Positions 1 through 64,000 of a stretch of 64,000 nucleotides of DNA are shown in pieces. The stretch lies in the NCBI GenBank assembly GCA_018262975.1, contig JADFDG010000008.1:24986-88985 (forward strand), read 5' to 3'. Made by a program: the position numbers and the translations under genes. Numbering within the stretch: the first letter of the stretch is position 1; every line of letters begins with the position of its first letter. Source of the DNA: Gammaproteobacteria bacterium. Its GTDB lineage: Bacteria; Pseudomonadota; Gammaproteobacteria; Pseudomonadales; JADFDG01. The notes beneath the pieces are model-generated. The model was not told where the DNA came from and made no database searches. It worked only from the letters and a program-made list of their open reading frames with translations.

Positions 1-1
1 G

Positions 2-370
2 ATCCTCATCGATGAGTTGCGCAAGGGCGACGCCGCCGACAAGCCCTACAAGATCGGCAAGCCGCTCACCGTGAAGGTCAAGCACTACCCGACCTTCCTG
101 CAGGGCAAGGTCACCCGCCACCTGTGCGACAGCACGCTGGCCTGCCTGAAGCTGCGCGCAAAGCTGATCGACGACTACACCGCGTACAACAAGGCGCTGC
201 GGCAGAAGAACCAGGCGACCGCCTGCCTCATCTACCTGGACCCCAACCGCTCCGGCGAGATCAGCATCGACCAGCTGTACGGCATGGACTGCACCGATGC
301 GAATGGCCGCAAGCTGCTGGAAGACTCCTCGCGCCGGCTGACCGAACTGGGCGGCCGCCTGTTCCGTTGA
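2..370 (+). CDS. C-terminal fragment of a protein cut by the left window edge; function not recognised
   Basis: Frame is open from position 2 (ILIDELRKGDAAD...) to TGA at 368-370. The TTG at 17 in the ORF track is only the first start-like codon. Codon usage is like the neighbours. Confidence 0.5.
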   Translation: MLIDELRKGDAADKPYKIGKPLTVKVKHYPTFLQGKVTRHLCDSTLACLKLRAKLIDDYTAYNKALRQKNQATACLIYLDPNRSGEISIDQLYGMDCTDANGRKLLEDSSRRLTELGGRLFR

Positions 371-432
371 CCGCCCCCGGACGGTCGGCTACCGTGGCCG
401 CCTGATCCGAACCACGCGCGGAGACGCCGGCC

Positions 433-699
433 ATGGCGCGCAAGAAAGCCGTCAATTTCGAGGAAGCGCTCGAGGAACTCGAGTCGCTGGTCGAGCAGAT
501 GGAAGACGGCGACCTCTCGCTGGAGGAGTCGCTGGCTGCCTTCGAAAAGGGCGTGCGCCTGGCACGTGAATGCCAGGAGGCCCTGAAGGCCGCCGAGCAG
601 CGCGTGCAGGTCCTGTTGCGCCAGGGCGGCGCCGAGGGCGACGAGCAGCTGGCCCCCTTCGCCGGCGAAGACGACGACGGCGAAGCCGGTCCGGCCTGA
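433..699 (+). CDS. xseB: Exodeoxyribonuclease VII small subunit
   Basis: 88 aa. [35 protein letters not shown] is the typical XseB helical hairpin. Conserved xseB-ispA-dxs order. Confidence 0.9.
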
Positions 700-701
700 C
701 C

Positions 702-1601
702 GTGACAGACTCCTCGCCTGATATCGCGGCAGTGTTCCGCGACGCCCAGCAGCGCGTTGAGGCAGCCATGGACCACTGGCTGCCGGCGCGGCCGGGCTGC
801 CGGCTGACCGAGGCCATGCGTTATGCGCTGTTCAACGGCGGCAAGCGCTTCCGCCCGGTGCTGGTGTACGCCACCGCCGAGGCACTCGGGGCGGTGCCGG
901 CGCACGCCGATGCCGCCGCCTGCGCGGTGGAGATCATCCACTCCTACTCGCTGGTGCACGACGACCTGCCGGCCATGGACGACGACGACCTGCGCCGCGG
1001 CAAGCCCACCACCCACCGCGCCTTTGACGAAGCCACCGCGATCCTCGCCGGCGATGCCCTGCAGACGCTGGCCTTCCGCGTACTGGCCACCTGCCCGCAA
1101 TTGCCGGTAGGGGCCGGGGAACGCCTGGACATGATCGCCCTGCTGGCCGACGCCAGCGGCACCGACGGCATGGCCGCCGGGCAGATGCGCGATATCGAGG
1201 CCGAGGGCCGGCGGGTGGAACTGGCGGCCCTGGAACAGATCCACCGCCTCAAGACCGGGCGGCTGATCGCCGCCAGCGTCAGCCTGGGGGCGATGGCCGC
1301 GCGCTGCACCGACCCGGACACCCGCGAACGGCTCGATCGCTGGGCGGACCTGGTCGGGGTGGCCTTCCAGGTGCAGGACGACATCCTCGACGTGATCGGC
1401 GACGAAGCGGCACTGGGCAAGCGCAAGGGCGCCGACGCCGCCCTCGACAAGAGCACTTACCCGGCGCTGCTCGGGCTGGACGGCGCCCGCGCCAAGGCCG
1501 GACAGTTGCGCCGGCAGGCCCATGACGCACTGGACGGCCTGACCGGCGACGTCCGCGTGCTCAGGGCCCTCACCGACTTCGTCGTCGACCGCCAGGCCTG
1601 A
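702..1601 (+). CDS. ispA: Farnesyl diphosphate synthase (polyprenyl synthetase)
   Basis: Both aspartate-rich motifs are present (LVHDDLPAMDDDDLRRG and FQVQDDILD). I chose the GTG at 702, directly after the xseB stop; the longer 570 start overlaps xseB and is rejected. Confidence 0.88.
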   Translation: MTDSSPDIAAVFRDAQQRVEAAMDHWLPARPGCRLTEAMRYALFNGGKRFRPVLVYATAEALGAVPAHADAAACAVEIIHSYSLVHDDLPAMDDDDLRRGKPTTHRAFDEATAILAGDALQTLAFRVLATCPQLPVGAGERLDMIALLADASGTDGMAAGQMRDIEAEGRRVELAALEQIHRLKTGRLIAASVSLGAMAARCTDPDTRERLDRWADLVGVAFQVQDDILDVIGDEAALGKRKGADAALDKSTYPALLGLDGARAKAGQLRRQAHDALDGLTGDVRVLRALTDFVVDRQA

Positions 1602-1627
1602 AGACCCTGCAGGCGGAACGACCCCGC

Positions 1628-1633
1628 TATAAT
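1628..1633 (+). promoter_or_regulatory. Candidate -10 box (TATAAT) for dxs
   Basis: Perfect consensus hexamer 35 nt upstream of the dxs ATG, in the ispA-dxs spacer. Confidence 0.4.
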
Positions 1634-1668
1634 TCGCGCCCCGGCCCCTCCAGGACCTCTTCCGCCCC

Positions 1669-3555
1669 ATGGCGAAGACCTTTACCGAGATTCCCCGCGA
1701 ACGCCCCGCCACGCCGCTGCTCGACCGGGTGATTACCCCGGCCGACCTGCGCGCGCTGCCGCGCGAATCGCTGGGCGAACTGGCCGACGAACTGCGCGAG
1801 TTCCTGCTGTGGAGCGTCAGCCAGTCGGGCGGCCACTTCGGCGCCGGCCTCGGCGTGATCGAGCTGACCGTCGCGCTGCACTACCTTTACGACACGCCGC
1901 ACGACCGCCTGGTGTGGGACGTTGGCCACCAGACCTACCCGCACAAGATCCTCACCGGCCGCCGCGAACGCATGACCACCATGCGCAGCAAGGGCGGCCT
2001 GGCCGGTTTCCCCAAGCGCGACGAGTCGGAGTACGACACGTTCGGGGTCGGCCACTCCAGCACGTCGATCAGCGCGGCACTCGGCATGGCGCTGGGCGCG
2101 GCGATGAAGGCCGAGGAACGCCGCGTGGTCGCGGTGATCGGTGACGGCGCGATGACCGCCGGCATGGCCTTCGAGGCGATGCACCACGCGGCCGCCACGC
2201 GCGCCAACCTGCTGGTGATCCTCAACGACAACGACATGTCCATCTCGCACAGCGTGGGCGGCCTGTCGAACTACTTCGCGCGCATCTGGGCGAGCAAGAG
2301 CTACATCGCCCTGCGCGAGGGCGGCAAGAAGGCGCTGGCCAAGATGCCGGCAGCCTGGGACTTCATGCGCCGCACCGAGGAAGGCATGAAGGGCATGGTG
2401 TCGCCCGACACGCTGTTCGAGGCCATGGGCTTCAACTACATCGGGCCGATCGACGGCCACGACATGGACGAGCTGCTGCGCGTGCTGGCCAACATGCGCG
2501 ACCTCAAGGGTCCGCAGCTGCTGCACGTGTACACCACCAAGGGCAAGGGCTTCGCGCCTGCCGAAGCCGATCCGATCGGCTACCACGCGCTCACCAAGTT
2601 GGAGCCGGTGAAGACCGCGCCGGCAAAGCCGGCCGTGCAGAAGAAGAAATACCAGGACGTGTTCGGTGAATGGCTGTGCGACGTGGCGGAAGTCGACCGC
2701 CGCCTGGTCGGCATCACGCCGGCGATGTGCGAGGGCTCCGGCATGGTGGAGTTCCGCGCACGATTCCCGCATCGCTACCACGACGTCGCCATCGCCGAGC
2801 AGCACGCGGTGACGCTGGCGGCGGGCCTGGCCTGCGAACAGCAGAAGCCGGTGGTGGCGATCTATTCCACTTTCCTGCAACGCGCCTACGACCAGCTGGT
2901 GCACGACGTGGCGCTGCAGAACCTCGACGTGACGCTGGCACTGGACCGCGCCGGCCTGGTCGGCGAGGACGGCCCGACGCATTCCGGCGCCTTCGACATC
3001 GCCTACCTGCGCTCGGTGCCGAACATGGTGATTGCCGCGCCTTCCGACGAGAACGAGTGCCGGCAACTGCTGCATACCTGCTGGCTGCACGCCGGCCCGG
3101 CGGCGGTGCGTTACCCGCGCGGCACCGGACCGGGCACGCCACTGGCACGGCAACTCGTTGCGCTGCCGCTGGGCAAGGGCGTGGTGAAACGCCGCGGCGA
3201 ACGCGTGGCCATCCTCAACTTCGGCGCACTGCTGGGCGAGGCCGCGCGCGCCGCGGATGACGTGGACGCGACGCTCGCTGACATGCGCTTCGTGAAGCCA
3301 CTGGACGAAGCGCTGGTGCGCGAACTGGCCGCCGGCCACGCCCTGCTGGTGACCGTCGAGGACCACGCGGTGATGGGCGGCGCCGGCTCGGCGGTGAATG
3401 AATTCCTTGCCGCGCAGGGCATCGCCGTGCCGGTGCTGAACCTCGGCATCCCGGACCGTTTCATCGAGCACGCCACGCGTGCCGAGATGCTCGCCGAATG
3501 CGCGCTGGACGCCGCCGGCATCGCCGCGGCCATCCGCGCGCGCACCGCACACTGA
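1669..3555 (+). CDS. dxs: 1-deoxy-D-xylulose-5-phosphate synthase
   Basis: 628 aa. [19 protein letters not shown], the TPP-binding [13 protein letters not shown] motif, and the transketolase-like C-terminus. Confidence 0.97.
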
Positions 3556-3568
3556 GGGAGCGACTTCC

Positions 3569-4858
3569 GTGGACCTGCTGCTGCTGTTCCTGCTGATCGT
3601 GCTCAACGGCGTGTTTGCCATGAGCGAGATCGCCATCGTCTCCTCGCGCAAGGCGCGCCTGCAACGCATGGCCGACGAGGACCATCCTGGCGCGGAAGCC
3701 GCGCTGGCGCTGCAGGAAAGTCCCACCCGCTTCCTGTCCACCATCCAGGTCGGCATCACCACCATCGGCATCCTCGCCGGCACCATCGGCGACGACGCAC
3801 TGGTGCAGCCGCTGTCGGCCTGGCTGCTCACCGTGCCGTCACTGGCGCCCTGGCACGAGGGCATCGCCCTGACCGTGGTGGTAATGGGGCTGACCTACTT
3901 TTCCGTGGTGGTCGGCGAACTGGTGCCCAAGCGACTGGCGCTGCTGGCACCGGAACGGGTGGCCGGCATCGTCGCCGCGCCGATGAACGTGCTGGCACGC
4001 GCGGCCTCGCCGGTGGTGACGCTGCTGTCGGTGTCCGGCGACCTGCTGCTGCGCCTGCTGAACGCCCGCGCCAAGGACGAGCCGCCGGTCACCAACGAGG
4101 AGATCAAGGTGCTGATGGAACAGGGCGCCGAGGCCGGCGTGTTCCATGCCGCCGAACGCCAGCTGGTAGCCAACGTGCTGCACCTGGACGACCAGACGGT
4201 GCTGGCCATCATGACGCCCCGCCAGGACATCGACGCGCTGGACCTGTCCGAAGGCGAGGATGCGCTGCGCGCGGCTATCGTCACCAGCCAGCACAGCCGC
4301 TTCGTGGTGTACCGCGAAGATTTCAGCAACATCGCCGGCATCCTGCACGCCAGCGACCTGCTGCGCCGGCTGCTGTCGGGCGAATCACCCGCGATCGGCG
4401 AGGCGGTGCGCCCGGCGCACTACGTGCCGGACACCATCACGCTGTCGCAACTGCTGGAAAACATGCGCCGCGCGCGCACCACCATCGCGCTGGTGGTGGA
4501 CGAATACGGCGACCTGCTGGGCATGGTGACGCTCAAGGACGTGATCGATGCGATCGTCGGCAACCTCGCCTTCAACGAGGGCGGCAACGACAACGAAGTG
4601 ATCGCACGCGACGACGGCTCCTGGCTGGTGGACGGCTCGGTGAGCATCGAACGCCTCAAGCAGGTGCTGGAAACCTCGTCGCTGCCCGGCGAGGAAGACG
4701 GCTACTTCCACACCGCCGCCGGATTCGTGCTGCACATGCTGGGGCACATCCCCAAGCCGGCCGAACACTTCGTGGCCGACGGCTACCGCTTCGAGGTGGT
4801 GGACATGGACGGCCACCGCATCGACAAGCTGCTGATTGCGGCGGTCGACGAAGAGTGA
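3569..4858 (+). CDS. HlyC/CorC-family membrane protein (DUF21 - CBS pair - CorC_HlyC)
   Basis: N-terminal TM region LLLLFLLIVLNGVFAMSEIAIVSSR (DUF21), CBS region, and a C-terminal transporter-associated domain. GTG at 3569 chosen; the upstream part of the ORF overlaps the dxs end. Confidence 0.85.
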   Translation: MDLLLLFLLIVLNGVFAMSEIAIVSSRKARLQRMADEDHPGAEAALALQESPTRFLSTIQVGITTIGILAGTIGDDALVQPLSAWLLTVPSLAPWHEGIALTVVVMGLTYFSVVVGELVPKRLALLAPERVAGIVAAPMNVLARAASPVVTLLSVSGDLLLRLLNARAKDEPPVTNEEIKVLMEQGAEAGVFHAAERQLVANVLHLDDQTVLAIMTPRQDIDALDLSEGEDALRAAIVTSQHSRFVVYREDFSNIAGILHASDLLRRLLSGESPAIGEAVRPAHYVPDTITLSQLLENMRRARTTIALVVDEYGDLLGMVTLKDVIDAIVGNLAFNEGGNDNEVIARDDGSWLVDGSVSIERLKQVLETSSLPGEEDGYFHTAAGFVLHMLGHIPKPAEHFVADGYRFEVVDMDGHRIDKLLIAAVDEE

Positions 4859-4865
4859 CCGCCTT

Positions 4866-5465
4866 TCAGCGGATGAGGTGCCCGAGCTTGCCCTTCTTCA
4901 CCGCCAGGTAATGCTCGTTGTGGGGATTCATCCCCACCTCGTGGGCGATGCGCTCCACCACCGTGTAGCCGAGCACCTCGAGCGCCTTCACCTTGCGCGG
5001 GTTGTTGGTCATCAACCGCAGTTTTTTCACGCCGGCATGATCGAGCATCACCCGGCAGATGCCGTAATCGCGCAGGTCGGCGTCGAAGCCGAGGTGCACG
5101 TTGGCCTCGACGGTGTCCTTGCCCTCGTCCTGCAACTTGTAGGCGCGGATCTTGTTGGTCAGGCCGATGCCGCGGCCTTCCTGGCGCAGGTAGAGGATGA
5201 TGCCGCGGCCTTCCTTGCCGATGCGCTCCATGGCGGCTTCCAGTTGAGGGCCACAGTCGCAGCGCAGGCTGAACAGCGCGTCGCCGGTCAGGCACTCGGA
5301 GTGGATGCGCACCAGCACCGGCTCGCCGCCGGTGGCGGCGTCGGAGACGTCGCCGAGCGTGAGCATGACGTGTTCCTTGCCCGTGGCGTCTTCTTCGAAG
5401 CCATGGAGCTCGAAAACGCCGAACGGGGTCGGCAGGCGGGCGGTTTCAACGTAGCGAAGGGTCAC
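4866..5465 (-). CDS. ribA: GTP cyclohydrolase II (stand-alone, catalytic motifs intact)
   Basis: 199 aa. [23 protein letters not shown] carries the zinc cysteines; [14 protein letters not shown] follows. Confidence 0.93.
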
Positions 5466-5559
5466 CGAGGGACAACCGGCCAGGCTTTAAGGGGCTGCGA
5501 TTGTAGCAGGGGGCGACGGCAGGGGAACTCGGGAAAACCGGCGGGATGCCCCGCGCCGC

Positions 5560-6096
5560 TCAGGCCAGCCAGGCGGCCGGCGCGAACCAGCCCGGCCAGA
5601 GCTGCTGCAGGATCACCAGCCACAGCGCCGCATACACCGCCGCCAGCAGGTCGTCGGCCATGATCCCGAAGCCGCCATGCACGTGGCGATCCAGCCAGCG
5701 GATCGGCCAGGGCTTGAGGATGTCGAACAGGCGGAACAACACAAAACCGGCCACCACGTTGGCCAGCGTCGGCGCGGCCACCACCATGGTCAGCAACAGG
5801 CCGGCGACCTCGTCCCAGACGATGCCGTTGTGGTCATGCACGCCCAGCTTGCGCGCCGACGCGCCGCAGGCCCACACGCCCACCACGATGGACGCCAGCA
5901 CCACCGCCAGGTAAGCGGGGAACGACAGCGTGAAGGCCAGCAGCAGGTACAGCGGCACCGCCGCCAGCGTGCCGAACGTGCCCGGCGCCTTCGGTGCCAG
6001 GCCGCTGCCGAAACCGAAGGCAATGAAGTGCGCCGGATCACGCAGGTCCACCGACACTTTCACCCGTTTCTCTTCCGGCACCAGGCTCACGTGCAT
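5560..6096 (-). CDS. pgpA: Phosphatidylglycerophosphatase A
   Basis: FGFGSGLAPKAPGTFGTLAAVP and the WDEVAG motif. ATG at 6096 overlaps the thiL stop (ATGA). Conserved thiL-pgpA order. Confidence 0.85.
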   Translation of the reverse strand: MHVSLVPEEKRVKVSVDLRDPAHFIAFGFGSGLAPKAPGTFGTLAAVPLYLLLAFTLSFPAYLAVVLASIVVGVWACGASARKLGVHDHNGIVWDEVAGLLLTMVVAAPTLANVVAGFVLFRLFDILKPWPIRWLDRHVHGGFGIMADDLLAAVYAALWLVILQQLWPGWFAPAAWLA

Positions 6097-7079
6097 CACT
6101 CCTCGTTGGCGAAATGGTCCCAGCCGCGGCGGCGCGGCTGCCACTCGCAGCCGTCCGTGCCCAGGCAGCGGATGCGACCATCATCGGTAATGCGGCCGAT
6201 CACCGCCACCGGCACCTGCGCGCTGGCAGCGGCAACGCGCAGCGCCGCCAGCGCCTGCACCGGCACGGTGAAACACAGTTCGTAATCGTCGCCGCCGGCG
6301 AGCTGGTGTTCCAGCGCCGCCTCGTCGCTGAGCGCTGCCAGCGAGGGCGAACGCGGCAACGCCGCCAGCTGCAACTCGGCACCCAGCGACAGGCCGGTCG
6401 CGCGCGACGATTCCGCGACGATATGCGCCAGGTCGCCGAGCAGGCCGTCGGACACGTCGATGCAGGCCGTCGCCACGCCACGCAATTCAACGCCCAGCGC
6501 CAGGCGCGGCACCGGCCGCAGCAGGCGCAGGATGGCCGGATCATGGCGATCGTGGTTGCCGGCCAGCCAGCGCTCGAGACCGAGCGCGGCATCGCCGGGC
6601 GTACCACTGACGCACACCAGGTCTCCGGCACGCGCGCCGGCGCGCCGCAGCGCTTCACCCGCGGGCACTTCGCCGAACACGGTCACGGTGATCGACAGCG
6701 GCCCGGACGTGGTGTCGCCGCCCACCAGCGGGCAATGCGCGGCGTCGGCCAGCGCGAGAAAGCCCTCGGCAAAGGTCGCCACCCAGGCGTCGTCCACCAG
6801 CGGCAGCGTCAGCGCCAGCACGCAGCCGCGCGGCGTGGCGCCCATGGCGGCGAGGTCGGAGAGATTGACGGCGAGCGCCTTCCAGCCAAGATCGGCCGGA
6901 GGCGTATCGCGCGGAAAGTGCACGCCTTCGACCAGCGTGTCGGTGCTGATCGCCAGCTGCATGCCCGGCGTGGGCGCGAGCAACGCGCAGTCATCGCCAC
7001 CGGCCAGCACCACGCCCGGCGCCCGCGCATCCTGCGCGCGGCGGAAGTGGCGGGCGATGAGGTCGAATTCGCCGGTCAT
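6096..7079 (-). CDS. thiL: Thiamine-monophosphate kinase
   Basis: 327 aa. EFDLIARHF...GGDDCALL...STDTLVEGVHF is the AIR-synthase-like N-terminus. nusB-thiL-pgpA synteny. Confidence 0.9.
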   Translation of the reverse strand: MTGEFDLIARHFRRAQDARAPGVVLAGGDDCALLAPTPGMQLAISTDTLVEGVHFPRDTPPADLGWKALAVNLSDLAAMGATPRGCVLALTLPLVDDAWVATFAEGFLALADAAHCPLVGGDTTSGPLSITVTVFGEVPAGEALRRAGARAGDLVCVSGTPGDAALGLERWLAGNHDRHDPAILRLLRPVPRLALGVELRGVATACIDVSDGLLGDLAHIVAESSRATGLSLGAELQLAALPRSPSLAALSDEAALEHQLAGGDDYELCFTVPVQALAALRVAAASAQVPVAVIGRITDDGRIRCLGTDGCEWQPRRRGWDHFANEE

Positions 7080-7107
7080 TGACGGGGACCAGGGCTGGCG
7101 GGAGCAA

Positions 7108-7131
7108 TCGGGGGCATGGCCCCCGCGCTAC
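7108..7131 (-). repeat. REP unit (single): TCGGGGGCATGGCCCCCGCGCTAC
   Basis: Matches the 24-nt family consensus. Lies between the thiL start and the nusB stop; its CTA (7128-7130) is the nusB stop codon. Confidence 0.85.
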
Positions 7132-7613
7132 ATGCGGCCGGCGAATTCGGCGGCGCGCAGCTTGCGGGCCACCTTGTCGAGCACACCGTTGACGAACTTG
7201 TGGCTGTCGTCGGTGGCGCCGAATTCCTTGGCCAGTTCGATGCCCTCGTTGATGGCCACGCGCGGCGGCACGTCGACGCGGTGCATCAGCTCGAACACGG
7301 CGATGCGCAGGATGGCGCGCTCGATCGGATCGAGTTCGCGCACCGGGCGGTCGAGGTAGAGCGCGTAGCCGTCATCGAGCGCGGCAGCACGCGCGACCAC
7401 TTCGCGCAGCAACTCGTGGAAGTAGCCGACATCGGTCTTGCGCATGTCGTTCTCGACGCGATAGTAAGCCTCGATCTCGTGCGGCTCGCCGCCACCGACC
7501 TGCCAGCTGTAAAGCGCCTGCAACGCGAAGCGGCGCGCCTTGTGGCGCGCCGACGGCGTGGTCGGCCAGGAGGCCGCGGGTTCTTTTCCGGTTTCGCTCA
7601 CGTTGACGCTCAC
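7128..7613 (-). CDS. nusB: Transcription antitermination factor NusB
   Basis: [16 protein letters not shown]...[12 protein letters not shown]...FVNGVLDKV. The stop codon TAG (7128-7130) lies inside a REP unit. Confidence 0.92.
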
Positions 7614-8083
7614 GAGATCTGCTTGAGCAGGCTGACCATCTCGATGGCGCCGGCAGCCGCTTCGGCGCCCTTGTTGCCGGCCTTGGTGCCGGAGCGCTCG
7701 ATGGCCTGTTCGATGGAATCCACCGTCAGCACGCCGAAGATCACCGGCAGGTCGGCGTTCAGGCCGACCGAGGCCAGGCCCTTGGCCGCCTCGCCCGCCA
7801 CGTACTCGAAGTGGGCGGTGCCGCCGCGGATCACCGCACCGAGGGCCACCACGGCGTCGAATTTCTTCGTCGCGGCGACGCGCTTGACCGCCAGCGGCAG
7901 TTCCCAGGCGCCCGGCACGCGGTACACGGTGATGTCCTCGTCCTTGATGCCGTGGCGCTTGAGGGTATCGATGGCGCCGGCCAGCAGGCTCTCCACCACG
8001 AAGGCGTTGAAGCGGGCGACGACGAGCGCGTAACGGCCGGAACAGTTGCGGAAGTCGCCTTCAACGGTGCGGATGGCGGTCAT
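7610..8083 (-). CDS. ribH: 6,7-dimethyl-8-ribityllumazine synthase
   Basis: [23 protein letters not shown]...[10 protein letters not shown]...[12 protein letters not shown]. Start taken at MTAIRTVEG (8083), 4 nt after the ribBA stop. The long N-terminal ORF extension is rejected. Confidence 0.93.
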
Positions 8084-8087
8084 GGAA

Positions 8088-9202
<1,115 letters not shown>

Positions 9203-9206
<4 letters not shown>

Positions 9207-9862
9207 TTCAGGAATCCGTGTTCGGCCAGCTTGGCCAGCGTGAGGCCACCGGCCTGCGGGTTCGCCGCCTGGTCGCCGAGCAGCAGGCGTTCCAGGTAGC
9301 GCGCGATGATGTCCACTTCGAGGTTCAGCTCGACGCCGGGTTTCCAGCGGTCGATGTTCGTTTCGGCGATGGTGTGCGGCACGATGTTCAGGTTGAACAC
9401 CGCACCCTCGACGGCGTTCACCGTCAGGCTGACGCCGTCGCAGCAGATGGAGCCCTTGTGGGCGATGTATTTCGCCAGCGCCGCCGGCGCCTCGATGCGG
9501 AACTGCACGGAGCGCGCGTCGGTGCTGCGCGACACCACGCGGCCCACGCCATCGACGTGGCCGCTGACCAGATGCCCGCCGAGGCGGGTGGTAGGCGTGA
9601 GCGCTTTCTCGAGGTTCACGCGATCACCGACCGCGAGCGAGCCGAGGGTGGTGCGCGCCAGCGTTTCGCCGGAGACGTCGGCGGTGAAGCCGTCGCCGGG
9701 CAGGGTGACGGCAGTCAGGCAGACGCCGTTCACCGCGATGGAGTCGCCCAGTTGCACGTCCGCCAGGCCCAGCTTGCCGGTACGGATGCGGAAGGTGCGG
9801 TCGCCGCCCCGGTTTTCGATGGCGGCAAGGGTGCCGACGGCCTGGATGATCCCGGTGAACAT
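9203..9862 (-). CDS. ribE: Riboflavin synthase (alpha chain)
   Basis: MFTGIIQAVGT...GDSIAVNGVCLT and the second-repeat motif GSICCDGVSLTV. Confidence 0.92.
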
Positions 9863-9873
9863 GGCGGATGGCG

Positions 9874-11019
9874 TTAAAGAGCGTGGCGGAAAAGGGCGAC
9901 CATTCTAATGTCAGGACCGACCCGGCGCACGTCCTGCAGGACCAGCGGGACCTTGCCGGCCATGTCGGCGATGGGAAGCTCCACCAGCGGGCGGGCCTCC
10001 GAACCCATCAGGACCGGCGCCGTGTACAGGACCAGTTCGTCGGCCAGCCCCGCCGCCACCACCGCCCCGGACAGCCGCGCACCGGCTTCCACCAGCAGTT
10101 CGTTGACCTCGCGCACCCCCAGTTCGGCCCACAGGGCGACCAGGTCGATGCCGCTGCCGGCGGCCGGCAACCCGATGACCTCGACGCCCCGGGCGCGCAG
10201 GCCCTCGGCCCTCTTGCCACCGGCCGGCGAGGCCAGCACGCGGTCCTCGGCGACCACCAGCACCTCGCCGCCGGGGCCGAACAGCGCGGCATCCGGCGTC
10301 ACGCGCAGCTCGCGGTCCACCAGCACGCGCAGCGGCTGGCGCACCCAGTCGTGGTCGTAGGTACCGTGCTCCCAGGTTTCCGGGCGCACGTTCATGGACG
10401 GGTTGTCGGCCAGCACCGTGCCGATGCCGGTGAGGATGGCGGCCGAGCGGGCGCGCAGGCGCTGCACGTCCTCGCGGGCCTCCGGGCCGGTGATCCACTT
10501 GCTCTCGCCGCTGGCCATGGCCGTGCGGCCATCGAGGCTGGCCCCGAGTTTCACGCGCACCCAGGGCCGGCCGCGGGTCATGCGGCTGATGAAACCGGGG
10601 TTCAGCGCGCGCGCCTCGCCTTCCAGCACGCCCACGTCCACGGCGATGCCGGCCGCACGCAGGCGGGCAATGCCGTTGCCGGCGACCTTGGGGTTGGGGT
10701 CCTGCATCGCCACCACCACGCGCGCCGGCTGCGCCGCGACCAGCGCATCGGCGCAGGGCCCGGTGCGACCGTGGTGACTGCAGGGCTCCAGGGTGACGTA
10801 GACGGTGGCGCCGCGCGCCTGCTCGCCGGCCTGGCGCAGCGCATGCACCTCGGCGTGCGGCTCGCCGGCGCGCAGGTGGAAGCCCTCGCCGACCACGGTG
10901 TCGCCCTGCACGACCACGCAGCCCACCCGCGGGTTGGGGTCGGTGGTGTACAGGCCGCGCGCCGCCAGTTGCAGGGCGCGAGACATGCAGGCGTGGTCCG
11001 CGGCAGAGATCGTCGTCAT
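9874..11019 (-). CDS. ribD: Bifunctional diaminohydroxyphosphoribosylaminopyrimidine deaminase / 5-amino-6-(5-phosphoribosylamino)uracil reductase
   Basis: Deaminase zinc motif HAEVHAL...PCSHHGRTGPC, followed by the reductase domain. Start at MTTISAADHACM (11019). Confidence 0.92.
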   Translation of the reverse strand: MTTISAADHACMSRALQLAARGLYTTDPNPRVGCVVVQGDTVVGEGFHLRAGEPHAEVHALRQAGEQARGATVYVTLEPCSHHGRTGPCADALVAAQPARVVVAMQDPNPKVAGNGIARLRAAGIAVDVGVLEGEARALNPGFISRMTRGRPWVRVKLGASLDGRTAMASGESKWITGPEAREDVQRLRARSAAILTGIGTVLADNPSMNVRPETWEHGTYDHDWVRQPLRVLVDRELRVTPDAALFGPGGEVLVVAEDRVLASPAGGKRAEGLRARGVEVIGLPAAGSGIDLVALWAELGVREVNELLVEAGARLSGAVVAAGLADELVLYTAPVLMGSEARPLVELPIADMAGKVPLVLQDVRRVGPDIRMVALFRHAL

Positions 11020-11062
11020 GCGGGCATTGTCGCGGGCATGGCCCGCTCGCCACAATGGGGCC

Positions 11063-11620
11063 ATGGAAACCCTCTATGCACTGCTCATCGGGATCGGCGT
11101 GGCCGCCGCCAGCGGCTTTCGCGTCTTCCTGCCGCTGTTCGGCCTGGCGCTGGCCGGCCGCTTCGGCGGCGTCACCGTCGGCGAGGATTTCGCCTGGCTG
11201 CTCAGCGACGGCGCCCTGGTGGCGCTGGGCACGGCGATGGTCGCGGAGATCGCCGGTTATTACCTGCCGCTGGTGGACCACATCCTCGACGCCTTCACCA
11301 CGCCGGCCGCCATCATGGCCGGCACGCTGGCGACGGCGGCGATGCTGGTCGGCATCGACGAGCCGGTATTGAAATGGGGCCTGGCGCTGATCGCCGGCGG
11401 CGGCGCGGCCGGCGTCGTGCAGGCGGGTTCGGTGGTCGCACGCGCAGCATCTACTGCCACGACCGGCGGGCTGGGCAACCCGGTGGTATCGACACTGGAG
11501 TGGATGGGGGCGCTGGTCACCACGCTGCTGGCCTTGCTGATGCCGGTGCTGGTGATCCTGCTGGTTGTGTGGCTGGCGTGGCGGCTGTGGCGCCGGCATA
11601 TGCGCCCACCCACACCCTGA
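11063..11620 (+). CDS. DUF4126-like small-residue-rich integral membrane protein
   Basis: 185 aa with about 5 hydrophobic Gly/Ala-rich segments (LLIGIGVAAASGFRVFLPLFGLALAG...). Divergent from ribD. ATG at 11063 chosen. Confidence 0.7.
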   Translation: METLYALLIGIGVAAASGFRVFLPLFGLALAGRFGGVTVGEDFAWLLSDGALVALGTAMVAEIAGYYLPLVDHILDAFTTPAAIMAGTLATAAMLVGIDEPVLKWGLALIAGGGAAGVVQAGSVVARAASTATTGGLGNPVVSTLEWMGALVTTLLALLMPVLVILLVVWLAWRLWRRHMRPPTP

Positions 11621-11695
11621 CCTCCCCTTTTGGGGGAAGGGACGCCGGCAGCCCGGCTGGTACGATGGCGCCACTTCCCTCCGGAGTTTCCCACG

Positions 11696-14245
11696 ATGGC
11701 ACGCCTTCCCGGACACGGCTTGTCCGCCCTGCTCGCTTCCTTCCTGTTGCTGGCCTCTTGCGGGGGCGGTGGCGGGGGCGGCGGTGGCGGGGCCCCCGAC
11801 GACGAAGTGCCGCGCGCATACGAAGAGCCGCGTGCCACCGCCACCGTGACCTCGCTGCTGAGCATCGAGGCGACCGGCGTAACCGGCGACGTCACCGTCA
11901 CCGATCGCGCAGGCCGCGCGACACTGATCAGTGCCGATGGCGTCACTGCGCTGCGCGACTACAACGCCGGCGACCTGCCGGGACTGGTGGTCAGCGCGCA
12001 GCCCGACGATCTCGAGTGCGTGCTGGAAGAATCGACCAGCTGGGCAATGCCGGACCATGCCGGGGTGCTGGCGCTGACCTGCGCGCCGGCGCTGGTGGAT
12101 GACGGCGTCGGCGTTTATGTCGAACGGCAACTGGTCACGCTGGTGCCCACGCGCCAAGGGCTGGCGGACGCCACGTTGCAGGGCCACATCGACGGCAGCA
12201 CCACCGTCGAACTGCGGCTGATCAAGGGCGTGCTGATGTTCGTCATGCCGGCGCTGACCAACGGACCCCACGACCTGATTTTCAGCCTCGGCGGGCGTGA
12301 TTACAGCCATACGTTCAACACGCAGAATCCCGCCGATATCGAAGACGTCCGCGCTTGGCTCGCTGACTACCAGGCCCGCTTGCTCGCGCACCTGACCGAC
12401 GTCAAGGCCGCGCTGCCGGAATCACGGCACACGGCCTTCGACGCAGCCGTTGGCGACATCGAGGACTCATTCGACGCCCTGTCCGCACAGCCGGATGCCG
12501 AGGCACTGGAGGCCGCACGATGGTTGCAAGCGAACGACCCGCTTGAGGATGCCGCGACATCGCGCATGCGCCCACGCACGGCCGACCCTGGCTTTGCGGT
12601 CTGCACGGTGGCCATGGGCAAGCTCATTGCACGCAAATTTGCCTTCATCGAGGCGATCAAGAGCGCCGGCGTTGCCGGCGTACTCGGTGTTGCCGCGGCC
12701 GGAACCCTGGGCGTCGCGGCAGCGCCTGTTGCGGCCATCCTCGGCGCCGGCGCCTTTCTGGGCTTTGGTGTCACCGATGGCCTGGTGGCCAGCATCGACA
12801 CGGTCATGCAGGTTTGCGTGACGCGGCGCGTAGAGTTCGCCTCAGCGAACCTTGAATCACGCATCGCATCCCGCAGCGCGACCCCTCCTGCCACCACGAC
12901 TGCCAAGCGCATCAATCTGCTGCACGGCGTCACGCGCAGCAGCACAGTTCGCGTGCGCGTCGAGCCGGACCCTGCCGTCATCAGCCTGGTCCGCTCGCTG
13001 CAGCAAATGCTGGCGCCGGTGTCCGGCGCGCTCAGCGACGAGATCACCAACGCGCTGTACACCGCCGACACGGTGCGCTACGAGAACTTCGATGCGGGCA
13101 GCCTGGTGATCAGCGCATTCAGTAGCCCGGGCGTGCCGATCAGCCGGAGCATGTCGCAAGGGGCGTCATCGGTCAGCTTCACCTTCTCGTTCGCCGGCAC
13201 GCCACCGACCGATCCGCAACCGTTCAGCCTGACACTGAGCGGCACGTCCGAAGGCGTGCCGCTATCCGTGCCGGTGCGCGGCGTACTGGTCGGCGGACCG
13301 CCGCTGGCCTACGACACCACCGAGGCCGTCAACGTCGACACGCCGCTCAAGAATGCCTACATGCAGGCCGACCACGCGGAGTCGTTCACGATGCTGGCAC
13401 AGCCGCGCCATGGAACGCTGCTGATCGAGGACAGCGAGACCGGGCGCTACACCTACACGCCCACCGCCGGCTACGAGGGCGAGGACACGTTCACGTTCCA
13501 GGCGAACAACGTCGCTGGCAGTTCGTTGACCGGCACGGTGACGCTGGTGGTGGCACCGTTCTGCCAGCTGACGGATCTTGGCGGCGGCGCCGCGCAGGAG
13601 TACTGCGAATATCCGTCACCGGACGGGGCCGAGGCGTTCGTGGCCACCGCGCGCAGTTACCAGAATGGGATCGCCACCAGCTTGCAGTACCGATTCGAAC
13701 CGGATCCCACCGAGGAAGCCCCGGTGCGGCTGATCACGACCTGGACAGTCCATTACTCGCCCGACGAGTATCCGGACGAGACGACGATGACGACCCACCA
13801 TGAAACAGTGATATACACGACGGCCGGACCGGACACCTCCTACCCGGTAGAAGAATCGGCCGAACTGATCATCGGAGGCGCCTATTTCTACATCAGCACG
13901 AACTACGCGACGTGGCAGGAGTCCAGCCTGCAGGCGTTGACACCAGGCAGCCACCTCGGACAGCCGGGAGCCTACTCACACAGCATCTTCTGGCGCGGAC
14001 TAATAGCGCGGCCCGAAGGTGAGCCGGCAGCCGACAGCGACTCGCCGCGCGTGAGTGTCATGGGTACGTTCCGCCCGGACAGCATCTTGTCCGGCGGGAC
14101 CGAAACGAACCTCTACTCGCAGCCGGCCCCCTTGGCGCTGGCGCCGACCCTCACGCAGGTCAAGGCCATCACGCCGCTCGACTTCAGTCGCGACATCGAC
14201 AAGCCGTTCAGCGAACTCTACGAACTGATGCGGGATTACCACTGA
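11696..14245 (+). CDS. Large orphan lipoprotein (849 aa): poly-Gly linker, central Gly/Ala hydrophobic segment, one cadherin/Ig-like domain
   Basis: Lipobox LLLAS-C followed by G10. ATG at 11696, with GGAG 10 nt upstream. The YTYTPTAGYEGEDTFTFQANN...GTVTLVV motif is typical of bacterial Ig/cadherin-like repeats. The rest matches no family I recognise. Confidence 0.75.
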   Translation: MARLPGHGLSALLASFLLLASCGGGGGGGGGGAPDDEVPRAYEEPRATATVTSLLSIEATGVTGDVTVTDRAGRATLISADGVTALRDYNAGDLPGLVVSAQPDDLECVLEESTSWAMPDHAGVLALTCAPALVDDGVGVYVERQLVTLVPTRQGLADATLQGHIDGSTTVELRLIKGVLMFVMPALTNGPHDLIFSLGGRDYSHTFNTQNPADIEDVRAWLADYQARLLAHLTDVKAALPESRHTAFDAAVGDIEDSFDALSAQPDAEALEAARWLQANDPLEDAATSRMRPRTADPGFAVCTVAMGKLIARKFAFIEAIKSAGVAGVLGVAAAGTLGVAAAPVAAILGAGAFLGFGVTDGLVASIDTVMQVCVTRRVEFASANLESRIASRSATPPATTTAKRINLLHGVTRSSTVRVRVEPDPAVISLVRSLQQMLAPVSGALSDEITNALYTADTVRYENFDAGSLVISAFSSPGVPISRSMSQGASSVSFTFSFAGTPPTDPQPFSLTLSGTSEGVPLSVPVRGVLVGGPPLAYDTTEAVNVDTPLKNAYMQADHAESFTMLAQPRHGTLLIEDSETGRYTYTPTAGYEGEDTFTFQANNVAGSSLTGTVTLVVAPFCQLTDLGGGAAQEYCEYPSPDGAEAFVATARSYQNGIATSLQYRFEPDPTEEAPVRLITTWTVHYSPDEYPDETTMTTHHETVIYTTAGPDTSYPVEESAELIIGGAYFYISTNYATWQESSLQALTPGSHLGQPGAYSHSIFWRGLIARPEGEPAADSDSPRVSVMGTFRPDSILSGGTETNLYSQPAPLALAPTLTQVKAITPLDFSRDIDKPFSELYELMRDYH

Positions 14246-14252
14246 TTCGCAG

Positions 14253-14282
14253 GTAGAGTCGGGGGCATGGCCCCCTCTCTAC
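14253..14282 (-). repeat. REP unit extended to a near-perfect 30-nt palindrome (GTAGAGTCGGGGGCATGGCCCCCTCTCTAC)
   Basis: Lies between the convergent lipoprotein gene (stop 14245) and nrdR (stop 14293). Confidence 0.85.
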
Positions 14283-14292
14283 ATGGGGCGGG

Positions 14293-14748
14293 TCAAGTGC
14301 CCTTTTCGAGGCGCTCGACTTCCTGGCGGAATTCGTTGATGTCCTTGAAGTTGCGGTATACCGAGGCGAAGCGCACGTAGGCAACTTCGTCCAGCTTGCG
14401 CAACTCGGCCATCACCGCCTCGCCGACTACCGATGACGCCACTTCGCGCTCGCCGGTGGCGCGCAGCCGCGCACCGATGTGGCTGATGGCCGCCTCGACC
14501 TGCTCCACGCTGACCGGCCGCTTCTGGATGGCCAGCTGGATGGACGCGCGCAGCTTTTCCTCGTCGAAGGGCACGCGCGTGCCGTCGCGCTTGACGATGC
14601 GCGGCATCACCAGCTCGGCGGTCTCGTAGGTGGTGAAGCGCTCGTTGCACGCCTGGCATTCGCGACGCCGGCGCACCTGCGCCCCGTCGGCGACGAGGCG
14701 CGAGTCGATGACCTTGGTGTCGTCGGCGTTGCAGAACGGGCAGTGCAT
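14293..14748 (-). CDS. nrdR: Transcriptional repressor NrdR
   Basis: [17 protein letters not shown]...[10 protein letters not shown] zinc ribbon plus ATP-cone. Confidence 0.95.
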
Positions 14749-14754
14749 CGCCGG

Positions 14755-16011
14755 TTACGCGCCGTAAACCGGGAAGCGCTTGCAGATCGCCTCGACCTTG
14801 CCACGCACCGCCGCGATCGTGTTCTCGTCGTTGATGTTGTCGAGCACGTCGCAGATCCAGCCGGCCAGCTCCTTCGCCTCGGCTTCCTTGAAGCCGCGGG
14901 TGGTGATGGCCGGGGTGCCAATGCGGATGCCGGAAGTCACGAACGGCGAGCGCGGGTCGTTCGGCACCGCGTTCTTGTTGACGGTGATGTGCGCCTTGCC
15001 GAGCGCGGCATCCGCGTCCTTGCCGGTGATGTCCTTGCTGACCAGGTCGAGCAGGAACAGGTGGTTGTCGGTGCCGCCGGACACGATGTTGAAGCCGCGC
15101 GACTGGAACACGCCGCACATGGCGCGCGCATTGGCGACCACCTGCTTCTGGTAGTCCTTGAACGCCGGCTCCATCGCTTCCTTGAAGCACACGGCCTTGG
15201 CGGCGATCACGTGCATCAGCGGGCCGCCCTGGCCGCCCGGGAACACCGCACTGTTCAGCTTCTTCTCGATCTCCTCGTTTTTCTTGGCGAGGATCAGGCC
15301 GGAACGCGGGCCACGCAGCGTCTTGTGCGTGGTCGTGGTGGTGACGTCGGCGATCTGGCAGGGGTTCGGGTAGACGCCGGCGGCGACCAGGCCCGCCACG
15401 TGCGCCATGTCGACCATCAGGTAGGCGCCGACGGAATCGGCGATCTCGCGGAACTTCTGCCAGTCGACCACGCGCGAATAGGCGGAGAAGCCGGCGATCA
15501 CCATCTTCGGCTTGTGCTCCTGCGCCAGGCGCATCGCCTCGTCGTAGTCGATCTCGCCGGTGGCCGGGTTCAGGCCGTACTGCACCGAGTTGTAGATCTT
15601 GCCGGAGAAGTTGACCTTGGCGCCGTGGGTCAGGTGGCCGCCGTGGGCCAGCGACATGCCGAGCACGGTGTCACCCGGATTCAGCAGCGCCATGAACACG
15701 GCGATGTTGGCCTGCGAGCCCGCGTGCGGCTGCACGTTGGCGTAGTCGGCGCCGAACAGCGCCTTGGCGCGGTCGATGGCCAGTTGCTCGACCACGTCCA
15801 CGTACTCGCAGCCGCCGTAGTAGCGCTTCTGCGGGTAACCCTCGGCGTACTTGTTGGTCAGCACCGAACCCTGGGCCTCGAGCACGCGCGGCGAGGTGTA
15901 GTTTTCCGAGGCGATCAGCTCGATGTGCGCTTCCTGGCGCTGCTTCTCGCCCTGCATGGCGTTGAACAGGTCGGCATCGTAGGAAGCGATCGTCATGTCT
16001 TTGCTGAACAT
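14755..16011 (-). CDS. glyA: Serine hydroxymethyltransferase
   Basis: 418 aa. [19 protein letters not shown] and the PLP-lysine region [14 protein letters not shown]. Confidence 0.97.
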
Positions 16012-16068
16012 CGGGGGGACCTCGGCTGGCTCCGGCGGGCGGGCATGGGGTGGGCGGGGACGGCGCGC

Positions 16069-16074
16069 ATTCTA
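16069..16074 (-). promoter_or_regulatory. Candidate -10 box TAGAAT plus GC-rich discriminator (TAGAATGCGCGCC) for glyA
   Basis: About 58 nt upstream of the glyA ATG on the minus strand. The same 10-mer is seen at three other loci. Confidence 0.45.
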
Positions 16075-16097
16075 CCCCACGCGGCCCTTTCCCACAT

Positions 16098-16168
16098 GTA
16101 GCTAGGGGGCCATGCCCCCGATGGTGGCGTCGCGGGGCGAACCGTCGGGGGCATGGCCCCCTCCCTAC
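16098..16168. repeat. REP inverted doublet (16098-16121 plus-oriented, 16145-16168 minus-oriented), with a further degenerate copy near 16186-16212
   Basis: GTAGCTAGGGGGCCATGCCCCCGA ... TCGGGGGCATGGCCCCCTCCCTAC. Lies in the glyA-ettA divergent intergenic region. Confidence 0.85.
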
Positions 16169-16213
16169 AGGGAGCGGGTCCGGGCGCGGGGGCATAGGGG
16201 CCCCGCGACAGGG

Positions 16214-16219
16214 TAGAAT
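16214..16219 (+). promoter_or_regulatory. Candidate -10 box TAGAAT plus GC-rich discriminator (TAGAATGCGCCCC) for ettA
   Basis: 39 nt upstream of the ettA ATG. Confidence 0.45.
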
Positions 16220-16257
16220 GCGCCCCCTCACCCCCTCCCCGTCATACCGGTACCCCG

Positions 16258-17922
<1,665 letters not shown>

Positions 17923-17947
17923 ACGGGCGCCGGGGCGGGATCGGGAG

Positions 17948-18050
17948 TCGGGGGCATGGCCCCCTCTCTACGAGGAGCCCTGTAGCGAGGGGGCCATGCC
18001 CCCGATATATTGGGCACCAAGCAGCATCGGGGGCGTGGCCCCCTCTCTAC
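17948..18050. repeat. REP triplet (17948-17971 minus, 17982-18005 plus, 18027-18050 minus)
   Basis: Three units in alternating orientation between the ettA stop and the PilZ start. Confidence 0.88.
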
Positions 18051-18069
18051 ACGAGACACGGGGTTGCCG

Positions 18070-18429
18070 ATGAGCGACAACGACAAGCGCCGTTTCACCC
18101 GCATCCCCTTCGATGCCGAGGCCGTGTTGCACTACAACACGAAGGCCTGGCCCACCGACCTCGTCGACGTGTCGCTCAAGGGCGTGCTGGTCGTGGCACC
18201 CGAAGGATTTGCAGCCCGGACCGGCGAGCCGGTCGGCGTCGACCTGGTGCTGAACGAAGAGATCACCATCTCCACGTCCTGCACGCTGGTGCACCGCTCG
18301 CCGGATCGCCTCGGGCTGCGCATCGACCGCATCGACATGGAGTCGATCATGCACCTGCGCCGGTTGCTTGAACTCAACCTCGGCGACCCGGAACTGCTGG
18401 AACGCGAACTGAGCGGCTTGAGCGACTGA
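18070..18429 (+). CDS. Stand-alone PilZ-domain c-di-GMP receptor
   Basis: 119 aa. RxxxR motif (RRFTR) and DxSxxG motif (DVSLKG). From memory, the C-terminal HLRRLLELNLGDPELLERE resembles PA4608/MapZ-type single-domain PilZ proteins. ATG at 18070. Confidence 0.85.
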   Translation: MSDNDKRRFTRIPFDAEAVLHYNTKAWPTDLVDVSLKGVLVVAPEGFAARTGEPVGVDLVLNEEITISTSCTLVHRSPDRLGLRIDRIDMESIMHLRRLLELNLGDPELLERELSGLSD

Positions 18430-18441
18430 CGCTGCGCTCGC

Positions 18442-20499
18442 TCAGCGAGAGACGGCACGCTCCAGCGCCTGGTAGTAGTCCGCGTATTTCTTCCTGAACC
18501 GCCCCGTACTGTTTTCCGCGGCGCACTTGTACAACGCACGCGTCTCGGGCAGGCCTTCCCAGTCCGGCCGGCACTGCACCCGGTGCGCGGCCAGGTCGGC
18601 CTCGCGGCAAACGCCCTGCGCAATCGGCTGCTCGCCGCCGGGTTGCGACACGGTAAACCAGTGGCATTCGAAGTACTCCATCTTCTTGTCCGCGAGCGCA
18701 TCGTAGTCGGCCGGCGGCGCCGCGGCGGCTGGTAACGCCGCTGCCTGCGACGAGTCCGGCAGCGACGAAGGAGCGGAGCGCGCGACGTCCGGCTGCGGCC
18801 GGGGCTGTCGCAGCTCCTCCATCATCCGGCTTTCCTGCTGCATCGCCTTCTGCATCGTGACCAGCGTTTCCGCACCGGGCATTCCGGCAGCTGCCGCGGC
18901 CGAATAGTCGCCGCGCATGGCCGCCATGCCGGCGGCAAGCGCCGCGGCATTACGCTGCTCCTTCCTCTCTTCTTCTGCTTCCTCACGGGCCCGCCGGGCA
19001 TGCTCTTCGGCAACACGGCGCTGCTGTTCCGCCTTCTGCCGCGCCTGCTCGGCCAGGTCCTTCCTGAGCTTTTCATTCTCCAGGCGCTGCTTGTGCAGGC
19101 TGTCGATGCGCTGGCCCTCGTGGTAGCGGCACTCTTCCGGCGCGCCCTGCACCCAGCAGATGCCGGTGCCATGCGGCGTGCCATTGCCGGTGAAGCTGCC
19201 TTCGTAAACCGGACGCCCGTTTTCGAACAACTTCCCGGATGCGTAACTGCCGTCCGGGTTGAAACGGCCGTCAAACACCGGCTGGCCATCCGCCCCGCCG
19301 AGCTTGCCGGCGGCAAAACCGCCGTCACGGAATTCGCCGGTGAACGTCTCGCCGGTCCACCAGCGCACCGCACTGCCAACACCATGCGCCTTGCCGCCCG
19401 CGCAGGCGGTGCCGGTGTAGGCCCAGCCATCCAGGTTCATCCGGCAGCGCTGCGCGGCCACCCGTGCATTCCAGTCGGCGCGTTTCTTCTCAAGTGCAGC
19501 CAGCTGGCGATCCGCGGATGCACGGTTGGGCGACAGCGGATCGGCCTTCGCCAGCACCTGCTTGCAGGCTTCTTCGTCCCAGTTGCGGCAGGCGGCGGCA
19601 GGGCCGCGGATTTCCTGTGCGTAGCGCTCGGCCTCCAGCAGCAAAGGCAATGTCGGGCCGAGCCGCTCGTCCGTCGCGTACTGCATGCGATAGGTATGCC
19701 CGGGCTTGCGCCACACGCGGTAGTAGCCATGCTGGTGCGCCGCCATGTAACCGGCTCGGGACAAGTCATCCAACGAAGCGCCCGCCTCCAGCAGCAGCCG
19801 CACGACTTGGGCGGCGGCTGCGACGTCCTGCCTGCGCCGCCGGCTATCGGGCGGCGCCCAGTCGTCCAGCGAGACGGTGACGCCCGCGCCGAACCCGTCG
19901 CGCTCCGCGATGTCCTCGACACCACCTTTCGGCCGGCGCCCGGCGATCGGGCGCACCGTCCACTCCCAGGCAATCAGGGCCGCGCCAAACGCCGTGTGCA
20001 AGGCCCCGCTGCGCTCGCCGACATCGACGCCGTCGGCCAGGTGGGCGGCCACGGAGGCCGCATTGAAGTTGCCCGCCGCGACGGCCAGCGAGGTGGACCG
20101 CTGGTCGTAATCATAACCCCACTTCTCGTCATACCCCTGCCGCATGGGCTGGGGAACGCCAAGCCGCCCGCTGGATGCCCCCAGCGCCTTCCAGTAGCGA
20201 TAGGCCTCCTCTGTCGGCGCGCAAGCGAGCAGCGGGTACCACGAAACGGCCTGCGGCGTTTGCGCCTTGACGATGCGCGTGACAACGTCACGCCGGTCGG
20301 CCTCGACCCACTCGCACAGCATGCGTCTTGCATCCTGCGACACGCCGCCGTACTTGTTCGCGGAGAACTCCCCCTTTTCGAGCAACTTCAGGATGTCGGC
20401 ATCGCTCATGGCGCGGGTCTTTTCCACGCTGACGGCGTGAGCTGGCAGCGACAACAGGGCGACGACACCCGACAACATGAGCAACAGCGCGGCACGCAT
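18442..20499 (-). CDS. Secreted multi-module orphan protein (signal peptide, ankyrin-like segment, MORN-like repeats, charged coiled coil, Cys-containing C-terminal domain)
   Basis: Start at MRAALLLMLSGVVALLSLPAHA (20499). MORN-like GEFRDGGFAAGKL / GSFTGNGTPHGTG repeats. The stretch EKLRKDLAEQARQKAEQQRRVAEEHARRAREEAEEERKEQR is a predicted coiled coil. Confidence 0.7.
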   Translation of the reverse strand: MRAALLLMLSGVVALLSLPAHAVSVEKTRAMSDADILKLLEKGEFSANKYGGVSQDARRMLCEWVEADRRDVVTRIVKAQTPQAVSWYPLLACAPTEEAYRYWKALGASSGRLGVPQPMRQGYDEKWGYDYDQRSTSLAVAAGNFNAASVAAHLADGVDVGERSGALHTAFGAALIAWEWTVRPIAGRRPKGGVEDIAERDGFGAGVTVSLDDWAPPDSRRRRQDVAAAAQVVRLLLEAGASLDDLSRAGYMAAHQHGYYRVWRKPGHTYRMQYATDERLGPTLPLLLEAERYAQEIRGPAAACRNWDEEACKQVLAKADPLSPNRASADRQLAALEKKRADWNARVAAQRCRMNLDGWAYTGTACAGGKAHGVGSAVRWWTGETFTGEFRDGGFAAGKLGGADGQPVFDGRFNPDGSYASGKLFENGRPVYEGSFTGNGTPHGTGICWVQGAPEECRYHEGQRIDSLHKQRLENEKLRKDLAEQARQKAEQQRRVAEEHARRAREEAEEERKEQRNAAALAAGMAAMRGDYSAAAAAGMPGAETLVTMQKAMQQESRMMEELRQPRPQPDVARSAPSSLPDSSQAAALPAAAAPPADYDALADKKMEYFECHWFTVSQPGGEQPIAQGVCREADLAAHRVQCRPDWEGLPETRALYKCAAENSTGRFRKKYADYYQALERAVSR

Positions 20500-20564
20500 G
20501 CGTTTCTCCCCGGCAAACGGCTTCCAGTGATACGGATGACAGCACGCGATGTTGCCAGATCCGC

Positions 20565-20592
20565 AACAAAAAGGGGCGCCCTCCGGCGCCCC
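20565..20592 (-). terminator. Rho-independent terminator after the 354-aa secreted-orphan gene
   Basis: The minus strand reads GGGGCGCC-GGAG-GGCGCCCC followed by TTTTTGTTG. 8-bp GC stem. Confidence 0.8.
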
Positions 20593-20615
20593 TCCGTGTC
20601 GACGGAGCAGAACCG

Positions 20616-21680
20616 TCAATCGTTGAGATAACCCTTGATCACGTGCGTGTACACGCCGTTCATGATCTGGCCACCCTGCACCACGCCGGCCTTGAACTTC
20701 TCCGGGTCCGCGACCAGCACGTTGTAGGACTTCTTGCTGGTCATGGCGCTGGTGGCGCCGAACAGGTTGGCCAGCGGGATGACGATGCCGCTGTTGTCGG
20801 TTTCCTTCTGCTGGCGCAGTTCGCCCACGTCGTTGCTCACCGGCTTCATGTCGCGCGCCGTGATGCCGCCCATGTCACCGGCCAGGCGCATCTTGGCGTG
20901 GTAGATATGCAGGCGGGTCAGGCCACCCTCGAAGCCGAGCGCCGGCTTGGCGCCCACCTCGGCGGTGTCCTTGAACATCTTGTTGTTGCCGCTCGAGGAC
21001 ATCTCGGCGAAGTTCACCATGAAATGCGGCACCACCACCACGGCCTTGCCCTTCGCGGACAGTTCGTTCATCGCCCGCCAGTTGCCCAGCGACGCCGGGC
21101 CCTGGTCGCCCAGGCCGAGGTTCTCGTGGGTGAAGAACAGCTTGCCATCCGAAGGCGCCATCACGATGTAGTCGGAGCCGTTGTAGCCCTCGTGGTACAC
21201 GCCGTCCTTCTTCGGTTCGGCGAAATCGATCTCGTCGTAGGCCTTGTTGCCCGGCAGCTCCTTCCAGGTGACAACCGGCTTGCCGGTGGTCTTCAACTGC
21301 TCGACGAAATCACTGCACACCGCGTCGGTGGCGGCCTGCATGTCCTGGTTGGAGAAGTTGGCCAGCACCACCGACATGCTCACGCGCGCATCGGACTTGC
21401 AGCTGCTGTAGGAACCCGAGCTGCAGCCGAGGTTGGCCAGGCGGCTGTCGGTCGATGCAGTCGCGCTGTTCTCCAGGCGGAACGCCACCCGGCAGGTGGG
21501 CACGATGAACGAGTCGCCCTTGCGCACGATCTTGGCGTTCTGCGCCTCGATCTGCTTCTCCGGCTTCTCGATCAGGGCGTTGGGCGGAACCGTTTCTTCC
21601 GGGTCCTTGCCGGCGTGGGCCAGCGGGGCAGCGATGGCGAGCGCCAGCGCGAAGGCGGACAAGCGATGCAGTTTGTTCAC
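20616..21680 (-). CDS. Secreted orphan protein, no family recognised
   Basis: 354 aa. Signal peptide MNKLHRLSAFALALAIAAPLAHA. Native codon usage. Followed by a strong intrinsic terminator. Confidence 0.7.
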   Translation of the reverse strand: MNKLHRLSAFALALAIAAPLAHAGKDPEETVPPNALIEKPEKQIEAQNAKIVRKGDSFIVPTCRVAFRLENSATASTDSRLANLGCSSGSYSSCKSDARVSMSVVLANFSNQDMQAATDAVCSDFVEQLKTTGKPVVTWKELPGNKAYDEIDFAEPKKDGVYHEGYNGSDYIVMAPSDGKLFFTHENLGLGDQGPASLGNWRAMNELSAKGKAVVVVPHFMVNFAEMSSSGNNKMFKDTAEVGAKPALGFEGGLTRLHIYHAKMRLAGDMGGITARDMKPVSNDVGELRQQKETDNSGIVIPLANLFGATSAMTSKKSYNVLVADPEKFKAGVVQGGQIMNGVYTHVIKGYLND

Positions 21681-21801
21681 GGGGGACTCCTGTGTGCCGT
21701 GGGCCGGGGAACCGCGACGGCGGCAGGACCTGCCATCCGTGGCGCGTCACGGGAGTCTACGCAGACCGGAAGGCCAACGCCCCCCCTGATCACGGGGCCC
21801 T

Positions 21802-21897
21802 GTAGCGAGGGGGCAGAGCCGCCGATGAATGGCGGGAAGGGCGTCGGGGGCACGGCCCCCTCTCTACGATGGGCTGCGGGGCGCAGCCCCTCCCTAC
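21802..21897. repeat. REP triplet (21802-21825 plus and degenerate, 21844-21867 minus, 21874-21897 minus variant)
   Basis: Lies between the start of the secreted-orphan gene and the radA stop. The last unit contains the radA stop codon (CTA at 21894-21896). Confidence 0.8.
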
Positions 21898-23267
21898 AGG
21901 GCGTCGATGGCCTCGGTGAGCTTGTGCACGCCGATGATGTCCATGCCGGCAATGCCCCCTTTCGGCACGTTGGCATGCGGCACGATGGCACGGCGGAAGC
22001 CGTGCTTGGCGGCCTCGCGCAGGCGCTCCTGGCCGGACGGTACCGGGCGAATCTCGCCGGACAGGCCCACCTCGCCGAACACCACCAGGTCGTGCGGCAG
22101 CACGCGGTCGCGCAGCGACGACACTACCGCCGCCAGCAGCGCCAGGTCGGCGCTGGTCTCCGCGACGCGCACGCCGCCCACCACGTTGGCGAACACGTCC
22201 TGGTCTCCGACCATGATGCCGCCGTGGCGGTGCAGCACCGCCAGCAGCATCGCCATGCGGTTGTGCTCCAGGCCCACGGCCACGCGCCGCGGGTTGCCGA
22301 ACGGGGAGGCATCCACCAGCGCCTGGATCTCCACCAGCAGCGGCCGCGTGCCTTCCCACAGCACCATCACCACCGAGCCCGGCGCCGGCTCGCCGCGCGA
22401 CAGGAAGATGGCGGACGGGTTCTTCACTTCCTTGAGTCCTTCGCCGGTCATGGCGAACACGCCCAGCTCGTTCACCGCGCCGAAGCGGTTCTTGATGCCA
22501 CGCAGCGTGCGAAAGCGCGAATCGGATTCGCCCTCGATCATGATCGAGCAGTCGATCATGTGCTCGAGCACCTTGGGGCCCGCCAGCGAGCCGTCCTTGG
22601 TGACGTGGCCGACCAGGATCAGCACGGTGCCGGTCTGCTTGGCGAAACGCGTGAGATAAGCCGCCGCCTCGCGCACCTGCGACACGCTGCCCGGCGCGCT
22701 CTCCAGGCCGGACAGGTAAGCGGTCTGGATGGAATCGACCACCAGGATGGCGGGCTTCAACTTCGCCGCCTCGTTGCAGATGGCCTCGACATTGGTCTCG
22801 GCGAGCACGGCGAGCTTGCCGGTGGGCAACTGCAGGCGGTGCGCGCGCATCGCCACCTGCTGCAGCGATTCCTCGCCGGTGACGTACAGCACCGGCAGGC
22901 GCTCGGCGAGGTGGCAACTGGATTGCAGCAGCAGCGTGCTCTTGCCGGCGCCGGGGTGGCCACCGAGCAGCACCGCCGAACCGGCGACGAAGCCGCCACC
23001 CAGTACGCGGTCGAACTCGGCGATGTCGGTGGCGATGCGCGGCACCGCGGCCAGGTCGATGTCACCCAGCGACTGCACGCCGGATTTCGCACCGGCGTAG
23101 CCGCTACGCACGTCGGCGAAATTGGCGTCGCGCGCGGTACCGGTTTCCTTCGCCACCACGAATTCGCTGAGCGTGTTCCACGCGCCGCAAGCCACGCACT
23201 GGCCCTGCCACTTGCTGTGCTCGGCGCCGCATTCGCTGCAGACGTACGCGGTTTTTTTCTTGGCCAT
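21894..23267 (-). CDS. radA: DNA repair protein RadA/Sms
   Basis: Zinc finger YVCSECGAEHSKWQGQCVACGAW, Walker A GGHPGAGKST, KNRFG motif, Lon-like C-terminus. The stop codon TAG lies inside a REP unit. Confidence 0.96.
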   Translation of the reverse strand: MAKKKTAYVCSECGAEHSKWQGQCVACGAWNTLSEFVVAKETGTARDANFADVRSGYAGAKSGVQSLGDIDLAAVPRIATDIAEFDRVLGGGFVAGSAVLLGGHPGAGKSTLLLQSSCHLAERLPVLYVTGEESLQQVAMRAHRLQLPTGKLAVLAETNVEAICNEAAKLKPAILVVDSIQTAYLSGLESAPGSVSQVREAAAYLTRFAKQTGTVLILVGHVTKDGSLAGPKVLEHMIDCSIMIEGESDSRFRTLRGIKNRFGAVNELGVFAMTGEGLKEVKNPSAIFLSRGEPAPGSVVMVLWEGTRPLLVEIQALVDASPFGNPRRVAVGLEHNRMAMLLAVLHRHGGIMVGDQDVFANVVGGVRVAETSADLALLAAVVSSLRDRVLPHDLVVFGEVGLSGEIRPVPSGQERLREAAKHGFRRAIVPHANVPKGGIAGMDIIGVHKLTEAIDAL

Positions 23268-23269
23268 GG

Positions 23270-24340
23270 TCAGTGCTGGTAGTCGAAGCGCACGCGGGAG
23301 GTGAGCCGGCAGAACAACTCGTAGCTGATGGTGCTGGCGTGCCGCGCCACCACGTCGGCGGAGAGGTCCTCACCCCACAGCACGGCCTCGTCGCCTACGC
23401 CCACCTGCGGGTGCGCGGTGAGATCGACGGTGATCATGTCCATGGACACCCGCCCGATCAGCGGCACCAGTTCGGTACCGATGCGCACCGGCGTACCCGG
23501 CATGGCGTGGCGCGGATAACCATCGCCGTAACCGATGCCGATCACGCCCACCCGCGAATCGCGCGGCGCGTGCCAGGTGGCGCCATAGCCCACGCTCTCG
23601 CCCTGCGGCACGTCGTTGACCGCGATGACGCGCGCGGCGATCGTCATCACCGGCTGCAGGTCGAACTCGAACGCCGCCTTGCCGGCCAGCGGCGAGCCGC
23701 CGTAGAGCATGATGCCCGGACGCACCGTGTCCAGGTGCGAGGCCGGCGCGGCAACGATGGCGGCGGAATTGGCGGCACTGCCCGGCAGGTGGTGACGCCG
23801 GGCGAATTGCGCCAGGCGCTCGAGCTGCGCGCGGTTCATCGGGTTGGCCACTTCGTCGGCACAGGCGAAATGCGTCATCACGCCCAGCGCGTGCACGCGG
23901 CCCTTCAGTTCACCCACCGCAGCATCGGCCACCGCCTCGGACAACCCCAGGCGATGCATGCCGGTTTCCAGTTTCAGCCAGGCGTCCACCGGGCGCGGCA
24001 GCGAGGTGCGGCGCAGCATGTCCAGCTGCTCGCGCTGGTGCACCACCACCGCGAAGCCATGCTCGGCCGCGAGGCGCAGCTCCTGCGCCGAACAGACGCC
24101 CTCGATCAGCACCAGCGGCTTGACTACGCCACCGGCGCGCAGCGCCATGGCCTCGTCGATTTCCGCCACGCCGAGTGCATCGGCATCACCCAGCGCACGT
24201 GACACCGGCAGCAGGCCGTGCCCGTAGGCATTGGCCTTCACCATCGCGATCACCCGGCTGCGCGGGCAATGGCGGCGCACCACCCGCAGGTTGTGGCGCA
24301 GGGCATCCAGCCGGATTGTCGCCACCACCTCGCGCTTCAT
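23270..24340 (-). CDS. alr: Alanine racemase
   Basis: The PLP-lysine region AMVKANAYGHG and the C-terminal racemase domain. Start at MKREVV (24340); an alternative at 24367 would overlap the dnaB stop. Confidence 0.9.
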   Translation of the reverse strand: MKREVVATIRLDALRHNLRVVRRHCPRSRVIAMVKANAYGHGLLPVSRALGDADALGVAEIDEAMALRAGGVVKPLVLIEGVCSAQELRLAAEHGFAVVVHQREQLDMLRRTSLPRPVDAWLKLETGMHRLGLSEAVADAAVGELKGRVHALGVMTHFACADEVANPMNRAQLERLAQFARRHHLPGSAANSAAIVAAPASHLDTVRPGIMLYGGSPLAGKAAFEFDLQPVMTIAARVIAVNDVPQGESVGYGATWHAPRDSRVGVIGIGYGDGYPRHAMPGTPVRIGTELVPLIGRVSMDMITVDLTAHPQVGVGDEAVLWGEDLSADVVARHASTISYELFCRLTSRVRFDYQH

Positions 24341-24353
24341 GCGTGCAGGCTCC

Positions 24354-25760
24354 TCATTCGCCACCAAAGTCGCCGTGATCGTCGTAGGCGAGGTTCTCGA
24401 ACTTGGTGTACTGGCCGAGGAAGGCCAGCTTCACCTTGCCGACCGGGCCGTTACGCTGCTTACCGATGATGATCTCGGCGGTGCCCTTGACCTGCTCGAG
24501 GCGCTCCTTGGACTTCGCGTCCTCGGCCTTGTTCAGGTACACCTCTTCGCGGAACACGAACATGATGATGTCCGCGTCCTGCTCGATGGCGCCCGATTCG
24601 CGCAGGTCGCTCATCACCGGGCGCTTGTCGGGGCGCTGTTCCAGCGAGCGGTTCAGCTGCGACAGCGCCACCACCGGCACGCCCAGTTCCTTGGCCACCG
24701 CCTTCAGCGAGCGCGAAATGGCGGAAATCTCGGTGGCGCGGTTCTCGCTGTTGCCGGGCACCTGCATCAGCTGCAGGTAGTCGACCACGATCATGCCCAG
24801 CTCGCCGCCGTTCTCGCGCGCCACGCGGCGCGCACGCGCGCGCAATTCGGTGGGCGACAGTGCCGGCGTGTCATCCACGTACAGCTTCTGCTCGCGCAGC
24901 ATGTGGAAGGCGGAGACGATGCGGTCCCAGTCCTCGGTTTCCAGCTGGCCGGTACGCAGGCGCGTCTGGTCGATGCGGCCCAGCGAACTGAGCATACGCA
25001 GCACGATCTGGTCCTTGGGCATTTCCATCGAGAACACCAGCACCGGCTTGCCGGTCTTGATCATGGCGTTCTCGGCAACGTTCATGGCGAACGTGGTCTT
25101 GCCCATGGACGGACGGCCGGCAACGATCACCAGGTCGCCCTTGTGCAGGCCGGAGGTCATGTCGTCCAGCCGCTCGAAGCCGGTAGGGATGCCGGTGACC
25201 GAACCGGGGTTTCGCGCCAGCTCGCGGATCTTGTCCACCACGCCGGCTGCGATGTCCTTGAGCGCCACCGGGCCACTGCCGCGCTGCCGCCCCTCGGCGA
25301 TCTGGAAGACCGATGTTTCGGCGGCGTCGAGCAGCTCGCCGACCGTGCGACCCTTGGGATGGAACGCGCCGTCGGCCACTTCGTTGGCCACGCGGATGAG
25401 CTGGCGCAGGATGGAGCGGTCCCGCACGATGTCGGCGTAGGCCATGATGTTGGCCGCGCTGGGCGTGTTGCGCGCCAGCTCGCCGAGGTAGACCAGGCCG
25501 CCGGCCTCGTCCAGCTGGTGCTTGCGCGTCAGCGCCTCGGACACCGTGATCACGTCGAACGGCTGGTTGGCCTCGTGCAGCTCGCAGAGCACGGCGTACA
25601 CCAGGCGATGGTCGTGACGGTAGAAATCATCGGGCAGCACGCGGTCGACCACGTCGTCCATCGCGCGGTTGTTGAGCATGAGGCCGCCCAGCACCGACTG
25701 CTCCGCTTCGACGGAGTGCGGTGGCACCTTCAGGCTTTCGACGGTACTGGAATCGGCCAT
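24354..25760 (-). CDS. dnaB: Replicative DNA helicase
   Basis: PPHSVEAEQSVLGGLM N-terminus and Walker A AGRPSMGKTTFA. Start at MADSSTVES (25760). Confidence 0.95.
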   Translation of the reverse strand: MADSSTVESLKVPPHSVEAEQSVLGGLMLNNRAMDDVVDRVLPDDFYRHDHRLVYAVLCELHEANQPFDVITVSEALTRKHQLDEAGGLVYLGELARNTPSAANIMAYADIVRDRSILRQLIRVANEVADGAFHPKGRTVGELLDAAETSVFQIAEGRQRGSGPVALKDIAAGVVDKIRELARNPGSVTGIPTGFERLDDMTSGLHKGDLVIVAGRPSMGKTTFAMNVAENAMIKTGKPVLVFSMEMPKDQIVLRMLSSLGRIDQTRLRTGQLETEDWDRIVSAFHMLREQKLYVDDTPALSPTELRARARRVARENGGELGMIVVDYLQLMQVPGNSENRATEISAISRSLKAVAKELGVPVVALSQLNRSLEQRPDKRPVMSDLRESGAIEQDADIIMFVFREEVYLNKAEDAKSKERLEQVKGTAEIIIGKQRNGPVGKVKLAFLGQYTKFENLAYDDHGDFGGE

Positions 25761-25793
25761 GGCGGCAGGCGCTGTCCCGGGGAAAAGAGGCTG

Positions 25794-25826
25794 AAAAAAA
25801 GAAGCCCCGCCTTGCGGCAGGGCTTC
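25794..25826 (-). terminator. Rho-independent terminator after rplI (end of the rpsF-priB-rpsR-rplI operon)
   Basis: The minus strand reads GAAGCCCTGCC-GCAA-GGCGGGGCTTC followed by TTTTTTT. Confidence 0.85.
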
Positions 25827-25903
25827 GATTCTCGCACCGGGTCGGGTGGGGGGCAATCAGGCCAGGCGTGGCCGACTGCTCCCTGCGACACCGTCTGTCG
25901 CCA

Positions 25904-26350
25904 TCACTCCGGCACGACGGCCAGCTTGATGGTGGCTTCCACGTCGCTGTGCACGCGCACGACGATGTCGTACTCGCCGCACACGCGCAGCGCGCCGTTC
26001 GGCAGCAGCACTTCGCTCTTGGCGACTTCGAAGCCGGCGGCCGTGGCGGCCTCGGCGATGTCACGCGTGCCGACGGAACCGAACAGCTTGCCGCCTTCGC
26101 CGGCCTTGGCCGCGAGGGTGACAACGGCACCGTTCAGCTTCTCGGCGCGGGCCTGGGCGGCGGCCAGCTGCGCGGCGAACTGGGCTTCCAGTTCGGCGCG
26201 ACGCTTCTCCACCTCGGCGATGTTCTCCTTGGTCGCCGGCTTGGCCTTGCCTTGCGGGATCAGGAAGTTGCGGCCGAAACCGGCTTTTACTTTGACGACT
26301 TCGCCCAGGTTGCCCAGGTTGGCGATGCGCTCAAGCAGGATGACTTGCAT
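25904..26350 (-). CDS. rplI: 50S ribosomal protein L9
   Basis: [36 protein letters not shown]. Confidence 0.97.
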
Positions 26351-26377
26351 GTTGGCTTGCTCCTTGAGTCCGGTCGC

Positions 26378-26608
26378 TTATTGCTGCTGGCTGTCGGCGT
26401 ACTGCAGCAGGGCGAGGAAACGCGCCTGCTTGATCGCCGTGGACAGCTGGCGCTGGTAACGCGCGCGGGTGCCGGTGATGCGGCTCGGAACGATCTTGCC
26501 GGTCTCGCTGACGTACTGCTTGAGGGTCTCGAGATCCTTGAAATCGATGTATTCGACGCCTTCGGCCGTGAAGCGGCAGAACTTGCGACGACGGTAAAAA
26601 CGCGCCAT
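26378..26608 (-). CDS. rpsR: 30S ribosomal protein S18
   Basis: [42 protein letters not shown]. Confidence 0.97.
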
Positions 26609-26655
26609 GGCTCTATTCTCCTGTCACGCGCGGCATTCGTGTGGGCCGCCGTGAA

Positions 26656-26976
26656 CTATTCGTGATGACTTGTGTCGTCCAGCACCTGGATACGCGTGGC
26701 GTGCACCAGGATACCTTCGCCCTTGAAACCCGACTTCGTGAGGAAGCCTTCTATCCCGACCCGCTGCCCGACATTCAATGCGCGGGCGATGGTGCCGAGC
26801 TCCTCTCCCGCGATCTTCACGTCGATCCGGCAGCGCGCTTCGCGCGGTATGCCGGCTTCGACCTGCCGTGACCGGTGTTCGATGCTGATGCGCTGCTGGG
26901 GGATCCCGGCGGGACTCACCCGTCTTGCGCCCACATCGACGACCAGGCCGGTGATCGTCAGGCGGTTGGCTTCCAC
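26656..26976 (-). CDS. priB: Primosomal replication protein N (PriB)
   Basis: 106-aa OB-fold protein sitting between rpsF and rpsR, the canonical position. NRLTITGLVV...ISIEH pattern. Confidence 0.85.
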   Translation of the reverse strand: MEANRLTITGLVVDVGARRVSPAGIPQQRISIEHRSRQVEAGIPREARCRIDVKIAGEELGTIARALNVGQRVGIEGFLTKSGFKGEGILVHATRIQVLDDTSHHE

Positions 26977-26984
26977 GCCGCTGG

Positions 26985-27392
26985 TCAGCCCTCGTTTTCC
27001 TCGGTGGATTCCGTTTCACGCGGCTGGCGCTCACCACGCTCGCCACGGTCGCCTTCCGGACGGCGGCGCTCGGTGGCGGCCTTGGCCATCGGCGACTGCT
27101 CGGTGATGGCGTTGTCGCGGCGAACCACGAGGCTGCGGATCACGGCATCGTTGAAACGGAACGCGCTGTTGAGTTCATCGAGCGTCTTCTGGTCGCACTC
27201 GATGTTCATCAGGACGTAGTGGGCCTTGTGGATCTTGTTGATCGGGTAGGCGAGCTGGCGACGACCCCAGTCTTCAAGGCGATGGACAGCGCCCTTCGCT
27301 TCCTTGATGGCGGAGGTGTAGCGTTCGATCATTCCGGGCACCTGCTCGCTCTGGTCAGGGTGCACCAGGAACACCACTTCATAGTGACGCAT
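26985..27392 (-). CDS. rpsF: 30S ribosomal protein S6
   Basis: [25 protein letters not shown], with an acidic C-terminal tail. Confidence 0.97.
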
Positions 27393-27484
27393 CTGGATGT
27401 TGCTCCTTACGGTCTGTGTCGGCCTCCCCGGTTGGACGGGTGAGGCAAGGTTGCCGGCAGGCCAGGGGCCCGCCGGGGCCGCGC

Positions 27485-27490
27485 ATTCTA
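27485..27490 (-). promoter_or_regulatory. Candidate -10 box TAGAATGCGCGG for the rpsF-priB-rpsR-rplI operon
   Basis: About 93 nt upstream of the rpsF ATG on the minus strand. Confidence 0.45.
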
Positions 27491-27508
27491 CAGACTTCCC
27501 TCCCCCTT

Positions 27509-27579
27509 GTAGAGAGGGGGGTCATGCCCACGACTGCTCTTCCGCAAACCATCGATCGGGGGCATGGCCCCCTCTCTAC
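27509..27579. repeat. REP inverted doublet (27509-27533 plus, 27556-27579 minus)
   Basis: Lies upstream of the rpsF promoter region and of the 27705 gene. Confidence 0.85.
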
Positions 27580-27704
27580 AGGGGAGGAAGCAGGGCCGTT
27601 TATCCGGGTTTACGTTGCGTAACAGTGCCGCAGGTGGGTACCATCTCAAGACGCGCGTCACACTTTTCCAACTAAAACAATAAAATCAACGAGTTGGCAG
27701 AGCC

Positions 27705-28469
27705 ATGCACGGCCAGTCCCGCCCCCGTTCCCTGCTGGTACCCCTCCTTGCGGCCGCTGTCCTGGCCGCCGGGTGCCCGCTCGCGCTCGCGTCAGAGGAC
27801 CTGACCCCGCGCCCGCAGCGCGTCTTCACCGAGAAGCCGCGCATCGAGGACTACTCCGACTACAACGCCTTCCTGGTCGATATCATGGAATTCCGCCGGC
27901 AGAAGGCCGAGCGGGATGCCGCCCGCGCTGCGGCAAAAGCAGTCACCAGCGGCCCGGTCGACGACCAGGCGCTGGCCGGCGTGAACGGTGCCAACGGCGT
28001 CATCGACCCCGAGGTCTACCGCATCCGCGGCCCCGAGTCGCTGGAAGACGCGCTGGCCCGCGCGCGCAAGCTGCCGCACCCGGTCTACGAGGAACAGGAA
28101 CGCTACGGCCGCACCACCTCGCAGAGCTTCCCCATCACCGAGATGGAGCGCGACGACATGTCGGTGAACGACGTGGCCGGCGAACTGCATGACCTGCAGG
28201 CCGTGCAGCCCGAGTCGTACCGGGATCCGTCGGCGGAAGAGCACACCACCCGGGTAACCACCACCAACCCGGACAACGTCGACGAGACCCAGGCCAAGCA
28301 GGCTTTCGAGGGCACCGACGACGCCTACGAAGTGGCGATCGACACCGAGACCCGTTTCATCCGCGATTCCGACGGGCGCACCATCTGGGCGCCGATCTTC
28401 GTCAAGGACGAGGTGAGTTACACGGTGATCAACCGGCTGAACATCGAGGTGTCGGCGAACCACGATTGA
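27705..28469 (+). CDS. Acidic exported orphan protein (possible lipoprotein)
   Basis: 254 aa. Signal region LLVPLLAAAVLAAGCPLALA (either a lipobox LAAG-C or an SPase I site). No recognisable domain. REP doublets on both sides. Confidence 0.6.
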   Translation: MHGQSRPRSLLVPLLAAAVLAAGCPLALASEDLTPRPQRVFTEKPRIEDYSDYNAFLVDIMEFRRQKAERDAARAAAKAVTSGPVDDQALAGVNGANGVIDPEVYRIRGPESLEDALARARKLPHPVYEEQERYGRTTSQSFPITEMERDDMSVNDVAGELHDLQAVQPESYRDPSAEEHTTRVTTTNPDNVDETQAKQAFEGTDDAYEVAIDTETRFIRDSDGRTIWAPIFVKDEVSYTVINRLNIEVSANHD

Positions 28470-28479
28470 TGCGCGGCCA

Positions 28480-28529
28480 TCGGGGGCATGGCCCCCTCTC
28501 TACATGTAGAGAGGGGGCCATGCCCCCGA
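28480..28529. repeat. REP head-to-head doublet forming a perfect 50-bp palindrome
   Basis: TCGGGGGCATGGCCCCCTCTCTAC-AT-GTAGAGAGGGGGCCATGCCCCCGA, between convergent stops at 28469 and 28538. Confidence 0.92.
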
Positions 28530-28537
28530 CCCATCGC

Positions 28538-29302
28538 TCAGTTCCGCGCCTTCTTTACCGGCGCCTGCCGTTGCCGCGCCGCGGCGAACAGGAACACTCC
28601 CGCCGCCACCGACACGTTCAGGCTGTCCACCCAGCCACCCATGGGCAGCATGAGCAGGCGGTCGCAATGCTCGCGGGTGAGGCGGCGCATGCCGGCACCC
28701 TCGGCGCCCAGCACGATCGCCAGCGGCCCGGTGAGGTCGGCGCTGTAGAGTGACTCGGCCTTGGCGTCGAGCGCCGCGCCGGCGATCCACACGCCCTTCT
28801 CCTTGAGCAACTCCAGCGCGCGCACCAGGTTCACCACCTCGAACACCGGCACGGTTTCCGCCGCGCCGCAGGCGGTCTTGGCCACCACCGGGGTGATGCC
28901 CACGGCCTTGTCGCGGGTGATCACCACGGCATCGACGCGGAAGGCATCGGCCGAGCGCAGCACCGCGCCGAAATTGTGCGGGTCGGTGACGCCGTCGAGC
29001 ACCAGCACCAGCGGCGGATGCCCCAGCGACTCGATGTGCTCCGCCAGGTCGTTCTCGCCCGGCAGGCGCTTGTCGCGCGCACGCGCGGCCACGCCCTGGT
29101 GCTGGCCGCCGTCGCTGACCTTCGGCAGCTCGTCCTTGCCGGCGGTGCGCACGTGGATGCCGTGCCCCTGGCACAACTTCTGGATGCGCACGATGCGCTC
29201 GTCGTCGCGGCCGGGCTGCAGGATCACTTCCAGCACGCGGTCGTAATCGTTTTCCAGCAGGGACTGCACGGCGTGCAGCCCGTAGAACCATTGCACTGCC
29301 AT
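28538..29302 (-). CDS. rlmB: 23S rRNA (guanosine-2'-O-)-methyltransferase RlmB (SpoU/TrmH family)
   Basis: GVTDPHNFGAVLRSA, LVLGAEGAGMRRLT and SLNVSVAAGV SPOUT motifs. Canonical rnr-rlmB pairing with a 1-nt overlap. Confidence 0.9.
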   Translation of the reverse strand: MAVQWFYGLHAVQSLLENDYDRVLEVILQPGRDDERIVRIQKLCQGHGIHVRTAGKDELPKVSDGGQHQGVAARARDKRLPGENDLAEHIESLGHPPLVLVLDGVTDPHNFGAVLRSADAFRVDAVVITRDKAVGITPVVAKTACGAAETVPVFEVVNLVRALELLKEKGVWIAGAALDAKAESLYSADLTGPLAIVLGAEGAGMRRLTREHCDRLLMLPMGGWVDSLNVSVAAGVFLFAAARQRQAPVKKARN

Positions 29303-31782
29303 CAGCGTTTCCTGCCCCTCGGCTTGCCACCGCCGGCGGGCTTCTTCGCGTCACCGCGCCCGCCGCGCTCACCACCACCGCGGCCACCGCCGTCCTTTTT
29401 CGCCGCCGGGTGCGGTTTGCGCGCGGCTTCCGCGGCCAGCGCATCCTTCGCCGAGGTGCGACGCGGCGCGGGCTTGCCGGCGTCCGCCGACCCCGCCTTC
29501 GCCTTCGCCCTGCCGGTGGACGGCTTGCCGGATACCAGTTGCAGGTCGATCTTGCGTTCGTCGACGTTCACCGCCGCCACCAGCACGCGCAGGGTGTCGC
29601 CCAGCGCGATGCGGCGGCCGGAGCGCTCGCCTTCCAGGCAGTGGCGCACGGCATCGAAATGCCAGTAGTCGTTGTCGAGCGTGGAGATGTGCACCAGGCC
29701 TTCGATGTAGATGTCGGTGAGGTTCACGAACAGGCCGAAGCCGGTCACCGCGCTCACCACGCCCTCGAACTCGCCGCCGATGTGCTGGCGCATGTATTCG
29801 CACTTCAGGCGCTGCACGACATCGCGGGTGGCCTCGTCGGCACGGCGCTCGGTCTGCGAGCAGTGCTCGCCCACGCCGCGCATTTCCGCCGGACTGAACG
29901 GCAGCCAGGCCTTGCGGTCCAGCGCCGGGGCGCCCTCGCGGCGCTGCGCGCCCTGCACGCCGCCCTCGCGGATCAGCACGCGCAGCGCGCGGTGCACCAG
30001 CAGGTCGGGGTAGCGGCGGATCGGCGAGGTGAAGTGCGTGTAGGCATCGTAGCCGAGGCCGAAGTGGCCGCGGTTCTCTTCCTGGTACATCGCCTGCTTC
30101 ATCGAGCGCAGCATCACCGTCTGGATGACGTTGGCGTCCGGGCGATCCTTGATCTGCGCCATCACCCGCTGGTAGTCGGCCGGCTCGACGGCCGGCGCGC
30201 CCTTGGCCTTCGGCTTCTTGTTGCCGAAGATCGACAGGCCGAGACCGCGCAGGTAGTCGGAGAGCGTTTCCAGCTTCTCCGGCGTCGGGCCTTCGTGGTT
30301 GCGGTACACGGTGGGCGTCTTGGTGCGGATCAGCAGCTTGGCGGCACAGGTGTTGGCCGCCAGCATGCATTCCTCGATGAGCTTGTGCGCGTCGTTGCGG
30401 ATCACCGGGACGATCCTGGCGATCTTGCGCCCCTCGGTGAACTGGATCTTGGTCTCGACGGTGTCGAAGTCGATGGCACCGCGCGCGTCGCGCGCCTGCT
30501 TCAGCGCCTCGTACAGCGAGTACAGGTTGAGCAGGTTGCCCTCGATCTCGCCGATCTCCGCGCGCACCTTCTGCGCCTCGCGGCTTTCCGGGCGCTCGAG
30601 GATGGCCGCCACCTTGTTGTAGGTCAGGCGCGCGTGCGAGCGGATCACCGCCTCGTGGAAGCGGTAATGGGTGATGCGGCCTTCCGGCGAGATGGTCATG
30701 TCGCAGGCCAGCACGAAGCGATCCACGTGCGGGTTCAGCGAGCACAGGCCGTTGGACAGCGCTTCCGGCAGCATCGGCACGACGCGGTCGGGGAAGTACA
30801 CCGAGTTGCCGCGCTCGTACGCTTCCTTGTCCAGCGCCGAGCCCGGCTGCACGTAGTGCGACACGTCGGCGATGGCGACGATCAGGTGCCAGCCGCCGTT
30901 GTCACGCATCTCGCAGTAGACGGCGTCGTCGAAGTCGCGCGCGTCCTCGCCGTCGATGGTGACCAGCGGGATGTGGCGCAGGTCGAGGCGGTAGTGGTAG
31001 TGGTCCCTGTCCGGTTCCGGCGCGAAGCGCGCGGCTTCCTGCTCGACATCCTCGGGGAAGCGGTGCGGGATGCCGTAGGAGCGGATGGCGATCTCGGTTT
31101 CCATGCCCGCTTCGCGGGTGTCGCCGAGCACTTCCACGATCTTCACGCGGCCGCGCGTGCGGCCGCCCGGCCACTCGACGATTTCCACGAGGGCGAACTC
31201 GCCGGATTTCGTCTCGACGCCGGGGTGGTCCTCGACGAGGAAATCGGTGGTGATGCGCTTGTTGTCCGGCTGGAAGAAATCGGCGTTGCCGTCGCGCACG
31301 ATGCGTCCGACCAGGGTGCGCAAGGTGCGCTGCAGCACGCTGACCACTTCGCCTTCGCGGCGGCCACGCGCATCCACGCCGATGACGCGCGCGAGCACGC
31401 GGTCACCGTCGATCAGGGTGCGCATCTGGCGCGGCGTGAGGAACAGGTCGCCCACGCCCTCGTCGGGCACCACGAAGCCGAAGCCGTCGCGGTGGCCGAC
31501 CACGCGGCCGGCGATGAGGTCCATGGCCTGTGGCAGGCCGTAGGCGCCGCGGCGGTTGCAGACCAGCTGGCCGTCGCGCTCCATGGCGGCGAGGCGCCGG
31601 GTCACGGCATCGACCAGCTCGGGCTGGTCGGCCAGGCCGATGGCAGCGATCAGTTCGTCGGCGGTGGTGGGCAGGCCGCGCTGGTGCAGCCATTGAAGCA
31701 GGTAGGCCCGGCTCGGAATCGGGCGGTCGTACTTGTGCGACTCACCGGCAAACGCCGGGTCGCTCTCGGGGGTCCAGATCAA
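29302..31782 (-). CDS. rnr: Ribonuclease R
   Basis: 826 aa. RNB domain (TIDGEDARDFDDAV), S1 domain, and a Lys/Arg/Gly-rich tail. Confidence 0.95.
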   Translation of the reverse strand: MIWTPESDPAFAGESHKYDRPIPSRAYLLQWLHQRGLPTTADELIAAIGLADQPELVDAVTRRLAAMERDGQLVCNRRGAYGLPQAMDLIAGRVVGHRDGFGFVVPDEGVGDLFLTPRQMRTLIDGDRVLARVIGVDARGRREGEVVSVLQRTLRTLVGRIVRDGNADFFQPDNKRITTDFLVEDHPGVETKSGEFALVEIVEWPGGRTRGRVKIVEVLGDTREAGMETEIAIRSYGIPHRFPEDVEQEAARFAPEPDRDHYHYRLDLRHIPLVTIDGEDARDFDDAVYCEMRDNGGWHLIVAIADVSHYVQPGSALDKEAYERGNSVYFPDRVVPMLPEALSNGLCSLNPHVDRFVLACDMTISPEGRITHYRFHEAVIRSHARLTYNKVAAILERPESREAQKVRAEIGEIEGNLLNLYSLYEALKQARDARGAIDFDTVETKIQFTEGRKIARIVPVIRNDAHKLIEECMLAANTCAAKLLIRTKTPTVYRNHEGPTPEKLETLSDYLRGLGLSIFGNKKPKAKGAPAVEPADYQRVMAQIKDRPDANVIQTVMLRSMKQAMYQEENRGHFGLGYDAYTHFTSPIRRYPDLLVHRALRVLIREGGVQGAQRREGAPALDRKAWLPFSPAEMRGVGEHCSQTERRADEATRDVVQRLKCEYMRQHIGGEFEGVVSAVTGFGLFVNLTDIYIEGLVHISTLDNDYWHFDAVRHCLEGERSGRRIALGDTLRVLVAAVNVDERKIDLQLVSGKPSTGRAKAKAGSADAGKPAPRRTSAKDALAAEAARKPHPAAKKDGGGRGGGERGGRGDAKKPAGGGKPRGRKR

Positions 31783-31869
31783 GAATGTCTCCGTGGTGCC
31801 GGGCGGTCCACGCCCGGGGTATAGCTAACCTTCCTATCGTACACCCTCCCTGCCCCGCCCGCCTGTCCT

Positions 31870-31924
31870 GTAGAGAGGGCGCCATGCGCCCGATAAGCGG
31901 TCGGGGGCATGGCCCCCTCTCTAC
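31870..31924. repeat. REP inverted doublet (31870-31893 plus, 31901-31924 minus)
   Basis: Lies between the divergent rnr and alcohol dehydrogenase genes. Confidence 0.85.
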
Positions 31925-32035
31925 GAGGGGGGACGTGGATGTTGACGCAAGGCAAGGCTCCAGCGGATTGCCACCCGCATGCCACCGGCACGCGCTAGGT
32001 TTGGGGACCATGCCATCCGCCGGAGGGATCCACCC

Positions 32036-33133
32036 ATGCCCGTCATGATGAAAGCCGCCGTGTTCGTCGCACCCGGACGCATCGAGCTCGCCGACAAGCC
32101 CATCCCGGACGTCGGCCCCAACGACGCCCTGGTGCGCATCACCACCACCACCATCTGCGGCACCGACGTCCACATCCTCAAGGGTGAGTATCCGGTGGCG
32201 CCCGGCCTGACGGTCGGCCACGAGCCGGTGGGGGTCATCGAGAAGCTCGGCAGCGCAGTGCAGGGCTACCGGGAAGGCCAGCGGGTGATCGCCGGCGCCA
32301 TCTGCCCGAACTTCAACAGCTACGCCGCCCAGGACGGCGTGCCCAGCCAGGACGGCAGCTACCTGGTGGCCAGCGGCCGCTGCGCCTGCCACGGCTACAA
32401 GGCCACCGCCGGCTGGCGCTTCGGCAACATCATCGACGGCACCCAGGCCGAGTACGTGCTGGTGCCGGACGCCCAGGCCAACCTCGCCCCCATCCCCGAC
32501 GGCCTTACCGACGAACAGGTGCTGATGTGCCCGGACATCATGTCCACCGGCTTCAAGGGCGCCGAGAACGCCAACATCCGCATCGGCGACACCGTGGTGG
32601 TATTCGCGCAGGGCCCCATCGGGCTGTGCGCCACCGCCGGGGCACGCCTGCTGGGCGCCACCACCGTGATCGGGGTGGACAGCAACGACCACCGGCTGGA
32701 TATCGCGAAGAAACTGGGCGCCGACGTCACCCTCAATTTCACCCGCTGCGACGTGGTGGACGAGGTGATGAAGCTGACCGGCGGGCGCGGCGCCGACGCG
32801 GCGATCGAGGCGCTGGGGCAGCAGGCCACCTTCGAGAACGCGCTGCGCGTGCTCAAGCCCGGCGGCACGCTGTCGAGCCTGGGGGTGTACTCCAGCGACC
32901 TGAAGATCCCGCTGGGCGCCTTCGCGGCCGGGCTGGGCGACCACCGCATCGTCACCGCGCTGTGCCCCGGCGGCAAGGAGCGCATGCGGCGGCTGATGAA
33001 CGTGGTGGCCGCCAACCGCCTGGACCTGGGCCTGATGGTGACGCACCACTACCGGCTGGACGACATCGTGGCCGCCTACGACCTGTTCTCGCACCAGCGC
33101 GACGGGGTGCTGAAGGTGGCGGTGAAGCCCTGA
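32036..33133 (+). CDS. Zinc-dependent NAD(P) alcohol dehydrogenase (MDR family)
   Basis: ICGTDVHILKGEYP...GHEPVGVIEKLG zinc motif and GxGxxG (VFAQGPIGL). Start at 32036 (MPVMMKAAVF). Confidence 0.85.
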   Translation: MPVMMKAAVFVAPGRIELADKPIPDVGPNDALVRITTTTICGTDVHILKGEYPVAPGLTVGHEPVGVIEKLGSAVQGYREGQRVIAGAICPNFNSYAAQDGVPSQDGSYLVASGRCACHGYKATAGWRFGNIIDGTQAEYVLVPDAQANLAPIPDGLTDEQVLMCPDIMSTGFKGAENANIRIGDTVVVFAQGPIGLCATAGARLLGATTVIGVDSNDHRLDIAKKLGADVTLNFTRCDVVDEVMKLTGGRGADAAIEALGQQATFENALRVLKPGGTLSSLGVYSSDLKIPLGAFAAGLGDHRIVTALCPGGKERMRRLMNVVAANRLDLGLMVTHHYRLDDIVAAYDLFSHQRDGVLKVAVKP

Positions 33134-33153
33134 CCCGTCCCGGGCCGGAAAAC

Positions 33154-33182
33154 AAAAAGGCCGCTCGATGAGCGGCCTTTTT
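33154..33182. terminator. Bidirectional intrinsic terminator between the alcohol dehydrogenase gene and tRNA-Leu
   Basis: AAAAA-GGCCGCTC-GAT-GAGCGGCC-TTTTT. Confidence 0.85.
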
Positions 33183-33214
33183 GCGTCAGGGGCGGTGGTA
33201 AACCCCTTCTGTAT

Positions 33215-33299
33215 TGGTGCCGAGGAGAGGACTTGAACCTCCACGACTTGCGTCACTAGTACCTGAAACTAGCGTGTCTACCAATTTCACCACCTCGGC
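33215..33299 (-). tRNA. tRNA-Leu (anticodon CAG), 85 nt with long variable arm and encoded CCA
   Basis: Reverse complement reads GCCGAGGTGGTGAAATTGGTAGACACGCTAGTTTCAGGTACTAGTGACGCAAGTCGTGGAGGTTCAAGTCCTCTCCTCGGCACCA. Acceptor stem GCCGAGG/CCTCGGC, anticodon loop TTCAGGT, T-loop GGTTCAAGTCC. Confidence 0.92.
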
Positions 33300-33309
33300 G
33301 GAGGCGCGC

Positions 33310-33315
33310 ATTCTA
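33310..33315 (-). promoter_or_regulatory. Candidate -10 box TAGAATGCGCGCC for tRNA-Leu
   Basis: The hexamer ends 10 nt upstream of the mature tRNA 5' end (33299). Confidence 0.5.
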
Positions 33316-33352
33316 GGGGATGGGCGCCGGCTATGGAAGCCCCCTTTTCCAT

Positions 33353-33419
33353 GTCGAGAGGGGGCCATGCCCCCGATCATGTGAAAGCAAAAGCGTCGGG
33401 GGCATGGCCCCCTCTCTAC
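33353..33419. repeat. REP inverted doublet (33353-33376 plus with a GTCG head, 33396-33419 minus)
   Basis: Lies between the tRNA-Leu promoter and the MCE gene. CTA at 33416-33418 is the MCE-gene stop codon. Confidence 0.88.
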
Positions 33420-34339
33420 GGGAGCGGCGCCGGGGGCTGGCCGCCCTTGAAGGGCCAGCGCTTGGCGGCGCCGTCCATGAGGGTACGGGCGTCGCGCACC
33501 GCGGCGTCGGTGTTGTCGAGCAGCGCCTCCACCTTCGGCGCGGTGCCGTCGATGGCGCGGGTGGCGGCCTCGGCGGTGGCCTTCGCGCTGGCGGTGGTCT
33601 CGTCGAGCTTCGCCATGGATTCGCCGGCCTTCGCCGACAGGTCCGTCACCTGCTTTTCCAGCGTCGCCAGCGCGCGGTCGGTGTTGTCCAGCGTGCGCTT
33701 CACGTCGTCGCGCGCCAGCGTGTCCACGTCGTCCACCAGCCGGTCGACCTTGCGGCGCGTTTCGCGCAGTTCACCGGCGAGCTTGCGCAGGTCGCCCATC
33801 GCCGCGCGAAAATCGCCCTGCGGATCATTGAGGTAGCCGAGCAGTTTCGTGGTGCCGTCGATCACCGGCAGCGTGCGGTTACGCAGGTCGGCGGCGATGT
33901 CGGCCAGCGCCGGCGTGGGTTCGAACTGCACCGACTCGCCGGACTGCAGCGACGGCAGCGACGCGTTGCCGCTTCGCATCGCCAGGTAGCTGTCGCCGAT
34001 AAGGCCCTCGCGCGCGATGGACACCACCGAGTCGGCCTTCACCCAGCGCATGTACTGCTCCTCGATGCGCAACTGGACGTCCACGCGCGCGGTGTCGTTG
34101 AGCGACACCGATTTCACTTCGCCGATCTTGAAGCCGGACAGTTTCACCGCCATGCCCGCACGCAGGTCGGTGCCGCTGGGCGCCTCGACGAGGATGTCGA
34201 CCTTGCGCGTGAAATAACCCTGCTGGGCGGCCAGCAGCACCAGCAGGCCAACGCTTGCCAGCAAGGCCAGCAGCGCGAAGGCGGCCACCTTGAGGTTGAG
34301 GCCGCGGAAGCGCGGATCGGTGTCGCGAAGCAGGCTCAC
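33416..34339 (-). CDS. MCE/MlaD-family protein with a long helical C-terminal extension
   Basis: N-terminal TM LKVAAFALLALLASVGLLVLLAA. MCE domain (AGMAVKLSGFKIGEVKSVSL...). GTG at 34339 overlaps the upstream stop (GTGA). The stop codon TAG lies inside a REP unit. Confidence 0.85.
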   Translation of the reverse strand: MSLLRDTDPRFRGLNLKVAAFALLALLASVGLLVLLAAQQGYFTRKVDILVEAPSGTDLRAGMAVKLSGFKIGEVKSVSLNDTARVDVQLRIEEQYMRWVKADSVVSIAREGLIGDSYLAMRSGNASLPSLQSGESVQFEPTPALADIAADLRNRTLPVIDGTTKLLGYLNDPQGDFRAAMGDLRKLAGELRETRRKVDRLVDDVDTLARDDVKRTLDNTDRALATLEKQVTDLSAKAGESMAKLDETTASAKATAEAATRAIDGTAPKVEALLDNTDAAVRDARTLMDGAAKRWPFKGGQPPAPLP

Positions 34340-34902
34340 GGCAGGACGACCTCGGTCTGTTGGAAACTGAGCGCAGCGAAACCGGCGGGCCCGCGCGCGT
34401 CGCTGGCGGCATCGATGACCAGCAGGGCGGCATCGGCGAGCACGTCGTCGATCAGCGCGTGCAACGGCGCGTCCACCGGTGGCAGCACCGCGCACTCCAG
34501 CAGCAGGAGTCTGGGCCGCAGCAACAACTGGCGCAACCAGCCGACCTGGCGGCGCTCGTCGTCCGCCAGCTGTGCCGGCGGGCTGGCGAGCAGGCGGGCG
34601 GTGCCGGTGGCGTCATGGCCCAGACGGGCGCACCAGCCGGCAATGGAAGTTTCCAGGCCCGGCACGGTCGCCGGCGCATGCCACTGGCGAGCCAGCACGA
34701 GGTTTTCCCACGCCGGCAGGTTCGACAGCAGGCCGCCGTCTTCGGGCAGCCAACCCACGGCGGCGTCACCGAGTTGCGCGCGCGCCGCGGCGAGCAAGGT
34801 GTCGATCACGCCGGCGTCCGCGTCGGTGCCGAGCACGTAGCGACCCGGGCCGGGAATTTCCAGGCGGTAGTTGCCGGTGTTGATGCGCAGCGGCCAGTTC
34901 AC
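34336..34902 (-). CDS. Degenerate ABC nucleotide-binding-domain-like protein (all catalytic motifs lost)
   Basis: 188 aa. Collinear remnants of an MlaF-like NBD: Walker A position GTDADAGV; Q-loop GWLPE; signature LADDE followed by RRQVGWLRQLLLRP; Walker B LLLLECA; H-loop region IDAASD. GTG at 34902 overlaps the MlaE-like stop (GTGA). Confidence 0.6.
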   Translation of the reverse strand: MNWPLRINTGNYRLEIPGPGRYVLGTDADAGVIDTLLAAARAQLGDAAVGWLPEDGGLLSNLPAWENLVLARQWHAPATVPGLETSIAGWCARLGHDATGTARLLASPPAQLADDERRQVGWLRQLLLRPRLLLLECAVLPPVDAPLHALIDDVLADAALLVIDAASDARGPAGFAALSFQQTEVVLP

Positions 34903-35612
34903 AGGGGCACCATCAGCAGATCGATCAGCAGCACGCAGGCCAGCCCGCGCACCACCGCGCGCGAAGCGGCGATCGGCACCTCGGTGTAGGAACCGCGCGC
35001 GGCCAGCCCGGTGTGGCAGGCCACCAGCGCGATGGCCGCGCCGAACAACAGGCTCTTGAGCATGCATTCGATGATCGCACCGGCCGCCAGCGTTTCGCCC
35101 ACCTGCAGCAGGGTGCCGAACGCATGCGACGGCGCGGCGAACAGGCTGCCGGTGAGCGCGGCGGTGATGGCGAAATAGATGGACAGCAACAGGCAACCGC
35201 TCACCATGCCGAACACGCGCGGCACCACCAGGTATTGCAGCGGCGGAATGCCCAGCCGCGCCAGCAGGCGCACTTCGCCGCTGGCCTGCAGGGTGGCCAG
35301 CTCGCTGGCCATCGCCGGCGCGCTGCGCGCGGCAACCAGGAAGGCGGTGAGCAGGGGCGCGATTTCGTCGAGGGTGATGCGCAGCAGCACGGCGATGGCT
35401 TCGCGCGGCGCCTGGCCGAAGTCGCGCAACTGCCCGACCAGAATGCCCGACACCGCGACCGCCACCAGCAACACCAGCGGCAACGACTGCAGGCCGGAGA
35501 AATAAACCTGCTTGAAGTACACGCGCCGCGCCGGCTCGCGCCGCCACAGGATGCCGGCGTGCGCGAGCGCCGCGACGGTGTCGCGCCAGCGGAAGTGCGG
35601 TGAGCGTTCCAT
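34899..35612 (-). CDS. MlaE-family ABC permease
   Basis: 237 aa. FKQVYFSGLQSLPLVLLVAV..., ELATLQASGEVRLLARLGIPPLQYLVVPRVFG and YTEVPIAASRAVV are typical of MlaE/YrbE (DUF140). Confidence 0.85.
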   Translation of the reverse strand: MERSPHFRWRDTVAALAHAGILWRREPARRVYFKQVYFSGLQSLPLVLLVAVAVSGILVGQLRDFGQAPREAIAVLLRITLDEIAPLLTAFLVAARSAPAMASELATLQASGEVRLLARLGIPPLQYLVVPRVFGMVSGCLLLSIYFAITAALTGSLFAAPSHAFGTLLQVGETLAAGAIIECMLKSLLFGAAIALVACHTGLAARGSYTEVPIAASRAVVRGLACVLLIDLLMVPL

Positions 35613-35638
35613 GCCCGCGCCGCTTCCGGGTCAGCGCG

Positions 35639-38177
<2,539 letters not shown>

Positions 38178-38197
38178 TCACCTTGCAATGGGGGGAT

Positions 38198-38428
38198 TCA
38201 GGAACGCGCCCAGGACAGCAGCAGCGCACCGCCGATCATGCTGGCCAGGCCGATGACGCGCAGCGTGCGGTCATCCAGGTCCGCCAGCGTGCGCACCGAC
38301 TCACGGAACCGGGCCGGCGCCAGCGCCGGCATCAGGCCCTCGAAGACCAGGTACAGGGCAAAGGCCGCAAAAAGGTCCTGCCAGTCAAGTTCGGGCACGT
38401 CGGGAAGCCACCGGGAGTCTGCGGGCAT
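38198..38428 (-). CDS. DUF2065 (YjeT-like) small membrane protein
   Basis: ALYLVFEGLMPALAP...VIGLASMIGGALLL. It occupies the position of E. coli yjeT between hflC and purA. Start uncertain (ATG 38428, or GTG 30 nt downstream). Confidence 0.72.
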   Translation of the reverse strand: MPADSRWLPDVPELDWQDLFAAFALYLVFEGLMPALAPARFRESVRTLADLDDRTLRVIGLASMIGGALLLSWARS

Positions 38429-38453
38429 AAAAAACCCGGGCGGGGACCCGGGT
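38429..38453 (-). terminator. Terminator-like hairpin plus T-run abutting the DUF2065 ATG
   Basis: The minus strand reads ACCCGGG-TCCCCG-CCCGGGT-TTTTT, followed directly by ATG. Its role (terminator of upstream transcription, or attenuator) is unclear. Confidence 0.4.
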
Positions 38454-38482
38454 AATCGATTCTACCACCCCACCCCCACCCT

Positions 38483-38570
38483 GTAGAGAGGGGCAGACCC
38501 TTACCCGCCCTTCGTAGAGAGGGGCCATGCCCCCGACCTGCACCTCGTAGAGAGGGGGCCATGCCCCCGA
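38483..38570 (+). repeat. Three REP units in direct orientation (38483-38500 truncated, 38514-38536, 38547-38570)
   Basis: Left border of the low-GC RCC1 islet. Confidence 0.85.
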
Positions 38571-38646
38571 CCAGGCTGCCGATGGCAATCCACGGCGCTA
38601 AGGGGCAATGCCAAGGCCGCCATGCGGCGGACTCGCGGGCAGCAGC

Positions 38647-39927
38647 CTACTTCCACCGCCACAGGGATGCTTCGGGCGTCAGCCAGGTCTGCTCAGTGTC
38701 CTTATCCATCGTTCTGCCGGTTCCACGCACCGCGCCCAAGGCCCTGCCGAAGAAGACGGTCCGCCCATCAGCCAGTAATGCCGCACCACGAGCATGTCCA
38801 CCTACTACTGCAACAGGGGACTCCAGTTGGGCTACAAAACCTACCGAAGGCCAGTCCTTGCGCGCAAATCCAGCGATCGAGGGCCCACCGGCCGACTCAC
38901 CCCATGACCACAAACGTCCGCGGTCATCGGTTGCGTAAGCCGCAGGCCCGGAAGAGGCAATCGCCACAATTCTTCCGATTCCCGGAACACTGGCCAACCG
39001 GGAATTGATTTTCGCATCGCGATAACCTTGCCCTAACTGCCCTCCGGAATTGAATCCTATCGCATGCACCTTGCCATGGTTGTCCAGCAGGTAAGTCGTG
39101 GCGTTTCCAAGCGCGATCGAAACGACCGATATTCCTCCGCACTTAGTAAACTTGCTGATCCATGGTTCAGCCCCAGCTGCGCAACCGATCTTGCCCTGCA
39201 AATTGGACCCAATGAACCAGACCACCCCACCTGCAGTCAGCACAGCAATACTGGTTGAACCAACGAACACCTTGACTGCACCAGGTATCTCATCAATCAA
39301 AACAGGAACCGCCTGAGACTTCCCACTCTCTCCCGCTGAGCCTGAAACCCCAAATACACCGCGTTCAGACAATCCGAATCCATAGATTCGGCCTGCATCA
39401 TCCAATGCAACCGAGCGAGACCGGTCCGCTCCGATACTGACGATATTCTCCAAGCCAGGAACCTTGCGCGGTATCGACGAGTAGTCGCCTTCCTCCGCAT
39501 ACCCGAGCTGCCCGTACTCGTTCGATCCCCACGCATAGACACCCCCGTCGCGACCGAGGGCAATGAAGTGCCCTGCGCCACCCGCGACTTCGACGATGTC
39601 AGACAGCCCATCCAATCTGGTCGGAGTCGTCTGCAGTGCCCCCTGCGCTTTCGTAGCCAACTCACCATGCGCAGACACGCCCCAGCCCCAGACAGATCCG
39701 TCGTCTTTGGCACCAATGGTGGCGTCGCTGGCAAACGCCAGCTTTCGCGGCGCCAAATCCGGCCCGCGCGGCACTTCGAATTCCGTCAGGTCCGCAACTT
39801 CGCGCGCGCGATCACGTGCCGTGCCGTCACCGCAGCCTGCGACAAGCAGAAGTACGGCAACCGCCAGCACGACGTGCAACGGGCGAATTGACAGGGGCAA
39901 TGCGGGGAAAGAGGCAACATGAGGCAT
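38647..39927 (-). CDS. RCC1-repeat (beta-propeller) lipoprotein on a low-GC islet
   Basis: Lipobox LLLVAG-C. Repeated RCC1 signatures (GHFIALGRDGGVYAWGSNEYGQLG, HAIGFNSGGQLGQG, GRLWSWGES). Hand-counted GC is about 45-58% on four 60-nt lines, against 63-75% in hflC. Confidence 0.8.
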   Translation of the reverse strand: MPHVASFPALPLSIRPLHVVLAVAVLLLVAGCGDGTARDRAREVADLTEFEVPRGPDLAPRKLAFASDATIGAKDDGSVWGWGVSAHGELATKAQGALQTTPTRLDGLSDIVEVAGGAGHFIALGRDGGVYAWGSNEYGQLGYAEEGDYSSIPRKVPGLENIVSIGADRSRSVALDDAGRIYGFGLSERGVFGVSGSAGESGKSQAVPVLIDEIPGAVKVFVGSTSIAVLTAGGVVWFIGSNLQGKIGCAAGAEPWISKFTKCGGISVVSIALGNATTYLLDNHGKVHAIGFNSGGQLGQGYRDAKINSRLASVPGIGRIVAIASSGPAAYATDDRGRLWSWGESAGGPSIAGFARKDWPSVGFVAQLESPVAVVGGHARGAALLADGRTVFFGRALGAVRGTGRTMDKDTEQTWLTPEASLWRWK

Positions 39928-40072
39928 AGCGCGCAAATCCTTTGAGCGCGTCAATGGCGGCGAGCCTTCCATGCGCAAGGGCGCGCGCCATCCGACGAAT
40001 CCTGGTGGCTTACGCTAGCGCATGTTTCCGGGGCGGAGGAAGGGAAACAAGAGCGAGGGGTATAACGGCCAT

Positions 40073-40139
40073 GTAGAGAGGGGGCCTTGCCCCCGACCGG
40101 TAAAGGGCAAGAGCGTCGGGGGCATGGCCCCCTCTCTAC
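40073..40139. repeat. REP inverted doublet (40073-40096 plus, 40116-40139 minus)
   Basis: Right border of the RCC1 islet, just downstream of the hflC stop. Confidence 0.88.
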
Positions 40140-40163
40140 GAAGGGCGAAAGGCGAAGGGCGGG

Positions 40164-41018
40164 TCAGCGCATCTGCTTGAAGAACGGGTTGTCCGGCTGG
40201 ATGACCATGACGTTCTCCGGGCCGGTGAAGGTTTCCCGGTAGGCCTGCATGGAGCGCCAGAAGTTGTAGAACTCCGGGTCCTTGCCGAAGGCCGCGGCGG
40301 CCACTTCCGCGGCCCGGGCGTCACCCTGGCCGCGCAGGCGCTGGGCTTCGCGGAAGGCCTCGGCCATCAGCACGGTGCGCTGCTTCTCGGCCTCGGCGCG
40401 GATCTTCTCGGCTTCTTCCTTGCCCTCGGCGCGGTGCTCGCGGGCCTCGCGCTCGCGCTCGGTGCGCATGCGGTCGAACACGGCGCCGACGGCGCTTTCC
40501 GGGTAGTCCACTTTCTTCACGCGGATGTCCAGCACGTCCACGCCGAACTCCGGCTTGGCGGACTTGCCGACGTCGGCAGTGAGCTCGGCCATCATCTCGT
40601 CGCGCTTGCCGGACACCACGTCCACCAGCGTGCGCTGCGACACCTTGTTCTTCAGGCCCTCGATCACCCGCTGCACCAGCAGCTCCTGGGCGATGGCGAG
40701 GTTGCCGCCCTTGGTGGCGGTGTAGAACTGCTGGTTGTCGACGATGCGGAAGATCACGAACGCGTCCACCACGAGGATCTTGTTCTCGTTGGTGAGGTAC
40801 TCGGTGGGACGGGTGTCCATCACCTGCACGCGGCCGTCGAAGCGGATCACGTCCTGCCACGGCAGCTTGGCGCCGAGGCCGGGCGCGAGGTCCGGGTTGC
40901 GGATTTCACCGAACTCGCGCAGCAGCGCGCGGTCGGTTTCCTTGACGGTGTACAGGCAGCTCCACGCCAGCAGCAGCGCGATGACGGCGCCGGTCATGCC
41001 CAGGGTGCGGGTATCCAT
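40164..41018 (-). CDS. hflC: Protease modulator HflC
   Basis: SPFH/band-7 protein, 284 aa, immediately after hflK with a 1-nt overlap. Confidence 0.93.
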   Translation of the reverse strand: MDTRTLGMTGAVIALLLAWSCLYTVKETDRALLREFGEIRNPDLAPGLGAKLPWQDVIRFDGRVQVMDTRPTEYLTNENKILVVDAFVIFRIVDNQQFYTATKGGNLAIAQELLVQRVIEGLKNKVSQRTLVDVVSGKRDEMMAELTADVGKSAKPEFGVDVLDIRVKKVDYPESAVGAVFDRMRTEREREAREHRAEGKEEAEKIRAEAEKQRTVLMAEAFREAQRLRGQGDARAAEVAAAAFGKDPEFYNFWRSMQAYRETFTGPENVMVIQPDNPFFKQMR

Positions 41019-42166
41019 CAGCGAGCCTCCTGGCGACGGGAACGCAGGCGATCAACCGCATGCGCCGGTTGTTGCGGGGTCATCGCGGCGGCACTCGCAT
41101 CGGCGGCCGCGGTGGCGGCGGCAGCGGCGTCGGGGCGCACGGTGCCCTTGGCGATCTGGTCGATGGGCACGTAGATCATGTTGTTGCCGCGCGTATCAAG
41201 CAGCACCTTGCTGCTCTTGGTGTACACCTCCTGCATGGTCTCCAGGTAGATGCGGTCACGGGTGACCTTCGGCGACTTGCGGTACTCGGCGTACAGGCTG
41301 TTGAAGCGCGCGGCGTCACCCTCGGCCTTCGCGATCTGCTCCTGCTTGTAACCCTCGGCTTCCTGCAGCATGCGCTGCGCCTTGCCGCGCGCTTCCGGCA
41401 CGATGCCGTTGGCGTAGGTCATGGCCTCGTTGATCAGGCGGTCCTTGTCTTCCTTGGCACGCACCACGTCGATGAACGCCTCGCTGACGCTCTTCGGCGG
41501 TTGCGCCTCGATGACGTTCACCTTGGAGACCACAAGACCGGTCTGGTACTTGTCGAGGTAGCCCTGCAGGCGCGGCGTCATGCCGATGGCCAGCTTTTCA
41601 CGGCCGATGCTGATCACGTCGTTGAGCGTGGAGTTGCCGACCACGTGGCGCAGCGCGCTCTCGGTGGAGTGGCGCAGCACGTCCTCGGCGTTGGCCACGC
41701 GCAGCAGGTAGGCGCGCGCGTCGCCGACGCGGTACTGCACGGTGAGCTGGATGCCCACCAGGTTCTGGTCGGCGGTGATCATCTCCGCCTGCAGCGGCTG
41801 GTTGAGCAGCGCGCCGGTATCGGCACGGCGGACTTCATCCACCAGCCACGGGTACCAGTGCAGGCCGGCGCCCACGGTGTCGTGGTATTTGCCGAAACGC
41901 AGCACCACGCCCTGCTCGGCCTGGTCGAAACGGTAGACGCCCATCAGCACCCAGATGAGGCCGAGGATGGCCAGCACCGGGCCGACCATGGACGGGCCGC
42001 CCGCCTGGCTGCCACCACCCTTGCCACCGAACAGGCCGCCGAAGAAGTCGGTGACCTGGCGGATCAGGGCGTCCAGGGGGTTGCCCTGGCCACCGGTGGT
42101 CTTGCGCTCGCGGTTGCCCCAGGGATCCTGCGGCTTGCGACCGCCTCCCGGTTCATTCCAGGCCAT
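41018..42166 (-). CDS. hflK: Protease modulator HflK
   Basis: MAWNEPGGG...Gly-rich N-terminus, a TM segment, and an SPFH domain. Start at 42166. Confidence 0.93.
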   Translation of the reverse strand: MAWNEPGGGRKPQDPWGNRERKTTGGQGNPLDALIRQVTDFFGGLFGGKGGGSQAGGPSMVGPVLAILGLIWVLMGVYRFDQAEQGVVLRFGKYHDTVGAGLHWYPWLVDEVRRADTGALLNQPLQAEMITADQNLVGIQLTVQYRVGDARAYLLRVANAEDVLRHSTESALRHVVGNSTLNDVISIGREKLAIGMTPRLQGYLDKYQTGLVVSKVNVIEAQPPKSVSEAFIDVVRAKEDKDRLINEAMTYANGIVPEARGKAQRMLQEAEGYKQEQIAKAEGDAARFNSLYAEYRKSPKVTRDRIYLETMQEVYTKSSKVLLDTRGNNMIYVPIDQIAKGTVRPDAAAAATAAADASAAAMTPQQPAHAVDRLRSRRQEAR

Positions 42167-43562
42167 GGATTTCTCCGTCGTTGCGGGATGCGGCGAACGC
42201 GGAAGCGTCGCCGTCGGATGCGTCGGGATTGTAGGAATCGCCCCCGGTGGCGGCAAGCAAGCCCCCTTGTTCCACAAGGACTTGCGCCGGATCGAGGCGT
42301 TCCTGGCGCAGCAGGTCGTCGAGGTCGCTGCGCGGCATGCGCACGGTGAGCTCGACGGTGCCGTCGTCGCCGGTGTGCTCGGCTTCCACGGCGTTGCGCG
42401 CATAGAGTTTCGCGCGCAGGCGGCCGGCCGACGGCGGCAGGCGCAGCGCCAGGCGCGCACGGTCTGCCGACAGGCGCTCGGCGATGGCCGCCAGCAATTC
42501 ATCGATGCCGGCACCGGTGGTGGCGGACACCCACACGCGCACCGGGATGCCGTCGGCATCGCGCTCCACGTGCGGCTCGCCGGCCTCCACCAGGTCGACC
42601 TTGTTGTACACCTGCAGCACCGGCACTTCGCCGGCGCCGATTTCCTCCAGCACCGATTCCACCGCCTCGATGTTGGCGTCGCGCTCGCTGGCGGACGCGT
42701 CAATCACGTGCAGCAGCAAATCGGCGTCGGCGGTTTCTTCCAGCGTGGAGCGGAACGCTTCCACCAGGCGGTGCGGCAGCCGGCGGATGAAGCCGACGGT
42801 GTCGGCCAGGATGGTGGTGCCCATGCCCGGCAGGTTCACGCGGCGCAGCGTGGGGTCGAGCGTGGCGAACAGCTTGTCGGCCACCAGCACGTCGGCGCGG
42901 GTGATGCGGTTGAACAGCGTGGACTTGCCGGCGTTGGTGTAGCCCACCAGCGAGACCACCGGCACGGCGTTGCGCTTGCGCGCGCGCTGGCCCTGCAAAC
43001 GCGCCGAACGCGTTTTCTCCAGGCGGCGGTTGAGCGTGTTGACGCGCTCCTGGATCAGGCGGCGGTCGATTTCCAGCTGGGTATCACCGGGGCTGCCGCG
43101 CGCGGCCTGGCCGGCGCTCTGGCGATCCAGGTGCGACCAGCCGCGGATCAGGCGCGTGGCCATGTGCCGCAGTTGCGCCAGTTCCACCTGCAGGCGACCT
43201 TCGAGCGTGCGCGCACGCTGCGCGAAGATCTCCAGGATGATGCCGGTGCGGTCGCGCACGGCGCAGTTAAGCGCCTTCTCGAGGTTGCGCTCCTGCGAAC
43301 TGGTCAGGAAGTGGTTGAACAGCACCAGGTTGGCCTGCTTCGCGCGGACCAGTTGCTGCAACTCTTCGAGCTTGCCGCTGCCGATGAAGTAGCGGTTGTC
43401 GGGGAAGTGGCGCGCGGAGGTGACGATATCGATGACCTCGATATCGGCGGACAGCACGAGCTGCTCGAACTCGGCGAGGTCGTCGCTGCCGTTTTCGCCT
43501 TCGATCGCGACGTGGACGAGGATGGCCCGCGAGCCACCCTCGGGACGTTCAAAAAATTGCAA
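42153..43562 (-). CDS. hflX: GTPase HflX
   Basis: G1 motif VSLVGYTNAGKST, G3 motif DTVGF and G4 motif NKVD. hfq-hflX-hflK-hflC order. Confidence 0.93.
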   Translation of the reverse strand: MQFFERPEGGSRAILVHVAIEGENGSDDLAEFEQLVLSADIEVIDIVTSARHFPDNRYFIGSGKLEELQQLVRAKQANLVLFNHFLTSSQERNLEKALNCAVRDRTGIILEIFAQRARTLEGRLQVELAQLRHMATRLIRGWSHLDRQSAGQAARGSPGDTQLEIDRRLIQERVNTLNRRLEKTRSARLQGQRARKRNAVPVVSLVGYTNAGKSTLFNRITRADVLVADKLFATLDPTLRRVNLPGMGTTILADTVGFIRRLPHRLVEAFRSTLEETADADLLLHVIDASASERDANIEAVESVLEEIGAGEVPVLQVYNKVDLVEAGEPHVERDADGIPVRVWVSATTGAGIDELLAAIAERLSADRARLALRLPPSAGRLRAKLYARNAVEAEHTGDDGTVELTVRMPRSDLDDLLRQERLDPAQVLVEQGGLLAATGGDSYNPDASDGDASAFAASRNDGEIHGLE

Positions 43563-43565
43563 TCG

Positions 43566-43838
43566 TCAGATACCCGGGGGCTGCATGTCGCCGTTGGGCA
43601 GGCCCGTGCCGTTGCCCGCACCGGGGCCGGCTTTCGGGTTGCGCGCCGGAACGACGGTGGAAATGGCGTGCTTGTACACCATCTGGCTGACGGTGTTCTT
43701 CAGCAGCACCACGTACTGGTCGAAGGACTCGATCTGGCCCTGCAGCTTGATGCCGTTGACCAGGAAGATGGAAACCGGGATGCGTTCCTTGCGCAGGGCG
43801 TTGAGGAACGGATCCTGCAGGCTGTGACCTTTGGACAT
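43566..43838 (-). CDS. hfq: RNA chaperone Hfq
   Basis: [64 protein letters not shown]. Confidence 0.97.
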
Positions 43839-43949
43839 GTGTCTTACTCCGCAAAAAATGTCGCCCAGGACTTCGGGCAAAAACCGGGCTCAAAAGGCCC
43901 GGAAACCAGGCTCCGGTGAAGGAGCGGCGGCAACCAGAACCGCACAGGA

Positions 43950-44882
43950 TCAGCAGATGGCGTCGGCCTGCAGCAATTTCAAGGTGTTGCTGACCAGGTC
44001 AGGCGCCCCGGCATCCTGCCAGTGCAATGCATCCCAGCTGCGCAGCCACGTCATCTGGCGCTTGGCCAGTTGACGCGTGGCAATGATACCCCGCTCCACC
44101 ATGTCGTCATAGGACAACCGTCCCTCCAGGTACTGCCAGACCTGGCGGTAGCCGACGGCGCGCAGGGCCGGCAGGTCCGGGTGCAGGTCGCCCCGGGAGC
44201 GCAGGCGCTCCACCTCGGCCACGAAGCCGGCGGCCAGCATGTCGTGAAAGCGCCGGGCAATGCGGTCGGCCAGCACGGCACGGTCCGGGGGGGCCACGGC
44301 GATCTGGCAGAGGCGGTAGGGGAAGGGGTTGGCGGCCGGGGCGGCGGCGGCCTGCAGGTCGGTGAGGGTGCGGCCGGTCAGCTCGAACACCTCCAGGGCA
44401 CGCAGCAGTCGCTGGGGGTTCTGGCCGTGCTTCGCCGCGGCCTCGGGGTCGATGGCGGCAAGGCGGGCGGCCAGTGCCGGCAGGCCTTCAGCCGCGAGTT
44501 CGGCGGCCAGGCGCTCGCGCACGGCCGGGTCGGCGGCGGGCAGCGAGGACAGGCCGTCCTTCAGCGCCCTGTAATAAAGCATGGTGCCGCCCACCAGCAG
44601 CGGGATGCGCCCGGCGGCGTGGATTTCAGTGATGGCCTGCAGGGCATCGTGGCGGAAATCGGCGGCCGAATAGGGCTCGGCGGGGTCGCGGATGTCGATC
44701 AGCCGGTGCGGGGCGATGGCGAGGATGTCCGGGCCGGGCTTGGCGGTGCCGATGTCCATGCCGCGGTAGACCATTGCCGAGTCCACGCTGACGATCTCGA
44801 AGGGCGCGCGTTGCACCAGCTCGACGGCCAGGGCGGTCTTGCCGGAGGCGGTGGGCCCCATGAGGAAGGCGACCGGGGGCAT
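43950..44882 (-). CDS. miaA: tRNA dimethylallyltransferase
   Basis: [22 protein letters not shown] (P-loop). The chosen ATG at 44882 lies inside a REP unit. The alternative GTG at 44912 would overlap the mutL stop. Confidence 0.9.
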
Positions 44883-44896
44883 GGCCCCCTCGCTAC
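44873..44896 (-). repeat. REP unit (single): CCGGGGGCATGGCCCCCTCGCTAC
   Basis: Lies between the mutL stop (44902) and the miaA coding region. The internal CAT (44880-44882) is the probable miaA start codon. Confidence 0.8.
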
Positions 44897-44901
44897 ATTT
44901 T

Positions 44902-46734
44902 TCAGCGGCCACGCAGGAACAACCTGTCGAGATCCTGCATCGACAATTGCGTCCAGGTGGGGCGGCCGTGGTTGCACTGGCCGCTGCGCTCGGTCTCTTC
45001 CATGTCGCGCAGCAGCGCGTTCATTTCCGGCACGGTGAGCAGGCGGTTGGCGCGCACCGAGCCGTGGCAGGCCATGGTGGCGAGCAGTTCGTCGCGGGTC
45101 TGCGCCAGGCGCGTGCTGCTGCCGTGCTGGCGCAGGTCGGCGAGCACGTCGCGCACGAGTTGCGGCACGTCGGCGCCGGCCAGCAGTGCCGGCACTTCGC
45201 GCACCAGCAGGGATTCCGGGCCGGCGCGCTCGACGACGAAACCCAGGCGCGCAAACAGCGCCACGTTTTCCTCGGCGGCATCGGCCTCGCGCTCGCCCAC
45301 CGCCACGCCGACCGGCACCAGCAGCGGCTGCATCGCTACCGCCTGCGCGTCATAGGCGCACTTGAGACGCTCGTAGGTGATGCGCTCGTGCGCCGCGTGC
45401 ATGTCCACCAGCACCAGGCCCTGGGCGTTCTGCGCCAGGATGTACACGCCGTGCAGTTGTGCCAGCGCGTAGCCGAGCGGCGGCGTGGCGCCGTGCGCGG
45501 TGTCGGTTTGCGGCAACGACGGCAGCACGGCGGGCGGGGCGCCTTCGCCGACTCCCGCGAGACCGATGCGCAGACCCACGCCGGACGGTGCGATCAACTG
45601 CGCATACGCCGCCATCTGCGCGGACGTCGCAACCGGCGCACCGCCCTCGGGCAACGGGAACACCGACTGCAACGGCGCCGCCGACACTGGCGCAGTCGTC
45701 TCGACGCGCGCCGGCGACTGCTGCGTATCGGGGCGCAGGTCGGCGATCACGCGGTGCAGCGTGCGGAACAGGAAGTCGTGCACCAGCCGCGAGTCGCGGA
45801 AACGCACCTCGTGCTTGGTGGGATGCACGTTCACGTCGACGATGGCCGGATCGATCTCCAGGTACAGCACGTAGGCCGGGTGGCGACCGTGGAACAGCAC
45901 GTCCTCGAAGGCCTGGCGCACGGCGTGGTTGAGCACGCGGTCGCGCACCATGCGCCCGTTGACGAAGAAGAACTGCAAATCCGGTTGCGCGCGCGAGAAG
46001 GTCGGCAGGCCCAGCCACCCCCACAGGCGGATGCCGGCGTGCTCGACATCGATGGCCACGGCGTTCTCCACGAACGGCGTGCCGCAGATCTGCGCGACGC
46101 GGCGCTGCATTTCCTGCGGCGAGGCGGCGGGCTTGAGGGTGAGCACCGGCCGTTCGTTCACGGTCAGGCTGAAGCCGGTGTTGAAGTGGCTGAGCGCCAG
46201 CTTGCGCACCACGTCCTCGACGTGGCCGGCCTCGGTCTTCTCGGTACGCAGGAACTTGCGGCGCGCCGGCGTGTTGAAGAACAGGTCGCGCACTTCCACC
46301 GTGGTGCCACGCGCGTGCGCCGCGGCGTTCACGCTGGCGGTCATGTCGCGCCCTTCGGCGGTCACCTGCCAGCCGGCGCCGGATTCATCGCTGCTGGAGG
46401 TGAGCGCCAGGCGCGACACCGAGGCGATGGAGGCCAGTGCCTCGCCGCGAAAACCCAGCGTGGCGATGGCCTCGAGATCGTCAAGGTCAACGATCTTGCT
46501 GGTGGCGTGCCGCGCCAGCGCCAGCGGCAGGTCGTCCTTGCCGATGCCCAGGCCGTTGTCGCGGATGCGCACCAGGCGCACGCCGCCCTCCTCGATGGCG
46601 ACATCGATGCGGGTGGCGCCGGCATCCAGCGAATTTTCCAGCAGTTCCTTCACCACCGACGCGGGCCGTTCAACCACCTCGCCGGCGGCGATCTGGTTGG
46701 CCAGGCGCGGATTGAGGACCTGGATGCGGCTCAT
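44902..46734 (-). CDS. mutL: DNA mismatch repair protein MutL
   Basis: [29 protein letters not shown] ATPase N-terminus. 610 aa. Confidence 0.95.
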
Positions 46735-46738
46735 GGCG

Positions 46739-48271
46739 TCAGTCCTTGGGGATCTTCAGGGTTTCGCCGATGAACACGTCGTTGCGCCTGAAGCCGTTGG
46801 CTTCCTTGATGGCGCGCTGGGTGACGCCGTACTTGTTGGCGATCCAGCCCAGGCTCTGGCCCTTGCGCACCTTGTGCTGGATGAACTCCTGCTTTTTCGG
46901 CGCCGGCCTGGCGGCCGGCTTCGCAGGCGCTTTCACCGGGGCTTTTGCCGCGGCATCACGCACCGCCGGCGCCGCGCCGACCTGCACGGCAATGGCGGCG
47001 ATCGGATCGGCCGCGGCCACCGGCATGGGGGCCGCTTCTGCCACCGGCGCAGCATCGCTGGCCACCACCGGTTCAGCGCTGGCCACCTGCAGCGGCACCT
47101 GGCCGTCACGCTTCGCCGCGAACCAGGTGCCGGGCAGCGGATAGCGCTCGAAATAGCGACGCACGCCGTTGACGATGGCCTTGGCCAGGCGCTGCTGGTA
47201 GGCGGCGCTGCGCAGCAAGCGCTCCTCGTCCGGGTTCGAGATGAAGCCGGTCTCGACCAGGATCGACGGCATGTTGGGTTCCTTCAGCACCATGAAGCCG
47301 GCCTGCTCCACGTTCGGCTTGTGCAGGCGCGCAAAGTCGCCGAACTCGTCCAGCACGCTGCGGCCCAGGTGCAGGCTGTGGCTCATGGTCCCTTCCATGA
47401 TCAGGTCCGACAGCACGCTCATCACGTCGCCGCCGGCCTGCGGCCCCACGCCACCGACCAGGTCGGCGCGGTTCTCGGAGTCGGCCAGGTAGGCCGCCAG
47501 CGTACTGGTCGCGCCACGACGGGATACCGCGAACACGCTGGCACCACGCGCGGAACGCTTGGTGAACGCATCGGCGTGGATGGAGATGAAGATGTCGGCG
47601 TTGTGCTTCTTGCGCGCGTTGACCCGGCGATCCTTGAGACCGACGTAGTAGTCGCCGTCACGGATCATCACCGGCGTCATGCCCGGCTCCTGGCGCATCA
47701 GGTCGCGGGTAGCACGCGCGATGGCCAGCACGATGTCCTTTTCGCGGGTCCCGCTGGGCCCCATCGCCCCGGGATCCTCGCCGCCGTGCCCCGGATCGAG
47801 CGCCACCACGACCTTGCGCGGACCGATGGCCGGTGGCAGCACGTCGTCGACCGTCTTCGGCTTCTGCTCGACGGCCAGGTCGTAGAGATCGACCACCAGG
47901 CGATGGCCGTAGCGCTCGTTGGGCTGCAGCGCGAAACTGTTGACGCGCACCGCGACGGCAAGATCGAACACCACGCGGATGGTGCCGTCCGCCTGCAGGC
48001 CGCTGCGCACGCGGCGCACCGGGCTTTCCTGCAGGTCGACGGTTTCCAGTTTCGCCTTCAGCTCGGCACCGCGGAAATCGATGACCACCCGCCCCGGCGC
48101 CACGTCGGGCAGCACCTGGTATTGCGGCGGCTCGGAAACGTCAAACACGAAGCGCGTGTATTCCGGCGCGCGATAGACGCGCACGTTGTCGATGGCAGTG
48201 GCGGCGTGCACCAGCGCCGGCCACAGCAGGACCAGCGACAATGCGATCAGGGCACGGCAACGCAGGGACAT
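46739..48271 (-). CDS. amiB: N-acetylmuramoyl-L-alanine amidase (AMIN - Amidase_3 - LysM)
   Basis: Signal peptide, AMIN domain ([16 protein letters not shown]), Amidase_3 core ([14 protein letters not shown]...ISIHADA), and a C-terminal LysM ([18 protein letters not shown]). tsaE-amiB-mutL synteny. Confidence 0.88.
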
Positions 48272-48730
48272 CAGGCAGCGGGTTCCAGTTTGTCAGGCAG
48301 GGCCTGGAGCATGACAGCGCCGCGCGGTGTGCGCGCCTCGATGCGGGCACGCCGGCCGTCGCCGTGCAGTGCGAGCGCCACCACCAGGTCGGCGACCGGC
48401 AGGAAACCGGCGCCGCGCGCCGGCCATTCCACCAATAGGACGGACGACGCGTCGGCGAGTTCCCGCACGCCGAGGAATTCGAGCTCCTCGGGATCGGCCA
48501 GCCGGTACAGGTCGAGATGATAGACGGTGCCGGCGGCCAGCTCGTAGGGTTCGATGAGCGTGTAGGTGGGACTTTTCACGCTGCCGGCATGGCCCAGCGC
48601 ACGCAGCAGGGCGCGCACCAGCGTGGTCTTGCCGGCACCCAGGTCACCTTCCAGCCACACGCAGCAAGGTCTCGCCAGCACCGTGGCCAGGGTGGCGCCG
48701 AGGCGTTCGGTCGCGGCCGTGTCGGCAAGA

Positions 48731-48744
<14 letters not shown>
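48271..48744 (-). CDS. tsaE: tRNA t6A37 biosynthesis protein TsaE
   Basis: LEGDLGAGKTTLVRALLRALG...SPTYTL..YHLDLYRL. Start at 48744. Confidence 0.9.
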
Positions 48745-50290
<1,546 letters not shown>

Positions 50291-50350
50291 GGCGGCAAGG
50301 ACCCGGCGGGGAATTTCCCCATTATACGGGCGCGGCCGCGCCGGCGCGCG

Positions 50351-51412
50351 ATGAACAGCCTGCCGCCGGACGCCCTGGCCAGCATCGCCGCCAACATCCG
50401 CCAGCGGGCCCAAGCGCTGGGCTTCCAGCAGGCCGGCATCGCCGACCTCGACCTCGATGAACACCTCGCCCACCTGGAGCGCTGGCTGGCCGACGGCTTC
50501 CACGGCGAGATGGACTGGTTCGCCCGCCACCTGGCCATCCGCCGCGACCCGCAGCAGTTGTCACCCGGCGCCCTGCGCGCCGTGCTGGTGCGCATGGACT
50601 ACCTGCCGCCGGAGGCGCGCATCGCCGAGACGCTCGCCGATGGCAGCCGCGCCTACGTGTCGCGCTACGCACTGGGCCGCGACTACCACAAGGTGGTGCG
50701 CAACCGGCTGGCGAAACTGGCCGAACAGGTCTCCCGCGAGGTCACCCCGCACGGCTACCGCGTGTTCACCGACAGCGCGCCGGTACTGGAGAAAGCGCTG
50801 GCGGAGAAAGCGGGCCTGGGCTGGATCGGCAAGCACAGCGTGCTGATCAACCGCGGCGCCGGCTCGTGGTTCTTCCTCGGCGGCTTCCTCACTGACCTGC
50901 CATTGCCCGTTGACGAGCCGGCCAGCCCGCATTGCGGCAGTTGCACCGCCTGCATCGACGTCTGTCCGACGCGCGCCATCGTCGCACCCTACCGCGTCGA
51001 TGCGCGCCGCTGCATTTCCTACCTGACCATCGAGCTGAACGGCAGCATCCCGGAGGAATTCCGCGCCGCCATCGGCAACCGCGTGTTCGGCTGCGACGAC
51101 TGCCAGCTGGTGTGCCCGTGGAACCGCTATGCGAAGGTCACGCAGGAAGGCGACTTCCGCGCGCGCGCCGGCCTCGACCGCCTGCTGCTGACCGAGGCGT
51201 TCGGGTGGGACGAGCCGACGTTCCTGGCGCGCACCGAGGGCACGGCGATCCGCCGCGCCGGCTACGAGAATTTCCTGCGCAATGTCGCGGTGGGGCTGGG
51301 CAACGCGCCGCGCTCGGCAGAGGTACTGGCGGCGCTGCGGGCGCGGGAAAACGATCCGTCGGCGCTGGTGCGCGAGCACGTGGCGTGGGCACTGGCGCGC
51401 CACGCCGGGTGA
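50351..51412 (+). CDS. queG: Epoxyqueuosine reductase
   Basis: 4Fe-4S motifs CGSCTACIDVCP and CDDCQLVCPWN, plus HEAT-like C-terminal repeats. ATG at 50351; the 595 upstream codons of the ORF are antisense to nnr and are rejected. Confidence 0.92.
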   Translation: MNSLPPDALASIAANIRQRAQALGFQQAGIADLDLDEHLAHLERWLADGFHGEMDWFARHLAIRRDPQQLSPGALRAVLVRMDYLPPEARIAETLADGSRAYVSRYALGRDYHKVVRNRLAKLAEQVSREVTPHGYRVFTDSAPVLEKALAEKAGLGWIGKHSVLINRGAGSWFFLGGFLTDLPLPVDEPASPHCGSCTACIDVCPTRAIVAPYRVDARRCISYLTIELNGSIPEEFRAAIGNRVFGCDDCQLVCPWNRYAKVTQEGDFRARAGLDRLLLTEAFGWDEPTFLARTEGTAIRRAGYENFLRNVAVGLGNAPRSAEVLAALRARENDPSALVREHVAWALARHAG

Positions 51413-51422
51413 GCAGGCGCGA

Positions 51423-52013
51423 TCAGTCGTCGTTTTCGTCGTCGTAGGCTTCCGGCTCCGGGAAGCGGAAGAACGACTCGCGGTAGTAGCGCAATTCGCT
51501 GATGGAATCGCGGATGTCGTCCAGCGCCAGGTGGGTGCTGGTCTTGCGCACGCCCTTGACCAGGTCCGGGTACCAGCGCACCGCCAGTTCCTTGATGGAG
51601 CTGACGTCGAGGTTGCGGTAGTGGAAGAACGCCTCGAGCTTCGGCATGTGGCGCCACAGGAAGCGGCGGTCCTGGCAGATGCTGTTGCCGCACATCGGGC
51701 TGGTGCCGGCATCGACGTACTGGCGCAGGAACTCGATGGTGGCTTCCTCGGCGCGGGCCTCGTCCACGGTGGAGCGCTTGACCCGGTCCACCAGGCCGCT
51801 CTGGCCGTGCTGGCGGGTGTTCCACTCGTCCATCGCGTTGAGCACGATGTCCTTCTGGTGGATGGCGAACACCGGCCCCTCGGCGATCACGTTGAGATGC
51901 GCGTCGGTGACGATGGTGGCGATCTCGAGCACCCGGTCGGTGTCGGGGTTCAGCCCCGTCATCTCCAGGTCGATCCAGATCAGGTTGCCCTTGCGCGCCG
52001 CCATGCCATCCAC
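51423..52013 (-). CDS. orn: Oligoribonuclease
   Basis: [23 protein letters not shown]...ICQDRRFL...H.ALDDI are DEDDh motifs. Start at 52013 or 52004. Confidence 0.94.
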
Positions 52014-52082
52014 TCCCGATGAAGATTGCCGGCGATCATAGCAGAGGCTACGCTGCCGCCGACCCTGTCCCCGGGAGACACC

Positions 52083-53117
52083 ATGTCCGGTCGCAAACTC
52101 ACCCGCCAGCAGGCAGAGCGCGTGCGCGCCCTGCAGGACCAGCGCATCCGGCGCATGCAGGCGCGTGACGAAGCCGACGACACCGGTCTGGGCCCGGAGG
52201 AGGAAGGGATGGTCATCACCCGCTTCGGCAAGCAGGTGGACGTGGAGCCGGCCGGCGCGGCCGGAGAGACGGTGCGCTGCCGCATCCGCGCCAACATCGA
52301 CAGCCCGGTGAGCGGCGACCGCGTGGTGTGGCGCCGCCAGCCACCCGAGGCCGAGGGCATGGCCGACAGCGGCGTGGTGGTGGCGCGCTTGCCGCGCACC
52401 AGCGAGCTGCAGCGCCCGGACAACTACGGCAAGCTCAAGGCGGTGGCCGCCAACATCGACAACGTGGTGGTGGTGTTCGCACCGCTGCCGGAACCGTCGT
52501 CGATGCTGCTCGACCGCTACCTGGCGGCCTGCGAAACCAGCGCGCTGCCGCCGGTACTGCTGCTCAACAAGAGCGACATGACCGGCTCACCCGGTTACGC
52601 CGAGGCCGAACGGCTGGCGACGCTCTATGAACAGGTCGGCTACCGCGTGCTGCGCTGCAGTTCGCGTGCCGCGCACGGGCTGGACGAGCTCCTCGACGCC
52701 CTGCGCGGCCACACCAGCGTGTTCGTCGGCCAGTCCGGCGTGGGCAAGTCTTCGCTGGTGAATGCGCTGCTGCCGGAGGCCGCGCTCGACACGCAGGAAG
52801 TGAGCGAGACGTCCGGCCTCGGCCAGCACACCACCACCTCCGCGCGGCTGTTCCACCTGCCCGGCGGCGGCGACCTCATCGATTCGCCCGGCGTGCGCGA
52901 GTTCCAGCTGTGGCACGTGGACGACGCCGCGCTGGAGGCGGCGTTCATCGACTTCCGCCCCTGGCAGGGACGCTGCCGCTTCCGCGATTGCCGGCACCTG
53001 AAGGAACCCGGCTGCGCGCTGCGCGAGGCTGCGGCGCGCGGGGAACTGTCCGCCGAGCGACTGGACAACTTCCTGCGCATCCGCGAAGGCCTCAAGGACG
53101 CGCCGGCACCACGCTGA
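52083..53117 (+). CDS. rsgA: Ribosome small-subunit-dependent GTPase A
   Basis: Circularly permuted GTPase (LLNKSD...[10 protein letters not shown]) and a C-terminal zinc knuckle [12 protein letters not shown]. Start at [10 protein letters not shown] (52083). Confidence 0.9.
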
Positions 53118-54528
53118 GCAGCGGCCTGCCGGCCTGGCGACACAGCCGACGGTCCTCGCCGAGGATGTGCCGGCGCAGCCAGTCACGCAGGAAATGCAGG
53201 ATGCGCTCGCCCAGTTGCGACTGGTTGTTGGCAACAAACTCCGCCCGCACCTGCTCCACCCACTCGACGAATTGCCGGTGCAGGCCGCGATGCCGCGCCA
53301 GCTCGCCCGGCTCCACCGCGGCGAACAGTGCTTCCTCGTAGTGGAAGTGGAAGGCGGCGTAGGCGAGCAACTCATCGATCACCATGCCCACCAGCGTGCG
53401 GTCCTGCTGGCGATCGGCGTCGGCCAGCAGGTTGATGGTGTCGACCAGCATCTTGTGCTGTTCGTCGATGTGCTCGTGGCCGATGGCCATGGCCTCGTTC
53501 CAGCTCACCAGTTGCGCCGACTCGGCATCGGCCAGTACCGCCTGGAACGCCGCTACGACCTGCGGATCGAACTGCGTCCCCGCCAGGCGACCGATCAGTG
53601 CCGCCGCCTCGGCCAGCGGCCACGGCTCCTTGTACGGGCGGCGCGAGGTCAGCGCGTCATAGACGTCCGCCACCGCGCAGATGCGCCCGGCCAGCGGGAT
53701 GTCCGTGCCGGCCAGGCCATGCGGGTAACCGCGGCCATCGAACCACTCGTGGTGGGTGAGCGCGATCTGCGCGCCCATTTCCAGGTACGGGTTGTCGCTC
53801 ATCAGCAACTGGGCCTGGCGCAACAGGCGCTCGCCGGTCACGGTGTGCTGCTGCATGACAGCGCGTTCCCCGGCGTCCAGCTCCCCGGCCTTGCGCAGGA
53901 CGTGGTCGGGCGTGGCGATCTTGCCGACATCGTGCAGGATGGCGGCGATGCCGATCCGCTCGACGAACGTCGCGTCGACCTCGCCGGGGAAGGCGCCGTC
54001 GCGATGCAGGCGCATGGCCAGCTGGCGCGCCATGCGCGACACGCGCAGCACGTGGATGCCGGTGTCCTCGTCGCGGTGCTCGGCGAAGTTGGCCATGGCC
54101 AGCATGGTCGCGCGCGCCTTGCGCTGCATCGCCTCCCGGGCACGGCGCTCGCCGGTGGCATCCGCCACCGAGTACAGGTAGCCGCCCGACGGCAAGCGCC
54201 CCGCGCTCACCCGCAGCACGGTGCCGTCCGGGCGCACGCGGTCGTAGTAGGGACTGTCGCCGGAGCGCAGCGCGCGCATGCGTTGCGCCAGCACGCGCTC
54301 ATCCTCGCCGGCACTGGTGTAATCGCCGCGCTGGTGCAGGAAGCGCAGCAACTCGGCCACGCTGTCGCCCACGAACTGCCGTTCGCAGGCCAGGCCGAGG
54401 AATCGCCGCAAGGCGCCGTTGTGGCGGCGGATCACCTCGTTGTCGTCGAGCCAGAGCAAACCCTGGGGTACTGCCTCCATGGCTTCATGGAGTTCACCAT
54501 CCGTGGCCGGTAACTGCGCTTCTGCCAT
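53092..54528 (-). CDS. PAS - HD-GYP - hemerythrin three-domain protein (probable O2/iron-responsive c-di-GMP phosphodiesterase)
   Basis: HD (AAILHDVGKI), HHEWFDGRGYP (the HD-GYP signature), and a C-terminal hemerythrin-like four-helix motif set (HIDEQHKML, HFHYEE, HRGLHRQF, WLRRHILGED). Start at 54528. The 3' end overlaps the rsgA 3' end by 26 nt. Confidence 0.85.
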   Translation of the reverse strand: MAEAQLPATDGELHEAMEAVPQGLLWLDDNEVIRRHNGALRRFLGLACERQFVGDSVAELLRFLHQRGDYTSAGEDERVLAQRMRALRSGDSPYYDRVRPDGTVLRVSAGRLPSGGYLYSVADATGERRAREAMQRKARATMLAMANFAEHRDEDTGIHVLRVSRMARQLAMRLHRDGAFPGEVDATFVERIGIAAILHDVGKIATPDHVLRKAGELDAGERAVMQQHTVTGERLLRQAQLLMSDNPYLEMGAQIALTHHEWFDGRGYPHGLAGTDIPLAGRICAVADVYDALTSRRPYKEPWPLAEAAALIGRLAGTQFDPQVVAAFQAVLADAESAQLVSWNEAMAIGHEHIDEQHKMLVDTINLLADADRQQDRTLVGMVIDELLAYAAFHFHYEEALFAAVEPGELARHRGLHRQFVEWVEQVRAEFVANNQSQLGERILHFLRDWLRRHILGEDRRLCRQAGRPLLSVVPARP

Positions 54529-54692
54529 GAGAAGGACCTGTGCCGGTGGTGTAATGACCCGAATCGGGGTGCGGCTTTGTACCCGCATCGCACCCGGTGC
54601 AACAAGTGATGGATGTCACTATATCGGGCACCACGAAAGCCACGGGCGGCGTCCGCGCGGCAGTCGCCCCGCGGCCCGCGCGGGCGACCTGC

Positions 54693-54698
54693 TAGAAT
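54693..54698 (+). promoter_or_regulatory. Candidate -10 box TAGAATGCCGCC for the rhodanese-psd pair
   Basis: 36 nt upstream of the ATG at 54735. Confidence 0.4.
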
Positions 54699-54734
54699 GC
54701 CGCCCGCCCCATTGCCCATGCCGGATCCCCACCG

Positions 54735-55559
54735 ATGACCGCCGCATCCCTGCCGCGCCTGCTCGCCCCCGAGGATTTTGCCCGCCACCTGGACGACGCC
54801 GGCGTGCTGGTCGTCGACCTGTCGCAGCGTCGCGTCTACGACGAAGCGCACGTGCCCGGCGCGGTGTGGCTGGATTTCAAGCGCACCCAGGCCGGCACGC
54901 CGCCGGCGCCGGGCGCCCTGCCAGACGAGGCCGCGCTGTCGGCACTGCTGTCGTCGCTGGGGCTCACCGCAGATACGCACGTGGTGGCCTGTGACGACGA
55001 AGGTGGCGGCTGGGCGGGCCGCTTCCTGTGGCTGCTGGAGATGGTCGGCCACACGAAATGGTCCTACCTGGACGGCGGCATCCACGCCTGGATGGCTGCC
55101 GGGCTGCCGCTGGAGCAGCGCGCCAACACGCCGGAACCGTCGCGCTACGTGGCGCGCATCACCGGTGACGAAGCGGTCGACAAGACCTACATCCGCGCCC
55201 GCATCCACGCCGCCGACTTCGCGGTCTGGGATGCCCGCTCGCGCGACGAATACCACGGCGTGCGCGTACTGGCGGCCCGCGGCGGCCACATCCCGGGCGC
55301 GGTGAACCTCGACTGGGTGGACTGCATGGACCGCAACCGCCAGTTGCGCCTGAAGGATCTCGAGGCGCTGCGCGCCACGCTCGCCGACCTCGGCGTCACG
55401 CCCGACAAGGACATCGTGACCCACTGCCAGACCCACCACCGCAGCGGCCTCACCTGGCTGGTGGGCAAGCTGCTGGGCTTCCCGCGCATCCGCGCCTATC
55501 CGGGCTCGTGGAGCGAATGGGGCAACGACGAGTCGCTGCCGGTGGAGAGCCTGCCGTGA
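54735..55559 (+). CDS. Tandem-rhodanese sulfurtransferase (thiosulfate/3-mercaptopyruvate type)
   Basis: Two rhodanese domains. Active-site loop HCQTHHRSG. Confidence 0.88.
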   Translation: MTAASLPRLLAPEDFARHLDDAGVLVVDLSQRRVYDEAHVPGAVWLDFKRTQAGTPPAPGALPDEAALSALLSSLGLTADTHVVACDDEGGGWAGRFLWLLEMVGHTKWSYLDGGIHAWMAAGLPLEQRANTPEPSRYVARITGDEAVDKTYIRARIHAADFAVWDARSRDEYHGVRVLAARGGHIPGAVNLDWVDCMDRNRQLRLKDLEALRATLADLGVTPDKDIVTHCQTHHRSGLTWLVGKLLGFPRIRAYPGSWSEWGNDESLPVESLP

Positions 55560-56419
55560 GCAACGACCGACTGCTGTCGCTGTGGCAGTACCCGATCCCG
55601 CAGCACCTCATCTCGCGCCTGATGGGCCTGGTCGCCAACAGCGAGAACCCGGCCATCCGCGATCCGTTCACGCGCTGGTTCGCCAACCGCTACGGCGTGG
55701 ACATGAACGAGGCCGCCAATCCCGACCTCGCGTCCTACCGCACCTTCAACGAGTTCTTCACCCGCCCGCTGAAGCCAGGCGCGCGCCCGGTGGACCGCGA
55801 CGCGCACAGCATCGTGTCGCCGGCCGACGGCGCCATCAGCGAGCTCGGCCCGATCAGCGACGATGCGATCCTGCAGGCCAAGGGTTACTCGTACAGCGCC
55901 ACCACCCTGCTCGGCGGCGACCCGGCACGTGCCGAGGCATTCCGCGACGGCCAGTTCATCACCGTCTACCTGTCGCCGAAGGATTACCACCGCGTGCACA
56001 TGCCGCTGGCCGGCACGCTGCGCGAAATGATCTACGTGCCGGGCCGACTGTTCTCGGTGAACACGCGCACCGCCAACGGCGTGCCGGGGCTGTTCGCGCG
56101 CAACGAGCGCGTGGTGTGCATCTTCGACACCGTCGCTGGGCCAATGGCACTGGTGCTGGTCGGCGCGATCGTGGTTGCCGGCATCGCCACCGTGTGGAGC
56201 GGCACCGTCACGCCGCCGCACCGTCGTCTCGAAGCCACCACCTTCACCTCCGGCGTGAAGCCGGTGGCGCTGGACAAGGGCGCGGAGATGGGGCGGTTCC
56301 TGGTGGGTTCGACGGCGATCGTGCTGCTGCCCAAGGGCGCGGCACAGTGGGACCCGGCACTGCGCAGCGGCACGCCGCTGCGCATGGGCCAGCGCATCGG
56401 CGCGCTCACCAATCGCTGA
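55556..56419 (+). CDS. psd: Phosphatidylserine decarboxylase proenzyme
   Basis: YRTFNEFFTR, YHRVHMP and the LVGSTAIV self-cleavage region (G-S-T). GTG at 55556 overlaps the rhodanese stop (GTGA). Confidence 0.93.
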   Translation: MSNDRLLSLWQYPIPQHLISRLMGLVANSENPAIRDPFTRWFANRYGVDMNEAANPDLASYRTFNEFFTRPLKPGARPVDRDAHSIVSPADGAISELGPISDDAILQAKGYSYSATTLLGGDPARAEAFRDGQFITVYLSPKDYHRVHMPLAGTLREMIYVPGRLFSVNTRTANGVPGLFARNERVVCIFDTVAGPMALVLVGAIVVAGIATVWSGTVTPPHRRLEATTFTSGVKPVALDKGAEMGRFLVGSTAIVLLPKGAAQWDPALRSGTPLRMGQRIGALTNR

Positions 56420-56421
56420 TC

Positions 56422-56445
56422 GTAGCGAGGGGGCGATGCCCCCGA
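56422..56445 (+). repeat. REP unit (single): GTAGCGAGGGGGCGATGCCCCCGA
   Basis: Begins 2 nt after the psd stop codon, between convergent psd and epmA. Confidence 0.85.
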
Positions 56446-56462
56446 TGCATTGAAGGCAGGTC

Positions 56463-57452
56463 TCAGCAGCGCGGCGCGGCGAACGCCAGCACCTGGTCTA
56501 TCGACGTCGCGCCGGTGCGCAGCATCAGCAAGCGATCCACGCCCAGCGCGATGCCGGCGCACGCCGGCAGGCCGGCCGCCAGCGCGGCAAGGAAGCGCTC
56601 ATCGACGGGAATCTCCGGCAGCCCGCGCGCGCGTCGCGCGTCGTTGTCAGCGATGAAGCGCCGGCGCTGCTCGGCCACGTCGGTGAGCTCCTGGTAACCG
56701 TTCGCCAGTTCCATGCCACGCACGTAAACCTCGCAACGCTGCGCAACGCGATCACCGTCGGCGTCCGTCGCCACCTGTGCCAGCGCGGCCTGTATCGCCG
56801 GGAAACCCGAGACCAGGACCGGGCAGCCATGACCGAGGGTCGGCTCGATCACCAGCGAGAACAGCAGATCCAGGCAGGCACCGGCATCGAGGCCGGCGGC
56901 ATCGCCGAACGAGGTCTCGCGCGCCGCCAGCGCACGCAGCGCCTGCACGTCGGCGGCGTGCGGATTGATGCCGAAACGCGCTTCGAACAGCGCGCGGTAG
57001 GTGGTGCGCTCGCAACGATCGAAGCCGACCACGTCACCGAGCATGGCCACCAGCAGCGCATCGGTTTCCACCATCAACTCGTCGAGCGACCAGCCGGGGC
57101 GGTACCACTCCAGCAGCGTGAATTCGGGGTTGTGGCGATCGCCGAGGTCGCCGGCGCGAAAAGCCTTGCCGAGCTGGTACACGGGGCCGTAGCCGGCCGC
57201 CACCAGGCGCTTCAGGCAGAACTCGGGAGAGGTTTGCAGCCAGCGTTCGCCGGCTTCGGGCTGCGCCGGATCACGCACGACGAACGATGCAAGGTGCAGG
57301 TCGGTGGCCGTGCCGCTGCACAGCAGCGGCGTGTCCACTTCGAGCACGCCGCGACCGGCGAAAAACGTGCGGATATCGGCGAGGAGCCGGGCGCGCGCCC
57401 TGAGTTGTTCTAGGGTCGCGCCCGGTCGCCAGTCACAGTCAGCGGTGCGCAT
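56463..57452 (-). CDS. epmA: Elongation factor P-(R)-beta-lysine ligase (PoxA/GenX)
   Basis: Truncated class II LysRS paralogue, 329 aa. FFAGRGVLEVDTPLL, the FRAGDLGDRHNPEFTLLEWY motif 2, and GIALGVDRLLML motif 3. Confidence 0.9.
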   Translation of the reverse strand: MRTADCDWRPGATLEQLRARARLLADIRTFFAGRGVLEVDTPLLCSGTATDLHLASFVVRDPAQPEAGERWLQTSPEFCLKRLVAAGYGPVYQLGKAFRAGDLGDRHNPEFTLLEWYRPGWSLDELMVETDALLVAMLGDVVGFDRCERTTYRALFEARFGINPHAADVQALRALAARETSFGDAAGLDAGACLDLLFSLVIEPTLGHGCPVLVSGFPAIQAALAQVATDADGDRVAQRCEVYVRGMELANGYQELTDVAEQRRRFIADNDARRARGLPEIPVDERFLAALAAGLPACAGIALGVDRLLMLRTGATSIDQVLAFAAPRC

Positions 57453-57482
57453 CCTGCCTCCGCCGCCGCGTTTGCGTGCGGT

Positions 57483-58052
57483 TTACTTGCCGACGCGGCC
57501 GGCGTATTCGCCGGTACGCGTATCGACCTTCACGACTTCGCCCTGCTGCACGAACAGCGGCACCTTCACGACGGCGCCGGTGGTGAGCTTGGCCGGCTTG
57601 CCGCCGGAACCGGCGGTGTCACCCTTCACGCCCGGGTCGGTCTCGACGATCTCGAGTTCGACGAAGTTCGGCGGCGCCACGGTGAGCGGCACGCCGTTCC
57701 ACAGGGTGACGGTGCAGACGTCCTGCTCCTTCAGCCACTTCTCGGCGTCTTCCACCGCTTTCTGGTCGGCCTGCAGCTGCTCGAACGAGGCCGGGTCCAT
57801 GAAGTGCCAGAACTCGCCGTCGGCATAAAGGAACTGCATCTCGCGGTCGACCACGTCGGCGCCCTCGAGGGACTCGCCGGACTTGAAGGTCTTTTCCCAC
57901 TGGCGGCCGGTCTTCAGGTTCTTCATCCGCACGCGGTTGAAGGCCTGGCCCTTGCCCGGCTTGACGTATTCGTTCTCGATGATGACGCAGGGGTCGCCTT
58001 CGTAAATGACCTTCAGGCCGCCCTTCCATTCGTTGGTAGAATACGTCGCCAT
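57483..58052 (-). CDS. efp: Elongation factor P
   Basis: 189 aa. [17 protein letters not shown] carries the conserved modifiable Lys34 (KPGKG). Start at 58052. Confidence 0.96.
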
Positions 58053-58109
58053 CGTTGTTTCCTCTGTTCCGCGGCCGCCATGCGGGCCGCTAGTTCGCGA
58101 AAGGCGCGC

Positions 58110-59159
58110 ATGATACCCCAGCCGACCCCGCGAGGGCAGACGCCCCCCGCCAGCCCCCGCTGGCAGGCCTCGCTGTCCGACCTCGTCACCGACCCCCGCG
58201 AGCTGCTGGACCTGCTCGGCCTGGATGCCGGCCTGTTGCCGGCCGCCCTGGCCGCCGACCGCGGCTTCCGCCTGCGCGTGCCGCGCGAGTTCGTGGCGCG
58301 CATGCAGCCGGGCGACCCGGCCGACCCGCTGCTGCGCCAGGTGCTGCCGGTGGGCGAGGAACTGGCCGAGGTCGCCGGCTTCCATGGCGACCCGCTGGCC
58401 GAGGCCCGCCATACCCGCGATGCCGGCCTGCTGCAGAAGTACCAGGGCCGGGTGCTGCTGATCGTCAGCGGCGCCTGCGCGGTCAACTGCCGCTACTGCT
58501 TCCGCCGCCACTTCCCCTACGACGACAACACCCCGGACACCGCCCACTGGGAATCGCTATTCGCCACCCTGGCGGCAGACAGCAGCATCGAGGAAGTCAT
58601 CCTCAGCGGCGGCGACCCGCTCATGGTTAGTAACCGCCGACTTACCTGGATCATCACGCAGCTCGCGGCCATCCCGCATGTGACCCGCCTGCGCATCCAC
58701 ACCCGCCTGCCGGTGGTGGTGCCTGCCCGCGTCGACGACGAACTGCCGGGAATCCTCGCCGGCAGCCGGCTGACCCCGGTGGTGGTGATCCACGCCAACC
58801 ATGCCAACGAACTGGACGACGCGGTGGCCGCGGCCATGGGCCGGCTGGCCGATGCCGGCATCGCCCTGCTCAACCAGGCCGTCCTGCTGCGCGGGGTGAA
58901 CGACAGCGTGACGGCCCAGGGCGCCCTGTCGCGCCGGCTGTTCGCCTGCCGCGTCCTCCCTTATTACCTGCACCTGCTGGACCCGGTCGCCGGCGCGGCC
59001 CACTTCGACGTATCGGATGCCGAGGGCACCGCGCTGGTGCAGGCGCTGGCCGCCACCCTGCCCGGCTACCTGGTGCCGCGGCTGGTCCGCGAGATCCCCG
59101 GCCGCCCCGCCAAGACGCCGCTGGCCGCCGGCATCGCGTTACCCCCGGACAGGGGTTAG
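58110..59159 (+). CDS. epmB: EF-P beta-lysylation protein EpmB (lysine 2,3-aminomutase-like radical SAM)
   Basis: Radical SAM motif [11 protein letters not shown]. Divergent from efp. ATG at 58110. Confidence 0.9.
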
Positions 59160-59297
59160 CCAAGGGCGTGCCCAGCCGCTATAGTTGGGTGATATCGGAC
59201 GGCGATTTGTCTTGCGGCATCAGCCACTTGGCAGACATATTTCAAGCCGTACAACAATAACGAACGTCAACCGCGTTCCTTACGTCCAGGCCAGGCC

Positions 59298-61127
59298 ATG
59301 GAGCAACCCCAACGCATCCGTCTCCGCTTGCCGGAGCAGGACCTGCACCACCTGACGCTCGGCAGCACCAACCCCAAGAAAATGCAGGAATGGGTTGATG
59401 CGTTGCCGATGGTCAACGTGGGCGAATCGTCACGCCTGCTCTACCAGCTGATCCAGGAACTGAACCGCCTGAAGACGGACGGACGCACGCGCTTCGCGCT
59501 GCTGGAGGCCGTGCGCCCGGCGATCATTTACGTGGAACGCCAGCTGGGCAAGCACTACCTCGGGCAGTCGGTGGTGTTGCCGGAAAAGGCACGCAAGGTT
59601 GCCAGCCTCGCGCAGGCGCTGCAGATGCACCTGTCGGTGGGCTACAAGCTGGTGGCCATCGACACCGTGCGCAAGGCGCGCGACAAGGACATCGGCCGCA
59701 TCGCCACCACGGCGATCCACCGCGCGATCACCAGCATGGGCGAGACACTGCTGCGCTGCTACCAGCTCTACCTGCCCACCCCGCGCTTCCACTGGCTCGA
59801 ACTGCACCAGTTGTACCTGCTCGCCGAGGGCCACGGCCTCGACAAGGTCGAGGTCGAGGACAAGTCGTTCAAGCGCGTGGAATCCTCGACGGTGCGGGAC
59901 TGCTACGCGCGCACGCTGCTGCTGTCCACGGCGAGGCCGAACCAGCTGCGCCAGCAGGAAATCGAGCTCGTGTGGGAAGCCACCGAGGAGTGGTGCGACC
60001 TCGTCGCCATCAATGACACGCGGGAAAACAGCGATATTTTCGCGTTCGACCTGCAGGCCGACGCACCGCCGACCTACCGCAAGCTGGCCTCCCAGCACGC
60101 CGGCGAGACGCTGCGCTCGGTGGACGCCCGCAACATTTCCGCGCGCCTGCGCAGCTCGGCCGAAAGCGGCCAGCTGCCGGAGCGCAACGCCGAGTTCGCC
60201 TTCCCGCGCGGCTTCACCCGCGAGCTCGCGCAACACCTGTCGCAGGCCTGGGGCAACCTCACCGAGCGTGCCTTCGCGCGCCTGGCCGCCAGCGGCGTGA
60301 TCGAGATCTGCGTGGGCCTGAGCGCCACCCACCACTTCCTGTCGGGCGGCGCGGATTTCGACGCGCAAGTCCGCGGCAGCCGCCTGCAGGTGCTGTCGGA
60401 GGAGCGCGAGAACCCGTTCCTGCGCGCACGTGTCGGCCGCGGCGGCGAACAGATCGACGTCGCCGATGCCTGGTCGCAGGCGTTCGACGGCGGTGCCGCG
60501 CGCATGTCGGACAGCGTCGACTTCAGCGGCGTTGCCGCCGGCAATGTCGAGGGGCTGGTCGGCGAAAACGCCCGCGGCGTGGCCAAGGCGAAGTTCGACA
60601 GTTACCACTGCTCGATCGTCAACAGCAGCCCCGGCGGCTACTGCATCGACTGGTCCGGCGACATGCCCGGCCACATCCGCACCGGCGAATTGATCGGCCT
60701 GCGCGAAGGGACCGCCACGGCGTGGAGCATCGGCGTCATCCGCTGGGTCAAGCAACTGCCCGGCAAGGGCGCCCAGCTGGGCATCGAGCTGCTCGCCCCC
60801 AAGGCCACCCCGGTCGCCACCCGGGTGGTCAAGCAGTCCGGCGAGATGACCGAGTGGATGCGCACCCTGCTGCTGCCGGAGTTGCGCGCCATCGGCCAGG
60901 AAGCCACCCTGATCACCCCGTCGATGGCCTTCAACACCGGCTACAAGGTGCTGATCAACCGGCAGGGGAGCGAAACCCGGGTGGCGCTGCAGCGGCAGCT
61001 CAACGCCACCCCGGGGTTCCGCCAGTTCATGTTCCGCGACCTCGACCGCCCGCCGGAAGCCGCCACCCCGGCTGCGACGGGCGAGGGAGGCAGCGACGAC
61101 TTCGACTCGATCTGGTCGAGTCTGTGA
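59298..61127 (+). CDS. Conserved FimX-neighbour protein with a C-terminal degenerate PilZ-like barrel
   Basis: 609 aa. C-terminal region (about 60580-60815) contains NSSPGG (fits NxSxxG) preceded by RGVAK (RxxxK in place of RxxxR). It sits directly upstream of the fimX-like gene. Confidence 0.7.
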   Translation: MEQPQRIRLRLPEQDLHHLTLGSTNPKKMQEWVDALPMVNVGESSRLLYQLIQELNRLKTDGRTRFALLEAVRPAIIYVERQLGKHYLGQSVVLPEKARKVASLAQALQMHLSVGYKLVAIDTVRKARDKDIGRIATTAIHRAITSMGETLLRCYQLYLPTPRFHWLELHQLYLLAEGHGLDKVEVEDKSFKRVESSTVRDCYARTLLLSTARPNQLRQQEIELVWEATEEWCDLVAINDTRENSDIFAFDLQADAPPTYRKLASQHAGETLRSVDARNISARLRSSAESGQLPERNAEFAFPRGFTRELAQHLSQAWGNLTERAFARLAASGVIEICVGLSATHHFLSGGADFDAQVRGSRLQVLSEERENPFLRARVGRGGEQIDVADAWSQAFDGGAARMSDSVDFSGVAAGNVEGLVGENARGVAKAKFDSYHCSIVNSSPGGYCIDWSGDMPGHIRTGELIGLREGTATAWSIGVIRWVKQLPGKGAQLGIELLAPKATPVATRVVKQSGEMTEWMRTLLLPELRAIGQEATLITPSMAFNTGYKVLINRQGSETRVALQRQLNATPGFRQFMFRDLDRPPEAATPAATGEGGSDDFDSIWSSL

Positions 61128-61226
61128 CACCCGACCGGCTGTTGCGCCGGAAGGGTGCCCGATAGGGCACAATCGTTGGTTCCCCCGCGCCCGACCGGCC
61201 GGGGGATGCAGTCACCGGTCCCAGGC

Positions 61227-63335
61227 ATGAGTCAGCAACCCATCATCGACACAATCCGCCTGCTGATGCTCCACGAGTCCCAGGACGAAGCGGAGCTACT
61301 GCTGAACACGCTGCGCAAGGCTGGCAAGGCCACCCGTGCCGATTTCGCGCGCAACGAGGAAGGTCTGGTCACCCAACTGAAGGGCGCCGAATGGGACGCC
61401 CTGCTGGTGCGCCCGGCCGTGGGTGGCTGCACGCCGGAGAAGGCGGTGGCCCAGGCCCGCAAGCTTGGCCACGACGTGCCGGTGATCCTGCTCGCCGACA
61501 ACAACGATTCGGCGACCATCCTGGCCGGCCTCAAGGCCGGCGCGCGCGACGTGGTGCCGCGCGGCGAGACCGAGCGACTGCTGCTGGTGCTCGACCGCGA
61601 AATGACCAACCTCGCCATGCTGCGCGAGAAGAAGCGCCTGGAAGCCGACCTGCGCGAGAGCGAGAAGCGCTCCGAATTGCTGATGGACACCGCGCAGGAC
61701 GCGGTGGCCTACGTGACCGACGGCATGCACGTGCAGGCCAACGGCGCCTACCTGGAACTGTTCGGCTACACCGACTCCGACGAACTGGCCGGCGTACCGA
61801 TCATGGACCTGGTCGCCGAACGCAGCCACAAGGAACTCAAGGACCTGCTGCGCCGCCAGTCATCGGCGAAGCAGGGTGACAAGCACGAGATCACCTGCCA
61901 CTGCCTGCACGCCGACGGCAGCGAGTTCGAGGCGAAGATGGTGTTCTCGCACGCCGTCTACGACGGCGAGCCGTGCACGCAGATCCTGATCCGCTCGGCC
62001 GCCCAGGGCGGCGGACTGAGCGACGCCGAACTGGAAGCCCGCCTGCGGGAAGCGACGTCCTTCGACGCCATCACCGGCCTGCGCAACCGCCAGTACTTCA
62101 TGGGCCAGGTGGACAGCGCGGTCGCGATCGCCCGCGAGAAGCGCCGTACGTCCAGCGTACTGTTCGTGCAGATCGACGACTTCACCAAGCTGCGCACCTC
62201 GGTGGGCATCGGCGGCGCGGATGCCGTGCTGACCGAACTGGCCGGCATGCTGCGCGGCATCGTCCCGGACAATGCCGGCATGCTGGCGCGCTTCGGCGAC
62301 GAGATCTTCTCCATCCTGGTCCCCGGCGGCGACGTGGCCAAGGCCTCCTCGCTCGGCGAGAAGATCCGCCACGCGATTGACGAGCACATGTTCGAGGTGC
62401 AGAAGAAGACCCTGCGCATCACCGTCTCGGTGGGTGGCGCGATCATCGACGAGCACACGCCGTCCGGGCAGGACGCCCTCACCTGGGCCGCCGACGCCGC
62501 GGTCAAGGCGCGCCAGGCGCACAACGGCGCCGGCAACGGCGTGTTCGTGCGCAACCCGGCCGACATGATCGACGCGTCCACCGACGCCGGCATGGCCAAG
62601 CACCTGCAGATCGCGCTGGAGAAAAACCAGTTCACGCTGTACTGGCAGGCCATCCTCAATCTCGAGGACAACGCCGAGGAAACCTACGAGGTCCTGCTGC
62701 GCCTGCCGTTCAAGGACAAGGAGCTGCAGCCGGCGGAATTCCTGCAGGCGGCTGCCGCCGGTAACCTCAACACCAAGATCGACCGCTGGGTGATCCTCAA
62801 CGCCCTGAAGGCACTGGCCGAGCACAACGCGCGCGGCCACAAGACGCGCATCATGGTGACGCTGACCACCGACTCGCTGGCCGACAACTCGCTGGTGGCG
62901 TGGCTGGGCGTGGCCCTGAAGGCGGCGAAGATCGGCGGCGAGTCGCTGATCCTGCAGTTCACCGAGGCCGATGCCACCACGTACCTCAAGCAGGCTGCAC
63001 AGTTCGCCCGCGACGTGCGTGCGCTGAAGATCCAGACGGCCATCAGCCGCTTCGGCGCCAGCCACGCGCCGAGCAAGGTGCTCGCGCACCTCACCGATGT
63101 CACCTACGTGAAGCTGGACGGCTCGTTCATGCAGGAGCTTGGCACCGAGCCGGGCAAGAAGGCCATTTCCGCCTGCATCAAGGACGTGCAGGGCCACGGC
63201 AAGAAGGTCATCGCCTCGCACGTGGAGAGCGCCGGCGCGCTGCAGACGCTGTGGGGCTACGGCATCAACTACATCGAGGGCTACTACGTGGCCCCGGCCT
63301 CCACCACGATGGACTACCCGTTCAGCGACCAGTAG
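61227..63335 (+). CDS. fimX: FimX-like REC-PAS-GGDEF(degenerate)-EAL(degenerate) c-di-GMP sensor
   Basis: GGDEF site reads FGDEIF (62290-62313). EAL site reads EVL (YEVLLRL, 62679-62702), as in FimX. N-terminal receiver-like domain plus PAS. The stop codon TAG lies inside a degenerate REP unit. Confidence 0.82.
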   Translation: MSQQPIIDTIRLLMLHESQDEAELLLNTLRKAGKATRADFARNEEGLVTQLKGAEWDALLVRPAVGGCTPEKAVAQARKLGHDVPVILLADNNDSATILAGLKAGARDVVPRGETERLLLVLDREMTNLAMLREKKRLEADLRESEKRSELLMDTAQDAVAYVTDGMHVQANGAYLELFGYTDSDELAGVPIMDLVAERSHKELKDLLRRQSSAKQGDKHEITCHCLHADGSEFEAKMVFSHAVYDGEPCTQILIRSAAQGGGLSDAELEARLREATSFDAITGLRNRQYFMGQVDSAVAIAREKRRTSSVLFVQIDDFTKLRTSVGIGGADAVLTELAGMLRGIVPDNAGMLARFGDEIFSILVPGGDVAKASSLGEKIRHAIDEHMFEVQKKTLRITVSVGGAIIDEHTPSGQDALTWAADAAVKARQAHNGAGNGVFVRNPADMIDASTDAGMAKHLQIALEKNQFTLYWQAILNLEDNAEETYEVLLRLPFKDKELQPAEFLQAAAAGNLNTKIDRWVILNALKALAEHNARGHKTRIMVTLTTDSLADNSLVAWLGVALKAAKIGGESLILQFTEADATTYLKQAAQFARDVRALKIQTAISRFGASHAPSKVLAHLTDVTYVKLDGSFMQELGTEPGKKAISACIKDVQGHGKKVIASHVESAGALQTLWGYGINYIEGYYVAPASTTMDYPFSDQ

Positions 63336-63353
63336 CGAGGGGCCATGCCCTCA
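63332..63353 (+). repeat. Degenerate REP unit: GTAGCGAGGGGCCATGCCCTCA
   Basis: Its TAG (63333-63335) is the fimX-like stop codon. An intrinsic terminator follows. Confidence 0.6.
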
Positions 63354-63354
63354 C

Positions 63355-63389
63355 AAAAAAATGCCGCGCGATGCGCGGCATTCTTGTTT
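63355..63389. terminator. Bidirectional intrinsic terminator between the fimX-like gene and serB
   Basis: AAAAA-AATGCCGCGC-GAT-GCGCGGCATT-CTTGTTT. 10-bp stem. Confidence 0.85.
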
Positions 63390-63402
63390 GCGGGATGCGC
63401 GG

Positions 63403-64000
63403 TCAGGCGTTGCGGGTGAGTTCGGTGCGGTCGCGGTCGCGCACGCCCAGCAGGTAGAGGATGCCGTCGAGCCCCAGCGTGGAGATGGCCTGGCGCGCGC
63501 TGGCACGGACCAGCGGCTTGGCGCGGAAGGCGATGCCCAGCCCGGCGATCGACAGCATCGGCAGGTCATTGGCGCCGTCGCCGACGGCGATCGCCTGCTC
63601 CAGGGCGATACCTTCCTTCGCGGCGATTTCGCGCAACAACTCAGCCTTGCGCGCGCCATCAACAATGCGCCCGACGACATTGCCCGTCACCTTGCCGTTC
63701 GCCATCTCCAGCTCGTTGGCAAACACGTAGTCGATACCGAGGCGCTGCTGCAGGTAACGGCCCATGAAGGTGAAGCCACCGGAGAGGATGGCCGTCTTGT
63801 AGCCCAGCGTCTTGAGCGAGGCGATCAGGTTTTCCGCGCCCTCGGTGAGCGGGATGGCATCGATGACCTTCGCCATCGCCGATTCGTCCAGCCCCTTGAG
63901 CAGCGCCACGCGGCGGCGGAAGCTCTCCTGGAAATCGAGTTCGCCGCGCATCGCCGCCTCGGTGATCTGCGAGACCTGCTCGCCGACGCCGGCCAGGCGC
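63403..64000 (-). CDS. serB: Phosphoserine phosphatase, C-terminal part (gene continues past the right window edge)
   Basis: HAD motifs MRGELDF...SGGFT...GDGANDLPMLSIAGLGIAFRAKP. The frame is open to position 64000. Confidence 0.88.
   Translation of the reverse strand, partial: RLAGVGEQVSQITEAAMRGELDFQESFRRRVALLKGLDESAMAKVIDAIPLTEGAENLIASLKTLGYKTAILSGGFTFMGRYLQQRLGIDYVFANELEMANGKVTGNVVGRIVDGARKAELLREIAAKEGIALEQAIAVGDGANDLPMLSIAGLGIAFRAKPLVRASARQAISTLGLDGILYLLGVRDRDRTELTRNA

Follow-up and report, generated by a model that had tools for sequence, protein, structure and literature searches.

Why are nrdR and ribD separated in this genome, which belongs to an uncultured gammaproteobacterium from activated sludge, and do the two genes lying between them work together? 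A sequence-only reading of the locus proposed that a DUF4126 membrane protein and a large lipoprotein form a functional two-component envelope module. We analysed the locus within its window, the whole 64,000-nucleotide stretch of DNA. With moderate confidence, we favor a different answer. The two are independent accessory genes in a variable ribD–nrdR slot, and the lipoprotein would be an outer-membrane or surface protein under diversifying selection.

Layout of the interval

The interval reads ribD (−), the DUF4126 gene (+), the lipoprotein gene (+), a REP hairpin and nrdR (−) (Table 1). The split of nrdR and ribD by 3.2 kb of opposite-strand genes is as had been reported, with all features in the places given for them. 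The arrangement of an nrdR–ribD operon, in which ribD lies immediately 3′ of nrdR on the same strand, is absent at this locus. ribD probably starts at Met16 (position 11019), in which case the divergent spacer would measure ~43 bp; its tblastn alignments to relatives start at ORF residues 3–23. The two inserted genes are co-oriented neighbors, as described, but the gap between them is one nucleotide shorter than the 76 nt claimed. This spacer carries a conserved ribosome-binding region, TCCGGAGTTT, ahead of the lipoprotein ATG, as seen in alignment with the spacer of metagenome contig L019. A promoter and terminator scan found no consensus between the two genes. Given the shared orientation, the 75 nt and the lack of a detected terminator, the genes may be co-transcribed. 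An Rfam search of positions 4000–18000 returned no RNA element, for example no FMN riboswitch, and neither of two metatranscriptome runs from a study holding the locus covered it.

Table 1. Features of the ribD–nrdR interval and its flanks, in window coordinates
Feature	Position	Strand	Basis or remark
ribD, left flank	9874..11064	−	ORF
DUF4126 polytopic membrane protein gene (P0001), 185 aa	11063..11620	+	Pfam PF13548
Spacer between DUF4126 and lipoprotein genes	11621..11695	+	75 nt
Lipoprotein gene (P0002), 849 aa	11696..14245	+	ORF
Signal peptide with lipobox L-A-S-C (Cys22)	11696..11761	+	Translation
Ten-glycine tether, residues 23–32	11762..11791	+	pLDDT <50
Ig-like beta-sandwich domains D1 (46–137) and D2 (138–212)	11831..12331	+	AF2, pLDDT 85–97, all beta strands
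Helical domain, residues 213–374, A..L.AN motif, Cys303/Cys374-bracketed	12332..12817	+	AF2 helices
Gly/Ala-rich hydrophobic helical hairpin, residues 322–365, turn Pro344	12659..12790	+	Kyte-Doolittle; low pLDDT
Beta domain D3 with helical insert, residues 375–533	12818..13294	+	AF2 pLDDT 85–95; inside family profile
Big_9 bacterial Ig domain, residues 535–617	13298..13546	+	Pfam PF17963, E 4.4e-10
Lineage-specific C-terminal region (622–849) and stop codon	13559..14245	+	25–26% identity to P0004
REP-type perfect hairpin, GTAGAGTCGGGGGCATGGCCCCCTCTCTAC	14253..14282		Between convergent lipoprotein and nrdR genes
nrdR, right flank	14293..14748	−	ORF; 87–95% identical in relatives

The REP palindrome that had been noted at the end of the insertion is present. 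It belongs to a family with six copies in the window (this one and five further), against 0 expected by chance, and metagenome contigs break or rearrange at the hairpin. Parts of the lipoprotein gene had also been described as low in GC. One patch of ~250 bp inside the C-terminal region (13700–13950) is indeed at 54–58% GC, but the whole gene, at 66.3%, is near the 66.8% of the genome. We therefore rejected a foreign-GC island, since the GC of the gene equals the genome mean. Its GC3 is 82%, against 88–96% in neighboring genes.

Occupancy of the slot

The interval differs among close relatives. nrdR directly adjoins ribD in three sister species (G003, G005, and G007), so the pair is interrupted by accessory DNA here, as the earlier reading held. 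The DUF4126 gene is present without the lipoprotein gene in four sister species (G001, G002, G004, and G006) and on metagenome contig L045, with a gap to nrdR of 8–94 bp in four of these five lineages. Both genes are found only in this genome (G000) and on L019. Metagenome contigs that join 11515 straight to 14309 represent the form without the lipoprotein gene. These arrangements reveal a variable slot inside the core-gene cluster glyA–nrdR / ribD–ribE–ribBA. DUF4126 is probably the older, long-standing occupant of the slot across the genus, lost in some species, and the lipoprotein gene would have joined it on the downstream side in no lineage but this one and its closest relative. This history of gain and loss is uncertain because the DUF4126-bearing genomes do not form a clade in the local gene tree.

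The first gene encodes a typical full-length DUF4126 protein, as had been suggested. Its match to PF13548 spans the whole model, at 155 bits for a cutoff of 27.5 (E 2e-45; profile positions 1–175 of 175). It has more than 1100 relatives at E ≤ 1e-10 and is 74–85% identical at the same site in four same-genus genomes. The protein is presumably located in the inner membrane. In other phyla the family occurs as a solitary gene, and this copy is set apart solely by its ribD–nrdR position, which is specific to the genus. No function is on record for the family, which the literature merely mentions.

Could the two genes nevertheless form an obligate module, co-transcribed and with physically interacting products? 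Their shared orientation, the 75-nt spacer with no terminator consensus, and the same arrangement on L019 would agree with this, as would the Gly/Ala-rich hydrophobic parts of both proteins. The distribution of the genes argues against it. In five other lineages DUF4126 occupies the site by itself; it is solitary in other phyla, and it is absent from all eight neighborhoods of lipoprotein-family members that were examined, all of them unrelated. The pair is not co-conserved elsewhere; its sole co-occurrence is in a close relative at the same position, which reflects shared descent. The spacer also retains its own conserved ribosome-binding region. Kinship between the hydrophobic hairpin of the lipoprotein and DUF4126 was rejected by profile comparison (hhalign), which gave a probability of 0.3%. 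An obligate module is thus very improbable. As independent accessory genes, neither would need the other.

Architecture and family of the lipoprotein

The lipoprotein begins with MARLPGHGLSALLASFLLLAS-C22 and continues with a run of exactly ten glycines, so both the lipobox and the glycine run that had been described are present in the translation. The type-II signal peptide reads MARLPGH-GLSALLASFLL-LASC22 and fits the lipobox pattern [LVI][ASTVI][GAS]C. The homologue P0004 starts in the same way. A single cadherin/Ig-like module had been placed at 13300–13557, and this corresponds to the Big_9 domain. At 40.8 bits (cutoff 23.6), Big_9 is the sole Pfam domain above its own cutoff. The match to Cadherin_5 (PF17892), which overlaps it, falls short at 25.3 bits against 26.5.

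An AF2 model (m6bd3dd4c417e) was built from 55 sequences, with a pLDDT of 72.5 and a pTM of 0.67. Confidence is good for the domains but not for the hairpin or for the C-terminus, where pLDDT is <50 from residue 670. A model with two close homologues only reached a pLDDT of 32 and was unusable. As modelled from the 55 sequences, the chain is ordered as lipobox, Gly10 tether, two Ig-like domains, helical domain with hairpin, beta domain, Big_9 and variable C-terminus. Foldseek searches of this model against PDB and BFVD returned only generic multi-Ig chains (such as invasin, SbsB, and SraP) at TM-scores ≤0.18, and a PDB profile search gave no match for the lipoprotein core. The Big_9 domain and the string of beta-sandwiches in the model recall multi-Ig (Big_9/cadherin-like) adhesins. 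Unlike these, the protein has one Big_9 domain and no long tandem arrays, is predicted to be lipid-anchored rather than T1SS/T5SS-secreted, and has a helical hairpin domain in addition. We also considered an alpha-2-macroglobulin-like protein, defined by a CxEQ thioester motif and an MG-domain chain of ~1500 aa or more. This was rejected because none of the seven cysteines is in a CxEQ context and TM-scores to A2M are just 0.16–0.18.

The protein had been called an orphan. Close relatives are nearly absent, with a single homologue among 5.8 billion proteins, but a profile search brought up 81 clusters of lipoproteins that resemble it (E ≤ 1e-3), with matches covering residues ~140–534, so a rare family does exist. 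P0002 has the features that define it: lipobox, Ig-like domains, an A..L.AN helical domain, a Cys-bracketed hairpin and a beta domain. On these matches the lipoprotein belongs to a rare family without a name or database description. That most of its residues match nothing known was borne out, as the core falls in no described family. Pfam and NCBIfam hold no model for the core, and Pfam coverage across the family is limited to Big_9 and varied C-terminal add-ons. Searches of NCBIfam, PADLOC, and PHROGs brought up nothing meaningful, and no relative emerged when GTDB representative genomes were scanned with a back-translated pattern of the lipoprotein.

Among the 55 members, the lipobox Cys is kept in 51, many with a poly-Gly/Ser run after it, and N280 is nearly invariant. 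Cys303 and Cys374 covary: 37 members have the pair, 17 have neither, and 1 has a single one of the two. The family extends to other phyla and retains its domain architecture, cysteine pairs, and motifs throughout. Surface lipoproteins of Bacteroidota carry the export signal K-(D/E)2 / SDDDD (PMC5080379). Several remote family members have K, Q, or S and then acidic residues immediately after the Cys (e.g., QKEEIEEN and SLFEDNEDD), which resembles this signal. P0002 differs in having Gly10 after the Cys and in its gammaproteobacterial host. We know of no such lipoprotein export signal in gammaproteobacteria.

The hydrophobic hairpin and possible roles of the lipoprotein

The hairpin is marginally hydrophobic (Kyte-Doolittle 19-residue maximum 1.92), and most family members have an equivalent central segment. 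Its adjacent helices carry small-xxx-small repeats (G352xxxG356, G358xxxG362, and A346xxxG350) and a glycine ladder (G325/G328/G331/G336/G339), a GxxxG-type arrangement within a lipoprotein. On a crude scale, its summed apparent insertion energy is +2.55 (family median +3.3), and the last DUF4126 helix scores −3.3 on the same scale. Cys303 and Cys374, on either side, would be disulfide-bonded. The Pfam glycine-zipper models (PF05433, PF13488, and PF13441) gave no match to the P0002 hairpin at E ≤ 10, and hairpins of two of 22 relatives weakly match Gly-zipper_Omp (best E 0.0067).

The outer-membrane glycine-zipper lipoproteins SlyB, YfgH, and OsmB place their hairpin in the outer membrane and form oligomers (bioRxiv 10.64898/2025.12.22.696046). 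P0002 shares with these proteins (PF05433/PF13488) a predicted N-terminal lipid anchor and a marginally hydrophobic small-xxx-small (GxxxG/AxxxG) helical hairpin. Theirs are small (~70–180 aa) with the hairpin near the anchor. Here the protein has 849 residues, and the hairpin begins 300 residues past Cys22, in the helical domain flanked by Ig-like domains, bracketed by a covarying cysteine pair and lacking a Pfam glycine-zipper match.

The lipoprotein gene is evolving very rapidly. Against L019 the protein is 39–41% identical (dN 0.66), while nrdR is 95% identical (dN 0.025, dS 0.46). Omega is ~0.5–1.0 across the lipoprotein domains. Another metagenome contig, X9, is 98.5% identical over 11626–12158, has 549 unlike letters over 12159–12707, and returns to 88% identity over 12708–13299, with flanks at 95–100%. 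On this pattern, a mosaic allele of the lipoprotein gene occurs in sludge metagenomes. The extreme protein divergence together with the mosaic alleles suggests an exposed envelope protein that is being diversified by selection. The lipoprotein is most likely anchored in the outer membrane or at the surface and under diversifying selection. An omega of ~0.6, with dS saturated, is as compatible with relaxed constraint as with positive selection.

How might such a protein work? We suggest that it is lipidated and that, with glycine at positions +2 to +4, Lol delivers it to the outer membrane. The hairpin would pass SecYEG without stopping, being too weakly hydrophobic to be arrested there. It could then dip into the outer membrane or pack hairpin-to-hairpin in an oligomer, like SlyB and YfgH, while the Ig-like stalk would display the variable C-terminal part. 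Phage, predators, or cell-cell recognition are among the pressures that could drive such diversification. In its full form, this proposal describes an undescribed family of envelope lipoproteins as a large stalked counterpart of SlyB/YfgH. A Cys-bracketed, possibly disulfide-clamped glycine-zipper hairpin, set mid-chain in the helical domain, would enter the outer membrane or bring about ring-like oligomers, and recombination between allele classes, under pressure from phage or predators, would make the exposed parts hypervariable. We offer this full form tentatively.

Other roles have to be weighed against this one. The hairpin could be a true transmembrane hairpin of the inner membrane, flanked by two large periplasmic domains. 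Two ~21-residue hydrophobic helices with a tight Pro turn and the Kyte-Doolittle maximum noted above speak for this, as do the covarying cysteines in both flanking parts, which place both flanks outside the cytoplasm. Set against these, the summed insertion energy is positive in 55 of 56 members on the crude scale. To our knowledge, Gly at +2 is no signal for inner-membrane retention in Lol sorting. Such helices can also cross the inner membrane, as in outer-membrane glycine-zipper lipoproteins (bioRxiv 10.64898/2025.12.22.696046), and we regard an inner-membrane hairpin as unlikely.

Less likely still is a gene of little or no function that drifts because constraint on it is relaxed. The omega values across domains would permit drift, as would a C-terminus that is just 25% identical and poorly modelled, a GC3 below that of the neighbors, and the low-GC patch. 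However, both lineages and the metagenome contigs keep the 2.5-kb frame open, a GC3 of 82% indicates strong coding periodicity, and AF2 models the domains with confidence. The family, which extends to other phyla, also retains its architecture, cysteine pairs, and motifs. The least credible role is that of a pore-forming, membrane-damaging protein whose shielded hairpin inserts into a target membrane like colicin-type or glycine-zipper toxins. The AF2 model does show an amphipathic helical bundle around the hydrophobic hairpin, and a few relatives weakly match MccV, Bacteriocin_IIc, or Gly-zipper models. These matches are not significant, and the predicted lipid anchor speaks against release. 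No immunity-like small gene adjoins the lipoprotein gene here or in eight other neighborhoods, and PADLOC, PHROG, and PDB gave no matches.

A clearer picture thus replaces the speculative two-gene module, although no long-standing open question is touched. The locus adds a rare lipoprotein family, absent from domain databases, for which there is now a confident model of several domains and which has an unusual glycine-zipper hairpin, Cys-bracketed and mid-chain. If the hairpin enters the outer membrane, the glycine-zipper lipoprotein class (SlyB and YfgH) would extend to large stalked proteins. Being hypervariable in sludge populations, the gene could serve as a strain-level marker in wastewater communities or be a determinant of phage interaction there.

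Gene order between ribD and nrdR in the window and its relatives

In the window, ribD is separated from nrdR. The sequence-only reading described this split together with its two ORFs, the lipobox, the ten glycines and a DNA hairpin. All were located, with minor corrections (see table). At its longest, the ribD ORF shares 2 nt with the start codon of DUF4126, which is encoded on the other strand (window 11019-11064). Homologue alignments suggest that ribD truly starts at Met16 (11019), which would leave ~43 bp for two divergent promoters. In this arrangement ribD is severed from nrdR's promoter. The REP-like hairpin is one of six family copies in the window, where chance would predict none, and the copy at 14253-14282 is a point where many metagenome contigs break or rearrange. 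The lower GC reported for parts of the lipoprotein gene holds for a 250-bp patch (13700-13950, 54-58%) and not for the gene as a whole, which at 66.3% matches the genome (66.8%). Its GC3 is 82%, compared with 88-96% in the neighbours, and remains strongly coding.

Features of the ribD-nrdR interval in the window and domains of the 849-aa lipoprotein in the AF2 model
Feature	Position	Strand	Remark
ribBA	8088-9206	-	
ribE	9203-9862	-	
ribD	9874-11064	-	
185-aa ORF, DUF4126	11063-11620	+	PF13548, full length, E 2e-45
Spacer	between 185-aa and 849-aa ORFs		75 nt
849-aa ORF, lipoprotein	11696-14245	+	
DNA hairpin, REP-like	14253-14282		perfect, 30 nt
nrdR	14293-14748	-	
glyA	14755-16011	-	
Other REP-like copies	17942-17971, 18021-18050, 28506-28535, 33390-33419, 40110-40139		GGGGGCATGGCCCCCTCTCTAC
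Beta-sandwich D1	residues 46-137		
Beta-sandwich D2	residues 138-212		
Helical domain	residues 218-373		middle (322-365) a low-confidence hairpin
Beta domain D3 with helical insert	residues 375-533		
Big_9	residues 535-617		
Small beta unit	residues 622-669		
Tail	residues 670-849		poorly modelled

The locus is found repeatedly in many activated-sludge metagenomes. We compared the site in the window's own genome (G000, a 3.3-Mb assembly) with seven same-genus species genomes (G001-G007), and three states were seen. In G003, G005 and G007 the order is glyA-nrdR-ribD-ribE-ribBA, with nrdR adjoining ribD, which confirms that the split is real. In G001, G002, G004 and G006, DUF4126 alone lies on the opposite strand between ribD and nrdR, with 74-85% identity to the window copy and, in three of these, a gap to nrdR of just 28-94 bp. 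A metagenome contig (L045) shows this state too, with a gap of 8 bp. The large lipoprotein gene is present between DUF4126 and nrdR only in G000 and in L019, a Logan metagenome contig whose nrdR, 94.7% identical to the window copy, is the closest among the relatives compared. Contigs from sludge runs X10 and X12 fuse window 11515 to 14309, the 3' ends of DUF4126 and nrdR; this junction is the lipoprotein-less form in a co-occurring related species ~12% diverged.

Other genes occupy the interval as well. G002 encodes a hybrid histidine kinase/response regulator of 550 aa between DUF4126 and ribD (L021 8192-9844, G002:C40), so the slot also takes cargo on DUF4126's other side. In G004, a ~139-aa ORF with an N-terminal hydrophobic anchor (L023 1552-1970, G004:C163) holds the position of the 849-aa gene and is unrelated to the lipoprotein. 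The split is nested, with DUF4126 the older resident and the lipoprotein a later, lineage-restricted addition. DUF4126-bearing genomes do not form a clade in a tree of glyA, nrdR, ribD and ribE. The likeliest history is that DUF4126 was ancestral at the site and was then lost at least twice, although recombination could instead have produced this distribution. The closest named DUF4126 relatives are in gammaproteobacterial MAGs.

A rare lipoprotein family

The 849-aa protein begins with a signal peptide and a lipobox, L-A-S-C22. A run of exactly ten glycines comes next. Big_9 is the sole Pfam domain above cutoff, in line with the single Ig-like module recognized earlier; Cadherin_5 falls slightly under the Pfam cutoff, and NCBIfam, PADLOC and PHROGs added nothing. 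Among 5.8 billion proteins there is one full-length homologue (P0004, 838 aa, ~39-41% identity), which likewise has the lipobox and Gly10. No lipoprotein relative was detected by a pattern scan of GTDB representative genomes, and none is encoded in the same-genus genomes. Within G000, the only matches besides the gene itself are to a 1503-aa ORF on another contig (G000:C10:4572-5942), which has at least four Big_9-like repeats, and they involve the Big_9 domain only.

In the rest of the protein, about 750 residues, the sequence-only reading had recognized no match. A profile of residues 44-534, built from the window protein and P0004, matched 81 of 1.84 billion cluster representatives at E<=1e-3 (15 at E<=1e-10), and the lipoprotein is thus a member of a rare, undescribed family. 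Members are mostly 500-880 aa, alignments span residues ~140-534, and every named one is a 'hypothetical protein', for example in Alcanivorax quisquiliarum. Among 55 aligned members, 51 have the lipobox Cys and 26 have Big_9, with diverse C-termini that include Fib_succ_major, Lcl_C and Sortilin/BNR. The core, which no Pfam model covers in these members, has an almost invariant A..L.AN motif and, in its middle, a Gly/Ala-rich hydrophobic segment. Two cysteines flank this segment, both present in 37/55 members, both absent in 17/55 and single in 1/55, a pattern that a disulfide pair would give.

AF2 modelling improved from pLDDT 32 with two sequences to 72.5 (pTM 0.67) with the 55-sequence alignment, residues 40-320 and 360-660 being mostly above 85. 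Foldseek (PDB, BFVD) returned only generic Ig-domain chains with TM-scores <=0.18, and a PDB profile search found no match for the family core. Residues 322-365 can be read as two ~21-residue helices that meet at Pro344, with many GxxxG/AxxxG spacings and a 19-residue Kyte-Doolittle mean of up to 1.92. By a crude estimate on the Hessa apparent-free-energy scale, the most favourable 19-residue window costs +2.55 kcal/mol (family median +3.3, below 0 in 1/56 members), compared with -3.3 for the last DUF4126 helix. The protein hairpin is thus marginally hydrophobic, which fits a segment that passes SecYEG and later goes into a membrane or a protein interface. Its closest known analogues are SlyB, YfgH and OsmB, glycine-zipper lipoproteins whose 2TM hairpins lie in the outer membrane and support ring-like oligomers (bioRxiv 10.64898/2025.12.22.696046). 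Unlike these, the window protein is several times larger and its hairpin and lipid anchor are 300 residues apart. Pfam glycine-zipper models do not match this hairpin and match relatives' hairpins weakly in 2/22, and the protein is not an established member of the glycine-zipper family.

Divergence and a mosaic allele of the lipoprotein

Between the window and L019, nrdR has dN 0.025 and dS 0.46 (95% amino acid identity), whereas the whole lipoprotein has dN 0.66 and dS 1.09 (39% amino acid identity), and its dN exceeds the dS of its flanking genes. Omega is 0.44-0.70 across domains and about 1.0 in D3; C-terminal identity is 25%. The two alleles either changed very rapidly under selection or predate the split of the species. 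A 1674-nt contig from sludge metagenome run X9 matches the window at 98.5% identity over 11626-12158 and at 88% over 12708-13299, while the stretch between (12159-12707, residues ~155-337) is swapped for 549 unlike letters of equal length. DUF4126 and nrdR pieces from this run are 95-100% identical. The contig carries a mosaic lipoprotein allele, the usual mark of a locus under diversifying selection whose allele classes recombine. Fast change could also come from relaxed constraint; this alternative is disfavoured by the intact reading frames, strong codon periodicity and family-wide conserved architecture.

DUF4126 and the putative role of the lipoprotein

Could DUF4126 and the lipoprotein form a two-component envelope module, as first proposed? 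DUF4126 occurs widely as a solitary gene, with >1100 relatives at E<=1e-10, and stands on its own with convergent neighbours in Planctomycetaceae and Larkinella, and a 65%-identical relative (L046) has a wholly different gene neighbourhood. None of eight neighbourhoods of remote lipoprotein relatives (L037-L044) holds DUF4126, nrdR or ribD, and the eight share no neighbour gene; the genes there are mostly solitary with a long upstream spacer. Profile comparison found no relationship between the protein hairpin and DUF4126, and the spacer 5' of the lipoprotein gene keeps its own ribosome-binding stretch, TCCGGAGTTT, in both the window and L019. Taken together, these observations leave a functional pair unsupported. 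In L046 (4543-5558), a DUF8410 gene lies upstream and its final base is also the first base of DUF4126. This 1-nt overlap suggests that the two are translationally coupled, and in other lineages DUF4126 may have a true partner in DUF8410.

Gly at +2 to +4 is not known to act as a retention signal in the Lol pathway, making outer-membrane sorting the default inference. Several remote members have an acidic run directly after the lipobox Cys (e.g. QKEEIEEN, SLFEDNEDD) that resembles K-(D/E)2 / SDDDD, the signal that exports Bacteroidota lipoproteins and drives their surface exposure (PMC5080379). By this analogy, the runs are only a suggestive surface clue in those members. The lipoprotein falls within known kinds, the multi-Ig envelope lipoproteins and perhaps the glycine-zipper lipoproteins. 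Most likely, it serves as a fast-evolving binding or scaffold protein anchored in the outer membrane or at the surface, with a hairpin that would contact the membrane or mediate oligomerisation.

Follow-up and report, generated by a model that had tools for sequence, protein, structure and literature searches.

Direction and energy need have been debated for years in Mla/MCE lipid transport. ATP has been proposed to impose a retrograde direction on MlaFEDB, which passes phospholipid both ways without ATP in vitro (10.1101/2021.05.25.445566; 10.1101/2020.06.04.133611). The locus described here raises the question of what such a machinery does when the subunit in the place of its ATPase has lost the ATP motifs. 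It lies in a window of 64 kb, the whole stretch of DNA that was analyzed, and consists of three minus-strand genes encoding an MlaE-type permease, a 188-aa protein with the fold of an ABC nucleotide-binding domain (NBD), for which the name NBD* was coined, and a single-MCE protein.

Gene Organization

The three genes had been described in an earlier note, made from the sequence alone, as chained by GTGA overlaps, and direct reading gave the same coordinates (Table 1). Among relatives, the junction between permease and NBD* is variable (−4, −16, −17, +29 and +40 nt). The 4-nt overlap between NBD* and the MCE gene, as ATGA or GTGA, is kept in 8/8 loci compared, including that of Chitinimonas arctica.

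Table 1. Features of the trio and its boundaries (positions in the window).
Feature	Position	Strand	Basis
MlaE-type ABC permease, 237 aa, ATG start	34899..35612	-	Pfam MlaE 1e-37
NBD* (188-aa non-catalytic protein, ABC NBD fold), GTG start	34336..34902	-	profile + AF2/Foldseek
MCE protein, 307 aa, GTG start	33416..34339	-	Pfam MlaD 1e-14
GTGA overlap, permease stop/NBD* start	34899..34902	-	direct reading
GTGA overlap, NBD* stop/MCE start	34336..34339	-	direct reading
purA–permease spacer, 26 nt	35613..35638	-	purA stop 35639-35641, permease ATG 35612
purA, adenylosuccinate synthase, 430 aa, upstream neighbor	35639..36931	-	ORF translation; exact-sequence cluster named adenylosuccinate synthase
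Inverted pair of REP units (cores 33360-33374 and 33398-33412)	33353..33419	.	repeat count, unit consensus
tRNA-Leu(CAG), downstream boundary of the trio	33215..33299	-	ARAGORN

On the upstream side, the distance to purA was indeed that given earlier. Since no terminator-like site was found in this 26-nt gap, the trio is probably co-transcribed with purA, which would make purA its probable operon partner. A short spacer of 15–30 nt between purA and the permease gene is also present in three other loci (L001, L012 and L139), a Pfam Adenylsucc_synt match is found at the equivalent position in relatives' loci, and the gene order hisZ-purA-trio-rnr is kept across MAGs.

At the other end, the last codon of the MCE gene was correctly placed inside a REP unit. 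This unit, tcGGGGGCATGGCCCCCtctctac, is present 20 times in the window, where about 0.01 copies would be expected. The second unit of the pair (33398-33412) supplies the MCE stop, the TAG at 33416-33418 corresponding to the 'cta' in the REP tail. The other, inverted copy lies beyond the stop. The pair is probably a 3' hairpin or terminator of the operon. No gene encoding MlaB, MlaC or a TPR protein directly follows the trio, tRNA-Leu(CAG) being next; there is no fourth gene in the operon at this locus comparable to the lipoprotein gene mpcA of the Mpc system, and no second MlaE or MCE paralogue was found within the 64-kb window.

The missing MlaB and MlaC genes and the order permease-NBD-MCE had both been read correctly, but neither is the anomaly that it was taken for. 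The order is not unusual outside Enterobacteria, and both traits are normal for the MlaEFD core and for Brucella mpcEFDA (PMC10665443, PMC12436622). In Veillonella the order is likewise E-F-D with overlapping F and D codons, and MlaB, MlaC and MlaA are dispensable in MlaEFD-only lineages (PMC10665443).

NBD* Keeps the Fold of an ABC NBD

NBD* stays below the Pfam gathering threshold of ABC_tran (PF00005), with no Pfam match even at E ≤ 1, and NCBIfam MlaF (NF008809) did not match it either. In the wider family, 40 of 98 members match ABC_tran at E ≤ 0.01. Sequence matches of NBD* in the PDB were exclusively ABC NBDs (ModC, 7e-4), as were those of the family profile (LolD, 2e-4). The AlphaFold2 model showed the RecA-like and helical-subdomain NBD fold with a pLDDT of 88.8 and a pTM of 0.86. 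When this model was searched with Foldseek, 779 matches were obtained at E ≤ 0.001, and all those among the matches listed were ABC NBDs. MceG, the top structural match, and MlaF occupied ranks 1, 2, 4, 7, 8 and 9, with a probability of 1.0 for MceG 8fed_G and MlaF 7ch8_J. Since the profiles match only ABC NBDs, as the earlier assignment implied, and the confident model resembles MceG and MlaF, NBD* descends from an ABC NBD and has retained its fold, including the permease-facing parts. Compared with solved MlaF chains, it is about 70–80 residues shorter and devoid of ATP motifs, and it lacks both the segment from the Walker A helix to the Q-loop strand and a C-terminal extension.

Loss of the ATP Motifs

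Motifs were aligned against the solved ABC NBDs ModC and LolD and against seven canonical NBDs, and scored in 168 family sequences (20 close members and 148 wider sequences). The motif readings of the earlier note were reproduced with all of these references. In NBD*, Walker A is replaced and shortened to GTDADAG, without Lys or Ser/Thr. Among the 20 close members, 12 carry a deletion of this loop, and the Gly-rich loop, the Lys and the Ser/Thr are each absent from all 20. The pattern G-x4-GK[ST] was present in 1 of 170 family sequences examined and the Walker A motif in 0 of 119 further metagenomic NBD* ORFs. The Q-loop Gln is Glu in NBD*, and the column in the close family reads E12, A5, Q1, G1, S1, Gln being kept in 1/20. 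The signature LSGGQ is changed to LADDE, and the corresponding columns of the close family are acidic (D/E-D/E-E). In Walker B, which reads LLLLEC, Glu stands in place of Asp and Cys in place of the catalytic Glu; in the close family the hydrophobic strand of this motif is retained, the Asp position holds E, R, A or Q, and the catalytic Glu has given way to A, G, C, S or P in 20/20. For the 148 wider sequences, Glu is not among the residues listed at the catalytic column. The H-loop His, Ala in NBD*, is kept in 2/20 close members, and the D-loop, not conserved either, is likewise lost from NBD*. Profile searches, the structure model and this explicit motif scoring support the original reading that the fold is kept and that ATP binding and hydrolysis by NBD* are very unlikely.

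A trivial explanation would be that a frameshift hides a real MlaF or that the gene is a decaying pseudogene. Apart from the missing Pfam match, nothing speaks for it, and its probability is practically negligible. Walker A is absent from all six frames of 33416-35612, and the same ORF recurs in independent assemblies at 83–100% identity with a dN/dS of 0.20–0.37. Intact orthologues at 33–55% identity occupy a conserved position. At 45–55% identity they keep the length and the degenerate motifs, and the linkage to purA is kept at about 50%. The orthologues thus carry the same degenerate motifs under purifying selection instead of canonical ones, and the artefact and pseudogene explanations were rejected.

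Conservation within NBD* is uneven. The highest values, with a mean of 0.87, belong to the stretch that follows the Q-loop and opens the helical subdomain (GGLLSNLPAWEN); the signature helix reaches 0.75, and the lowest value is that of the loop equivalent to Walker A (0.34). In ABC transporters, the Q-loop/helical-subdomain region touches the coupling helix of the permease. In MlaE, this helix lies between TM2 and TM3 (PMC7790496).

Some energy coupling might nevertheless persist in cryptic form, through non-canonical binding of a nucleotide or other ligand to NBD* or through a different energy source, so that transport would still be directional. Of the 148 wider sequences, 68 have a basic residue (Lys/Arg) in the Walker A lysine column, so that some of the longer members might bind nucleotide weakly; an acidic residue (Asp/Glu) stands in the Walker B Asp column of 120. 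In one relative (P0109), Walker A and B are intact and the signature is degenerate, which suggests graded motif loss. Nevertheless, in the subfamily of the window protein the P-loop shows a physical deletion as well as variation in length and sequence, the acidic signature would repel phosphate, and both the catalytic Glu and the H-loop His have been lost. In addition, conservation in NBD* is lowest in the ATP-site loops, the opposite of what is expected for a ligand site. Cryptic coupling is quite improbable on these grounds.

The Permease and the MCE Protein

The permease match to Pfam MlaE covers profile positions 2–209 of 212. Its best solved relatives are MlaE of P. aeruginosa, A. baumannii and E. 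coli and the mycobacterial YrbE1A, and the PDB matches to MlaE relatives range from 1e-13 to 1e-9. Since the score stays below the NCBIfam cut-off for the MlaE equivalog (99.5 vs 212 bits), the permease is classified by sequence as a divergent MlaE paralogue. Compared with a relative of 83% identity, it has a dN/dS of 0.11.

The MCE protein has a single MCE domain and also matches NCBIfam Mtu_fam_mce with 71 bits; its dN/dS is 0.10. In the AF2 model, a TM helix (14–39) is followed by a beta barrel (46–139, pLDDT around 90) and by a tail of about 150 residues with helices at 145–170, 177–215 and 220–292, modeled with low confidence (pLDDT around 50). The locus encodes no outer-membrane partner. 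In Foldseek, Mce1 subunits match best over the full length, and MlaD matches the core. Conservation of the MCE domain is good and includes the barrel's invariant Gly, Ser and Phe positions.

These data bear on a reading in which the complex is static or regulatory, that is, the dead NBD locks the permease so that the MCE hexamer would tether or space the envelope, sense lipids, or titrate canonical Mla partners as a decoy. Pseudo-enzymes are commonly scaffolds or regulators. The location in a housekeeping cluster with probable purA co-transcription would suit such a role, as would the TPR gene that is a frequent fourth gene in relatives' loci, TPR proteins being typical protein-protein scaffolds. 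Against this, the MlaE core of the permease and the invariant residues of the barrel are strongly conserved, which suggests that the lipid path is still under selection, and no tie to signaling components was seen. We consider this reading unlikely.

Family Spread and Gene Neighborhoods

The dead-NBD trio is not a peculiarity of one genome. Besides the 20 close homologues of NBD*, the exhaustive search returned a large family of 510 clusters (50% identity) in which an MCE gene is nearly always adjacent: it lies directly downstream of NBD* in 82 of the 86 metagenomic loci with room to show one (out of 119). An MlaE gene adjoins NBD* upstream in 89/137 loci, and in other loci it is placed after the MCE and TPR genes. 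The dN/dS values and the shared degenerate motifs indicate that NBD* is under purifying selection. The cassette is also present in the cultured Chitinimonas arctica. The arrangement occurs across hundreds of lineages of environmental bacteria and seems to have gone undescribed so far.

The same neighborhoods were informative on whether the trio borrows a motor. A working ATPase encoded elsewhere, for example a canonical MlaF, could replace NBD* or form a live/dead heterodimer with it, just as MceG serves several mycobacterial Mce operons. Proteobacteria generally carry mlaFEDCB, and the precedent for sharing in trans, MceG, is the closest structural match of NBD* itself. However, operons that borrow MceG encode no NBD, while here an NBD-fold subunit is under selection, is translationally coupled to the MCE gene and presumably fills the coupling-helix sites. 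A heterodimer would have two defective composite ATP sites, one combining the live Walker A with the acidic dead signature and the other the dead Walker A with the live signature; known asymmetric ABC dimers retain Walker A in both halves. Moreover, no canonical ABC ATPase ORF was found in 757 kb flanking 137 NBD* loci, and the only one within the window is of the ABC-F type. Since both heterodimer sites would be defective and the 757 kb hold no canonical ATPase, the borrowed ATPase is the weakest of the three readings that the earlier note had proposed, the other two being a structural or regulatory clamp and a system running without ATP, and we consider it unlikely.

Comparison with Known Systems

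The trio shares with MlaFEDB and the MlaEFD core of E. coli, A. baumannii, P. aeruginosa and Veillonella parvula an MlaE permease, an NBD-fold cytoplasmic subunit and a membrane-anchored single-MCE protein, and Mla subunits are among the best solved relatives of all three of its proteins. It differs from MlaFEDB in having no adjacent MlaB, MlaC or MlaA gene, and its MCE protein of 307 aa with about 150 helical residues is longer than MlaD (183 aa).

The chimeric Mla-Pqi system Mpc of Brucella abortus (mpcEFDA) also has a compact operon in the order permease-NBD-MCE, without MlaB or MlaC, and an elongated MCE protein, which has been proposed to bridge the envelope (PMC12436622). Nevertheless, Mpc is described as a conserved ABC transporter with the ATPase MpcF, and its operon ends in the outer-membrane lipoprotein gene mpcA (PMC12436622), whereas the trio has a dead NBD and no lipoprotein gene, and its relatives often carry a TPR gene instead.

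With the actinobacterial Mce1-4 systems, the likeness lies in the MCE protein, whose alignment with Mce1 subunits spans the entire chain, from the TM helix through the MCE domain and the long helical tail. Those systems have two YrbE permeases, six different MCE proteins and a live MceG encoded elsewhere, while the trio has a single permease gene, a single MCE gene and a dead NBD inside the operon; the gene counts for permease and MCE protein rule out an actinobacterial Mce transporter.

PqiABC and LetAB of E. coli are MCE-based envelope lipid conduits without an ATPase subunit (PMC12436622) and offer the nearest functional analogy to the mode proposed below. PqiA and LetA are unrelated to MlaE, the Pqi and Let MCE proteins have three or seven MCE domains, and there is no NBD-fold subunit. 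An MlaE-type permease together with a single MCE domain rules out assignment of the trio to this group.

Finally, in asymmetric ABC transporters (CFTR NBD1, Pdr5, TM287/288 and PatAB), one ATP site without its catalytic residues is retained for a structural or regulatory role (PMC5626490, PMC8421411). Such degenerate sites have an intact Walker A, through which ATP is still bound, and a live site as partner. In NBD*, by contrast, a whole, separately encoded NBD is without Walker A, signature and catalytic residues, presumably in two copies.

Proposed Mode of Action

Our preferred reading, which we hold to be evenly poised between right and wrong, is that the trio is an MlaE/MCE-type envelope lipid transporter in which NBD* acts as a non-catalytic scaffold of an ATP-independent conduit. 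By analogy with MlaFEDB (2:2:6), an MlaE-like dimer beneath a hexamer of the MCE protein would carry two copies of NBD* on its coupling helices. The permease would be held permanently in the nucleotide-free state because NBD* would be unable to close around ATP. Nucleotide-free MlaFEDB is in an outward-open state, from which an uninterrupted hydrophobic path leads into MlaD (PMC7790496). The substrate, phospholipid or some other hydrophobic molecule, might then pass in an equilibrative, ATP-independent way between the inner membrane and the periplasmic helical MCE tube, and the complex would be expressed constitutively together with purA. A mode without ATP is plausible, as MlaFEDB exchanges phospholipid spontaneously in its absence, direction being imposed by ATP (10.1101/2021.05.25.445566; 10.1101/2020.06.04.133611), and the Pqi and Let MCE systems have no ATPase (PMC12436622).

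Extended to the family, this conduit reading predicts a large unnamed MlaE-MCE clade. It would comprise several hundred sequence clusters at the least, most of them from uncultured Proteobacteria, with Chitinimonas as a cultured member. In this clade, the ATPase would have been permanently replaced by a non-catalytic NBD-fold subunit to give naturally 'apo-locked', ATP-independent Mla-type conduits; we rate the prospect of this broader claim a little short of even. A conserved lineage that keeps the MlaE-MCE machinery intact with its motor reduced to a scaffold would imply that selection can act on what the membrane and MCE parts do even when their own NBD hydrolyzes no ATP. If true, the clade would be a natural experiment on the part of ATP hydrolysis in Mla-type transport, direction versus passage, for which Chitinimonas arctica, cultured and with a complete genome, would be a tractable test system. 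NBD* would also be a rare bacterial case of a complete stand-alone ABC-class pseudo-ATPase.

The family also points to an annotation problem. Forms of 220 aa are automatically named 'phospholipid/cholesterol/gamma-HCH transport system ATP-binding protein' despite having no Walker A, and the 185-aa forms are left as 'hypothetical'.

Gene Organization of the Trio

The genes of the MlaE-type permease, NBD* (the middle protein) and the MCE protein are joined by GTGA stop/start overlaps at both junctions, and everything the earlier note had stated about the sequence of the trio was confirmed. For NBD*, only marginal NCBIfam matches, to the ABC ATPase signature region, were obtained. The upstream purA gene ends 26 nt before the permease, and no terminator-like site was found in this gap. 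At the other end, the MCE reading frame finishes within a REP-like unit, tcGGGGGCATGGCCCCCtctctac, whose 'cta' serves as the stop codon. A second, inverted copy of the unit comes directly afterwards, and tRNA-Leu(CAG) is the next feature. The unit is present in 20 copies in the window, compared with about 0.01 expected, and is often intergenic, as inverted pairs or triplets.

Features of the window and of related loci (positions refer to the window unless a locus is named)
Feature	Position	Strand	Remarks
MlaE-family permease, 237 aa	34899-35612	-	ATG start; Pfam MlaE 1e-37
NBD*, 188 aa	34336-34902	-	GTG start; zero Pfam matches
MCE protein, 307 aa	33416-34339	-	GTG start; single MCE/MlaD domain, Pfam 1e-14
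REP-like sites (20)	7110-56443		e.g., 16105/16147, 17950/17989/18029, 28482/28513, 33360/33398, 38520/38554, 40080/40118
ABC-F-type tandem-NBD ORF	16198-17919	+	two Walker A motifs, two signatures; REP pairs on flanks
384-aa ORF	31979-33133	+	between tRNA-Leu and rnr
40-nt spacer	L014 1045-1084		between permease stop and NBD* GTG
Island past MCE gene	L001 11686-20561; L002 2549-11424		HTH, DUF6119, CTD7, MC3, LmuB_C, Rep_trans, AlpA
NBD*-MCE-TPR-x-MlaE	L062 2630-7531	-	gene x, 596 aa
TPR-repeat genes	L010 4666-5430; L062 5207-6019 (-); L112 5705-6559; L138 6954-7754		

Fold and Ancestry of NBD*

Searched as a single sequence, NBD* gave the ModC ATPase as its best PDB match (E 7e-4), aligned over the stretch that begins at the Q-loop strand and takes in the signature and Walker B. 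The family profile matched 167 PDB sequences; the matches listed are ABC NBDs, with LolD first (2e-4). An AlphaFold2 model built on a 20-sequence alignment (pLDDT 88.8, pTM 0.86) retrieved 779 PDB matches with Foldseek at E ≤ 0.001, of which those listed are ABC NBDs with probability 1.0; among those at the head of the ranking are mycobacterial MceG (8fed_G/H) and the MlaF proteins of P. aeruginosa, A. baumannii and E. coli. Three short strands, a loop, a long helix and the Q-loop strand make up the first half, followed by the helical subdomain, signature helix, Walker B strand, a helix and the H-loop strand. This corresponds to an NBD without the strand pair of about 30 residues that separates the Walker A helix from the Q-loop, and without any C-terminal extension; these losses in large part explain the 188 aa of NBD* compared with about 260–300 aa in solved MlaF and MceG chains. 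NBD* is a real, conserved protein, with a predicted ABC NBD fold.

Assignment to the MlaF lineage by sequence was rejected. NCBIfam scores of the longer relatives were far below cut-offs and scattered over FtsE, LolD, MlaF, YbbA and others; therefore, it is only genomic context and fold ranking that suggest MlaF ancestry.

Loss of the ATP Site

Motifs were scored in an alignment of 20 close family members, 148 wider members and 7 canonical NBDs. As read from this alignment, NBD* has lost all catalytic motifs: it passes as an ABC ATPase by its fold and fails at every catalytic element. The claim of the earlier note that the ABC fold is retained and that ATP binding and hydrolysis are very unlikely was thus upheld by the ABC NBD matches, the AlphaFold2/Foldseek results and the motif losses.

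ATP-site elements of NBD* in the window, the close family and the wider family
Element	Window	Close (20)	Wider (148)
Walker A	GTDADAG, loop shortened	4-residue gap in 12/20; Gly-rich loop, Lys and Ser/Thr all absent	Lys/Arg at lysine column in 68, without Gly-rich loop
Q-loop Gln	Glu	E12, A5, Q1, G1, S1	lost (A44, G16, E14, ...)
Signature LSGGQ	LADDE	L-[D/A/L/S]-[E/D]-[D/E]-[E/Q], acidic	Leu retained, SGG positions unconserved
Walker B strand	LLLL	retained	retained
Walker B Asp	Glu	E8, R7, A3, Q2	D69, E51
Catalytic Glu	Cys	A, G, C, S or P in 20/20	S, A, G, P, R, N; Glu absent among residues listed
D-loop	lost	lost	lost
H-loop His	Ala	retained in 2/20	unconserved

Among the close members, conservation peaks where the helical subdomain begins (GGLLSNLPAWEN..QWHAP, mean 0.87), followed by the signature-equivalent helix (0.75), and lowest in the Walker-A-equivalent loop (0.34), with 0.47 in the D-loop equivalent. 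This pattern places selection on the core of NBD* and on the face that, in ABC transporters, contacts the coupling helix of the permease, and not on the nucleotide site. That NBD* instead binds a cryptic ligand or takes part in energy coupling is very unlikely.

The loss could also be an artefact, with an intact Walker A hidden by a frameshift, or the mark of a decaying pseudogene, both of which the earlier note had raised. No Walker A motif was found in any frame of the locus, and the same intact ORF with identical dead residues is present in independent assemblies from other sequencing runs (83% and 89% identity). Against these relatives, NBD* has a Nei–Gojobori dN/dS of 0.20–0.37, the permease 0.11, the MCE gene 0.10 and a 100-codon piece of purA 0.28. 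Both explanations were rejected, and the chance that either holds is negligible. Codon and residue comparisons show purifying selection on NBD*, focused on what would be its permease-facing region.

In L014 (83% identity), the closest among the relatives represented by a contig, the GTGA overlap between permease and NBD* is replaced by a 40-nt spacer in which the junction sequence CCCCTGTGAGAAGCG is repeated in tandem, with both ORFs intact. This junction is variable, while the NBD*-MCE overlap (ATGA or GTGA) was kept in all eight loci examined.

Distribution of the NBD* Family

A word-indexed search gave 20 homologues of 180–191 aa (45–89% identity), all unannotated or 'hypothetical'. In MAG relatives with about 50% identity, the trio occupies the same place, mutL-miaA-hfq-hflXKC-hisZ-purA-[MlaE, NBD*, MCE]-rnr-rlmB-rpsF. 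Within the genome collection, the close form occurs in only six species representatives, all uncultured Pseudomonadota or Gammaproteobacteria, two of which have purA clustering with that of the window at ≥90% identity.

When 1.84 billion cluster representatives were searched exhaustively with the profile, 510 proteins of about 160–250 aa matched at E ≤ 1e-3, of which 76 also passed E ≤ 1e-10. A Walker A motif was present in 1 and an LSGGQ-like motif in 4 of the 170 sequences examined, and Pfam ABC_tran was matched by 40 of 98 family members at E ≤ 0.01. The family hallmark is GGL[ILV]SNLxxWEN, and a degenerate DNA pattern written by hand for GGLxxNLxxWENx gathered 120 metagenomic loci, all but one encoding the NBD* ORF (Walker A in 0/119). 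Of the 86 metagenomic loci with room for one, 82 have an MCE gene directly downstream; using corrected start positions, 89 of 137 NBD* loci have an MlaE-like gene directly upstream, and many of the others have a second layout, NBD*-MCE-TPR-(x)-MlaE.

The family comes in two grades. In the first, of about 220 aa and full NBD length, the P-loop is mutated, and JGI automatically annotates these forms as 'phospholipid/cholesterol/gamma-HCH transport system ATP-binding protein'. In the second, of about 185 aa and including the protein of the window, the P-loop and the adjacent strand pair are deleted. P0109, a 246-aa protein from the exhaustive search, has an intact Walker A (GGSGSGKT), Q-loop Gln and Walker B (IDE) with a degenerate signature (LSQAQ), and may represent an intermediate stage on the way to losing catalysis.

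Cultured bacteria were among the matches in the search for MCE homologues. Chitinimonas arctica (CP041730.1) carries, just upstream of rpsB-tsf-pyrH-frr-uppS-cdsA-dxr, a cassette of MlaE (236 aa), NBD* (183 aa), MCE (318 aa) and TPR-like (266 aa) genes, all with 4-nt overlaps. Its NBD* shows 33% identity over residues 50–163 of the window protein, with GWLPGEGGLLANLRVWEN. The dead-NBD arrangement generalises far beyond the genome of the window, and this cultured carrier makes experiments possible.

No canonical ABC ATPase ORF was found across 757 kb of the 137 NBD* loci and no second MlaE or MCE gene within the 64-kb window, where the sole canonical ABC ATPase found is of ABC-F type. Thus, NBD* is linked nearly always to MCE and usually to MlaE, without a linked live ATPase. 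The complex might borrow a live ATPase from elsewhere, but in a live/dead heterodimer both composite sites would be defective, and operons that borrow MceG encode no NBD at all; this explanation is distinctly unlikely.

Permease, MCE Protein and Proposed Function

The permease aligns over nearly its full length with MlaE from P. aeruginosa, A. baumannii and E. coli and with YrbE1A, and retains the invariant block R-S-x2-A-x-A-x-E-L ... E ... Y-L-x2-P-R. Judged by position, this block would lie around the TM2–TM3 segment, which in MlaE is the coupling helix touching MlaF (PMC7790496). The MCE protein was modelled with a TM helix (14–39), a confident MCE barrel (46–139) and three long helices (145–292) of low confidence, as would be expected if their order arises only in the hexamer. 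In structure, Mce1 subunits match it best over the full length, while MlaD matches the core only. Chain I of PDB entry 13hr (8 chains), a solved 312-aa 'Mce/MlaD domain-containing protein', aligns with it end to end (residues 19–291 against 11–289, E 2e-6).

The trio is an Mla/MCE-type transporter with a pseudo-ATPase subunit. In the proposed mechanism, NBD* would still dock onto the coupling helices of the MlaE-like dimer below the MCE hexamer and, since it could not clamp ATP, would fix the permease in the nucleotide-free state. Nucleotide-free MlaFEDB adopts an outward-open state that connects without a break to the MCE pore (PMC7790496), and phospholipid exchange by MlaFEDB is spontaneous without ATP, which imposes the direction (10.1101/2021.05.25.445566, 10.1101/2020.06.04.133611). 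By analogy, the complex would be a passive, equilibrative lipid conduit, a reading to which we give an even chance, functioning like the ATPase-less Pqi and Let systems on an Mla chassis. A static or regulatory assembly, in which the same three proteins would have a structural or controlling role, is rather unlikely.

Comparison with Known Systems

The E-F-D order, overlapping codons and elongated MCE protein of the trio recur in the 'MlaEFD core', described from Veillonella and inferred to be widespread (PMC10665443), and in mpcEFDA of Brucella (PMC12436622), as does the lack of MlaA, MlaB and MlaC, none of which was seen next to the trio. These features are thus normal and not anomalies; what sets the trio apart from both systems is the dead NBD.

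Non-catalytic NBDs in Mla/MCE systems were not found described in open-access papers and bioRxiv, an absence that is not proof. In the known 'degenerate' ABC sites of CFTR, Pdr5 and TM287/288, ATP binding is retained and a live site is the partner, whereas NBD* fails all catalytic tests. A transporter with a dead NBD bears directly on the open question of the role of ATP in Mla-type lipid transport.

Accompanying Genes

Judged by its N-terminal sequence, the 384-aa ORF, on the strand opposite to the trio, encodes a putative zinc-type alcohol dehydrogenase. It is missing from the equivalent site in relative L003, where rnr directly follows the MCE gene. The slot that tRNA-Leu and this one plus-strand ORF fill in the window is occupied in a MAG relative (L001/L002) by an island, a probable integrative defence element, directly past the MCE gene.

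A TPR-repeat protein of about 255–285 aa is a recurrent fourth gene directly past MCE in the wider family, C. arctica included, and is missing from the lineage of the window; it may act as a partner in the periplasm or the outer membrane. In L062, a locus with the second layout, gene x encodes a CHASE2 and adenylate/guanylate-cyclase protein.

Follow-up and report, generated by a model that had tools for sequence, protein, structure and literature searches.

The minimal mobile elements of Neisseria, reportedly described by Saunders and Snyder in 2007, are said to be whole-gene cassettes that lie between conserved genes and are swapped via flanking homology. REP/REPIN-RAYT systems, represented by the BIMEs of E. 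coli and the REPINs of Pseudomonas, are reportedly the subject of studies by Nunvar in 2010, Bertels and Rainey in 2011 and Ton-Hoang in 2012; to our knowledge, the known REPINs carry no cargo. Among beta-propeller proteins, RCC1, UVR8, RPGR and the RCC1-like domains (RLDs) of HERC2 are eukaryotic and cytosolic or nuclear, where they serve as GTPase exchange factors, a photoreceptor and ubiquitin-ligase modules. The RCC1/BLIP-II propeller group also includes BLIP-II (beta-lactamase inhibitor protein II), which Streptomyces exfoliatus secretes (PMC9218822).

Here, we describe a block of about 1.7 kb that carries one gene within the conserved hflK-hflC-DUF2065-hisZ-purA string of an uncultured Pseudomonadales-like gammaproteobacterium (genome G000), whose lineage is known from metagenome data only. 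We give a probability of roughly 0.8 to the reading that this block, at about 38465-40160 of the window (the whole stretch of 64,000 nt that was analysed), is a recently acquired, strain-variable accessory islet.

The block and its gene

The islet gene (38647-39927, minus strand) stands between hflC (40164-41018, minus strand) and the DUF2065 gene (38198-38428, minus strand), and HisZ and PurA were identified as further neighbours. The features of the site, in window coordinates, are as follows.

38198-38428, minus strand: DUF2065 (yjeT-like) gene, the conserved downstream neighbour (PF09838, E = 2.6e-19)
38434-38464, minus strand: TAGAAT box, terminator-like hairpin and T-run immediately before the DUF2065 gene (motif scan)
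38465-40160, minus strand: whole lineage-specific block, about 1.7 kb, its distal end abutting the TAGAAT box (blastn of contig L047 and junction reading)
38484-38572, plus strand: three same-orientation REP units with plus-strand heads (from sequence), the outermost (38484-38509) degenerate
38647-38649, minus strand: TAG stop of the islet gene (translation)
38650-39735, minus strand: seven-bladed RCC1-like propeller, codons ~65-426 (repeat anchors, AF2, Foldseek)
39736-39831, minus strand: tether between anchor and propeller, codons 33-64, at low confidence (pLDDT <50 at 32-55)
39832-39927, minus strand: predicted lipoprotein signal peptide, codons 1-32, lipobox LVAG followed by Cys32 (translation; model helix 16-31)
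39928-40072, minus strand: 5' leader of the islet gene (blastn, alignment, promoter scan)
40073-40139, no strand assigned: inverted REP pair, a REPIN-like doublet, separating the hflC stop from the islet gene (sequence and fold)
40164-41018, minus strand: hflC, the conserved gene upstream (TIGR01932, 227 bits; Band_7), with its TGA stop at 40164-40166

The element at 38434-38464 marks the ancestral distal edge of the hflC-DUF2065 spacer. Its box, hairpin and T-run are kept in L016, L022, L047, L051, L060 and L061, and in all relatives that retain DUF2065. The true start of the DUF2065 gene probably lies a few codons inside the ORF at 38198-38428, as tblastn alignments to relatives begin at residue 11.

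The GC content of the islet gene is 59.3% vs. a genome mean of 66.9% (sd 3.6, 1281-nt windows), which places it within the lowest 4.3% of such windows; the deviation (z = -2.1) is moderate, with 71 other regions of the genome equally low. GC3 is 0.60, compared with a genome median of 0.875 and with 0.95 in the adjacent hflC, and a codon-adaptation-like index of 0.27 (mean 0.60) falls in the lowest ~5%. The propeller is the part of the gene lowest in GC, with a GC3 of 0.50-0.58 in codons 151-400. The atypical composition claimed in the first-pass annotation is thus borne out by the computed GC and codon profile, and its four hand-counted GC values proved exact when recomputed (46.7, 58.3, 51.7, and 45.0%). 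Its remark that TAG stops are rare was mistaken, since TAG ends 424 of 2810 crude ORF calls (about 15%).

The RCC1 gene is the sole Pfam-supported ORF in 38465-40160. The ORF list and junction reading revealed no integrase, transposase, tRNA, target-site duplication or IS ends at the islet, in agreement with the annotation as to integrase and transposase, and the ORFs listed for the block include no mobility gene, the profile scan having covered P0001 only. There was no PADLOC match for the islet gene, and its PHROG matches are generic RCC1 repeats only. An AAGGA lies 11 nt upstream of its ATG. A simple scan found no sigma-70 consensus for the gene, the sole match being the conserved TAGAAT before DUF2065. 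We rejected the leader as a known RNA element: no Rfam family was found for it, and the only matches were spurious miRNA hairpins, on the REP pair.

The hflC-DUF2065 site in relatives

The first-pass annotation had placed the block as an insertion between hflC and DUF2065 and looked to empty sites as a check; relatives indeed keep these neighbours without it. The block is absent from all seven congeneric species (hflC identity 74-82%), from three closer metagenome relatives (84-87% identity) and from one contig that is 97% identical (L047). Two of the congeners (G001 and G006) have the order hflC-DUF2065-hisZ, and the other five (G002, G003, G004, G005, and G007) have hflC-hisZ. On six contigs (L051, L052, L053, L054, L060, and L061), hflC is followed by a spacer of ~90-150 nt, after which DUF2065 comes next in all but L061, where the next gene is a cut fragment without a Pfam call and the contig ends before it can be identified. 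Overall, hflC adjoins DUF2065 or hisZ wherever the contig of a relative extends to the downstream gene.

Contig L047 is without exactly 38483-40160, and its blastn alignments cover window positions 42000-40161 and 38482-37360 only. It retains 10 nt of the first REP head, and the 22-nt remnant at its junction looks like a scar; this gene-less allele is best read as a secondary deletion. A further contig, L050, which is 94% identical, has the REP pair of 40073-40139, the leader and the gene at the same site, but beyond about codon 65 its propeller is a different one. Comparison of L050 with the window gives a dS of 0.09 in hflC and 0.14 in codons 1-63, vs. 2.15 (saturated) in codons 64-157, where dN is 0.36 and amino acid identity 59%. 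The breakpoint near codon 65 is sharp, and the tether (codons 33-64) is the last stretch still ~90% identical. In the hflC gene of L050, long stretches match the window at 100%, and patches at 40270-40450 drop to 78-92%. In L048 and L049, the first REP is a variant whose loop starts in the same way, after which the contigs end.

The site has at least three states in lineages that are 94-97% identical in the flanks: the window allele, an allele in which the same leader, signal peptide and tether precede another propeller, and the gene-less allele. A protein from another sample (P0186) is identical to the islet protein at 423 of 426 residues. As for further alleles, an N-terminal query of 170 aa against metagenomes returned one unrelated fragment only, and exact-pattern scans of JGI metagenomes with the leader and the hflC 3' end returned nothing.

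REP units, paralogues and the origin of the block

The REP of this genome is a 25-nt palindrome, found mostly as head-out inverted doublets, and its expansion is lineage-specific: 562 units form 312 clusters, and 21 units lie in the window. The gene is framed by REPs as the first-pass annotation had described, with the inverted pair upstream and the three same-orientation units downstream. The inverted pair forms a 24-bp hairpin without a U-tract (RNA fold -59.1 kcal/mol, z = -6.3). The annotation's argument from a REP-rich intergenic site fails, the site being free of REPs in every outgroup. We also rejected the idea that framing by REPs marks foreign DNA. REPs frame 137 segments of the genome, among which 5 were low in GC vs. 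8.5 expected, and a conserved native gene at ~27.6-28.4 kb of the window is bracketed by doublets specific to G000. Framing is generic in this genome and native genes are framed likewise, and it is therefore no evidence for transfer. Of the annotation's case for horizontal acquisition, composition and broken synteny stand, and the flanking repeats drop out. A special link between the loop of the window doublet and that of a doublet on contig C13 was rejected as well, as many loops share the GCTCTTGC start.

The same genome has two paralogues of the islet gene at a second lineage-specific insertion (contigs C11 and C13), which is an insertion relative to five congeners; one of these paralogues is IS-broken. 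The lipobox, a linker motif and a W-rich C-terminal tail are common to the paralogues and to the homologues found in G008 and G298, but no stretch was conserved enough for a family profile to be used in locus searches. Across the order, the family was found in only 2 of 400 other genomes sampled. GC3 of the G008 homologue is below that of its host, and the G298 homologues match theirs. Family members occur beside hflC, aspS/ACAD, parC, and folK-cysE, with no partner gene conserved beside any of them. Foldseek, which the annotation had proposed along with BLAST as a route to the donor lineage, matched the RCC1-like fold, and no donor could be named: a homologue search of 5.8e9 proteins, a scan of GTDB genomes and an exhaustive HMMER scan of 1.84e9 representatives yielded nothing closer than ~40% identity, and the match lists were dominated by giant multi-repeat RCC1 proteins. 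The islet gene family is a small, patchily distributed and uncharacterised one of gammaproteobacterial RCC1-like lipoproteins. Because all three paralogues share the same odd composition (GC3 ~0.6), it is conceivable that a family-specific compositional bias, rather than recent foreignness, may be the source of the unusual GC.

This shared GC3 would also fit an origin within the genome, in which the gene at the hflC site, or its 5' module, was copied or converted from the C11/C13 locus. By blastn, the leader shares 78% identity with that of the C13 paralogue across 144 nt, a match that extends to the first codons. We consider such an origin unlikely, however, as the coding parts of the paralogues are only 31-38% identical to the islet protein, a divergence of the propeller far too great for recent duplication, and the module swaps in L050 and in the G298 pair point to separate histories of the 5' and 3' parts. 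Moreover, the sole family match within the genus outside G000 is a weak one in G001, and the family itself must therefore have been imported. It is very improbable, in turn, that the gene is an ancestral member of the hflKC-purA string that was repeatedly lost and owes its composition to low expression or amino acid bias. Losses do occur here, as the L047 deletion illustrates, and DUF2065 itself has been lost in five of the seven congeners. Yet this account needs loss in all seven congeners and in three closer lineages, all of which keep a short ancestral-type spacer, free of REPs and with its hairpin, TAGAAT box and terminator in place, and the difference in GC3 between the islet gene and hflC is far beyond an expression-level effect.

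A further account makes the REPs the vehicle instead of later colonists, the block being a cargo-carrying REP unit that was moved by a RAYT acting on outward-facing REP heads or by Campbell-style integration via REP-doublet homology. REP heads do face outward at both ends of the block, and the first of them is the one partly retained in the gene-less L047. Each of the two RCC1 loci has REP clusters at both of its boundaries, and at both the hflC and the C13 locus the leader begins right after a REP doublet. The doublets that bracket the second RCC1 locus share an 18-nt loop that is found in exactly this form in no other pair among 159, and the genome has one RAYT-like Y1 transposase gene (C25:134513-134851), itself flanked by doublets. 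We nevertheless hold this account to be quite unlikely. Framing by REPs is common without enrichment in foreign composition, and native genes are bracketed in the same way. Near-identical doublets also flank a lipoprotein gene of native composition (C25:41043-43597) and the RAYT, and local hopping into the nearest free spacer is simpler. The hflC block has no matching downstream doublet, just three units in the same orientation, and no second copy of the same cargo was found, as the islet matches only itself, REPs and the 144-nt C13 leader. We give just as little credence to the general form of this account, in which single-gene cassettes would be captured or would exit at REP doublets when REPs are joined to each other, be it with RAYT catalysis or by recombination at extruded palindromes. 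If true, it would give REPINs a gene-shuffling role that is so far undescribed. Both RCC1-lipoprotein insertions, and perhaps other genes between twin doublets, would in that case have been inserted, duplicated or excised in this way.

Returning to the accessory islet, its horizontal acquisition is well supported because foreign composition, empty sites in relatives and a swapped allele agree. The gene may have come from a donor of lower GC through illegitimate or REP-assisted recombination. Its later spread, swapping and loss within the population would have gone through homologous recombination in the conserved sequences on either side, much as with a minimal mobile element. The patchy identity of hflC in L050 and the sharp breakpoint near codon 65 are compatible with this route. 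On this view, the REPs would be native repeats that colonised new intergenic DNA rather than its vehicle.

The predicted lipoprotein and comparison with known systems

The ORF, its translation and Pfam confirm the predicted lipoprotein of 426 aa with a lipobox and RCC1-type blades that had been read from the sequence. Its N-terminus, MPHVASFPALPLSIRPLHVVLAVAVLLLVAG followed by C, runs from R15 through the hydrophobic LHVVLAVAVLLLV to A-G-C32 and fits the lipobox pattern [LVI][ASTVI][GAS]C, and the lipobox Cys is aligned in all paralogues and in the G008 and G298 homologues; on this pattern, the islet protein is a predicted exported lipoprotein. It is an RCC1-like domain protein by Pfam, with scores above the gathering cut-offs for PF25390 (RCC1-like domain; 181 bits vs. 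150), PF00415 (93.7 vs. 21.7), and PF13540 (74.8 vs. 22), as well as by its seven blades and its fold match. The seven anchors of the form G-x-[VILT]-[WYHVF]-x-[WFI]-[GI] lie at residues 77, 128, 179, 233, 285, 337, and 388, at a spacing of 51-54 aa. The AF2 model (pLDDT 75.8 overall) is confident for residues 60-345, with strands above 85 in blades 1-6 and low confidence in the last blade (348-426). The top Foldseek matches are UVR8, HERC2, RPGR, and RCC1 (E 1e-20 to 1e-23, TM 0.60-0.74, ~330 columns), and a PDB sequence search, with 34 matches at E <= 1e-3, also pointed to the RCC1-like fold.

With lower confidence, the propeller may be a protein-binding module exposed to the periplasm or at the cell surface. 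In a more specific version, which we offer tentatively by analogy, the protein would be dispensable and would bind or inhibit a protein that is external or acts in the periplasm, much like BLIP-II. A binder or inhibitor would fit because the anchor is conserved and the propeller replaceable, the gene varies in presence and absence, and a paralogue is IS-broken; a housekeeping role fits poorly. No target enzyme is encoded near the islet gene. The protein would be an exported propeller of the binding or inhibitor type under diversifying exchange. In a more speculative reading, the family would consist of polymorphic envelope binders or immunity-like proteins with a constant anchor and an exchangeable propeller. 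Propeller exchange between near-identical strains is the expected signature of proteins in antagonistic interactions.

Overall, the islet is an ordinary, unusually well delimited case of gain, swap and loss among close strains. Current concepts are left unchanged, and its value is therefore mainly that of a documented case and a lead for envelope biology. At base resolution, an accessory gene enters, diversifies in and leaves a housekeeping operon without a mobility gene. The case also carries a caution, in that REP framing is no marker of horizontal transfer in a REP-flooded genome.

Compared with the RLD propellers, the islet protein has the same seven blades of ~51 residues and the G-x-V-x-x-W-G pattern; by contrast, it is bacterial, predicted to be exported and lipid-anchored, and ~20-24% identical, and nothing suggests a GEF function. 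BLIP-II provides the best functional analogy, as a bacterial, exported, stand-alone propeller that binds proteins tightly and inhibits them. It is not a lipoprotein, however, and the islet protein shares only the superfamily with it (PMC9218822); BLIP-II appears neither among the 34 PDB sequence matches (E <= 1e-3) nor in the list of the 50 best fold matches. The genome resembles the REPIN-RAYT systems in its 562 REPs of 25 nt, its head-out doublets and its single doublet-flanked RAYT, with the difference that the islet here lies between REPs, just as many native genes do. With classical genomic islands and mobile insertion cassettes, the islet shares an atypical composition and strain-specific presence, but it measures 1.7 kb and is without integrase, tRNA target, IS ends or target-site duplication. 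Unlike the minimal mobile elements of Neisseria, it belongs to an uncultured gammaproteobacterium in which we infer exchange through the flanks, and the block contains REPs of the host. As in those elements, a single gene lies between conserved genes without a mobility gene, the contents of the site vary in close strains, and identity in the flanking hflC is mosaic.

The lipoprotein gene and its composition

The relevant genes all lie on the minus strand, in the order hflK, hflC, a 426-aa ORF, the DUF2065 gene, hisZ and purA.

Features around the hflC site, in window coordinates
40164-41018, minus strand: hflC
236 nt: spacer from hflC to the 426-aa ORF
40073-40139: inverted pair of REP units, copies of GTAGAGAGGGGGCCATGCCCCCGAC
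38647-39927, minus strand: 426-aa islet ORF, TAG stop
218 nt: spacer from the islet ORF to the DUF2065 gene
38484-38572: three REP units in the same orientation
38434-38464: TAGAAT box, 8-bp GC-rich hairpin and T-run
38198-38428, minus strand: DUF2065 gene (yjeT-like)
36981-38177, minus strand: hisZ

This ORF order and the Pfam matches confirm the first-pass annotation of a lipoprotein gene between hflC and the DUF2065 gene. The product starts with MPHVASFPALPLSIRPLHVVLAVAVLLLVAG followed by C, a lipoprotein signal with Cys32. In a profile search, the Pfam RCC1-like domain scored 181 bits against a curated cut-off of 150, PF00415 and PF13540 also matched, and seven blade anchors recur at intervals of 51-54 residues. 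The protein combines the architecture of an exported lipoprotein with an RCC1-like seven-bladed fold. A scan upstream of the gene found no promoter consensus.

The composition of the islet is foreign. The gene has a GC content of 59.3%; windows of gene length average 66.9% across the genome (sd 3.6), so that the gene stands at z = -2.1, among the lowest 4.3% of windows. GC at third positions is 0.60 (genome median, 0.875; hflC, 0.95), and a codon-adaptation-type index of 0.27 (mean, 0.60) falls in the lowest ~5%. Four GC values that had been counted by hand were exact on recount, and the computed GC and codon profiles agree that the gene is atypical. The deviation is real, though not extreme, because 71 other genome regions are equally low. 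The TAG stop, earlier described as rare here, is not: TAG terminates 424 of the 2810 ORFs called in a crude scan.

The hflC site in relatives

The seven other congeneric species all lack the islet gene at the hflC site, and the only family member found in their genomes is one weak match in G001. Two of the seven have hflC, a spacer of ~120 nt, DUF2065 and hisZ. In the remaining five (G002, G003, G004, G005 and G007; loci L017-L021), hisZ lies within ~20 nt of the hflC stop and there is no DUF2065 gene, and the yjeT-like gene is itself therefore dispensable in the genus. In contigs of closer relatives (hflC protein 84-87% identical), hflC leads into a spacer of ~90-150 nt, and those contigs that reach far enough carry DUF2065 beyond it. 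Relatives at both distances thus provide empty sites, as hflC-DUF2065 or hflC-hisZ. In the closer relatives, CTGT directly adjoins the conserved TAGAAT box with its terminator-like hairpin and T-run. This element is found at the same place in two congeners (L016, L022), in L047 of the closest clade and in three metagenome relatives (L051, L060, L061), and is kept across relatives down to 67% hflC identity. The T-run extends up to or into the annotated start of DUF2065. The element may serve as the terminator of hflKC, and DUF2065 may in fact begin further downstream. Elsewhere in the window, the PilZ-radA interval (18430-21900) is another variable spot: most congeners lack any DNA match to its ~3.5 kb, which encode two secreted proteins, ~1 kb of it is matched in G004, and G001 has ~1.3 kb of different sequence there.

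Comparisons with a clade 94-97% identical to the window in flanking DNA are decisive, and three allelic states are apparent there at the hflC site. One member, L047, aligns only to window positions 42000-40161 and 38482-37360, lacking exactly 38483-40160, in agreement with the coordinates of the first-pass annotation. L050 has the REP pair, leader and gene all at the same site as the window, the contigs of L048 and L049 end inside a REP just past hflC, and a protein from a further sample (P0186) is identical to the islet protein at 423 of 426 residues. Between CTGT and TAGAAT, L047 carries 22 nt that are not in the three nearest outgroups. The first 10 match the variant REP head of L048 and L049 and the remainder the G-rich block end of the window; an in-silico join of an L048-type proximal junction to the distal flank of the window across the G-runs reproduces 76 of 77 positions of L047. 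The gene-less allele is therefore probably a secondary deletion by G-run microhomology. That L047 is instead a virgin site, resembling a REP head by chance, is somewhat less likely, although in G001, too, TAGAAT is preceded by G-rich sequence.

Between L050 and the window, dS is 0.09 in hflC and 0.14 in islet codons 1-63 (89% amino acid identity). Identity drops sharply near 39735, and in codons 64-157 dS is saturated (2.15), with dN of 0.36 and 59% amino acid identity. The dN/dS ratio well below 1 in these codons shows that each propeller allele is a functional gene and that the two split well before their hosts did, and leads us to reject in-situ hypermutation of the propeller. Judged from this pattern, the change is evidently an allelic replacement by recombination. 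Within hflC, stretches of 100% identity are broken by a 78-92% patch at 40270-40450, and this mosaic suggests recombination in the flank beside the variable site.

Paralogues and REP repeats

The source genome, G000, has two further family members at a second locus, on contigs C11 and C13. Of these, a 440-aa member is intact, and the second is split over contig ends by an insertion sequence (C11:318700-319354; C13:1-60), presumably IS21-like, and is probably a pseudogene; C11 closes with a transposase N-terminus (HTH and the start of an rve integrase core). All three members have a lipobox and a GC3 of ~0.6, and their tails follow the pattern TPE-x-S-x-W-x-[KR]. The 144-nt leader of the window gene shows 78% identity to the C13 paralogue's leader, against only ~31% between the two proteins. 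The second locus is empty in five congeners, where 17-90 nt separate a histone-like gene from the upstream region of an acyl-CoA dehydrogenase gene, and the family is therefore present lineage-specifically at two sites in G000. A sample of 400 other genomes from the order yielded members in G008 and G298 only. That of G008 lies beside a putative parC, assigned from translation. G298, a 40%-GC genome, has a tandem pair between folK and cysE (L058; C194, 6762-9468) that matches its host in composition. Over residues 41-160 the two share 82-95% identity, which falls to 21-58% thereafter and mirrors the constant head and variable propeller of the hflC site.

The 25-nt REP unit occurs 21 times in the window and 562 times in the genome, in 312 clusters, most of them head-out inverted doublets. 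The seven congeners have 34, 2 and 1 copies and, in four genomes, 0, so the expansion in G000 is massive and lineage-specific. The inverted pair at 40073-40139 folds into a 24-bp hairpin (-59 kcal/mol, z = -6.3) without a U-tract. REP flanks had been read as evidence of acquisition, a reading that the genome-wide distribution does not support. Of the 137 segments of 0.3-3.5 kb between adjacent REP clusters, five have GC <= 0.61, compared with 8.5 expected at random. An acidic exported gene between rpsF and rlmB (window ~27.6-28.4 kb) is kept in six congeners at 67-74% nucleotide identity, and the two REP doublets around it (27509-28529) are G000-specific. REP framing is therefore generic in G000 and uninformative on transfer.

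We also consider it very unlikely that REPs captured the islet. Each of the two RCC1 loci does have REPs at both its boundaries, the leader begins at a REP end in both, and the doublets bracketing the second locus are the sole pair among 159 with that exact loop. However, near-identical doublets also flank a 750-aa lipoprotein gene of native composition (C25:41043-43597), the single RAYT-like Y1 transposase gene (C25:134513-134851; doublets at 134340-134409 and 134931-135000) and a REP-rich stretch with a Fic-type-motif gene, and local hopping of doublets into neighbouring free spacers accounts for all of this without transport of cargo. The last of these stretches (C25:123657-126585) is an array with inserts of ~0.5-1.1 kb, including the gene with an HPFxxGNGR motif, recognised by eye. 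Local REPIN hopping or segmental duplication may lie behind both this array and the REP-flanked gene at C25:41043-43597.

Origin and putative function

Horizontal acquisition of the islet, as first proposed, is supported by foreign composition and lineage-specific presence. Searches of 5.8e9 proteins, GTDB species genomes and 1.84e9 cluster representatives returned no relative of the islet protein closer than ~40% identity and no lineage that could be named as donor. We infer that the gene would have been imported from a lower-GC donor and then spread, been replaced and been lost via homologous recombination in the conserved flanks, with REPs colonising the new spacers afterwards.

An AlphaFold model of the protein (28 input sequences; mean pLDDT, 75.8) is confident for residues 60-345; the signal peptide is modelled as a helix, and the tether (32-55) and last blade have low confidence. 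Its best matches among solved structures are UVR8, the HERC2 RLDs, RPGR and RCC1 (Foldseek E ~1e-22, TM 0.6-0.7), and a PDB sequence search agrees. By analogy, the protein may be a propeller that binds other proteins while tethered in the periplasm or at the surface. Its constant anchor and exchangeable propeller, presence/absence polymorphism, IS-broken paralogue and patchy distribution point to a possible role as a dispensable binder or inhibitor in antagonistic interactions. Defence-system profiles gave no match to the protein, and BLIP-II was not among its 34 PDB sequence matches or top 50 fold matches.

The islet encodes an RCC1-like lipoprotein and occupies a variable site flanked by conserved genes, and both are of kinds already known. 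Its putative spread, replacement and loss would resemble those of the "minimal mobile elements" of Neisseria, which proceed through homologous recombination in conserved flanks. For its function, the nearest working model is the secreted inhibitor BLIP-II, whose propeller falls in the same superfamily (PMC9218822).
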